A DNA stretch of 34,484 nt. Source: Methanoregula sp. (lineage in GTDB: Archaea > Halobacteriota > Methanomicrobia > Methanomicrobiales > Methanospirillaceae). Both the position numbers and the translations under genes were made by a program. A model generated the notes under the pieces. That model worked only from the letters and a program-made list of their open reading frames with translations. It searched no databases and was not told the origin of the DNA. The DNA lies in contig JAQWDG010000002.1 of the NCBI GenBank assembly GCA_028705545.1, forward strand, positions 4,208 to 38,691. Direction: 5' to 3'. This document shows, one piece after another, positions 1-34,484 of this stretch. The stretch's first letter is position 1. Every line of letters starts with the position of its first letter.

Positions 1-1
1 G

Positions 2-625
2 ATGCGGACCGGGGCTGCCGGGGCCATTGCCGCAAAATACCTGGCACCGAAAAAGGAGTGCGTGCTCGGGGTCATCGGCACCGGCCGGCAGGCCGAGGCA
101 CAGGTCCGGGCCACCGCGCAGGAACTTACCATCACCGCAATACGCGTCTGGAGCCGGAACCCGGCCCATGCAGAAGCTTTTGCCGGACGGTTTCGTGAAT
201 TCGATGCGAAAGACGTCTCTATCGAAGCAGCCTGCGACTGCGACGTGCTCGTCACGACCACTCCTTCCCGCACCCCTCTCGTGAAAGACGAATGGATCCA
301 CGAGGGTATGCACATCAATGCAATCGGTGCCGACGCGCCGGGAAAGGAAGAGCTCGATCCGGCGATCCTGCGCCGGTCCCGGGTCTTTGTGGATGACCCG
401 GCACAGGCCGTCCACTCCGGGGAGATCAATGTCCCGATCCGCCGCGGCCTCTATGCGGCAGGCATGATCGCAGGGACTCTCGGCGAAATCGTAACCGGCA
501 GAAAGGGACGACAACGTCCCGGGGAGATCACGGTCTTTGACTCCACCGGGCTTGCGATCCAGGACCTGGCAATCGCGTCGATTGCCATGCGGCAGGCGGA
601 CTTCATGGAACTGCCGTTTGAATAA
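2..625 (+). CDS. ala: Ornithine cyclodeaminase/mu-crystallin family protein, probably archaeal alanine dehydrogenase (5'-truncated by window edge)
   Basis: RTGAAGAIA, Rossmann GVIGTGRQA, HINAIGAD..GK.ELD and C-terminal FDSTGLAIQDLA motifs typical of the OCD/AlaDH family; N-terminal part lies outside the window. Confidence 0.85.
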   Translation: MRTGAAGAIAAKYLAPKKECVLGVIGTGRQAEAQVRATAQELTITAIRVWSRNPAHAEAFAGRFREFDAKDVSIEAACDCDVLVTTTPSRTPLVKDEWIHEGMHINAIGADAPGKEELDPAILRRSRVFVDDPAQAVHSGEINVPIRRGLYAAGMIAGTLGEIVTGRKGRQRPGEITVFDSTGLAIQDLAIASIAMRQADFMELPFE

Positions 626-717
626 CAGGGTCCGGAAGACCTCTGCCGCATCCCGTCAGGCATCTACCCGGCCGAGCCGGGAAGAATAAAAAAGGTCAGA
701 ATTAAAAAAGAGGAAGG

Positions 718-2178
718 TTACTGCTGTTTTGCATGTTCTTTCCATACCTTTTCCCGGTACACCGGGCCGCTGTTGTAGGTACAGAACGGGATGAGCTTGC
801 CATCCGGTGTTGCATAGTGGATACAGCAGCGCTGGACGCGCTCGACATCGTAGTTGTAGCGGTCCATGAAGTGCATGGTCCCGATAAAGAGCGCGTTCCA
901 GTGGAATTCCCGTAGTGCGTCGAAGTTCTGGCCGACAAGGGTCTTTCCGATCAGCTTCCAGAACTCGGCCGTGCTTTTCTTCTCTCCTTTCTTAAAGGAT
1001 GCGTGGAGTTCTTTTACCCCCTCAAGAAGCGCCGCATACTTGTTGATGGCGCCGCCTTTCCTGAGTTTATCGGCCATCTGCTCGATCGCGGCAAAGAGGC
1101 TCTCCACGTCAACCATCCGGGTCACCGGGGTCATGCCGTCTTTTGTGACAAAGACGTACGTTGCCGCCCCGCAGTGTTCGTGGGCGGTAAACCGCACCTG
1201 CGGCCGGCCTGTGTATGCCTCCACCAGATCGGAGAAGGGCAGTACGCAGGGTACCGGGTAAAAGTCGCTTGTTTTTAAAATGCCACCAGTCTGCGTTTCA
1301 ATATCGCCGATCAGTTCGGGGATCGTGATCCGTTCCCGGTCGATGTCCTCGTCTTTTGCTGCGCCGGTGAATGCCACCGGCTGGAAGTTGACGCCCCGCA
1401 CAATCGAGATATGATCTGCGGCAAATTTCAGGATCTGCCCGACCTCCTGGTCGTTCCTGCCCTTGATGATGGTGGGCACAAGCACGGTGCCGATTCCTGC
1501 CTTGGTGAGGTTTTCAAGGGCCTTTAGGTGGATCTTCAAAAACGGGTTGGTCGCATCCGAGACCCCGTCAAAATGCAGGTATATCGTAGAAAGACCGGCA
1601 TCCTTGAGCTGCTGGGCAAGTTCGGGATTGTTTGCCAGCTTCACGCCGTTTGTTGCGATCTGGACCTGCGGGAACCCCAGTTCCTTGGCCTTTTTTACGA
1701 TCTCGACGAGGTCGTCCCGCATGGTCGGCTCGCCGCCGGAGAACTGCACGGCCGGTGCCGGGACGGGTTTCTCGTTCCGGAGCACCTGCATCATCTTCAC
1801 AATTTCGTCGAAGGTGGGCTCGTACACAAAACCGCAGGCGCGGGCGTTTGCGAAACAGAAGTCGCAGTTGAGGTTACACCGGTTGGTGAGATCGATATTG
1901 GCGAGCAGCGTGCCCGAATGGTGATTGCTACAGAGACCACATGCCGTAGGACAATTGTCCGACGTTACCGGGTTCTGGGGATTGGTCACACCGCGGCCGA
2001 CAGCATCGAACTGCTGGAACCGGTAATACATTGCCGGATCGGACCAGTAGACATACCTGAATTTCCCGTGTTCCGGACAGGTCCGGACGATCCAGATCTT
2101 TCCCTCTTCTTCAACAATATTCGCCTCGAGGACTTTCCCACAGACTGGGCAGAGGCTGCGTGTTTTCTTGATCTCCAT
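718..2178 (-). CDS. tes: Radical SAM tetraether lipid synthase (Tes/GDGT-MAS; MJ0619 family)
   Basis: N-terminal rubredoxin-like CPVC...CPEHG, CPTACGLC, radical SAM CNLNCDFC, SGGEPT, and C-terminal CCIHY...IPFC; about 490 aa; next to carS. Confidence 0.88.
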   Translation of the reverse strand: MEIKKTRSLCPVCGKVLEANIVEEEGKIWIVRTCPEHGKFRYVYWSDPAMYYRFQQFDAVGRGVTNPQNPVTSDNCPTACGLCSNHHSGTLLANIDLTNRCNLNCDFCFANARACGFVYEPTFDEIVKMMQVLRNEKPVPAPAVQFSGGEPTMRDDLVEIVKKAKELGFPQVQIATNGVKLANNPELAQQLKDAGLSTIYLHFDGVSDATNPFLKIHLKALENLTKAGIGTVLVPTIIKGRNDQEVGQILKFAADHISIVRGVNFQPVAFTGAAKDEDIDRERITIPELIGDIETQTGGILKTSDFYPVPCVLPFSDLVEAYTGRPQVRFTAHEHCGAATYVFVTKDGMTPVTRMVDVESLFAAIEQMADKLRKGGAINKYAALLEGVKELHASFKKGEKKSTAEFWKLIGKTLVGQNFDALREFHWNALFIGTMHFMDRYNYDVERVQRCCIHYATPDGKLIPFCTYNSGPVYREKVWKEHAKQQ

Positions 2179-2303
2179 ATATCCACCCGATGCAGCATTG
2201 ACTGGTATTGACAGGATTTTAGAGTAACTTTAATCTTTTTATCTGCTCTTTATTAGAGGTATTGGAGTGCAACATTATTAGTGCTGGGTCATTCATAATA
2301 CCA

Positions 2304-2834
2304 TTGCTCTCGACACTGCTTGCCGCTTTCTGGATTATGGTTCCTGCGTATGTCCCAAATCCCGTCGCTGCATTGTGCGGCGGCGGAACCCCCATTGATT
2401 TTAACCGGAACTTTTCGGACGGTAAAAGGATCCTTGGGGACGGCAAGACCTACCGCGGGCTTGTCTGCGGTGTAGCGGCAGGGATCCTCTGCGGGTGCCT
2501 CCAGATCTGGCTTGTCAGTACGTACCAGCTGGATCTACCCCGGCATACGCTGGCCTCGGTCACCCTCCTTGCCCTCGGCGCCCTTCTCGGGGACATGGCC
2601 AAGAGTTTCTTCAAGCGCCGGCTGGGAAAGGTTCGGGGAGAGGCATGGCCGGTTGCCGACCAGTTCGATCTTGTCATCGGGGCGTTTGTCCTGACGCTTA
2701 TCTTTGACCCCGCGTGGATCCTGGCAAATATCACCTGGCAGGTACTGGTGGTGATCCTGATCCTGACCCCGCTCCTCCACCGCTCGGTCAACATCATCGG
2801 GTACCGGATCAAAGTCAAAAAAGAACCGTGGTGA
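2304..2834 (+). CDS. carS: CDP-archaeol synthase (CDP-2,3-bis-O-geranylgeranyl-sn-glycerol synthase)
   Basis: PAYVPN..A...GGGTPID, GDGKT.RG, GDMAKSFFKRRLG..RG..WPVADQFD, LH...N.IGY....KKEPW. Start uncertain: TTG 2304 chosen; alternatives are 2262 and 2337. Confidence 0.9.
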   Translation: MLSTLLAAFWIMVPAYVPNPVAALCGGGTPIDFNRNFSDGKRILGDGKTYRGLVCGVAAGILCGCLQIWLVSTYQLDLPRHTLASVTLLALGALLGDMAKSFFKRRLGKVRGEAWPVADQFDLVIGAFVLTLIFDPAWILANITWQVLVVILILTPLLHRSVNIIGYRIKVKKEPW

Positions 2835-2840
2835 ATTCGC

Positions 2841-3344
2841 ATGAACGCACTTGCAGACCTGTTGGTTCAGTATAAGGCGCTGGAGTTCGGGGACTTTACC
2901 CTTGCCTCCGGTGCAAAGAGCAAATACTATGTCGATGTGAAGACCGCCGTTACCCACCCGGATTTTTTAGCGCAGATCGCACAGGAGATCGCGCAGCGGT
3001 ACGAGTTCGATATCGTGGCGGGCGTAGCGGTCGGCGGCGTGCCCCTTGCAGTTGCCGTCTCCCTTGCTGCAAAAAAACCCTTTGCCATCATCCGGGCCGA
3101 GGAAAAAGACCACGGCAAGAAGAATGTCATCATCGGGAACGTTGCAGGAAAGAACGTCCTTTTGGTAGAAGATGTCACTACGTCGGGCGGCTCGGCGCTC
3201 TACGGGATTTCCATGCTCCGTAACGCCGGGGCAACGGCAGACCGGGTCGTGACCGTGGTAGACCGCGAACAGGGGGCAAACGATACCCTGAAAAAGGAGG
3301 GAATTTCCCTCCTGCCCCTGGTAAAAGTGAGCGAGATCCTATAA
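2841..3344 (+). CDS. pyrE: Orotate phosphoribosyltransferase
   Basis: FGDFTLASGAKSKYYVD, PRPP-binding VEDVTTSGGS, VVDREQG. Confidence 0.95.
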   Translation: MNALADLLVQYKALEFGDFTLASGAKSKYYVDVKTAVTHPDFLAQIAQEIAQRYEFDIVAGVAVGGVPLAVAVSLAAKKPFAIIRAEEKDHGKKNVIIGNVAGKNVLLVEDVTTSGGSALYGISMLRNAGATADRVVTVVDREQGANDTLKKEGISLLPLVKVSEIL

Positions 3345-3404
3345 AAAACGCGCTGCGGCGGTCGTCGGAAGCGTAAACAATTTTTAACCAATAGCGCCCA
3401 TGTG

Positions 3405-4694
3405 ATGGATATGAAGATCCTCGTTGTCGGGGGGGGTGGCCGGGAACATGCCATAGCTGCTGCACTCTCCCGCAACAGCGAAACCGCGATCTACTCTGTG
3501 ATGGCAAAGAAGAACCCGGGTATTACCCGCATTGCAAAGGAATGCTGTATTGCCCGCGAGACCGATCTTGAGAAAGTCTCGGCGTTTGCAAAAAAGACCG
3601 GGGTTACCCATGCCGTTATCGGCCCGGAGAGCCCGCTCGAAGCCGGCATTGTCGACCGGCTCGAAAAAGAAGGGATCGCCTGTATCGGCCCCACAAAGGC
3701 GGCAGCCCGGATCGAGACCGACAAGGCATTCTGCCGCAACCTCATGACCCATCACCAGATCAGCGGGAACCCGGAGTACCGGGTCTTCCATGATGCGGAT
3801 GAGGCCGTTAGGTTTGTAAAGGACCATGACGGGGACCTCGCCATCAAGCCAATCGGCCTTACCGGCGGAAAAGGCGTCAGGATCATGGGCGAGCAGGTCG
3901 ATACGGCCGGCGCCATCGAATATATCCGCGAGATTAAGGGAGACGTTGTCCTCGAAGAGCGGCTCAAAGGGGAGGAATTCACCCTCCAGGCATTTGTCGA
4001 CGGGACCCATATCGTGCCCATGCCGCTCGTGCAGGACCATAAAAGGGCCTTTGACGGCGATACCGGCCCGAACACCGGGGGGATGGGCGCATACTCGATG
4101 CCGGATCACCTCCTGCCGTTTGTGACCCGAAAGGACCTCACCGCCGCGCTCTCGATCATGATCTCCGTTGTTGCCGCAATGGCAAAGGAAGGGTCCCCGT
4201 ACAAGGGCATCCTTTACGGCCAGTTCATGAACACCGCACAGGGCCCGAAAGTAATAGAGTTCAATGCCCGGTTCGGGGATCCCGAGGCAATGAACGTGCT
4301 CACGCTCCTTGCTTCCGATTTTGCCGGGATCGTGTCATCGATTACTGACGGCACCCTCTCCGCGTCAAAGGTTGCTTTCGAACCTGCGGCAACGGTCTGC
4401 AAGTACCTTGTCCCCGAAGGCTACCCGACAGCACCGCAGGTGAACAAGCCGGTCTCCCTGGGGGATATGGGAAGAGCGATCCTCTATTACGCAAATGTCG
4501 ATGAGACTGCGGGGGAGTTAAAAACGCTCACTTCGCGGACACTGGCCTTTGTCGGGAAAGCGCCGACTCTTGCCGGGGCAGAAGCGATTGCGGAACACGC
4601 GGCATCGGGCGTTAAAGGAAGCGTCCGTCACCGCAGGGATATCGGGACGCAGGCCCTGCTCGACCGCCGGATCGCCCACATGAAGGAGCTATAA
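3405..4694 (+). CDS. purD: Phosphoribosylamine--glycine ligase
   Basis: [46 protein letters not shown]. Start could be 3402, 3405 or 3411. Confidence 0.97.
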
Positions 4695-5605
4695 TGAAAA
4701 AAGATTTCCTTTCCATCCTGGATGTCAATAAGACCGAACTCGACGAGATCATCACCGGCGCCGAACGTCTCAAGCGCCAGAAGCGGGCCGGCGTCCCGCA
4801 CGAGCTCCTCCGGGGCATGTCCCTTGCCATGATCTTCGAGAAGTCCTCGACAAGGACCCATATCTCGTTTGAGGTCGGGATGCACGAGCTTGGCGGCCAT
4901 GCGCTTTTCCTGAATGCAAAGGACCTCCAGATCGGGAGGGGGGAAGAGATCCGCGATACCGCACGGGTAGCGTCGCGCTACGTCTCTGCCATCATGATCC
5001 GTGCCTACCACCACAGCACTATCGTTGACCTTGCCACCCATGCCACCGTGCCGGTGATAAACGGGCTCTCCGACCACGAGCATCCCTGCCAGCTCCTTGC
5101 CGATATCCTGACAATAAAGGAGCACTTCGGCGACACCCGGGGTCTCCGGATCGCGTGGGTTGGCGACGGGAACAATGTCTGCAACTCGCTCGTGCTCTCG
5201 ACTGCACTCACGGGGATGGAAGTCACCGTGGCAAGTCCGAAGGGGTACGAGGTTGCACCGGAACTTGTCAGTCAGGCACAGGGTCTCGGCGGCAAAGTCT
5301 CGCTTGCAAAGACTCCCAGAGAGGCGGTAAAAGACGCACAGGTGATTGTCACCGATACGTGGATCTCGATGGGCGACGAGGCGGAAAAGGAAAAGCGGCT
5401 TTGTGCCTTCCACGGATATACCGTCAATGACGAGCTCGTAAAACATGCCGACCCGGATGCCCGCGTGCTTCACTGCCTGCCGGCGCACCGGGGCGAGGAG
5501 ATCACCGGTGAAGTGCTCGACGGCCCGCAGAGCCTTGTCTGGGACGAGGCGGAGAACCGGCTCCATGCCCAGAAAGCGCTCCTGGTGAGACTCTTAAAAA
5601 AATAG
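4694..5605 (+). CDS. argF: Ornithine carbamoyltransferase
   Basis: FEKSSTRT carbamoyl-phosphate motif, HPCQ, WISMG, HCLPAHRGEE, AENRLHAQKA; ATG overlaps the purD stop. Confidence 0.97.
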   Translation: MKKDFLSILDVNKTELDEIITGAERLKRQKRAGVPHELLRGMSLAMIFEKSSTRTHISFEVGMHELGGHALFLNAKDLQIGRGEEIRDTARVASRYVSAIMIRAYHHSTIVDLATHATVPVINGLSDHEHPCQLLADILTIKEHFGDTRGLRIAWVGDGNNVCNSLVLSTALTGMEVTVASPKGYEVAPELVSQAQGLGGKVSLAKTPREAVKDAQVIVTDTWISMGDEAEKEKRLCAFHGYTVNDELVKHADPDARVLHCLPAHRGEEITGEVLDGPQSLVWDEAENRLHAQKALLVRLLKK

Positions 5606-5653
5606 AACCGGTCTTGTGTACCCGGATAATTCATCAGATACGCGGGTCGCCGG

Positions 5654-5926
5654 TCAGGATTCAATAAATTTACGGACGTTTTCTATCATTTCTTTCTCGA
5701 TCTTTTCGGCAACATCGCGTTTTGCCCGGAATGCAAGAAGTTCCCGTTCATCGCCGTCCATGTTGGCAAAATAAAGTTTCTGCTTGCGCTCCACCACGTC
5801 GACATCGTATTTTTTTGCGAGATCTATGATGATCCTGCGGGGAACTCCCGGGGGAATGATCACATCGAACAACTCTTCGCTTACGTCATCGCTGACGGGA
5901 ATATCGGTACCTGGTCCTTCTGCCAT
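5654..5926 (-). CDS. Small hypothetical protein (90 aa) co-transcribed with methanogenesis marker 14
   Basis: Globular-looking ORF (DVIIPPGVPR...VERK...LAFR); ATG 5926 preceded by GAGGAG; directly follows the marker-14 stop. Confidence 0.8.
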   Translation of the reverse strand: MAEGPGTDIPVSDDVSEELFDVIIPPGVPRRIIIDLAKKYDVDVVERKQKLYFANMDGDERELLAFRAKRDVAEKIEKEMIENVRKFIES

Positions 5927-5934
5927 GGTTCTCC

Positions 5935-7434
5935 TCACTTACCTATTTTGATCCGCCGGCTCATAATACAGGGCCCGCCGCGCACTCCCCCGATGGGGTT
6001 TTTCGGTTTTCCGAGCGAGTTCATGCACCGCCCCATCAGGGAAGCACCGCGGGCAAGGCCGTCGTCGACAAAGACCAGGTGGTCGTTTGGATCGTCAAAG
6101 AGGTTCCTCTCGATAATACCGTCGAGGATATACTCGGGTTTCCTCCCCGAGATCGCCGCCCTTCCGGTAAACCCGATGGAGGAGTTCTTCGGGACGAGGT
6201 TTTCTTTGACCGCAACATCGATCATCCGCAGGGCCATCTTCGCGCAGACCCGGTCGACTACCTCGTTTAACGTCGAGAGGTTGTAGTCCTTGTGGATCTC
6301 GGCACCAATTACAGAGAGCTTGTCGAGATCGCTGCTGTTTATCCCGCAGTCGCACCCGATCATGGCCACGTGGGATTCTATGGCGAGTTTTGCATTGACC
6401 GGTACCCTCCCGAACCGGTCCCGGTCCGGTGGGACAATGCGGATATCGATGTGCTCGTGGCAGCGGTCCACAAACTCGTCGATGACCTTACGGTTGCCCC
6501 CCGAGAAGAATCCCCCGGTTACGCTGTGCTCGCCGAAGATATCGAGGGCTGTACCGGTCCGCTCCTGGACAAGACCCGTGCCCCGCACAATAGCGTCAGG
6601 GATTGCCCCGGCAAGGCCGCAGAAGTTCCCGATGGTCTTTGCAAAAGGACTGGGAGCGTCGGCAGCTACGTCGCTTGTGATCCGCCCGTCGAGAGTTGTC
6701 CCGAAATCCATGGATACGCAGGGATTCCGGAAATCGACCGGGGTCCACTTTGCCCCTTCCTTGATCCCGGCCATGGCAAGCTCTCCTTCCATCTCGTTTG
6801 CGACCATCTCGACCCCGGTCGAACCCACCGGCGGGATGACCCCGGCAACTGCACCGACAAAGACAACCTTGTCGGCAAAACTGAAAGGCTGGAGTTTTTC
6901 CGGCTGGTTTGCTTTTGCCATCGGCGGCGTCATCTTCTTTGGCGGGACACCGGCCTCAAGGCAGCCGTTTGCAAGTGCAATCACAAAGTCCCCTACCTGG
7001 TCCGGGGACTCCATCTCAGCGACGACCCCGGTACTGCGGACAACGAAATCGAGATCCTTTTCGATATCGAGATGCGCCTCCTGATGGCATTGGATAAGAG
7101 TGTCCCTGACAAGTTCTGTCACGGCCTTCCGCGAGAGTTTTGTCCCGTCCAGGGTCTCGCCAAAGACTTCTTCGCCGGGCCGGGGCGGTCGGATATCCCG
7201 GCTCATGCTCACGGTCTTGTTGATCACATAAGACTTGCCGGTTTCGAGGCTCACCCCGGTGAGGATGCATTTGGTGGTGGTATTTCCCATCTCCACCGAT
7301 GCGACGATAAAATAAGGTTTGTTCTTATATTCCGGGATCTGCATCCCGGCGCCATGTGAAATGGACGGCGGTTGCGGGCTTTCTACGATATGGGGTTTAG
7401 GTTTGGTAAAGCGGGAAAAAAAACCGGCGCACAT
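5935..7434 (-). CDS. Methanogenesis marker protein 14 (DUF2114; ASKHA/reactivase-like ATPase fold)
   Basis: YFIVASVEMGNTTTKC, DLDFVVRSTGV, NEMEGEL..AGIKEG, DFGTTLDGRI, DDGLARGA..M.RCMNSLG.PKNPIGG.RGG.C recognised as this family. Start at ATG 7434 (ORF open to 7455). Confidence 0.8.
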   Translation of the reverse strand: MCAGFFSRFTKPKPHIVESPQPPSISHGAGMQIPEYKNKPYFIVASVEMGNTTTKCILTGVSLETGKSYVINKTVSMSRDIRPPRPGEEVFGETLDGTKLSRKAVTELVRDTLIQCHQEAHLDIEKDLDFVVRSTGVVAEMESPDQVGDFVIALANGCLEAGVPPKKMTPPMAKANQPEKLQPFSFADKVVFVGAVAGVIPPVGSTGVEMVANEMEGELAMAGIKEGAKWTPVDFRNPCVSMDFGTTLDGRITSDVAADAPSPFAKTIGNFCGLAGAIPDAIVRGTGLVQERTGTALDIFGEHSVTGGFFSGGNRKVIDEFVDRCHEHIDIRIVPPDRDRFGRVPVNAKLAIESHVAMIGCDCGINSSDLDKLSVIGAEIHKDYNLSTLNEVVDRVCAKMALRMIDVAVKENLVPKNSSIGFTGRAAISGRKPEYILDGIIERNLFDDPNDHLVFVDDGLARGASLMGRCMNSLGKPKNPIGGVRGGPCIMSRRIKIGK

Positions 7435-7550
7435 ATGATCCGATCGGATTGTCATTGGATATATGTTTCTTTTTCACGTATGCAGAAGAGGCGGGAAAGA
7501 TACAAGGTCCGGGCAGGTATGGATCCCGGTATACTGCCATACCAAAAAAA

Positions 7551-8762
7551 TTATTTTTTCCCGGTCTTCTTTTTCGTCTTCTCGTTCATCGCGTGGACGA
7601 GCCGGGCCTGGATCCCGAAGTACCGGGACACCCCGATTGCATCGCACTGGTCGATGGACGAGCTGTCAAAGGAAACAAGGTCGCCGGAGTAGATCGCCTG
7701 CGGCGAGCTGCGGCCGAGGATCCTGACGCTCCCCTTGTAGAGTTCGAGATCGACTTTCCCGTTCACCCGCTCCTGGGTCGTGTCGATAAAGGCGTTGAGC
7801 GCTGCATACAATGGTTCGTACACAAGGCCCTTATAGGCGAGCTCGGACCACTTGTCGTCTACCATGCGCTTGAACGCAAGTTCGGACCGGGTAAGGACAA
7901 GACCTTCGAGGTCGCGGTGTGCGGCAAGGATCACGGTCGCTGCCGGGTGCTCGTAGTTCTCCCTTGCCTTGAGGCCGAGGATACGGTCCTCGATCATGTC
8001 GTTCCGGCCGATCCCGTGTTTCCCGGCAAGGATGTTGAGCCTGTTGATGAGGTCGATGCCGGAGAGTTTCCTGCCGTTGATGGCGACCGGCACTCCCTTA
8101 ACAAACGTGAGCGTGATCTTCTCCGGCTTTGCCGGGGCCTTCTCGGGCGCGACTGTCCAGAGGTAGATCTCCTCGGGGGGGTGGAAGTCCGGCTCTTCGA
8201 GCCTTCCGCCCTCGATACTTCGGCTCCAGCAGTTCTCGTCCATGCTCCACGGCTTGTCCTTTTTCACCGGTACGGGGATGTTATGGTCTTTCGCGTACCC
8301 GATCTCCCAGTCCCGGGTCAGGTTCTGCTCCCGGATGGGCGCAACGACATCGAATCCCGCAGCGCGGATGATAAAATCAAAGCGGAGCTGGTCGTTTCCC
8401 TTCCCCGTGCATCCGTGGGCAATTGCGGTTGCCTTCTCTTTTCTGGCAATCTTTACAACTTCTTCTGCGATAAGAGGACGGGCAAGCGAGGTCCCCATCG
8501 GGTATCCCTCGTACGAACCGTTCGCCCGGATCGCCGGAAAGATATGGTCTGCAACGAATTTTTCCCGGACATCGACCGTGTAATGCTTGTCAGCAAGCTT
8601 TCTGCCCTTCTTCGTCGCCACATCGATCTCTTCGTCGCGCTGGCCGACGTTGACTGCAACCGTCACGACACGGTCGTAATCGTACCGCTCCTTTAAAAGC
8701 GGGATGCAGATGGAGGTGTCAAGGCCCCCGGAATATGCAAGGATAATCGTTCCTTTTCCCAT
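7551..8762 (-). CDS. argG: Argininosuccinate synthase
   Basis: [48 protein letters not shown]. Confidence 0.97.
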
Positions 8763-8916
8763 AATGGATACTTCCGTTGATTAGGAATGGGATGTTTCCC
8801 CATATATGTCAAAGGGTGTTAGTAAAAAACCCCGGGAGAAACCCCGAGAATACAAAACAAAGAACAAAATTGGGTTGTCCAGAAGGTATCTCCTGGACTC
8901 AAGGTATGGTGCCGCC

Positions 8917-9405
8917 TTAGTTTACAACAATCAATCCGGTTGTGTCCGGCTGGAAGAGCGTACCGAAATTATAGGTCCCCTTCTTGTCGAAGGTTACGTT
9001 ATAGAACCCCTTGTACGGAATGTTTACGGTCTTGATGACAGACTGTGACATAATTCCGATTGGCTGAATACCATGGGGCTTGAGCGGGTCTGCATTGTAG
9101 AAGACAATCTTCGTGCCGACCGGGATATAGATCGTTCCCGTGGGTGTCATCGTGAGGGAGTCCTTAAAGGTGATAATCTTTTCCGGAACCGGGGTTGCTA
9201 CGGTGGTCGGGACAGCGGTTGCAGTTACATTGGGCGTTACGTTCGCGGTTGCAACAGTCGTCGGAACCTCGGTCGGGACAGCGGTTGCAACAGTCGTCGC
9301 GACAGTTGTCTCTGTCGGCGTTGTGGGGGTCGTGGTCTGGGATGTGCATCCCGCGAACAGGATCCCGATAAACAGGACTACAAGAACAACAAGAAATTTC
9401 TTCAT
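8917..9405 (-). CDS. Secreted lipoprotein with Thr/Pro-rich linker and C-terminal cupredoxin-like domain
   Basis: Signal peptide with FAGC lipobox, TTVATAVPT repeats, then I.VGT.I.F.N.D...H...F.K.GTY.F......G.IVV pattern of the plastocyanin/azurin fold. Confidence 0.75.
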   Translation of the reverse strand: MKKFLVVLVVLFIGILFAGCTSQTTTPTTPTETTVATTVATAVPTEVPTTVATANVTPNVTATAVPTTVATPVPEKIITFKDSLTMTPTGTIYIPVGTKIVFYNADPLKPHGIQPIGIMSQSVIKTVNIPYKGFYNVTFDKKGTYNFGTLFQPDTTGLIVVN

Positions 9406-9536
9406 GCATGATTTTTTGCTATCTCGCTATTTAAGAGTATTCTCTTGAAATACGTGTGAACGGCCGGCCCTTGAGTCCTGCCCATCCACAGGGAATCGGC
9501 AATGCTAAAAGAGAGTGCAGTCCTTTCCCGACGGTA

Positions 9537-12500
9537 TTATGCGAGATAGTGACTGATCGGTTCGAGGGTTATCTTTTCGCGCTTGATGGCATCGATCGCA
9601 AGCGCTGCCGCACGCGCCGCCTGGATCGTGGTGATATAGGGGATGCCGAAATCGACTGCCGCACGCATGATCTGGTAGTGGTCCTGTCGGGACTGGCGGT
9701 CCTGCGGGGTATTGATGATGAGCCGGATCTCCCCGTGGTGCATCATGTCGAGCACGTTTGGCGAACCTTCCTGAACTTTCCGCACCAGGTGCGCTTCGAC
9801 TCCGGCATCGTACAGATAATCCACGGTCCCTTCCGTCCCGTAGAGAGTGAGGCCGAGCTCGCGCAGCTTCCGTGCAATCGGGATCACTTCGTCTTTCTGC
9901 TCGATATTGACCGAGATAAAGATATTCCCCTTGAGCGGAAGTTCGTTGTCGGCCGAGATGCAGGCCTTGTAGAATGCGAGGCCAAAGTCGTAATCGATCC
10001 CCATGACCTCGCCGGTACTCTTCATCTCCGGCCCGAGCATCGTATCGACACCGGCAAGTTTTGCAAAGGGCAGGAGCACCTCTTTTACCGCAACGTGCCT
10101 GATGGTTTTTTCCTTAAAGCCCAGGTCGTGCAGTTTCTTTCCAATCATCACCTTTGCCGCGATCTTTGCAATCGGGAGGCCGGTTGCCTTCGAGACAAAC
10201 GGGACCGTACGGCTCGCCCGGGGGTTGGCCTCGATGATATAGACAATGTTGTCCTTTACGGCCATCTGGATGTTGACGAGACCGACAACGCCGAGGCCGA
10301 GCGCGATCTTTTTCGTATATTCACGGACGGTATCTACGATCTCCTTTGAGAGGGACTGGGTGGGGATAACACAGGCAGAGTCTCCCGAGTGGATGCCGGC
10401 CTGCTCGATGTGCTCCATGATCCCGCCGATGAGCACATCTTTACCGTCGCAGACCGCGTCCACGTCCAGTTCTACGGCGTTCCGGAGGTATGAATCGATC
10501 AGCACCGGGTGGTGCTGGCTGACCCGGACCGCCTCTTTCATGTAAGTCTCAAGTTCAGAGGTGTCGTGCACGATCTCCATTGCACGCCCGCCAAGCACGT
10601 AGGATGGGCGGACAAGGACCGGGTAGCCGATCCTCTCGGCCTTCTCCTTTGCCTCGGCCTCGGAATACGCGGAACTGTTCGCGGGGCTCGGGATGTTGAG
10701 TTTCGTGAGCATCACGCTGAACCGGTCGCGATCCTCGGCGATATCCATCGCATCCGGAGTAGTCCCGAGGATCCTTGTTGGAAGGCCCAGGCGCTTCATC
10801 TCCTTTTCAAGGGGGACGGCAAGGTTGACGGCGTTCTGGCCGCCGAACTGGACCATCACTCCGTAATAGGAGTCGGTCCGGAGGATGTTGGTGACATCTT
10901 CGAGCTGCATGGGCTCAAAGAAAAGCCGGTCGGAGGTGTCGAAATCGGTTGAGACCGTCTCGGGGTTGTTGTTGACGATATGGACTTCCACGCCCTCTTC
11001 CCGCAGCGCCTTTACTGCGTGCACCGTGCAGTAGTCGAACTCGATGCCCTGACCGATCCGGATCGGACCTGAACCGAGGATGAGGATCTTCTTTCGGTCG
11101 TCCTTTACGATCTCGCTTGTCGCATCGTGCGTGGAGTAGAAGTAGGGTGTGACCGCCGGGAATTCCGCAGCGCAGGTATCCACCATCTTGTACACCGGGA
11201 TGCCTGCCAGTTCTTCAATCGCCGTTACCTCTTTCCCGCTGATTGCCGCAATCTCGGCGTTGGTAAACCCATATGTCTTTGCGTACCGGATATCGGCATC
11301 GGTCGCGCCGGCCGCGAGGCGTTTTTCCAGGTCGACGATATTTTTGATCTTTTCGAGGAAAAACGGCACAATCGAGGTGAGCTGCGCGATCTCTTCTACC
11401 GTGAAGCCCTGCCGGAACGCATCGAAGAGGCAGTGGAACCGCTCGTCGGTCGGCCGGGAAAGGATCATCCGGATCTCGCTTGGGCTCGTATGGATCCGGA
11501 CATCGGTATCGATCGAACGCTTGGCCTTGACGAAGGCTTCTTCGAGCGTACGCCCGATCGCCATGACCTCCCCGGTGCTTTTCATCGATGTGGTGAGCGT
11601 CCGGTCGGCGCCCTTGAATTTATCAAACGGCCAGCGGGGGACTTTCACGACCACGTAATCGATGGTCGGTTCAAAGGACGCCGCGGTGCAGCCGGTGACT
11701 GAATTTTTGATCTCGTCGAGGTGAAGTCCTACGGCGATCTTTGCTGCCACCCGTGCAATCGGGTACCCGGTCGCTTTCGATGCAAGCGCAGACGAACGCG
11801 AGACACGGGGGTTGACCTCGATGACCCGGTAGTTTCCGTCTTTGAACGCAAACTGGATGTTGCAGCCGCCCTGCACGTCGAGGGCGCGGATGATGTGGAT
11901 GGCGGCGCTCCTCATCATCTGGAACTCGTCATCGCGGAGCGTCAGGATCGGGGCAACGACCACGCTCTCACCCGTGTGGATACCCATGGGGTCCACGTTC
12001 TCCATGCTGCAGACGATGATGCAGGTATCGGTTGCGTCCCGCATCACTTCGAACTCCAGCTCCTTCCAGCCCATCACGCTCTGTTCGATGAGAACCTGGT
12101 GGATACGGGAGCGGGAGAGGCCGAGTTCAACGATCCGGGTCAGCTCCTCGCGGGTCCGGCCGATACCGCCGCCGGCTCCGCCGAGAGTGTAGGCCGGGCG
12201 GACAACCGCCGGCAGGCCGATCTTTTCAATTGCCTCGTCGATCTGGCTTAAGGTGTTGATGACGATGCTCTTTGGGACCGGCTCGCCGATCTCGTTCATG
12301 AGGTCACGGAATTTCTCCCGGTCCTCTCCCTTGTAGATCGCTTCGAGCGGTGTCCCCAGGATCTCGACGCCTTTGAGCGCACCCATCTCGGCGAGCTCTG
12401 CGGTGAGGTTGAGGCCGGTCTGGCCGCCCATACCGGAGAGGATGCCGTCGGGCTTCTCCTTCTCGATGATCTTTGCGATGATCTCCGCCCGGAGCGGCTC

Positions 12501-12698
12501 GATGTAGATCCTCTCCGCCATCTCCGGATCGGTCATGATCGTTGCAGGGTTGGAATTGACCAGCACTACCTCGATCCCCTCTTCACGGAGCGAGCGGCAC
12601 GCCTGCGATCCCGAGAAGTCGAACTCCGCTGCCTGCCCGATCTGGATCGGCCCCGATCCGATGAGGAGGACTTTTTTGATGTCCGTGCGCTTCGGCAT
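9537..12698 (-). CDS. carB: Carbamoyl-phosphate synthase large subunit
   Basis: MPKRTDIKKVLLIGSGPIQIGQAAEFDFSG, duplicated ATP-grasp halves, EVNPRVSRSSALASKATG, C-terminal MGS domain; 1053 aa. Confidence 0.98.
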   Translation of the reverse strand: MPKRTDIKKVLLIGSGPIQIGQAAEFDFSGSQACRSLREEGIEVVLVNSNPATIMTDPEMAERIYIEPLRAEIIAKIIEKEKPDGILSGMGGQTGLNLTAELAEMGALKGVEILGTPLEAIYKGEDREKFRDLMNEIGEPVPKSIVINTLSQIDEAIEKIGLPAVVRPAYTLGGAGGGIGRTREELTRIVELGLSRSRIHQVLIEQSVMGWKELEFEVMRDATDTCIIVCSMENVDPMGIHTGESVVVAPILTLRDDEFQMMRSAAIHIIRALDVQGGCNIQFAFKDGNYRVIEVNPRVSRSSALASKATGYPIARVAAKIAVGLHLDEIKNSVTGCTAASFEPTIDYVVVKVPRWPFDKFKGADRTLTTSMKSTGEVMAIGRTLEEAFVKAKRSIDTDVRIHTSPSEIRMILSRPTDERFHCLFDAFRQGFTVEEIAQLTSIVPFFLEKIKNIVDLEKRLAAGATDADIRYAKTYGFTNAEIAAISGKEVTAIEELAGIPVYKMVDTCAAEFPAVTPYFYSTHDATSEIVKDDRKKILILGSGPIRIGQGIEFDYCTVHAVKALREEGVEVHIVNNNPETVSTDFDTSDRLFFEPMQLEDVTNILRTDSYYGVMVQFGGQNAVNLAVPLEKEMKRLGLPTRILGTTPDAMDIAEDRDRFSVMLTKLNIPSPANSSAYSEAEAKEKAERIGYPVLVRPSYVLGGRAMEIVHDTSELETYMKEAVRVSQHHPVLIDSYLRNAVELDVDAVCDGKDVLIGGIMEHIEQAGIHSGDSACVIPTQSLSKEIVDTVREYTKKIALGLGVVGLVNIQMAVKDNIVYIIEANPRASRTVPFVSKATGLPIAKIAAKVMIGKKLHDLGFKEKTIRHVAVKEVLLPFAKLAGVDTMLGPEMKSTGEVMGIDYDFGLAFYKACISADNELPLKGNIFISVNIEQKDEVIPIARKLRELGLTLYGTEGTVDYLYDAGVEAHLVRKVQEGSPNVLDMMHHGEIRLIINTPQDRQSRQDHYQIMRAAVDFGIPYITTIQAARAAALAIDAIKREKITLEPISHYLA

Positions 12699-13762
12699 TA
12701 TTCCAGCCTCCGGAAGAGTGCGTCAAAGAAATGCGCTTCCGTATCCCGCGGCCCGCCATGCGCTTCGGGATGGAACTGCACGGTCGTGAGCTTTAAGTCC
12801 TCGTTCTCGAATCCTTCCACGGTGCCGTCGTTGACATTTGTGTAGGTGACCTTACAGCCCTCGGGAAGGGAATTCGCATCGACTGCAAACCCGTGGTTCT
12901 GGGTGGTGATGAAGATCCTCCCGTCCTTGTACTTTACCGGCTGGTTTGCCCCGCGGTGGCCGAACTTGAGCTTGTAGGTGTCGCCGCCAAGGGCAAGGGC
13001 CGAGACCTGGTTACCCATGCAGATCCCAAAGACCGGGAGTTCTCCCAGCAGATCCTTTATGCAGCGGATCGCATCCGGCGCCTGCTTGGGGTCGCCCGGG
13101 CCGTTGCTGACAAAAAGCGCGTCCGGCTTGCAGGCCATGACCTGATCGGCCTTTGCATTGTAGGGGAAGACATACAGGTCGCCGTTCCTCTTTGAGAGGC
13201 TCGTGAGCATGTTCTTCTTTATCCCGAGATCGATGACGGCAATCTTCTTCCCGGTGCCGGGGATGTGGTAGGCTTCCTTACAGGAGACTTCAGGGATGGG
13301 GACGATATCGCAGATGGTCGGGCTCTTTTTGGCGAGCGCCACGGCATATGCGCCATCGTCGCTTCCCACGACAAGCGCTGCCCGCATGGTGCCGTGCACC
13401 CGGGCCTTGATGGTCAGCGCGCGGGTGTCCACGCCGGTCATGCCTAAAAGACGTTGTTCTTCAAAAAAGGTTCTGATGGAAGGGAGGTGTTCGGGTTTTT
13501 CACAGATTTCCTTGGTGATGCACCCAAGGGCACATACCCGTGGATTCTGGAAGTTTTGTGGATCGACACCGTAGTTGCCGATCAGGGGAAACGTAAACAT
13601 CAGGATCTGGCCGAAATAACTGGGATCTGTCAAAGATTCCATGTACCCGGTCATCTGGGTGTTAAAGACCAGTTCTCCTGCGCATTCCCCCTCTGCCCCG
13701 AATCCTTCACCTGTTACAAAGTCCCCGTCCTCGAATCCCAGAACCGCCTTCATGGTGTCCAT
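12698..13762 (-). CDS. carA: Carbamoyl-phosphate synthase small subunit
   Basis: GELVFNT.MTGY.E.LTDPSY, SNGPGDP, catalytic GICMG, FGHRGANQP, QFHPEA. Start 13762 or 13753. Confidence 0.97.
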   Translation of the reverse strand: MDTMKAVLGFEDGDFVTGEGFGAEGECAGELVFNTQMTGYMESLTDPSYFGQILMFTFPLIGNYGVDPQNFQNPRVCALGCITKEICEKPEHLPSIRTFFEEQRLLGMTGVDTRALTIKARVHGTMRAALVVGSDDGAYAVALAKKSPTICDIVPIPEVSCKEAYHIPGTGKKIAVIDLGIKKNMLTSLSKRNGDLYVFPYNAKADQVMACKPDALFVSNGPGDPKQAPDAIRCIKDLLGELPVFGICMGNQVSALALGGDTYKLKFGHRGANQPVKYKDGRIFITTQNHGFAVDANSLPEGCKVTYTNVNDGTVEGFENEDLKLTTVQFHPEAHGGPRDTEAHFFDALFRRLE

Positions 13763-13971
13763 ATCTTATGTGCCGGGGTAGTTATTAACGCTGATGCAAA
13801 CGGCCATAAGGCCGTTTTTTTGTTGTGTGTCCCCATCGGCATTACGCCGAAAAACGACAGGGGATCCATAAAAAAACACGATCCCCGGGAAAAAACTGCG
13901 GACCCGGTCTTCCTTTATCCTTACGATTATATAGTCCCGGCTGCAATTCCCACGTATCAAAAGGTGCTTTG

Positions 13972-14250
13972 ATGCCAACCCATGTGAACGGGAAAGACAA
14001 AGGACAGGTTATGTTGTATGCGCTCTCGACCTGCCAGTGGTGCCATAAGACGAAGGTGCTGCTCGAATCGCTTGGTATTGCGTTCGATTATGAATATGTC
14101 GATCTGCTCGAAGGAAAAGAGCAGGACGATGCCATGGCAAGGATTGAGCGTTGGAACCCGGCCGGATCGTTTCCCACGATCATTATCGGCGACGACCGAG
14201 CCATTATCGGTTTCCACGAGGACGAGATACGGGAGGCGTTTGGTGCATGA
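13972..14250 (+). CDS. Glutaredoxin-like protein (methanoredoxin-like)
   Basis: LYALSTCQWCHKTK active-site CxxC and SFPTIII cis-Pro motif. ATG 13972 is preferred over the ORF-track start at 13825. Confidence 0.9.
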   Translation: MPTHVNGKDKGQVMLYALSTCQWCHKTKVLLESLGIAFDYEYVDLLEGKEQDDAMARIERWNPAGSFPTIIIGDDRAIIGFHEDEIREAFGA

Positions 14251-14759
14251 TGCCGGGTATCACTGAGGCGGAGATTGATGCGGCGTATTCGGCCTACAAG
14301 ACCGATGCGGAGAAGAACGGCTACCGGCTGAACCCGGATGTGGAGTTTGTCAAAAACCTTATCCGCGGCCTCTTAAAGAACGGGCAGCGCTACGGATACC
14401 GGGCCTGCCCCTGCCGGCTTGCATCAGGAATTAAGGACCAGGACCTCGACATTGTCTGCCCCTGCGATTACCGGGACAGCGATATCGAGGAGCACGGCGC
14501 CTGTTACTGCGCCCTGTACGTGAACGAGGCCATTGCCTCGGGAAAGCAGAAGGTCGCACCCATTCCCGAACGCCGGCCGCCCCGGTCCGAACGTATGAAA
14601 GCCGGTTCGATCAAGGTCGCGTCAGCGACCGAGCGCCCGGTCTTTCCCCTCCCGGTCTGGCGCTGCAAGGTCTGCGGGTATCTCTGCGCACGCGAGCAGC
14701 CGCCGGGGATTTGTCCGATTTGTAAGGCGACGAAGGAGCGGTTTGAGAGGTTTGTGTAA
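14247..14759 (+). CDS. Ferredoxin:thioredoxin reductase catalytic domain fused to C-terminal rubredoxin (ferredoxin:disulfide reductase)
   Basis: FTR motifs CPC...CPC...CYC, then WRCKVCGY...CPICK rubredoxin-like domain; ATGA overlap with the glutaredoxin stop. Confidence 0.9.
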   Translation: MMPGITEAEIDAAYSAYKTDAEKNGYRLNPDVEFVKNLIRGLLKNGQRYGYRACPCRLASGIKDQDLDIVCPCDYRDSDIEEHGACYCALYVNEAIASGKQKVAPIPERRPPRSERMKAGSIKVASATERPVFPLPVWRCKVCGYLCAREQPPGICPICKATKERFERFV

Positions 14760-14868
14760 TTTTTTATTTTGTTATAGGACTGCTTGGGAATGGAACTTGA
14801 AGTACATTGATGCACGGATGAGATTTCAAGTCCAGATCGATACTCTTTGCTTTTGATTTAGAGGGCAA

Positions 14869-16056
14869 TTATTCATTAAACAATTTTGAAAATATTCTTT
14901 GCAATACAATATGTTCAAGAACTTCACGATATGCAGAAGCAGTGTCACATTTTTCAACTAACTTTAAAATATTTGATTTATCTTCTAAAGACTCCCCCAT
15001 TGATTTTATGAGATTTGTATCTATGAAATCTGATGATGCCTCTTGAATTATATTGATATTGCTTAACACCAAGGCTTTGAACTCATTCAAATCAATTTCA
15101 TCATTAATAATTTCCATAATGTTTTCTATCTGTTGTTCTGATGTAAAGAAGTCAGTATATGATTTTTTTAGTTTGCTTTGAAATTTATTTACTGATTCGA
15201 TACTCTCGAATTTTTGGTTTTGATCCTTGTAATTTAATTGTAAGTCTATTACAGGTTTCGAACTTTTTCGTCCTCGTGGAAAAATTAACTCTTTAATGGC
15301 TCTAAATGAGTCAGGATCCTTTCTCAACTCTCTAAAAAATTCCACGTACGTGATATTAGGGTCAATGCAACCCTTTATCCATTCAATAAATTTTGAATAA
15401 TCTACATCATTGGGGTAATGTTTGTTTAGTGCAAACTGAAAGAATGCTTTAAAACTTGTCTCTCTTGAGATTATTTGTTTGATAGTGGTTAAATACAACT
15501 GAATTTTTGAGCTTACCTTTGTTTCCAATCTCGATAAATAAAATTGATACACCCCCAAAAGGATCCCTAACACGGTAATTGCCTGATAAAAATTACTGGT
15601 AAAATGATATACTAAAATATTAAAATGTAAACCGAAGATATTTATTACTAAATAACACAATCCAAACCAACTAATCCAAACGATTAATAAGGGAAATAAT
15701 TCATACGATACATTAAAAAAGAATTGTTTAAAGATTGCAAGAAAAATGTTTTTTAAGGGGAAATTAATTGATTCATTGTTCTTACAGTCTTTGACACATT
15801 TTTCATCATCTTTCTGTTTTTCTGATTTGCTTAGTTTTTTCCGGTTAAATAAGAGCGAAATGAAGTTACTTTTTAATATCAATAATGAAATAATAAAGGC
15901 TGAAATGTAAATTATTGAAATCCAGACATTAAAATTTTCAATTAGCAAATAAAAAATACCTGCTAGAATCAAATTTGCTATTACAAATGAAATTAATTCT
16001 AAAAATTTCAAGTACCTCAGAAAATTTTCTGTAAAATATTTTTTTGAAATTTCCAT
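14869..16056 (-). CDS. Orphan membrane protein (about 4 N-terminal TM segments plus soluble helical region) in an AT-rich island
   Basis: An ORF of about 395 codons stays open in DNA of roughly 25-30% GC, which is unlikely by chance; hydrophobic stretches lie in the N-terminal 180 aa. ATG 16056 or GTG 16065. Confidence 0.8.
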   Translation of the reverse strand: MEISKKYFTENFLRYLKFLELISFVIANLILAGIFYLLIENFNVWISIIYISAFIISLLILKSNFISLLFNRKKLSKSEKQKDDEKCVKDCKNNESINFPLKNIFLAIFKQFFFNVSYELFPLLIVWISWFGLCYLVINIFGLHFNILVYHFTSNFYQAITVLGILLGVYQFYLSRLETKVSSKIQLYLTTIKQIISRETSFKAFFQFALNKHYPNDVDYSKFIEWIKGCIDPNITYVEFFRELRKDPDSFRAIKELIFPRGRKSSKPVIDLQLNYKDQNQKFESIESVNKFQSKLKKSYTDFFTSEQQIENIMEIINDEIDLNEFKALVLSNINIIQEASSDFIDTNLIKSMGESLEDKSNILKLVEKCDTASAYREVLEHIVLQRIFSKLFNE

Positions 16057-16305
16057 CCCGCTCACTAATTATGCATTTCTATGCGAGATGATAAAATTTA
16101 CTTTGATCCTTATACCCCTTGGTTTATTTTAATGGAATCTAGGATTTTTCCGGATTAGCATGTCTTCGTTGAGGCTGCGATTTTCTTTTTGGGGCAAGAC
16201 ATGTAATTGATCCGCCGCGGGGGCACCCCGTCGGGGGCGGCGGCGTTCCTCGCATTGGGTCATCCCTGTGAGAAAACCTTCATCTCACCCCATCCCCCAC
16301 ATAGA

Positions 16306-16637
16306 ATGAATCCCGGCAAAGGTGACCTCCCACGTCCAATACCCTTGAAGTACTCGTCGAAAAGCTCCTGGATGATAATGAAGGGACGCGGTGGAATGCA
16401 GCAGAAGCGCTGGGCCGGCTCGGGGACCTGCGGGCCGTGGAGCCCTTGATCGATACCCTCTGGGATGACGATGAACGGGTGCGGAAAAAAGCTGCCTGGG
16501 CTCTTGGCATACTCGGGGATCCCCGGGCCCTTCCCCCCTTACAGAGACTCTACCGGATGGAGCGGGAGGATGCCCGGGACATCATCCAGGAAGCAATGGA
16601 TATGATCAAACAGGGCATAGCCGAAAAGATGGAGTGA
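16306..16637 (+). pseudogene. HEAT/PBS-lyase repeat protein with a frameshift near the N-terminus (or an assembly indel)
   Basis: The frame from 16341 reads TLEVLVEKLLDDNEGTRWNAAEALGRLGDLRAVEPLIDTLWDDDERVRKKAAWALGILGDPRALPPL (two HEAT repeats). It is closed upstream by TGA 16323-25; ATG 16306 is in another frame. Confidence 0.7.
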
Positions 16638-16851
16638 GTGAGTACCGTGCTTCCCGGTCGCCCCCCTTTGCAGCGGGAGTGCGGCTCATGGGGATATGGG
16701 GCGACAGCACCCGTTTGCATGTTACTGTTTCCAGGCCGGAAACTGCAAACCTGCTGTACGGTTTTTCTTAAAAAAGAGCGGATCGGTTGTTTGAGGATTT
16801 TTAAAAAAAAGATCGGGCCGCGGGCCGGCACTTTTAAAAAAAAAAACTAAT

Positions 16852-17178
16852 GGTCACCGTGACCAGTAAAAAAAACGGTCACCCCCTACCCCTTACTTTG
16901 CACGCAACAAAAAAACTGGTCGGGTCGACCGATCTCAGTGATCGGTCAGGGTGACCACACTTCTTCCAGTACCGCGACCTGCGTTTCCCCTGGAACTTCA
17001 GACGAGAAGGGGTGGTCACCCTGACCGTACTCGATCAGAGGTCGGGGTGACCGATCTTTGACATTGGTCGGGTCGACCATGGATCCATGCGGATTTTCGG
17101 TCACCCCCTACCCCCAACTTTGCATGCAACAAAAAAATAGGTCGGGTCGACCGATCTCAGTGATCGGTCAGGGTGACC
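16852..17178. repeat. Array of eight 13-bp palindromes GGTCR-NNN-YGACC
   Basis: Copies start at 16852, 16918, 16944, 17014, 17040, 17066, 17140 and 17166; degenerate half-sites at 16877, 17099 and 17235. Confidence 0.9.
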
Positions 17179-17242
17179 TCTTTTATTCCAGTTTCCCGAC
17201 CGGTGTTTCCCCTGGAATTTCAGATCAGGTTGGTGGTCGCCC
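16876..17242. repeat. Imperfect direct repeat of about 145 bp, copies offset by 222 bp (16876-~17021 and 17098-~17242)
   Basis: Both copies read CGGTCACCCCCTACCCC..ACTTTGCA.GCAACAAAAAAA..GGTCGGGTCGACCGATCTCAGTGATCGGTCAGGGTGACC...TTCCAGT...GTTTCCCCTGGAA.TTCAGA...GGTGGTC.CCC. Confidence 0.9.
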
Positions 17243-17382
17243 CCTTCCCATGTCCCGCACAAAAGGGGTAGGGGAGGGGCCGGACGCGGGACAGGGGGAT
17301 ACCCCCGGTCCCCTCTTTTCCCACCCGGGTGTCCTGCCCCCATCCAAATACTAAAAATACCGTTTCCACCAACCTGTTATGC

Positions 17383-17721
17383 ATGAGTGATCCCGTCACG
17401 GTCGAGATTGTCGGCCTGAAATACTCGTCCTGCTCGCCGTTCCCCTGCGATGCAGACCGCACCTGCGGCCTCTCCGAATGCCACCCGTCAGGAAGACTCA
17501 CGAAAGCCTTCGATGCCCTCAGTGCGGTATTAAAAGAGACCTACGGCGACAAAGTAGATGTCAGGCTCACGCTCATCGACGACAACGTGCCGGACCACAT
17601 CCGCGCAATCCTCGAAAAGGACTATCCCCCTATCCCCATGGTCCTCGTGAACGGCAGGCTCACCCGGATCGGCAGGATCGCCCTCGACCGAATCAAAAAC
17701 GAGATCGAACAGTGCCGGTAA
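17383..17721 (+). CDS. Small thioredoxin-fold-like protein with a Cys-rich N-terminal loop
   Basis: VTVEIVG then CSPFPCDADRTCGLSEC, a helix, V.V.L, and the cis-Pro-like PIPMVLVNG motif; ATG 17383. Confidence 0.7.
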   Translation: MSDPVTVEIVGLKYSSCSPFPCDADRTCGLSECHPSGRLTKAFDALSAVLKETYGDKVDVRLTLIDDNVPDHIRAILEKDYPPIPMVLVNGRLTRIGRIALDRIKNEIEQCR

Positions 17722-17737
17722 GAGGCACCGTCTTTTT

Positions 17738-18319
17738 TTAGCAGATCCGGCTCAGGACCCCGGTACCGAGATCGTAATAAAGCCCGTGAACCCCGATCTT
17801 CCCCTCCGCCACGGCATTTTTTAAGAGCGGGTAGGTGTGCAGGTGCTCGATCTGGAGCCGAACGTTCTCCTGCTCGATAAGCCGGTAGCGTTCTTCCTGT
17901 TCCTGCACGGTAGTTGGGGGAGAGATATTCTTGTCCACCCGGGTCTTTGCATCGCGGGCATTGTTGAGCCAGAGCGGAATATAAGCGTCTGTACTCTCGT
18001 GATCCAGCGCCCGGATCGCCCCGCAGTTCGAATGTCCGCAGATCACCACGTCGCTCACGTGGAGATGGGAGACCGCATATTCGAGCACCGTTGCAAAGTT
18101 CCAGTCATGGATTGGCACAATGTTCCCGATATTGCGCTGGATAAAAAGTTCCCCGGCTTTTGCCTGGGTAATATGACCGGTCTGTAACCGCGAATCCGAA
18201 CACCCGATCCAGAGCACGGTCGGGTGCTGCGCGTTTACCAGTTCGCGGTAGTGGTCGATATTCGGCGTAAAATCGGATTCGCGGAACTTGTAGTTTCCCA
18301 AAAGAAGGTTGTCGATCAT
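17738..18319 (-). CDS. can: Beta-class carbonic anhydrase
   Basis: Zn ligands in WIGCSDSR and CGHSNCGAI, GELFIQRNIGN, VLEYAV..L, HGLYYDL.TG; ATG 18319. Confidence 0.93.
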   Translation of the reverse strand: MIDNLLLGNYKFRESDFTPNIDHYRELVNAQHPTVLWIGCSDSRLQTGHITQAKAGELFIQRNIGNIVPIHDWNFATVLEYAVSHLHVSDVVICGHSNCGAIRALDHESTDAYIPLWLNNARDAKTRVDKNISPPTTVQEQEERYRLIEQENVRLQIEHLHTYPLLKNAVAEGKIGVHGLYYDLGTGVLSRIC

Positions 18320-18650
18320 CAGCAATACCTCATGCACACACAATGAAAAGCGGCAGTCCTCACCCCACCGCCTGTATGGAGACTCCATTCCGGGCTATCA
18401 TAAATATTGCTATTTATCCGGATAGGAAATACAGGGAAAATCCGGGACTGTTTTGACCGGTACAGCCCGTATTGCCGGTAAAAAGCCGGGCGGGCTGACC
18501 GCACACGGGGGTATGGCCGCCGTAATCCCTGGTCCCCCAGATATCGTACCAACCCGGCGTTGCATTGTTGGGTACTACCCATTAAAAACAAAAATCAGGG
18601 CCCGCCCAGCCGGAAATCACCTCAACCTATAAGCTGGATCAGGAAAAATA

Positions 18651-19380
18651 ATGGAGGACTCATAAAATCCGCCCGGGCCAGGATGCCCCCGGCCGGACCG
18701 GGCAAGGTTTCATCATCTACCAGCAGGAGCAGTATAGTACGCCAGCAACGACCTGTGAACACTATTCGTCCGTACCGGGTGAAGACACCACCCTTCTTAC
18801 CCTTTATGCCCTGGCCGGGGAAGAGAGCGGGGGCTTTGTCACCTTCCGGCCCCGTCTCTTCTCGAAGATCCAGCGGCATTTCTTTACGCCGGTCCGCGCC
18901 GCTGCACTTCCCGTTGCCGGCCCGGTTACGGTACGGGAACTCTCGTCGCACGAGCTTGTCCGTGCCGAGGACGAGCTCTGGATCCACTACCACCAGCAGA
19001 AGGCCGATGCCGCAACCGACCGGCTCTTTGCCGCCTTTGCCGGGACACAACTTGTAGGTGTAGCCCGCTGCTCGCGCCACCCGGACGGCCTTGAGGTGGA
19101 CGGGGTGTACGTGCTCGACGAGTACCGTCTCAAGGGTTTTGCCCGCTCGATCATGAAGCAGCTGATCGAAGAGTGCGGCAGGAACGAGACGTTGTACATG
19201 CATTCAAAGGTCGAGCTGCAGGAGTTCTACGGGAGTATGGGATTTTATGCAATCCCGGAACCCGCACTGCCAAAGACCATCCGGGACCGGTTCGGGTTTG
19301 TTATGGGGAACCTCCAGGGAATCGATGTCTGCCCGATGAAACGCGACCCGTCCGCGGCGGATGCGGAAAAGAACAACTGA
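18651..19380 (+). pseudogene. GNAT-family N-acetyltransferase with disrupted start (one extra base shortly after ATG 18651), or assembly indel
   Basis: Frame 18652-19380 is open and reads ...RLFAAFAGTQLVGVARCSRHPDGLEVDGVYVLDEYRLKGFARSIMKQLIE...FYGSMGF (GNAT motifs), but has no ATG/GTG/TTG before 19096. ATG 18651 is out of frame and stops after 4 codons. Confidence 0.65.
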
Positions 19381-19501
19381 CGTATGGCAGGAGCATGTAT
19401 GATGGATTTGGGATGCAGATCCGGGATAATCGCCAGTGCCGGGCAGTTCACGGATATTCCGTACCGGGCAATGCCGGACGCCGGCAGGGTGTGATGCGGC
19501 A

Positions 19502-21451
19502 ATGATCGAACTGCTCTTTTTCCTCATCCTCGCGTTATTCACCCTCGGGACGGTAGTCCCCCTTGCCGGGGCCAAAGGTGACCGCCGCAGCATCCGGGTC
19601 TTCTCCCTTGCCTGTACCGGGGCAGCATCCGCGCTCCTTGCCGCCTTTGCCCTCCTTGTCATTATCCCGGGAACAACGTTTGCCCTTCCGCTCTGGCAGC
19701 CGTTCCCCGGCATCTCCCTTGATCTCTATGTGGACCGGCTGGGGGCCTTCTTCCTCCTCCTGATAGGCACGGTCGCCGCATGCACGGCGGTCTATTCATC
19801 AGGATACACCGAACACATGGAGGGCGGGAACCGGAGGAACATCCTCTGCGGAGGCACGGCCCTCTTCGTGCTGGCCATGACCCTTGTGGTCGCCTCCCAC
19901 AACACGTTCTCGTTCCTGTTCTTCTGGGAGCTGATGGCCGCGGTCTCCTTTATCCTTGTGATGTACGAGTACAGGGACCCCGGAACCACAAAAGCCGGGA
20001 TCTACTATTTCGTGATGACCCAGCTCTCGACCCTCTTTGTAATGCTCGGGGTAATCGCGCTCTTCGTGCTCACGGGGTCGTTTGCCATGGCCCCTCTTGC
20101 CATCACCCCCGCCTCTGCACCGCTTGCAACGGCCGCATTTTTGGCCCTCTTTTTTGGCTTTGCCATCAAGGCCGGGATCATCCCCTTCCACAAGTGGCTC
20201 TTCTTTGCCCACCCGGCAAGCCCGTCGCCGGTCTCTGCGCTCATGTCCGGGGTCATGCTCAAGGTTGCGGTGTACGGGCTCCTCCGGTTCATCCTCGATG
20301 TATTCTCTCCCGATCTCTGGTGGGGCGTGCTCATCCTCGTCTTTGGGATCGCCTCCGCGGTTCTGGGCGTGATCTATGCCTTCAAAGACCACGACATCAA
20401 GGGGCTCCTTGCCTATTCGAGCATCGAGAATGTGGGGATCATCTTTACCGGCATCGGCCTCTTTGTGATCTTCTCCTGCGAAGGGCTTACTCTCCTTGCC
20501 ACCATCAGCCTGCTTGCCGCGCTCTTCCATTCCCTCAACCACGCGCTCTTCAAGAGCCTGCTCTTTCTTACGGCAGGTTCCGTGGTGCACGCAACCGGCA
20601 CCCGGGACATCGAGAAGATGGGCGGCCTTGCAAAGAACATGCCGTATACCTCGGTGCTCTTCTTTACCGGGGCCATCGCCATTGCCGCCCTCCCTCCGTT
20701 GAACGGGTTTGCAAGCGAACTGCTGCTCTATATCGCGTTCTTCCATTCGGTCACGGTCGTCGACCCGCTCTTAAAAGTGCTCCTCTTCATCTGCCTTGCC
20801 CTCTTTGCCCTGACAAGCGCCCTCTCGGCGGCCTGCTTTGTCAAGGCGTTCTCATCGGTCTTTCTCGCCCAGCCGCGCTCGGATGCGGCAACGGGCGCAC
20901 ACGAGGTATCCCGATCCATGCTTGCCGGCCCGGCAGTCCTTGCCGCTGCCTGCGTTCTCCTCGGGGTCTTTGCCTGCCAGATCTTTATCGCTGCCGGTTA
21001 TGTCATCCCCTTCCCGGACCTGCTCCTCGTGAGCATCCTGCTCCTGTTCATGGCAGGGCTCACGTACCTTGTCCTGTATTTCACCGCATCACGTGAAGCG
21101 AGAATAAGCGAGACCTGGGGCTGCGGGACGAAATCGCAGTCGGCGATCACGGAATATACCGGCCACGGCTTCTCCGAGCCGATTGTCACCATCTTTGCCT
21201 CGGTGTACCGCACGAAAAAGTCCAGTACAAAGACGTACTCCGACAAGTACAACTGCCTCTTTGGCGGCGGAACGGCGGAGATACGGCTCGTGGCGTTCTT
21301 CGAGGAATATATCTACCGCCCCATAGGTACGGCGGCAATGAAAGGTGCCACCATTGTCGCACGGATGCAGAACGGCTGCCTTGACACCTACCTGCTCTAT
21401 GTCTTTATCGCGGTAATCGGGGTCATCGTCTTTTTGGGGGTAATGGCATGA
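19502..21451 (+). CDS. hyfB: Hyf/Ehr complex antiporter-like membrane subunit (HyfB/EhrA; NuoL/MrpA-D family)
   Basis: Multi-TM; FWELM, KAGIIPFHKWL..AHP, MLKVAVYG, LAYSSIEN, NHALFKSLLF, PPLNGFASE, WGCG; ATG 19502. Confidence 0.9.
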   Translation: MIELLFFLILALFTLGTVVPLAGAKGDRRSIRVFSLACTGAASALLAAFALLVIIPGTTFALPLWQPFPGISLDLYVDRLGAFFLLLIGTVAACTAVYSSGYTEHMEGGNRRNILCGGTALFVLAMTLVVASHNTFSFLFFWELMAAVSFILVMYEYRDPGTTKAGIYYFVMTQLSTLFVMLGVIALFVLTGSFAMAPLAITPASAPLATAAFLALFFGFAIKAGIIPFHKWLFFAHPASPSPVSALMSGVMLKVAVYGLLRFILDVFSPDLWWGVLILVFGIASAVLGVIYAFKDHDIKGLLAYSSIENVGIIFTGIGLFVIFSCEGLTLLATISLLAALFHSLNHALFKSLLFLTAGSVVHATGTRDIEKMGGLAKNMPYTSVLFFTGAIAIAALPPLNGFASELLLYIAFFHSVTVVDPLLKVLLFICLALFALTSALSAACFVKAFSSVFLAQPRSDAATGAHEVSRSMLAGPAVLAAACVLLGVFACQIFIAAGYVIPFPDLLLVSILLLFMAGLTYLVLYFTASREARISETWGCGTKSQSAITEYTGHGFSEPIVTIFASVYRTKKSSTKTYSDKYNCLFGGGTAEIRLVAFFEEYIYRPIGTAAMKGATIVARMQNGCLDTYLLYVFIAVIGVIVFLGVMA

Positions 21452-22389
21452 GCGCCGACTTTGTCCTCTACTGCATCCTCAACACGGCGGTCGTCGTCCT
21501 CATCTCCCCGCTCTTTGTGAGCCTCGTAAAGAAAGTCAAGGCGTGGACGCAGGGGCGGCAGGGCCCGTCGGTCTTCCAGACGTATTACACGCTCGCAAAG
21601 CTCCTCAGAAAAGAGACGATCTATTCGCCCCATGCCTCGTGGGTCTCCCGGGTCGCACCGGTTGCCTGTATGGCGGCGATCCTTACCGCCTCCCTCTTTG
21701 TCCCGCTTGTCTGGGTCACGGAACCGTACGGCGGGATAGGAAACATCATCCTGTTCCTGTACCTGCTCGTGGTGGCCCGGTTCTTCATGGCGCTCCTCGG
21801 CCTCGATGCAGGGAGCGCATTTGGGGGTATGGGCAGTTCCCGGGAGATGAGCGTATCGGCGGTTATCGAGCCCACTACCATCGTGGTCTTTGCCGCGCTC
21901 GCCTTTGTTTTTAAGACCCTCAACATCTTCGACATGATGGCAGCCGCGGTCTCTGCAGGGACTCTCAAGACCCCGATCCTGATCCTCCTTGCCATTTCGC
22001 TTTTCATTATCCTGATCGTCGAGACTTCAAGGATCCCGGTCGACAACCCGGAGACCCATCTCGAACTGACCATGATCCACGAGGGCATGATCCTCGAACA
22101 GTCCGGGAAGAATCTCGCCCTCATGGAGCTCTCTGCGGCCATAAAACAGACGCTCCTCATGGCGCTTCTCATCAACCTGATCGTGCCCTGGGGCATTGCA
22201 ACAACGCTCTCCGCTGCCGCCATCCTCGCGGCACTTGTCATCTTCCTTGTCAAAGGCTGCGTACTCTCCCTTGTCATCGGGACTTTCGAGTCTTCGATGG
22301 CAAAGATGCGGTTCTTCCGCCTCCCGGGTCTTTTCATGATGGCGTTCTTCTTCTCGACCTTAATTGTCATTATCGAGGTGTTCGCATGA
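21448..22389 (+). CDS. hyfC: Hyf/Ehr complex NuoH-like membrane subunit (HyfC/EhrB)
   Basis: KVKA..QGRQGP, GLDAGSAFGGMGSSRE, ETSRIPVDNPETHLELTMIHEGMILE.SG; ATGA overlap. Confidence 0.92.
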   Translation: MSADFVLYCILNTAVVVLISPLFVSLVKKVKAWTQGRQGPSVFQTYYTLAKLLRKETIYSPHASWVSRVAPVACMAAILTASLFVPLVWVTEPYGGIGNIILFLYLLVVARFFMALLGLDAGSAFGGMGSSREMSVSAVIEPTTIVVFAALAFVFKTLNIFDMMAAAVSAGTLKTPILILLAISLFIILIVETSRIPVDNPETHLELTMIHEGMILEQSGKNLALMELSAAIKQTLLMALLINLIVPWGIATTLSAAAILAALVIFLVKGCVLSLVIGTFESSMAKMRFFRLPGLFMMAFFFSTLIVIIEVFA

Positions 22390-23078
22390 CCGATCCCGCG
22401 TTCTTCGACGGTGTCATCAAGATCCTCTTTGTCTGCGTGCTCATCACGGCCGCGTACATCATCACGACAAAGAACCTCATCTCACTTGTACGGGTCTACT
22501 CGCTCCAGTCGCTGGTGCTCGTTGCTATCGCCACAGCCCTCTTCTGGCGCGAAGGCGCGGCAGTCCTTGCCGGGATTGCGGTTGTGACCCTGGTCACCAA
22601 GGTGATCGTTATCCCGTATTTCATCGCGGCAGTGCAGGAGAAGATCCGGATTAAGCGGGATATCGAGTTCCACTACCTGAGTCCGACCAGTTCGCTGTTC
22701 ATCTCAATCGCGCTCATGCTCGTCATCTACATCGCGCTCTCGAACGTCCTTGCAGGCACGCCGGCGAAAGGCAGCCTCTTTTTCTTCGGCGCGGTGATCG
22801 GGCTCTCCCTTGTCCTCATGGGCATGATGGTCACCTTCTCCCGGAAAAAGGCCATCACAAAAGTGCTCGGTTACCTCTCGATGGAAAACGGGGTGCTCCT
22901 CTTTGGTCTCTTTGCAACCGAGCTGCCGTTCATCATAGAATTCCTGATCGTGATCGACCTGATCATCCTCGTGATCCTGACCACCATCCTCACGATTGGG
23001 ATCGACTCAACCCTTGAGGAATACCATAACCGGCTCCACCGGTTCTATCTCTGGGAAGAGCAGGAGGAGGCGCCATGA
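22386..23078 (+). CDS. hyfE: Hyf/Ehr complex membrane subunit (HyfE/EhrC)
   Basis: Y.LQS, TK...IP, GYLSMENG and E....D motifs; about 7 TM; ATGA overlap. Confidence 0.88.
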   Translation: MTDPAFFDGVIKILFVCVLITAAYIITTKNLISLVRVYSLQSLVLVAIATALFWREGAAVLAGIAVVTLVTKVIVIPYFIAAVQEKIRIKRDIEFHYLSPTSSLFISIALMLVIYIALSNVLAGTPAKGSLFFFGAVIGLSLVLMGMMVTFSRKKAITKVLGYLSMENGVLLFGLFATELPFIIEFLIVIDLIILVILTTILTIGIDSTLEEYHNRLHRFYLWEEQEEAP

Positions 23079-24559
23079 TCCTGCTCGCCTATGTGCTCTG
23101 CGCTGCCATTGTAATCGCCTGCATCGCCTTCTGCCACACCCACCGGCAGATGAATGCGGCAGCCCTCGGGTTTGGCGCTGCCTGCGCGGCGATTACGGGA
23201 TACATCCTCATCTTCGTACAGGTGCCGGTCGGGACCCTTATTGTCGGGAACGGCTACTTCTTTATCGACCACTTCGGCCTCTTCGAGGTCGCCGTGGCAA
23301 CGGCCATTTTCCTTCTCGCCGCCGTATATGCCCGGGGGTACGTGGAGAACCTGATCATAAGCCACGAACTGGAAACGGGAAGCCTCAAACTCTTCTACGG
23401 GGCCTGGTGCCTGCTCGAACTGGTTATCGTCCTTGCCTTCTATTCGGACAACCTTGCGCTCTTCTGGATCTTTGCCGAGATGACCACGATCATCTCCGCG
23501 ATGCTTGTCGCTATCCTCTCGGCAAAGGAGAACATCGATGCTGCGCTCAAGTACATCTTCGTTGCCTCGGTCTCGATGCTCATTGCCTTTGCCGGGCTCA
23601 TCTTCCTCTTCGAGATTGCACGCTCGACCACAGGTACGGGCTCCCTCAACTGGACGGTGCTGATCCAGCAGGCACCCGCGTTCCCGCCGGGCATGGCGAT
23701 CGCCGCATTTGCCCTGATCTTTGTCGGGTTTGCCGCAAAATCGGGTATCTTCCCGTTCCACACCTGGCTTCCCGAGGCCCATGCAAAAGCCCCGTCCGCG
23801 GTGAGCGCCGTCCTCTCCGGAGTCCTCCTGAATGTAGGTATCTACGGGATCATCCGGGTCTTTGCCATCGTCCACCGGACCACGGCTGTGGCAACTGCAT
23901 CCCTGCTCGTCCTCTTCTTTGGGGTCTGCACCATCGGGATCGCGGCGATCTCGATGCTCCCCGAGAAGAACCTCAAAAAAATGATCGCGTTCTCGAGCAT
24001 CGAGAATATGGGCATCTGCCTTGTCGGCCTTGCAGTCGCAACCCCGCTCGCACTTTTCTGGGTACTCTTCCACGTGATGGCCCACGCGTTCACGAAAGCC
24101 TCGCTCTTTTTCTCGGCCGGTATCCTGCACCGGCAGTACAGGAGCCACCTCTCGGCAGATGCACCCGACGAGATCCGGGACGTGTTCCGGTTCCAGCCGC
24201 TGGCTGCGTGGGGGATCATCATCGGGGGTCTTGCCATTATCGGCATGCCGCCGTTTGCGGTCTTCTTCTCAAAATTCTTTATCCTGCTCTCGCTCGGGTC
24301 GCTCTCCCTCTGGGTGCTCGTTCTTGTCCTTGCACTTCTCTTTGTAGCGGCCGCAGCTCTCGGGTACTTCGTGATCCGGTCGTTCTCCCGGGTTACTCCC
24401 GAAGGCGAGCCGCTGGACCTTGTGCCCTACCAGACGCCGCTCGCCATGAAAGCCCCGATCGTGATCCTGCTCGCGGCAGTCCTCCTGCTGGCATTCCTTT
24501 TCCCGATGGGAGGCACCGCCTACTTTGACCGGATCGTTGCGGAGCTGATGTTTATATGA
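23075..24559 (+). CDS. hyfF: Hyf/Ehr complex antiporter-like membrane subunit (HyfF/EhrD)
   Basis: WIFAEMTT, AALKY, KSGIFPFHTWLPEAHAKAP..VSAVLSG, FSSIENMG, HAFTKASLF, PPFAVFFSKF. Confidence 0.9.
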   Translation: MILLAYVLCAAIVIACIAFCHTHRQMNAAALGFGAACAAITGYILIFVQVPVGTLIVGNGYFFIDHFGLFEVAVATAIFLLAAVYARGYVENLIISHELETGSLKLFYGAWCLLELVIVLAFYSDNLALFWIFAEMTTIISAMLVAILSAKENIDAALKYIFVASVSMLIAFAGLIFLFEIARSTTGTGSLNWTVLIQQAPAFPPGMAIAAFALIFVGFAAKSGIFPFHTWLPEAHAKAPSAVSAVLSGVLLNVGIYGIIRVFAIVHRTTAVATASLLVLFFGVCTIGIAAISMLPEKNLKKMIAFSSIENMGICLVGLAVATPLALFWVLFHVMAHAFTKASLFFSAGILHRQYRSHLSADAPDEIRDVFRFQPLAAWGIIIGGLAIIGMPPFAVFFSKFFILLSLGSLSLWVLVLVLALLFVAAAALGYFVIRSFSRVTPEGEPLDLVPYQTPLAMKAPIVILLAAVLLLAFLFPMGGTAYFDRIVAELMFI

Positions 24560-26148
24560 CCGGAACTCTTCCCCACCGTGAAGATGCAGCGTCGAAGGCC
24601 ATCCGTGAAGTCCTTGGAGGGGATGCCCCTGCCCGGGCCACGCGGGGGCCCGGTGGCGAATGGTATGTACCGGTGGATAAAAGCAGCTTTGAACGGGCGA
24701 TCCCTGAGATTGCAGCGCGCAAGTTCGTCCTCATCAGTCTCTTCTGTGTTGAAGGGTTCTCACCGGAGAGCAGGCATTCCCTCCTGTACGTTCTCGAAAG
24801 GAAAGGAAGCATCCTTGTCCTTGTCCGGGCGGTTGCCGGCGGTCAGGCAACCTCGGTTGCCACAATTTTTCCTTCGGCTGCATGGCCGGAGCGCGAGTGC
24901 CGGGACGGTTTCGGGATCGGATTTACCGGCACATCCGATACCCGCAGGCTCCTCCTTCACGAGCCATACCCAAAGGATTTCCACCCGCTTGATAAGGCGT
25001 TCACAAACGCACCGATCGTGACCAATGACGATGTCCCTGCTGCGGACGAATACCCGTTTAAGGCAATGACCGGGGAGGGCGTGTACCAGGTCGCTGTAGG
25101 CCCGGTCCACGCCGGCATCATCGAGCCTGGGCACTTCCGGTTCAGCGTAATTGGTGAGACCGTCTTCAACCTCGAAATACGGATGTTCTACACCCATCGG
25201 GGGATCGAGAAACTCGCCGAGGGAAAGTCCACGGAGGACTGCGTGAAGGTTGCCGAAGCCGTGAGCGGCGACGAATCGGTGGCAAACGTAACCTCGTTCT
25301 GCATGGCTGTCGAGCGCCTCTCGGGGATTACCGTCCCGGACCGGGCCTGGTACCTCCGGACTATCCTCTGCGAGCTGGAACGATGCTGCTCGCACCTCGG
25401 CGACGAGGCAGGGATGCTCACCGATGTTGCCTTTGCCCTGGGTTCAAGCCAGTTCTCGGTGCTCCGCGAGGAAGTTTTCCGGAAGAACGCGGAACTGACC
25501 GGTTCCCGGTTCCTCCGGGGAATGACCTGTATCGGCGGCGTCTCCCGGGACATCCCGAGAGACCGGCTCGCAGACCTTGCAGAATTTGTCGGGCAACTCA
25601 GGAAACGATTCCGGGTTGGACTCTCGATCGTCCTGTCCACGCCATCGGTGATCGACCGGTTCTCGACCACCGGGGTAGTAAAGCGCGAACTCCTCCGGCC
25701 GCTCAACATCACCGGCCCGGTGGCCCGGGCATCGGGCGGCAGGGTCGATGTCCGGCTCGACCACCCGTACGGCGTGTACGACCGGTTCGTCCCGGTTCAT
25801 ACCCCCATTGCCGATGGAGACGTGCTCGCCCGGTTCACGGTAAAGGCACAGGAATTTCTCGACTCGCTTGACCTCATCGAACGGCTCATTGCTGCAATTC
25901 CGGAAGGGCCGGTACAAAGCAACGAGCCGGTCCGGGATGGGTATGCGCTTGCCCTTGTCGAATCGGCCCGGGGCCAGAACCTCTGCTGGGTCAGGGTCAA
26001 AGACGGAAGGATCGACCGATACAAGGTCCGAACCGCCTCGTACTGCAACTGGCTGGCCATCGAACATGCGGTACCGGGGAACATCGTCGCCGACTTCCCG
26101 GTGATCAACAAGAGCATGAACCTGTCCTATGCCGGGACGGATATGTGA
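24556..26148 (+). CDS. hyfG: Ehr large subunit (HyfG/HycE-like NuoC+NuoD fusion) lacking NiFe-binding CxxC motifs
   Basis: NuoC-like W.ERE..D.FGI.F; VGPVHAGIIEPGHFRF, Y.HRGIEKL, VES.RG. The L1 site reads VSGDES and the C-terminus reads DFPVINKSMNLSYAGTDM, which is Ehr-type. Confidence 0.9.
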   Translation: MTGTLPHREDAASKAIREVLGGDAPARATRGPGGEWYVPVDKSSFERAIPEIAARKFVLISLFCVEGFSPESRHSLLYVLERKGSILVLVRAVAGGQATSVATIFPSAAWPERECRDGFGIGFTGTSDTRRLLLHEPYPKDFHPLDKAFTNAPIVTNDDVPAADEYPFKAMTGEGVYQVAVGPVHAGIIEPGHFRFSVIGETVFNLEIRMFYTHRGIEKLAEGKSTEDCVKVAEAVSGDESVANVTSFCMAVERLSGITVPDRAWYLRTILCELERCCSHLGDEAGMLTDVAFALGSSQFSVLREEVFRKNAELTGSRFLRGMTCIGGVSRDIPRDRLADLAEFVGQLRKRFRVGLSIVLSTPSVIDRFSTTGVVKRELLRPLNITGPVARASGGRVDVRLDHPYGVYDRFVPVHTPIADGDVLARFTVKAQEFLDSLDLIERLIAAIPEGPVQSNEPVRDGYALALVESARGQNLCWVRVKDGRIDRYKVRTASYCNWLAIEHAVPGNIVADFPVINKSMNLSYAGTDM

Positions 26149-26157
26149 GGAAAGAGT

Positions 26158-26676
26158 ATGGTCAATGCATTTTCCTGTCTGGTAAAAAGGAAGGTGACCG
26201 ACGAGCACCCGGCAAAGAACGAAGAGATCGAGAAACTGGGTGCTGAGATCAAACGGGAGATCGATGCCCGGTTCGGCCGCAGCCTTGCGATCCGCGAACT
26301 CGATGCCGGCAGCGACAACGCGGCCGAGATCGAGATAAACAACCTCTCGAATGCTTACTACGATGTCGAACGCTTTGGCATTGCGTTCGTTGCGTCCCCC
26401 CGGCATGCGGATGTCCTGCTCGTGACCGGGGCAGTCACCCACAACATGGAAATTGCGGTGAAAAAAACCTACGATGCCATGCCCTTCCCGAAGTTTGTAG
26501 TGGCGGCGGGTGACGATGCCTGCGATGGCGGGATCTATAAAGGGACCTATGCAGTCCTCGGGGGCGTGGACAAGGTACTGCCGGTCGATCTGATAATCCC
26601 GGGCAATCCTCCCACACCGGCACAGATCCTTGCCGGTCTGCTTGCGCTCATGAAGAATGCGGGCAAAACCCGGTAA
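26158..26676 (+). CDS. hyfI: Ehr small subunit (HyfI/NuoB family) with all four canonical [4Fe-4S] Cys replaced
   Basis: GRSLAIRELDAGSDNAAEIE, YD.ERFG..FVASPRHADVLLVTG, VVAAGDDACDGG, VD..IPGNPPTP; the NuoB scaffold is otherwise intact. Confidence 0.9.
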   Translation: MVNAFSCLVKRKVTDEHPAKNEEIEKLGAEIKREIDARFGRSLAIRELDAGSDNAAEIEINNLSNAYYDVERFGIAFVASPRHADVLLVTGAVTHNMEIAVKKTYDAMPFPKFVVAAGDDACDGGIYKGTYAVLGGVDKVLPVDLIIPGNPPTPAQILAGLLALMKNAGKTR

Positions 26677-26741
26677 TTCCCGGTACCGACACATCCCCGC
26701 AGGGAATAATTTATACCGAGACACCGTAACCGGATACAACT

Positions 26742-27533
26742 ATGAGTCCGGTGCGGAAATGGGGAATGGGGCCCTATCCTGTCGCGGTCGTCCACGGTGG
26801 CCCGGGAGCTCCGGGTGAGATGGCTGCCGTTGCCCGCGAGCTCTCGTCCGTGAAAGGTATCCTCGAACCGCTCCAGACTGCAACTACTCTGGACGGGCAG
26901 GTCCGGGAGCTCATGCAGGTTCTGGAAAAGGACGGCATGCCCCCGATAACTCTCATAGGCTTTTCGTGGGGTGCGTTCCTTTCCTGGATGGTCGCCGCCC
27001 GGTATCCGGCGCTAATAAAAAAACTGATCCTTGTAGGATGCCCGCCATTCGAGGATCAGTACGCAAAAGCGATCACAAAAACCCGGCTCGACCGGCTCAA
27101 ACCCGGGGAGCGCCGGCAGGCACAGGACCTGATGGCAGCCCTTGAAAACCCGGATGGCCCCCGGGGTGAGGCCGACCGGGACCTCCTTCTCGCACGGCTG
27201 GGTGGCCTGCTCTCCCGTGCAGATACCTGCGATGCGTTTGCGGTCGATAACCAGTCGTTTTACTGCCAGTACGATGTCTTTAAGGGAGTCTGGGACGAGG
27301 CCTGCGAACTACGGAGAGCAAAGATCCTGCTTGCCATGGGCCAGAAGATCACCTGCCCGGTGCTTGCGATCCACGGGGATTACGATCCCCACCCGGCGGA
27401 AGGTGTCGAGGTTCCCCTCGAAAAGAACCTGAATAACTTCCGGTTTGTTCTCCTCCCAAAATGCGGCCATCGCCCGTGGATCGAGCGGAATGCCGCAGAA
27501 GAGTTTTACCGGATCCTTACCGAAGAGATCTGA
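26742..27533 (+). CDS. Alpha/beta fold hydrolase
   Basis: HGGPG oxyanion motif, nucleophile elbow GFSWG, IHGDYD, CGH.PW.E catalytic His. Confidence 0.9.
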   Translation: MSPVRKWGMGPYPVAVVHGGPGAPGEMAAVARELSSVKGILEPLQTATTLDGQVRELMQVLEKDGMPPITLIGFSWGAFLSWMVAARYPALIKKLILVGCPPFEDQYAKAITKTRLDRLKPGERRQAQDLMAALENPDGPRGEADRDLLLARLGGLLSRADTCDAFAVDNQSFYCQYDVFKGVWDEACELRRAKILLAMGQKITCPVLAIHGDYDPHPAEGVEVPLEKNLNNFRFVLLPKCGHRPWIERNAAEEFYRILTEEI

Positions 27534-27670
27534 TTTTTAAAATGAGATGATGGGCCGGATGTAATACTCCCTACCCTCTGACAGCGAAAACGGGCACGCG
27601 CCCCCGGCCCCCTCGCGCCCGGCGGATGGCACCGCTCTACCCGTCTCGCCAGGGGGAAGCGCTGGCAAAA

Positions 27671-29002
27671 CTAACGATTCAGATTTTTCTTCAGCTTCGC
27701 AAGCACCCGTTTCTTCTTTTCAATGGCTGCTTCCGATGCCTTGAGGACGCCTTTCTGCATCTCCTCAAATGCCGGTACATCGGTATCTACTACCTTTTTC
27801 ACCGGTGTATAGGCCGATTCACGGAACCGGGGCTGGAAATCGGTCTCTTTCCCGTTTGATATGAGAACCGATTCCGGTTTTCCTTTCTCCACGTACCCGA
27901 TCTCCCGGCACCCGACACCGGTGGCATTGATGACCCGGATAATTTCCTGTGCGTCTGCCTTTGGTGCGACAATGAGCAGCGCGTCGAGCGAGACGCCGAG
28001 GAAATCGATCTGGAGAGCATCGAGCATCTTCTGCACCCGGGGATTGACAAGCGCCCGTGCTTCCTCTTCACGCACGACCATCCGGCACTGTGCAGTCTCG
28101 GTCATCTCGAAGATATCGCCCCGCAGGCCGCCGTTGGTCACATCGGTCATTGCATGGATTTTGTCAAAGACCGGGCTTTTGATCAGCGTCTCGCAGGTAG
28201 TCAGGAAGTTGAGGTTGATCGTCTCTTCCACAACCTCGGGGAAACCGGAGTAGATAGCCGCTGTCGCAATCGTCCCACCGCCGGCACCCTCAGTCATCAG
28301 GATCGCATCTCCGGGCTGCGTAGATTTCCGGGCGGTCAGGTGGCGGGCCACACCCACGCAGCCCACGCAGCCGGTAAGCCGGCTGCCCAGCACCATGTCC
28401 CCGCCTATCCGCAGTGTCGAACCGGTCACGAGCGGAATATCCATGGCCTCCCCGACCGCGGTGATGCCCGCTGTGTAATCGAAGATCTTTGCCACATCCC
28501 CGTCATCGGCCACGTGGATATCGGAGAAGAGCATCACCGGCTTTGCCCCCATCACGTAGAGGTCGCGGAGCGTTGCCCGGGTCACATGGAACCCGGCAAG
28601 GAAAGGGTAATCGGAGAGCCGGGAGTGCATCCCGTCGACCGTGCAGACAATATAGTCTCCGCCGGCTTTTACCGCCCCGGCATCGTCCATCTCGTCCACG
28701 CCAACCGATGCAGACGTTTTTCCTATGATGCGGGCGATCTGGCGGTGGGCAAAAAAGTCGCCTTTTCCCCGGGAGCCTACCCCGAACTCCCCCATCTTTA
28801 CTCCCGCCGGTTCAAAGGAAAAAAAGTCCCCGGTGAGCCCATTGGTGTTTTTGACTTCCTGCACGACCGCTCGTGCAAAAGCTTCGGTATATTCAGCCCG
28901 GGAATGTTTTATCTCGGTTATCCGCCCGGCAAGGTTCTGGATTACTGCCTCTTCAGCCTCGCCGGCCGCGAGGTGTACGCGGGCATACTCCTCAACATCC
29001 AT
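27671..29002 (-). CDS. AIR synthase-related protein (PurM/HypE/ThiL/SelD superfamily, archaeal type)
   Basis: GVGSRG.GDF, DDAG, VDGMHSRLS, RDLYVMGAKP, GSTLRIGGD, AMTDVTNGGLRGD; about 440 aa with an N-terminal extension. Confidence 0.8.
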   Translation of the reverse strand: MDVEEYARVHLAAGEAEEAVIQNLAGRITEIKHSRAEYTEAFARAVVQEVKNTNGLTGDFFSFEPAGVKMGEFGVGSRGKGDFFAHRQIARIIGKTSASVGVDEMDDAGAVKAGGDYIVCTVDGMHSRLSDYPFLAGFHVTRATLRDLYVMGAKPVMLFSDIHVADDGDVAKIFDYTAGITAVGEAMDIPLVTGSTLRIGGDMVLGSRLTGCVGCVGVARHLTARKSTQPGDAILMTEGAGGGTIATAAIYSGFPEVVEETINLNFLTTCETLIKSPVFDKIHAMTDVTNGGLRGDIFEMTETAQCRMVVREEEARALVNPRVQKMLDALQIDFLGVSLDALLIVAPKADAQEIIRVINATGVGCREIGYVEKGKPESVLISNGKETDFQPRFRESAYTPVKKVVDTDVPAFEEMQKGVLKASEAAIEKKKRVLAKLKKNLNR

Positions 29003-29061
29003 ATAATCCGTATTCGCACCGGGGCAATAAATAACGAGGGGGTTTTTGAGAGGCTGCCCCG

Positions 29062-30006
29062 CTAACGGCGCAGGATCTCCAGCACTTCTGCAAACGTGCG
29101 CTGCGCCTCATCGAACCGCTTCTCCCTGAGCTGGGCAAACCCCCGGGCGATACCGCCCCGGACATCCTTGATATCGATATAATATGCCTGGTCAAAGGCC
29201 CTGCCCGATTCCCGGAACCTCCCCAGGGAAAAACAGGAGTTGCTCAATACCACCCAGGCATCGGCGTTTGTCGGGTCGCCCTCAAGGGAATCCCTGAGGC
29301 ATGCAACTGCATCCTCGTGCCTGCTGAGCATGGAAAGGGCGCTCCCTTTCCGGTAGAGCGCACGGGGATTATCGGGCTGGAGTGAAAGCGCCTTTTCAAG
29401 TGGGAGAAGCGCATCCTCGTACCTTCTCTGGTTAATCCGTGCGATCCCCTTGTTGAGGTGGGCAGAAAAATAAAACGGGAAGATCTTTAACGCCCGGTCA
29501 TAACAGGCGATCTCTTCCTCGTAGTGCCGCAGTTTCCCGAGCGCATACCCCTTGTTCACCCATGCCGAAAGGTATCGTGCCCGTAAGGAGATTGCCCTCT
29601 CGCAGCACTCGATCTCCTCAGTATATCTCCCGAGCATCCCAAGGGCGACGCCTTTGTTGTTCCATGCAACCGCATTTTCGGGATCGAGGGCAATCGCGCT
29701 GTCGCAACAGGCGGCCTTCTCTTCGAACCGCTTGAGTTTCCCGAGGGCAAATCCCTTGTAATTCCAGGCTTCGGTACAGGCCGGGTCGAGGGCGAGGGCC
29801 TTGTCGCAGCACTCTATCTCTTCCTCGTATCTTCCCAGTTTACCCAGGGCAAAACCCTTCCCCGCCCATGCAGATGCCGAATCCGGGTTTATAGAAAGGG
29901 CATGGTCGAACGAGACCAGTGCATCGTCATGTCGCCCGTCCCTGCCATCTTCTAGGCCTTTCCTGCAGAATTCAGCTGCAGATCCGCCGGAATCGTGATC
30001 TGTCAT
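29062..30006 (-). CDS. Tetratricopeptide repeat protein
   Basis: About 8 repeats of 34 aa (AW..KG.ALG.L.RYEE.I.C.D.AL..DP). Confidence 0.92.
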   Translation of the reverse strand: MTDHDSGGSAAEFCRKGLEDGRDGRHDDALVSFDHALSINPDSASAWAGKGFALGKLGRYEEEIECCDKALALDPACTEAWNYKGFALGKLKRFEEKAACCDSAIALDPENAVAWNNKGVALGMLGRYTEEIECCERAISLRARYLSAWVNKGYALGKLRHYEEEIACYDRALKIFPFYFSAHLNKGIARINQRRYEDALLPLEKALSLQPDNPRALYRKGSALSMLSRHEDAVACLRDSLEGDPTNADAWVVLSNSCFSLGRFRESGRAFDQAYYIDIKDVRGGIARGFAQLREKRFDEAQRTFAEVLEILRR

Positions 30007-30159
30007 ACCGGAATACCCTGTTTGTCATGCCCCTTTTCGGCAACTGGATGTGCCTCAGGGAAATATCCCGAAAATCCCACACTTTTTTAGTAATGGCGGT
30101 TATCGGTTTTAAAATATACCTGATTTCCGGTAGTACCTTTCCCTGTCGTCTGGGTTACG

Positions 30160-30630
30160 TTATTCGATACGGTAGCCGTGCGATGTAAGGAACTCCGCAC
30201 GGCGTTCTTCTGCATCCGGGCACGATTCGGGGATCTCTTTTTCGGCCCTCTCCCAGAGTGCCCGGAGCTGTGCGTTTTCCGAATGCAGGTTGAGGGTCCC
30301 GGTGACCGTTCCGCAAAACTTCTCGTCAGGATCGGAGATCCGCATAACCACGCACCGGTAAAACTTGCACTGGGCCGGGCTGTCGCGGTGGATGGTGCAT
30401 CTCAACAGATTTCCCTCGGGACGGAGGAACCGGCAGGCGTGTGGGTGCGTATCGGGAAATGCAGGGTCTGAAAAGATCTCCTGTTTGTCCTCGTCGACAC
30501 ATGCGGTAAAAGGGGTTCCGGTCGAGACGGATTCGCAGGCAAATTCAAAAGGCCCGAGCTGGCGCTCGATGACAATGTAGTCCCCGAGATGCATGCAGCA
30601 TTCTCCGCACTGCCGGCAGCTAAATACCAT
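30160..30630 (-). CDS. YkgJ-family cysteine-cluster (Fe-S/Zn) protein
   Basis: F.CRQCGECC, CRFL, CTIH..SP..C..Y.C. Confidence 0.85.
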   Translation of the reverse strand: MVFSCRQCGECCMHLGDYIVIERQLGPFEFACESVSTGTPFTACVDEDKQEIFSDPAFPDTHPHACRFLRPEGNLLRCTIHRDSPAQCKFYRCVVMRISDPDEKFCGTVTGTLNLHSENAQLRALWERAEKEIPESCPDAEERRAEFLTSHGYRIE

Positions 30631-30739
30631 TGGTTCATTCCCGTAAGGTATCGGCGGTCCAGAGATGGATCTGGCAGGCAGGTGACCGCTGTTCCTTTGT
30701 ATACCCGGTTTTTATTTTTTCATCAGATAAACGCGTCGG

Positions 30740-31369
30740 TTATTGGATCTTATCTGCCGCAGCCTGCGCCAGGGTCTTGAGGGTTTCGTAATCCGTTGTC
30801 GTTCCCCCCATGGTCAGTTCCTCGTACACGTTCTTTTTGGTAAACATGATCGTATAGGTCGAAGAGAACGGATCGGTAGTGGGCTTCCTGAATGCATAGG
30901 TATGCTCGCCAAGGACCGGGCAGGGCAGCTCGTAGAGGGTATCCCCCGTATCGTTCTCTGTGACGACCGCCTCCTTTTTTATACTAAATACAAGGTTCAT
31001 GTTTTCCCGGGAGTAGAGGCCGATGACCTGCCTGAACCCGGTCAGGTCGTCTTTTGCCTTATTCATACGGTAATAGGCGACCATGTATCCGCCCCGCCAT
31101 CCCTGGTCGCGGAGCACCTGGTCTGTCTCGCTGTAGGTGAGATCGGTACGCTCCTTGAGGATATAGTCTGCCGGCATATCGGCAGGTTCGAGGGCCAATG
31201 CAGAGGTCATGGTTATCGCGGAGGGGGTAGTTGTCGCGGGTACAACCGTCGGCTCAGGGGTAACCGTCGGGGTCGGCGTGACCGGGTCGGGAAAAATGGC
31301 GGAAAGGCACCCGGCACCCGCAAGTGCCGCTGCAAGGATTACACAGAGAACACCTGCTCCGGCATGCAT
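30740..31369 (-). CDS. Hypothetical lipoprotein with Pro/Thr linker
   Basis: Hydrophobic leader ending AGAGC, then PVTPTPTVTPEPT, then a globular domain. Confidence 0.75.
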   Translation of the reverse strand: MHAGAGVLCVILAAALAGAGCLSAIFPDPVTPTPTVTPEPTVVPATTTPSAITMTSALALEPADMPADYILKERTDLTYSETDQVLRDQGWRGGYMVAYYRMNKAKDDLTGFRQVIGLYSRENMNLVFSIKKEAVVTENDTGDTLYELPCPVLGEHTYAFRKPTTDPFSSTYTIMFTKKNVYEELTMGGTTTDYETLKTLAQAAADKIQ

Positions 31370-31520
31370 ACCCTAGGGTTGATAATGGAAAGGTAAAATG
31401 TTTCTCGTCGGGAAAACCGGTATGCCCGGATACCTTATGAATTGCATAACCCGCCCGGGGAGAAAATGGCACAAACACTTTATCAGCGACCGCCCCATCC
31501 CCCATAAAGAAGGACTGTTC

Positions 31521-31970
31521 ATGCCATCAGGTACAATTGCGATGCTTAACGTGGATCATCATATCCATATCATCCCTGTGGGAAGAGTACAGCAGCTGAG
31601 TATCGAGCATTCAGCGATCAAAAAAATTGAGAACGAAAAATTTGAGTTTGCATGCATTCTCCGGCTTTCCGTGGAGGGCGAAGCCCATCCGCTCGAAGAC
31701 GTGATCCGGCTCACCTTTGCGGCTGCACGCCTGCCTGGTTCTCAGATGATGACCGAGCTGACCTTTATCCAGAACCATATAATAAAGGAGATCTTCGACT
31801 GGGCATTGTCCGGCGAACTGTCTGCCTGTTCCTCCGATGATCCCCTCGCAAAAGAGTGCGGCATTGCCCTTTCATCCGTCATCATAAGGGAAATGCTTGC
31901 ATCAAAGACCTTAAAAGACGTGCTCGAACGCCATGGTGCCCTGCCGGAATCCATGACAATGACACATTAA
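31521..31970 (+). CDS. Hypothetical protein
   Basis: 149-aa ORF; ATG 31521 follows AGAAGGA; fills the gap between neighbouring genes. Confidence 0.65.
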   Translation: MPSGTIAMLNVDHHIHIIPVGRVQQLSIEHSAIKKIENEKFEFACILRLSVEGEAHPLEDVIRLTFAAARLPGSQMMTELTFIQNHIIKEIFDWALSGELSACSSDDPLAKECGIALSSVIIREMLASKTLKDVLERHGALPESMTMTH

Positions 31971-32071
31971 CTCCGTGGCCACAAAGGTAATGTTCTTATT
32001 GGTGCTAATATCTATCTCGCGGCAGATATCCCCCCGTTAACGAACCTGTACGGGGGAGGAAGTTTTACAGT

Positions 32072-33697
32072 ATGGACGATCCAGCGTTACAAGGCGACGA
32101 ACAGATACTTATCCGGACTCGTGGAGTCCACGTAAAATCGATCTCCTTTGAGGGGATCCTGACCACCAAGCGCATTATCCTGGTGGATCGCATCAAAGGC
32201 GTCCTGCCCCCAAAGGAGATCCCGCTCTCCACGATCCAGTCCGTTGAAGTCGGGGAGAATGCGATCCGGGACCAGGTACTTTCGCTCGGGGTGATCACAC
32301 GGACCGGCGGGGCACGCCAGATGGTGCTCACGTTCTCCCGGGAGGGAGGAGGGAACCGGGCAAAGGAACGCGATGAATGGGCACGACTGATCCAGGCGCA
32401 CCTGGCCCCATCGTTTGAAGAGGATTCCGACAAGGCGATCCCGGAAGGCGGTTACACATCCGCAGCCCTGTCCCGGAACCGTCCCCCGCAGCATGAGACC
32501 TATGCGGCTGGTACGCCGGCGAACTTCCCCTCTCCGGTACAGTCCCGTGCCGAACCCCCGGCTGCCATGCCGGCTCCTGCCCCGGCACCGCAGGAAGAAA
32601 CCATCCTTGGGACATATTGTACCAAGTGCGGTACGAAGGTTCCCGAAGGTTCGGCGTTCTGCAATAAATGCGGGATGCGTATCGTAAGGCCGGGCGAGGT
32701 TCCGCCGGCTGCTGCCCCGGTTTCCGCAGCAGCCCCCGTTTCCCCGGCCCAGCCTGTACAGAAAGGTCGCCCGATCGAGCGGGATATGCAGACAGTCGAG
32801 CCATTGTTCGACAGGTCGACGACCTCTGTTCCACGGGACCCCCTGCGAACCGCCCCGCAGGCGCCGCCCGCCCGGCCGTACACGGCCCCAACGCCAGTCG
32901 CCGCTCCCCCGTCCCAGCCGGCAGCGCATGTGGCTCCTGCACCGGCAAAGAAGGAGAAGAAGCGGTTCATGCCAAAACTCTTCTCTCCAAAAGACCTGCC
33001 CCCTACACCGCTGGTGCCGGCGTCCATGCCATCAGCTCCAATGCCCCCCGCACCTAAAAAGCCGTCGAATAAAAAGAAGATCCTGCTTGTGGCAGGCATT
33101 GTGATCGTACTTCTTGTGGTTGTTGTCGGTGTTGTTGTCGTCCTGCCAAAGACCGGGCTGCTCACGAGCCTCTTCCACAGTCCGGGCAGCAGCTCATCGG
33201 GTGCATCAGCCACGACCACTACCTCAACGACTGCGTCATCGACTGGTTCCACTGCAGTAGTGGCCGCAACACTGACGCCGGTCTCCATTCCCCAGAATGG
33301 CGTGTACGTGTACGTGAATTATATGGGTGGCTGGAAAGGCACCTATGGAACATCGGACGAACCCCTCAAGGCCACTAACTCCGGTGAACGTATCATGGAA
33401 GTGGTGAATGGAACCGGTACTGTTACCGCTTCGTTCTCGAAGCAGGATGGATCCAGCCATGATATTACCGTCACGATCTACAAAGACGGCAAGTCGCTTA
33501 CTAGCGGGACCACCACTGCAGCGAAGGGCATGGTAACGCTTTCCGTGGATACAACCACCGGTGTTGCACAGGAGCCGGTGGTCAGCGGAGGGAATGTTGC
33601 AGCTGCCGTGACAACAACTGCTGCCGCGGCAAATACTACGGCAACGACCACGGCAAGTGCTACGGCTAACGTTACGGCAACAAAAACAACGTCGTAA
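32072..33697 (+). CDS. Bitopic membrane protein: PH-like N-domain, double-CxxC zinc ribbon, Pro-rich linker, TM helix, extracellular Ser/Thr-rich beta domain
   Basis: GILTTKRIILVD..EIPL..I (PH-like), YCTKCG...FCNKCG, KKKILLVAGIVIVLLVVVVGVVVVLP, Thr-rich tail. Confidence 0.85.
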   Translation: MDDPALQGDEQILIRTRGVHVKSISFEGILTTKRIILVDRIKGVLPPKEIPLSTIQSVEVGENAIRDQVLSLGVITRTGGARQMVLTFSREGGGNRAKERDEWARLIQAHLAPSFEEDSDKAIPEGGYTSAALSRNRPPQHETYAAGTPANFPSPVQSRAEPPAAMPAPAPAPQEETILGTYCTKCGTKVPEGSAFCNKCGMRIVRPGEVPPAAAPVSAAAPVSPAQPVQKGRPIERDMQTVEPLFDRSTTSVPRDPLRTAPQAPPARPYTAPTPVAAPPSQPAAHVAPAPAKKEKKRFMPKLFSPKDLPPTPLVPASMPSAPMPPAPKKPSNKKKILLVAGIVIVLLVVVVGVVVVLPKTGLLTSLFHSPGSSSSGASATTTTSTTASSTGSTAVVAATLTPVSIPQNGVYVYVNYMGGWKGTYGTSDEPLKATNSGERIMEVVNGTGTVTASFSKQDGSSHDITVTIYKDGKSLTSGTTTAAKGMVTLSVDTTTGVAQEPVVSGGNVAAAVTTTAAAANTTATTTASATANVTATKTTS

Positions 33698-33873
33698 TAA
33701 AATCTCTCTGGAATCCATCTGTTTTTCTTTTTTATCCCAGCGCATCCTTGAGAAGCGCGACCTCCCAGAAAACCCTTGAAACGGTTTAATCCTTTTGTGT
33801 GCAAATTGCCCGGATATTCAGGATTAGAGGTATTTCCGGTTAATTGCCAGAATTGGCAGATAGAAAAAAGGGG

Positions 33874-34482
33874 TTATCCATGTTTCTCTTCAACTGAGAC
33901 CGGTGCAGCCGGTTTTTTCCCTTTCCTCCATCGGTAGATCCCGTATGCTGCCCCGCCGATGACAAGGAGCGGGATGATGGTGAAAATGAGGATAATCAGC
34001 GCATCGATCATTCCAAGGAACCCACCAATCCCCTCATTGATTGCCGCGACAAAACTGTGGCCGGACTCCCCGCCGACTGGCTCCGGTTCCTGGAGGTTTA
34101 CCGTGATGGTGGACAGGTCGATACGGTTATTGAGGTATTTCAGCCGTCCCTCAAGCCGATCGAGTTCGGTCTGGACCCGGTCTATCTGCTTCTGGACGGT
34201 AATGACATCCTCTACCTTCTCTGCCTTTTTCATAATGGCATTGTACTGTGCCAGCTGGTTCTGGTAGGACGTTTTCTGTGCAGCCAGATCGGTGTATTCT
34301 TCGGTAACATCGCTGCTCTGGACCGAGACGGATTTTACTGTCCCGATACCCTTTATCCCGGCCAGCGTATCGTCAAAAGCGGCAGCAGGAATGCGGAGAA
34401 CAACGGTTCCGTAATAACGGTTGGTGCCTGTTTTCTGGATACTCGTTGAGGTGAGGTATCCGCCTTTTCCTGCGGCAAGGCT
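33874..34482 (-). CDS. DUF4349-domain membrane-anchored protein (5'-truncated by window edge)
   Basis: The frame stays open to the window end: GGYL...LRIPA..FD..L..I..IG......SSDVTEEY.DL...IDRVQTELDRLEGRLKYL....DLSTITV.L.E, plus a C-terminal TM. Confidence 0.85.
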   Translation of the reverse strand, partial: SLAAGKGGYLTSTSIQKTGTNRYYGTVVLRIPAAAFDDTLAGIKGIGTVKSVSVQSSDVTEEYTDLAAQKTSYQNQLAQYNAIMKKAEKVEDVITVQKQIDRVQTELDRLEGRLKYLNNRIDLSTITVNLQEPEPVGGESGHSFVAAINEGIGGFLGMIDALIILIFTIIPLLVIGGAAYGIYRWRKGKKPAAPVSVEEKHG

Positions 34483-34484
34483 CT

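Follow-up and report, generated by a model that had tools for sequence, protein, structure and literature searches.

Operons of the Ehr or Pmh type have been described in M. hungatei (Mhun_1817-1822, ehrABCDLS), M. acetivorans and M. mazei (PMC2686161, PMC4704411), and proteins of the same cluster are on record for M. mazei, M. horonobensis and others. These methanogen operons present the same six genes and composition as the one analysed here, and the absence of NiFe cysteines from their large subunit was noted in 2009; in the available parts of both papers the complex is a putative hydrogenase, or maybe not one, the ligand loss in the small subunit is unmentioned and no test of function is reported. 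The operon and the defect of its large subunit are already published (2009 and 2016); no statement on the loss of Fe-S ligands from the Ehr small subunit, or on a carbonic anhydrase (CA) adjoining Ehr, was found in the literature searched (subscription reviews and supplements lie outside it). The Hyq "endo-hydrogenase" of Azorhizobium and rhizobia (hyqBCEFGI) has the same gene order and subunits, but differs, as far as the accessible parts of the papers describe it, in a HyqI with four cysteines for an N2-type cluster, an upstream regulator and hosts that are quinone-containing aerobes (PMC2650096, PMC3357923). The present operon is 37% (G) and 54% (I) identical to the copy on a Rhizobium plasmid, and the motifs GPVHAGIIEPGHF and NxSYxGxDL are common to both.

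At 19502..26676 the window, a stretch of 34,484 nucleotides, carries an Ehr operon (hyfBCEFGI-type) that is intact and belongs to a Methanoregula-like methanogen (Table 1). It comprises six uninterrupted reading frames on the plus strand, where B-C-E-F-G are linked by ATGA overlaps and G and I are separated by 9 nt, as the earlier note had read them (six genes, the first five joined, no frameshifts). Family assignments were PF00361 (twice), PF00146, PF00346 with PF00329, PF01058 and the HyfE-like NF008556, the last below its cut-off; by sequence no solved relative was identified for HyfE. The set of two antiporter-like, one NuoH-like, one HyfE-like, one large and one small subunit matches ehrABCDLS and, along with the ligand loss in the large subunit, upholds the Ehr-type identity proposed before. 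There is no sign of a recent foreign origin, since the GC content is 0.59 against 0.56 in the genome and GC3 is 0.69-0.80 against 0.71-0.74 in purD/argF. A promoter and terminator scan of the operon was uninformative. None of the sequencing runs listed as carrying the sequence is recorded as RNA; four runs yielded only short scattered contigs, among them one identical piece of 270 nt, seen at depth 2, from an RNA run.

Table 1. Features of the operon and its upstream neighbours (positions counted from the first letter of the window)
Feature	Position	Strand	Remarks
Beta-carbonic anhydrase (PF00484, CSDSR...HSNC)	17738..18319	-	divergent from operon; candidate functional partner
GNAT acetyltransferase reading frame	18655..19380	+	directly upstream of operon
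HyfB/EhrA, antiporter-like subunit (NuoL/MrpA-type)	19502..21451	+	649 aa; NF006418 above cut-off
HyfC/EhrB, NuoH-like	21448..22389	+	313 aa
HyfE/EhrC membrane subunit	22386..23078	+	230 aa
HyfF/EhrD, antiporter-like subunit	23075..24559	+	494 aa; NF006427 above cut-off
HyfG/EhrL large subunit (NuoC+D fold)	24556..26148	+	530 aa; TM 0.81 to HycE
HyfI/EhrS small subunit (NuoB fold)	26158..26676	+	172 aa; without [4Fe-4S] cysteines
D53-N-A-A56, former CxxC of N2-type cluster (small subunit)	26314..26325	+	
D120 (former third ligand) and C122 (non-ligand Cys), small subunit	26515..26523	+	
N150 (former fourth ligand; GCPP to GNPP), small subunit	26605..26607	+	

The operon proteins lack every canonical NiFe and [4Fe-4S] cysteine ligand, which agrees with what had been claimed for the large and the small subunit, and CxxC is absent from all six. 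In the alignment to E. coli HycE (7z0s_E) the NiFe cysteine positions of HyfG are occupied by S237, E240, S524 and G527; RxCGxC and DPCxxC, the ligands of group 4 [NiFe] hydrogenases and Hyf, are absent, as is the C-terminal extension, and the invariant motifs are GPVHAGIIEPGHFR, GDE and NLSYxGxD. In HyfI, aligned to HycG (7z0s_G) and rhizobial HyqI, the cluster positions are D53, A56, D120 and N150, being C7 and C122 the only remaining cysteines. The usual Ehr small subunit carries the four cysteines of an N2-type [4Fe-4S] cluster; to the extent that the definition of Ehr demands them, these four residues place the operon as an Ehr variant and not as a typical member. None of the 89 related loci (methanogens, Altiarchaeota, DPANN and Chloroflexota) has a cysteine at the cluster positions: D53 is present in all, with synonymous codon variation (GAC in 68, GAT in 21); position 56 is T, A, P, V or E, never C; position 150 is N in 88 (AAC 44, AAT 44) and D in one. 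Replacements fixed in 89 of 89 loci are neither chance nor decay, and the complex is predicted from its sequence to be free of metal.

Redox partners were searched around the operon and in the genome. No ferredoxin or hydrogenase cysteine motif was identified in or beside the operon by six-frame scan, the two matches lying at 30.6 and 31.4 kb; the CxxCxxCxxxC motif of the 2x[4Fe-4S] ferredoxin subunit (HyfH/HycF/EchF) was likewise missing there, NuoI with an electron-input module, the mark of complex I, was not found with the operon, and the Pfam scan (30 of the 129 ORFs of the window) gave no maturation protease or electron-input module. The earlier statement that none of these is nearby holds within this coverage. 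A ferredoxin:thioredoxin-reductase/rubredoxin gene, absent from the earlier note, lies 4.7 kb upstream of the operon. A downstream AIR-synthase-like gene was considered as HypE and fell far under the HypE cut-off. Fused ferredoxin-NuoB forms exist and by eye resemble the first 22 residues of HyfI; a profile test of these residues as the stub of a deleted ferredoxin, with 10 fused proteins, gave nothing significant. No second Ehr-type small subunit was found in the genome (78% complete), where the other PF01058 genes are EchC, in the ech operon, and FrhG; these are the only candidates found there for a small subunit that could still be recruited from elsewhere.

A complex that is still redox would hold a metal centre on D53, D120, N150 and C122, or receive one from a partner (EchC/EchF or FdhAB), and act as a formate-dehydrogenase-linked complex. 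The operon lies among fdhAB/fdhC genes in five loci (L081, L082, L084, L087 and L208); in the accessible parts of the literature, hyfBCEFGI of Methanospirillum lies among fdh genes and is annotated as FDH-linked (PMC11346949), an FDH-Ehr complex is proposed (PMC6349859) and diazotrophic growth of Azorhizobium is about 20% slower, and its H2 evolution changed, after deletion of hyq (PMC2650096, PMC3357923). However, HyqI retains its four cysteines, so the Hyq data are not transferable, and in most loci there is no electron-input gene nearby. C122 was considered as a compensating ligand, being kept in 88 of the 89 loci, and rejected as it is also present in 36 of 93 cluster-bearing relatives. 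A lone cysteine is moreover insufficient to anchor a cubane, and in other lineages the ligand positions are Ser, Gly, Thr or Glu, many small subunits having no cysteine at all. A redox function is thus considered unlikely.

All six genes are under purifying selection, with dN/dS of 0.07-0.20 (median pairwise values 0.11-0.20 in Methanoregula and 0.07-0.15 in Methanosarcina; neighbouring control genes 0.06-0.24), and in Methanoregula the small subunit has the smallest value of all six (0.114). In this comparison, which the earlier note had proposed as a check, no relaxed selection appeared. The operon could be a decaying hydrogenase relic, as argued for Geobacter Ehr in the portion of PMC13194489 available, and its patchy distribution (42 of the 151 genomes of the class) would suit such an origin; decay is however largely refuted by the dN/dS values, the replacement residues are identical across phyla and the six-gene order is complete in most loci with enough flank, which leaves this explanation very improbable.

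Cluster loss recurs across the family, also in forms with a fused ferredoxin: four Chloroflexota loci have lost the N2 ligands and retain the ferredoxin motif. Among 150 small-subunit representatives, 93 have all four cysteines and 20, counting complete rows, have one or none. In a small-subunit tree without the ligand columns (built after removal of 8 columns, of 10 rows that were odd or probably carried frameshifts, and of the majority of the near-identical DxDN rows) the cysteine label changes 12 times, at least five of them forced by well-supported branches; a first tree gave 7 changes, at least four forced, and was biased because the ligand columns were retained. Recurrence in other small-subunit lineages makes it likely that electron transfer is dispensable. 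The earlier idea of a single sub-lineage uncoupled from electron transfer stands as to ligand loss, intact channels and strong selection, but not as to a single sub-lineage. The complex likely works without electron transfer and, with all metal-holding cysteines lost, likely moves protons without electrons; annotations as H2-evolving or ferredoxin-reducing hydrogenase are probably wrong for the Cys-less forms.

The charged axis of complex I (Nuo/Fpo type) is present in the antiporter-like and NuoH-like subunits, and the charged motifs reported before for the former are conserved across relatives. HyfB presents E143, K223, H347, K351 and E406 in 70 of 70 sequences each and K254 in 63, besides H230 and H343; HyfF presents E135, K222 and K341 in 73 of 73 each, H337 in 72 and K400 in 71, besides H229. 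Six acidic residues of HyfC (E141, E192, D199, E206, E212 and E227) are invariant (70/70) and common to HyqC, and HyfE keeps K72, E167 and D191 (77/77) and E185 (74/77). The complex is accordingly predicted to transport ions. It could be a non-redox secondary exchanger for pH homeostasis, H+ against Na+/K+ or an anion (formate, acetate), where the G/I cap would be a lid or a pH/ligand sensor and the CA merely a co-located member of an acid-base toolkit. Retained channel residues in both antiporter-like subunits are consistent with it, as are MbhH and MrpA among the best solved relatives of B and the neighbours: a PF00999 Na+/H+ exchanger with a DedA/VTT protein at 4 loci and, at others, F1Fo, the formate channel FdhC, a SatP-family channel and a CitMHS/DASS-type anion transporter. 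Such an exchanger would also cover the lineages without CA. Against it, MrpE (PF01899) and MrpF (PF04066) were not found in the 78%-complete genome, and the operon contains nothing of the MrpB/G type, which leaves the complex without the known Mrp Na+ path; the many invariant polar residues of G around the old active site exceed the needs of a lid. The Mrp-like transporter of the earlier note was not sustained, its MrpE/MrpF-type module being absent from the operon and from the 78%-complete genome, and an exchanger in general is doubtful.

The CA and GNAT genes upstream of the operon, the latter without an ATG near its 5' end in the present copy, are absent from the earlier note. In loci of Methanoregula and of the Methanoculleus type GNAT is next to the operon; in others it is next to the CA alone. 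Of 42 operon-bearing Methanomicrobia genomes, at least 16, from 3 genera, have a CA no more than about 9 kb from the small subunit (two lists compared by hand), and these CAs belong to three separate lineages; one Methanosarcinaceae locus (L040) has two flanking gamma-CAs, one above the NF040597 cut-off. A second Cys-less lineage, probably CPR (69 loci, order I-B-C-E-F-G), shows the beta-CA Zn triad in 11 of the 80 ORFs that lie within 600 bp and in none of the 189 more distant ones, with a pattern drawn up after the matches were seen and loci that are not independent. Its CA-like ORFs fall into three or more groups that do not align with one another, with matches to CsoSCA_cat and Pro_CA_2, and 22 of the 69 loci have ATP synthase genes no more than 3 kb away. 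No adjoining CA was identified in 8 Chloroflexota DxDN regions, 8 regions of the Altiarchaeota phylum and 6 plasmid Hyq-type (rhizobial) regions, and PF00484 was missing from all five genomes checked that hold such operons (completeness not given). Nearly every genome of the class has a CA (141 of 151); the operon is patchy. In the present window the CA occupies its ancestral carA-FTR-thioredoxin-like-CA locus, also seen in operon-free genomes, and in all six examined operon-bearing Methanoregula-genus genomes with the CA elsewhere it sits with GNAT (fdhC/fdh adjoining in five), so the adjacency found here may be an insertion accident.

Because CA genes of unrelated types often adjoin such operons, the complex is possibly coupled to CO2/bicarbonate. 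The gradient-driven non-redox enzyme of the earlier note gains thereby a concrete candidate substrate, from neighbourhood evidence only. An enzyme or sensor acting on another substrate (decarboxylation, hydrolysis or a pmf-sensing signal, for instance) would agree with G motifs that are invariant in all Ehr/Hyq forms, cluster-bearing or not, and with GNAT as a recurrent neighbour in Methanomicrobiales; only CA, ATP synthase and ion transporters recur as neighbour classes across lineages, and such an activity appears quite unlikely.

The reading preferred here, tentatively and at somewhat less than an even chance, is a proton-gradient-coupled, non-redox CO2/bicarbonate or pH machine. B and F would conduct protons along the conserved Glu/Lys/His axis. 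The E-channel of complex I passes charge or conformational change between the membrane axis and the soluble-arm interface; E and the NuoH-like C may relay them in a similar way between the proton axis and the C/G/I interface. The former NiFe/N2 cavity of G/I, lined by invariant residues (H185, E190, H193, D239, E240 and D529 of G; D53, D120 and N150 of I), would be the site of a protonation reaction, CO2 hydration or bicarbonate dehydration, direct or via a docked CA, where Asp and Asn may sit in the anion nest that the cluster vacated, or coordinate a simple cation. Its direction could be pmf-consuming (DAB-like) or pmf-generating from CO2/HCO3- disequilibrium, and its role cytoplasmic pH and inorganic-carbon balance, for example in formate-fed methanogenesis. 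Neither G nor I has a recognisable CA-type Zn site, and a CO2 pump would be short-circuited by a CA free in the cytosol. That the whole Ehr family are not oxidoreductases, a complex-I membrane arm with a cofactor-free NuoB/NuoCD cap, alone or with docked CA, coupling CO2/bicarbonate interconversion to proton translocation, is possible but rather unlikely. If true, Ehr would balance pH and carbon in methanogens, would be a possible missing source or sink of pmf in respiration-less CPR, where it follows ATP synthase genes, and would be a natural complex I that pumps without electron transfer. It has long been asked how the distant proton pumps of complex I are driven by redox chemistry, and a conserved relative with the full channel axis that has shed every cofactor several times independently suggests an architecture drivable by other means. 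Cultured Methanosarcina amenable to genetics carry copies, so the function of this widespread family is directly testable.

Among known systems, the group 4 [NiFe] hydrogenases (E. coli Hyc/Hyf formate hydrogenlyase 7z0s, Mbh 6cfw, Ech) come nearest to B, C, G and I in solved fold and in sequence, but unlike them the operon has no NiFe or small-subunit ligands, HycF/HyfH ferredoxin, electron-input subunits or maturation tail. The Mrp Na+/H+ antiporter (6z16, 7qru) shares two antiporter-like proton subunits and zero redox cofactors; in Ehr a NuoH-like subunit and a soluble cap take the place of the MrpE/F/G/B Na+ module. MpsAB and NDH-1 CupA/B are PF00361-type systems of non-redox CO2 hydration. 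The vectorial CA named DAB (DabA/DabB), as described in the parts of its literature available, also couples a PF00361 antiporter-like subunit to this reaction and is the precedent for a non-redox PF00361 machine and the functional model for the preferred reading. DabA is a beta-CA-like Zn protein, a type of subunit identified neither among the six genes nor among the scanned neighbours, where the CA is an ordinary PF00484 enzyme; the Ehr cap has the NuoB/NuoCD fold without recognisable CA site, and compared to DAB the operon has two antiporter-like subunits together with NuoH- and HyfE-like ones.

The operon of the window comprises six intact, co-oriented genes, the first five joined by four ATGA overlaps, whose products matched the HyfB, HyfC, HyfE, HyfF, HyfG and HyfI families in a family search (B, C, E, F, G and I below); the complex-I-like operon described in the earlier note is thus real and correctly drawn. 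The closest named relatives belong to Methanoregula, with a small-subunit identity of 84-89%. The same note had reported the loss of the NiFe CxxC pairs and of the small-subunit Fe-S cysteines, and both losses hold: a motif check of each protein found CxxC in none of the six, the NiFe ligand positions of the large subunit G are S237/E240/S524/G527 (aligned to E. coli HycE) and the [4Fe-4S] ligand positions of the small subunit I are D53/A56/D120/N150 (aligned to E. coli HycG). Structure prediction, proposed there for the multimer, covered G and I as single subunits, and the predicted folds match the HycE/NuoCD type for G (pLDDT 81, TM 0.81) and the NuoB/MbhJ/HycG type for I (pLDDT 84). Only two other PF01058 genes were identified in the 78%-complete genome, EchC in the ech operon and FrhG. 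A redox complex using unusual ligands or partners is considered improbable; judged from its sequence, this Ehr complex (the complex-I-like family without NiFe) would probably operate without redox.

Among the best 80 of 134 GTDB matches, homologues were identified in Methanoregula, Methanosarcina, Methanoculleus, Methanofollis, Altiarchaeota, Aenigmatarchaeota, Nanoarchaeota and Dehalococcoidia, with the order B-C-E-F-G-I held wherever the flank suffices. Ligand residues were counted in these 80 loci and nine more: D53 is present in all 89, D120 in 87 (E in the other two), N150 in 88 (D in the remaining one) and Cys at position 56 in none. A change from Cys to Asp or Asn takes two base changes, and both synonymous codons occur among the replacements. 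Median pairwise dN/dS (Nei-Gojobori, only pairs with dS 0.1-1.5) was 0.11-0.20 for 22-23 Methanoregula-group sequences and 0.07-0.15 for 22 Methanosarcina-group sequences, with 0.06-0.24 in neighbouring control genes. This analysis, also proposed earlier, places the operon in the purifying range (0.07-0.20), conserved and not decayed, and together with the near-fixed replacements in 89 loci it leaves a relic hardly credible. The channel residues of B, C, E and F hardly vary across 70-77 sequences, which bears out the charged antiporter motifs described as retained. The operon is accessory in the class, being present in 42 of 151 genomes, and was identified in 26 of 33 other genomes of the genus. 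Five assemblies (L011, L017, L018, L023 and L024) have it broken into many short frames, likely sequencing errors. The Altiarchaeales locus L053 carries a second tandem B-C-E-F copy directly after the complete operon; a CitMHS/DASS-type anion transporter lies upstream of the operon there and in L058.

Loss of the cluster is not confined to this group. The four Cys ligands (CCCC) are kept in 93 of the 150 best small-subunit representatives at 50% identity, and no more than one Cys remains in 20 complete rows, whose patterns include SEGD, NEGD, DVDD and DEDS. A quick tree of 120 rows (short alignment, ligand columns removed) needed 12 changes, at least five of them forced by starred branches. 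A second lineage, collected with P0130, comprises 69 loci of order I-B-C-E-F-G, for which an atlas search with one neighbouring gene indicated CPR taxa. Its large-subunit motifs are the same as in the window's lineage, its ligand positions hold Ser/Thr/Asp/Asn, Gly/Asp and Asp, and often the whole protein lacks Cys. In the Ehr-like Chloroflexota loci L192-L194 and L199 the small subunit lost the N2 ligands and keeps one or two ferredoxin motifs; the C-terminus of the large subunit reads ELCY(A/S)C(L/M/C)DR, with a CxxC either regained or retained. The uncoupling proposed in the earlier note therefore stands as to the lost ligands and falls as to a single sub-lineage. Since the loss is repeated, ferredoxin-bearing Chloroflexota included, we infer that the common Ehr function would need no electron delivery to the G/I interface.

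The neighbours that recur beside the operon are acid-base and ion genes (coordinates in the table). A beta-carbonic anhydrase (CA) sits 1.2 kb upstream in the window. Two genome surveys matched by hand show, among the CA matches listed, that at least 16 of the 42 operon-bearing genomes of the class have such a gene no farther than about 9 kb from the small subunit, in three genera and three arrangements. Operon-adjacent CAs split into three separate lineages, and in one Methanosarcinaceae locus two gamma-CAs bracket the operon. In genera g12 and g28 it is surrounded by fdhAB, fdhC and CA, an arrangement like that published, in the available text, for Methanospirillum (PMC11346949). In the second lineage the beta-CA Zn triad was identified in 11 of the 80 ORFs lying no more than 600 bp away and in none of the 189 farther ORFs (Fisher p 1e-6, for a post hoc pattern in kindred loci, 6 of 32 identity clusters). 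Among the ORFs with the triad are CsoSCA2-like, Pro_CA_2 and unassigned groups; a gamma-CA-like gene is also present at one locus. Five proteins next to the operon that carry no annotation and gave no Pfam CA match have a C-x-D ... H-x-x-C triad and are candidate new beta-CA families. Proton translocation putatively coupled to CO2/bicarbonate chemistry is the favoured reading, held tentatively. Of the 69 second-lineage loci, 22 have ATP synthase genes no more than 3 kb away, as do 18 of the 44 having at least 1 kb upstream. The place of these genes is occupied in four loci by a Na+/H+ exchanger and a DedA-type gene, which speaks for plain ion exchange serving pH control; against it, neither MrpE nor MrpF was matched in the 78%-complete genome, and this explanation is ranked lower, as rather doubtful. 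A non-redox machine with some other substrate also ranks below the CO2/bicarbonate reading and is unlikely.

Features of the window and of homologous loci
Feature	Locus	Coordinates	Strand	Detail
Ferredoxin:thioredoxin reductase catalytic subunit fused to rubredoxin-like domain	window	14151-14759		
Small Cys-rich thioredoxin-like protein, no Pfam match	window	17329-17721		
GNAT acetyltransferase frame	window	18655-19380	+	first canonical start at 19096
Six-gene operon	window	19502-26676		
Gamma-CAs, CamH-like and Cam	L040	1624-2178 and 12347-13141		
Second B-C-E-F copy	L053	14290-19313		
Candidate CA-like	L138	3044-3892		
Candidate CA-like	L141	2-631		
Candidate CA-like	L146	17857-18375		
Candidate CA-like	L156	8971-9972		
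Candidate CA-like	L160	9168-9794		

The link with CA recurs and the signal is real, yet it is non-obligatory and at its weakest in this window. Next to the operon, no CA was identified in 8 Chloroflexota, 8 Altiarchaeota-phylum and 6 plasmid regions, and a PF00484 gene was found in none of the five operon-bearing genomes checked. The ancestral CA home in Methanomicrobiales is beside carA, the ferredoxin:thioredoxin reductase (FTR) and a thioredoxin-like gene, in operon-free genomes too, so that the operon looks inserted at, or deleted from, a pre-existing CA locus. In three operon-free genomes of the genus, CA directly adjoins the alpha/beta hydrolase that follows the window's operon; in six other genomes CA and GNAT lie apart from the operon, mostly next to formate genes. 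GNAT accompanies the operon in some genomes and CA in others, and may therefore regulate either. Its frame has no ATG near the 5' end and a first canonical start at 19096; relatives of about 217 aa begin at ATG. The Cys-rich thioredoxin-like protein, a possible redox partner of CA, remains next to beta-CA across Methanomicrobiales families. By eye, the non-coding, AT/GC-patchy stretch 16860-17260 shows two direct copies of a segment about 90 bp long, one near 16890-16970 and the other near 17110-17190, and the words GGTCACC/GGTGACC recur in it.

MA4368 is presumably the B gene of a homologous operon. Its transcript level changes (PMC11619418), and Geobacter Ehr proteins were detected (PMC8691401), both according to the available parts of these papers. 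The literature search found no publication on Cys-less Ehr small subunits or linking Ehr operons with CA, and a term search of the available text of PMC9164163, where CsoSCA2 is described as widespread and unstudied, gave no mention of hydrogenase neighbours. As far as the accessible sections go, the operon of M. hungatei, M. acetivorans and M. mazei was described with the large-subunit cysteines noted as missing (PMC2686161), it was named ehrABCDLS and placed among hydrogenases (PMC4704411), and Ehr is given as NiFe-less, of unknown function (PMC6349859, PMC7304191, PMC10284858). Genetics was found only for Hyq, the rhizobial relative, whose small subunit, unlike I of the window, retains four Cys; its cultures received 5% CO2 by sparging (PMC3357923, PMC2650096, in part). 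In our view such sparging would mask a carbon-uptake phenotype. The operon of the window is a variant within the known Ehr family, with a testable hypothesis of function.

Follow-up and report, generated by a model that had tools for sequence, protein, structure and literature searches.

An Ehr-type operon of Methanoregula and its relatives whose small subunit lacks the four cysteines of the proximal iron–sulfur cluster

The stretch of DNA analyzed in this study, hereafter the window, comprises 34,484 nucleotides of a Methanoregula sp. contig (JAQWDG010000002.1) and carries a six-gene operon of the Ehr type, hyfB-C-E-F-G-I, at positions 19502–26676 of the forward strand, with hyfI as its terminal gene. 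The genes and the sites within them are as follows.

19502..21451, + strand: hyfB (ehrA-like), antiporter-type membrane subunit of the NuoL/MrpA family (PF00361/PF00662; PRK08667 above its cut-off)
21448..22389, + strand: hyfC (ehrB-like), NuoH-type membrane subunit with the acidic loop intact (PF00146)
22386..23078, + strand: hyfE (ehrC-like), small membrane subunit (PRK11492, E 2e-19, under its cut-off)
23075..24559, + strand: hyfF (ehrD-like), antiporter-type subunit (PRK08676 above its cut-off)
24556..26148, + strand: hyfG (ehrL), large subunit, a NuoC+NuoD fusion without NiFe ligands (PF00329/PF00346; alignment to HycE)
25255..25278, + strand: remnant of the RxCGxC motif, reading EAVSGDES; Arg lost, first Cys now S237 and second Cys now E240
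26116..26142, + strand: remnant of the C-terminal DPCxxC motif, reading MNLSYAGTD (S524 and G527, 86/86 each)
26158..26676, + strand: hyfI (ehrS), small subunit of the NuoB fold, a short form without an N-terminal ferredoxin domain; last gene of the operon
26314..26316, + strand: D53, former ligand 1 (GAC); immediately precedes helix 55–62 (AlphaFold2)
26323..26325, + strand: A56, former ligand 2 (GCC); a small residue that varies among relatives
26515..26517, + strand: D120, former ligand 3 (GAT); in the first turn of helix 119–123 (AlphaFold2)
26521..26523, + strand: C122, a non-ligand Cys (TGC), ancestral and dispensable
26605..26607, + strand: N150, former ligand 4 (AAT)

The 172-amino-acid open reading frame of hyfI (26158–26676, +) matches PF01058/NuoB in a profile search. 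Its ligand register is fixed by alignment to Escherichia coli HycG (7z0s_G, E 8e-30), in which GGCNGCEIE, GACGN and PGCPP stand opposite GSDNAAEIE, GDDAC and PGNPP of HyfI. The initial annotation of this stretch had claimed that all four [4Fe–4S] cysteines are replaced and that each replacement requires at least two base changes; this alignment and the codons confirm the first claim for D53, A56, D120 and N150, and the codons are as given there, each two bases away from TGY. C7 and C122 are encoded by TGT and TGC, respectively. At the third site, the Cys-bearing Ehr small subunits L186, L187 and L189–L191 read GDCG or GDCA and L188 reads GECA. An AlphaFold2 model of HyfI based on a 27-row alignment retains the NuoB fold (pLDDT 85) and superposes on MbhJ (6cfw_J) with TM scores of 0.74/0.88 and an r.m.s.d. 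of 2.0; HycG and PSST/NuoB of complex I were also matched. HyfI has the profile and the flavodoxin-like fold of the PF01058 NuoB/HycG/MbhJ family, and the four cysteine ligands of the proximal/N2 [4Fe–4S] cluster are absent.

The initial annotation had named uniqueness to this assembly as an outcome that would refute its claim; the substitutions were looked for in relatives and are not unique to this assembly. Across 91 related loci, hereafter the clade, Asp occurs at position 53 in 91/91 and at position 120 in 90/91, Asn occurs at position 150 in 89/91 (Asp in the other two), and Cys is never present at position 56 (0/91), where T (50), A (32), P (7) and V (2) are found. The best 120 of 7986 database matches, in which the organism names are mostly Methanoregula, retain D53 in 120/120, D120 in 115 (E in four and V in one) and N150 in 117, with A, T or V at position 56 in every case. 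Among the best 80 of 134 loci from GTDB genomes, which span Methanoregula, Methanosarcina, Methanoculleus, Methanofollis, Altiarchaeota, Aenigmatarchaeota, Nanoarchaeota and Dehalococcoidia, D53 and D120 are found in 80/80 and N150 in 79/80. Variation at the acidic sites over the 91 loci is synonymous only (GAC 69 and GAT 22 at D53; AAC 46 and AAT 43 at N150), barring three Asp/Glu/Asn exchanges. Furthermore, the dN/dS of hyfI is the lowest among the six operon genes, with medians of 0.088 (281 pairs) and 0.062 (199 pairs) obtained from non-independent pairs with dS near saturation after saturated pairs had been dropped. Many anaerobic archaea and bacteria share the cysteine replacement, and it is under purifying selection.

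The occurrence of the variant is patchy: it was found in 19 of 36 genomes of the same genus, in one of 24 other genomes of the same order, in eight of 151 genomes of a draw from the phylum, in nine of 201 Chloroflexota and in four of 201 genomes drawn around G196, one of these four with an internal stop. It is the sole NuoB-like gene found in a 0.7-Mb bin of Aenigmatarchaeota and in one bin each of Nanoarchaeota and Altiarchaeota, which are incomplete genomes. Cultured Methanosarcina carry it at six loci (L063, L067, L068, L072, L079 and L086), and MA4368–MA4373 of M. acetivorans are presumably the same operon; MA4368, annotated as NADH dehydrogenase subunit N, decreased on hdrED repression. 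At L184 (G421:C7:27499–27951), a small-subunit match of the clade contains one internal TAA at a locus in which no large subunit was found, and is possibly a pseudogene or an assembly error.

Stranded RNA reads were found on the sense strand of the operon in a relative, G232, which is not the organism of the window, in two runs (X6 and X7) of one study; most of these reads are 90–95% alike and hence come from another strain. The depth is 40–69× over most of hyfB, 2–12× over hyfG and 1–3× over hyfI. Run X3 holds almost no operon reads and X1 is a contig, and neither informs on expression. The low read depth over hyfI in G232, together with the patchy presence within the genus and the internal TAA in one of the four Nanobdellota matches (G421), might suggest a small subunit that is a relic, in decay or mis-assembled. 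However, its dN/dS of 0.06–0.09 is the operon minimum, its frames are intact in several phyla and it forms a single well-supported clade; the probability of a relic is negligible, and decay of the small subunit is excluded. The earlier view that sequencing error or decay is unlikely is borne out by the conservation in relatives and by purifying selection.

The large subunit shows a parallel loss. In the alignment of HyfG to HycE, EAVSGDES lies opposite DRVCGICG and NLSYAG opposite DPCYSC, so that the RxCGxC and DPCxxC motifs of group 4 [NiFe]-hydrogenases, as well as their ferredoxin subunit, are missing. The Arg of the RxCGxC motif contacts the proximal/N2 cluster. This residue, ahead of the old NiFe motif, is present in 0/83 clade loci versus 19/20 four-Cys operons, the one four-Cys operon without it being L169, and it is retained in three of five operons of other Cys-poor lineages. 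The clade also has an invariant set consisting of H185, H193, D239, E240 and R472, and the H185/E190/H193 loop is nearly invariant. H504, considered as a further clade-specific residue, was dropped because L188 and L190 also carry it.

The charged residues of the membrane subunits are intact. The hyfB frame is open from 19436, with ATG 19502 as the likely start, and E165, K245, H365, K373 and E428 of HyfB (numbered from 19436) are conserved in 76–81 of 78–81 clade loci; E192, D199, H204, E206, E212 and E217 of HyfC are present in 77/77 and E167 of HyfE in 78/78. The TM12 residue of HyfF is Lys400 (24272–24274). Readable clade loci have Lys at this position in 72/78, Glu in five and Arg in one, and Glu is found in 13/13 readable loci of other Ehr/4f-type systems; most of the clade has exchanged Glu for Lys here. 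Lys is the state of MrpD and NuoN at this position. The set of six genes is complete in 75 of 86 loci, the remaining 11 being cut by locus ends, and the order hyfB-C-E-F-G-I is kept in 74 of these 75. The exception, L083 from Altiarchaeales, has a second, partial copy (14290–19316), approximately 4 kb downstream of the full operon, in which an intact, membrane-only hyfB-C-E-F is not followed by hyfG or hyfI.

No ferredoxin-type (NuoI/HyfH) subunit or domain was found in the operon, and no conserved Fe–S or ferredoxin gene lies within 3 kb of it in 86 loci; the six ferredoxin-motif matches in these regions are mutually unrelated, and two of them are off-frame inside the operon. Profile searches found no MrpE-, MrpF- or MrpG-like genes in the operon, and Pfam searches found no DUF2309 (DabA) or CupA family among its proteins. 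The operon has the hyfB-C-E-F-G-I gene set and the NiFe-ligand-free, group 4-related large subunit of Ehr systems, and it lacks the cysteines for an N2-type Fe–S cluster in the small subunit, a trait stated for Hyq that stands outside the Ehr definitions in the available portions of the literature. The main point extends beyond the small subunit: judging from the sequences, the entire six-gene complex lacks every known redox-cofactor motif. The same genome also carries, on C307, an Ech-type pair with all cysteines present, and the Ehr operon is therefore an additional system.

The neighbouring genes differ between lineages. A β-carbonic anhydrase gene upstream of the operon (window 17738–18388, −) is syntenic in 13 of the 32 Methanoregula-type loci L031–L062 and also occurs in two four-Cys loci, and was found in 0/54 searched clade loci outside L031–L062. 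This restriction looks like descent within one genus, and carbonic anhydrase was rejected as a fixed partner. Directly upstream of hyfB, a GNAT acetyltransferase-like frame (window 18652–19380, +) is open, yet its first ATG/GTG/TTG occurs only at 19096; the gene is kept in 25 of 80 loci from several Methanomicrobiales genera. The segments 13825–14759 and 17329–17721 of the window (+) contain a glutaredoxin-like gene, a ferredoxin-thioredoxin reductase/rubredoxin fusion and a small Cys-rich open reading frame, an upstream cluster that is syntenic in many Methanoregula loci. Window 14869–16065 (−) holds a 398-amino-acid orphan frame, rich in Lys, Ile and Asn, with membrane-like stretches, a composition unlike that of its neighbours and no Pfam match. 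Downstream of hyfI in approximately 20 Methanosarcina loci (L066–L097) are look-alikes of a winged-helix regulator, a sensor kinase and a P-type ATPase, as judged by sequence appearance alone. A scan that took in 40 of the 80 listed neighbours and some extras found no conserved flanking gene common to all lineages; since the neighbours are unrelated between lineages, the six genes look self-contained.

Since none of the four cysteines remains and anaerobic archaea and bacteria alike have kept the change, the complex likely has no redox cofactor and would transport ions without electron transfer; it is very probable that HyfI binds no Fe–S cluster. Single Asp ligands to Fe–S clusters exist, and we know of no cubane that is held with none of its four cysteines. 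A complex that is still a redox system, with an O-ligated Fe–S or Fe site on D53, D120, C122 or E57 or with an external soluble electron partner, is very unlikely. It would agree with the presence of Cys at position 122 in 90/91 clade loci, with the detection of SufBD in four of five host genomes tested and with the redox role assumed for Ehr in the available portions of the literature. (The proposal that the small-genome hosts lack Fe–S assembly is unsupported, given the same SufBD count.) However, position 56 is A, T, P or V and never a ligand, the adjacent Arg is lost and the operon has neither an acceptor site nor an electron wire. C122 was rejected as a rescue ligand, since 32 of 85 four-Cys relatives also have Cys at this position, which is thus ancestral, and since it is missing in some members of the clade (V in L021/L145 and Y in P0123); furthermore, the small subunits of P0127 and P0134 contain no cysteine at all. 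A cluster assembled through C122, which the initial annotation had named as an outcome that would overturn its claim, is unlikely.

A separate Chloroflexota lineage (L156–L158 and L163) has lost three or four of the small-subunit cysteines, with its large subunit keeping NiFe-type cysteines and, in three of the four loci, the Arg. N-terminal ferredoxin motifs are kept in L174 (6939–10140), L175 (8932–12603) and L177 (7039–10849), and L176 belongs to the same lineage. The cluster sites of this second Chloroflexota lineage read D/C/E/D, D/T/E/D, D/C/E/S or D/A/D/D, and the electron wire, as far as the motifs tell, looks cut mid-way. The retention of ferredoxin motifs and NiFe-type cysteines beside D/C/E/D-type sites favours a surviving redox role; against this, HypD was found in just one of four genomes of this lineage, which are incomplete.

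Loss of the cysteines has recurred. From 150 small-subunit representatives at 50% identity, 114 were readable and comprised 85 four-Cys, 15 Cys-free and 14 partial sequences, many of the partial ones probably being broken ends. The Cys-free sets are DADN, DAAD, SEGD, NEGD, NEGN, SAES, SVGN, DVDD, DVDS, DIDD, DEDS and DDDS. All 15 full-length Cys-free representatives have D, S or N at positions 53 and 150, and 12 of them have two or three carboxylates in differing arrangements; P0166 has none at the four sites. In a small-subunit tree with the ligand columns masked (128 rows and 125 columns, quick method with SH-aLRT support only, 32 of the 150 representatives being excluded owing to gaps), the clade forms one group (99) nested in a four-Cys group (95), and at least five changes of Cys state are forced. 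A large-subunit tree (50 rows, likewise by a quick method with SH-aLRT support only) places the clade, with a support of 100, among Ehr/4f-type large subunits and forces at least three changes; archaea and bacteria are intermixed within the clade, a sign that the cassette has moved horizontally. A single origin of the loss is unsupported by either quick tree; L184 was excluded owing to gaps as well. In these trees the cysteines were lost on at least three occasions, and the acidic or polar residues that took their place differ between them.

The explanation that best accounts for these observations, to which we assign about an even chance, is that the Asp and Asn residues of HyfI replace the charge of the cluster and that the complex is a cofactor-free, Mrp-like secondary ion exchanger. 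This reading is based on the loss of the cysteines, NiFe ligands and Arg, the ferredoxin-free operon, the intact charged residues of HyfB, HyfF and HyfC, the selection on hyfI and the recurrent loss. D53 and D120, at helix starts, would accept the backbone NH bonds formerly made to cluster sulfurs, so that carboxylates and amides would cap the helices where cluster sulfur once bonded; two carboxylates would match the −2 charge of the oxidised [4Fe–4S](Cys)4 site, and this charge replacement would hold the arm in one state. The arm loop (H185/E190/H193) and the HyfC loop could then serve as a scaffold and a protonation-sensitive gate. Inward movement of H+ through one antiporter-like subunit would drive Na+ or K+ through the other, as in Mrp, for pH or ion homeostasis, Na+ or K+ being a guess as the transported ion. 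The operon has no MrpE/F/G-like genes, and the Na+ path of Mrp therefore cannot simply be assumed. Of the earlier suggestion of targeted repurposing, the filling of the cavity is the part that best fits the data; the binding of a non-redox cation or small ligand is somewhat unlikely, given that position 56 varies and that independent losses use different residue sets. Several points stand against an exchanger: the arm, with H185, H193, D239, E240 and R472 invariant, shows stronger conservation than a merely passive scaffold would seem to require and would fit a ligand site equally well; P0166 has no carboxylate at the four sites; three of five other Cys-poor operons retain the Arg and the four-Cys operon L169 lacks it; the only mutant data on the family, from the four-Cys Hyq of Azorhizobium, were read as H2 oxidation and evolution; and a purely non-redox account leaves unexplained the other Cys-poor lineages that keep NiFe-type cysteines and a ferredoxin domain.

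The invariance of the arm is relevant to another explanation, somewhat unlikely in our view, in which the old Fe–S and NiFe pockets have become a site of carboxylate, Arg and His residues for a non-redox cation or a small anion (CO2/bicarbonate or formate). A protolytic reaction catalysed or sensed by this site would drive or gate ion translocation, as in CO2 pumps of the DAB or CupA type. The explanation stands chiefly because of E240, an invariant residue newly gained where a NiFe ligand used to be, and of the invariant His/Arg/Asp set: D239 and E240 are present in 83/83 clade loci and Glu occurs at position 240 in 0/25 Ehr/4f-type rows outside the clade, with H185, H193 and R472 likewise fixed. 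D53, D120 and N150 are maintained across phyla, and the β-carbonic anhydrase gene upstream in the window and in the 13 Methanoregula-type loci is consistent with such a site. The four-Cys, ferredoxin-fused Ehr operon of L141 (2091–15795) and L142 adjoins a formate channel, formate dehydrogenase, carbonic anhydrase and a second hydrogenase-like operon, the first three of which also favour a rebuilt site. However, carbonic anhydrase is absent from the searched clade loci elsewhere, the small subunit has no Cys/His set typical of Zn, the independent losses use different replacement residues with position 56 variable, and DUF2309/CupA is absent from the operon. A broader form of this proposal, which we consider unlikely, holds that the relined cavity (D53, D120, N150, D239, E240, H185, H193 and R472) would bind a cation or CO2/bicarbonate/formate and couple protonation to ion pumping through HyfC and the antiporter axis, with Ehr generally being non-redox. 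If this were true, the recurrent loss of the cluster would imply that Ehr complexes in general, including the 'hydrogenases' of methanogens, Dehalococcoides and rhizobia, are not redox enzymes.

Within the superfamily of complex I and group 4 hydrogenases, the N2/proximal cluster is considered almost invariant. The present cassette, which is widespread, under selection and horizontally moved, retains the coupling and ion-channel apparatus without a redox-cofactor motif, and it is thus a natural test of whether this apparatus can function without electron transfer and of the role of Ehr complexes. Its presence in cultured Methanosarcina makes deletion and purification feasible. In addition, metabolic models should not count these genes, which carry hydrogenase or NADH dehydrogenase annotations, as H2 or ferredoxin oxidoreductases.

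The Ehr family already has a name, and its defining trait is the loss of the NiFe ligands; in the available portions of the literature its function is unresolved and a redox role is assumed. As described there, it likewise has six genes in the order hyfB-C-E-F-G-I, a NuoC/D fusion and a large subunit free of NiFe ligands. Those descriptions mention loss of the NiFe ligands only, with a NuoI–NuoB fusion in some members, the GSU and Mhun proteins being compared here by description alone; the present clade differs in that its small subunit is without a ferredoxin domain and retains none of the four Fe–S cysteines. No description of a cluster-free Ehr small subunit was found in the available portions of the literature, to which Marreiros et al. 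2013 (PMID 23000657), Coppi 2005 and most supplements (e.g. PMC6349859) did not belong, and the portions of PMC6258894, PMC3144371 and PMC12361115 contained nothing relevant to it. Hyq of Azorhizobium caulinodans has the same six subunits, a short HyqI and a HyqG without CxxC pairs (PMC3357923, PMC2650096), and the available text states that all HyqI orthologs keep four cysteines and an N2-type cluster (PMC3357923). The Hyq mutants, of the four-Cys type and the only mutant data on the family, were read in those texts as affecting H2 oxidation/evolution and H2 recycling, although the authors doubted the NiFe site (PMC3357923, PMC2650096). The rhizobial plasmid operons L186–L191 have the same gene order where annotated and keep the four cysteines, the Arg and the HyfF TM12 Glu, whereas the present clade does not. 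In Dehalococcoides mccartyi, a 'Hyc hydrogenase' is listed as a hydrogenase and Hyc was detected in the proteome, according to the portions available (PMC8516407, PMC6113397). The Dehalococcoidia loci L092, L106, L107 and L110 carry the cluster-free operon, and we infer that this Hyc is the same operon.

Among solved structures, the best matches in both sequence and fold are E. coli HycE/HycG (7z0s) and the MBH of Pyrococcus furiosus (6cfw), which hold NiFe, a proximal [4Fe–4S] cluster and ferredoxin subunits, whereas the present complex is without those motifs. Respiratory complex I has at least 11 subunits, including NuoA, I, J, K and N, and a tandem CC in NuoB; the present complex has six genes and no CC. 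The DAB/CupA inorganic carbon pumps have a Zn-binding DabA (DUF2309) or CupA, neither of which is in the present operon. The Mrp Na+/H+ antiporter is redox-free, with two antiporter-like subunits and MrpE/F/G, and has no NuoH or NuoBCD arm. The present complex differs from Mrp in having NuoH and the NuoBCD arm and in being without MrpE/F/G, and resembles it in its MrpA/MrpD-like subunits with conserved transmembrane Glu and Lys.
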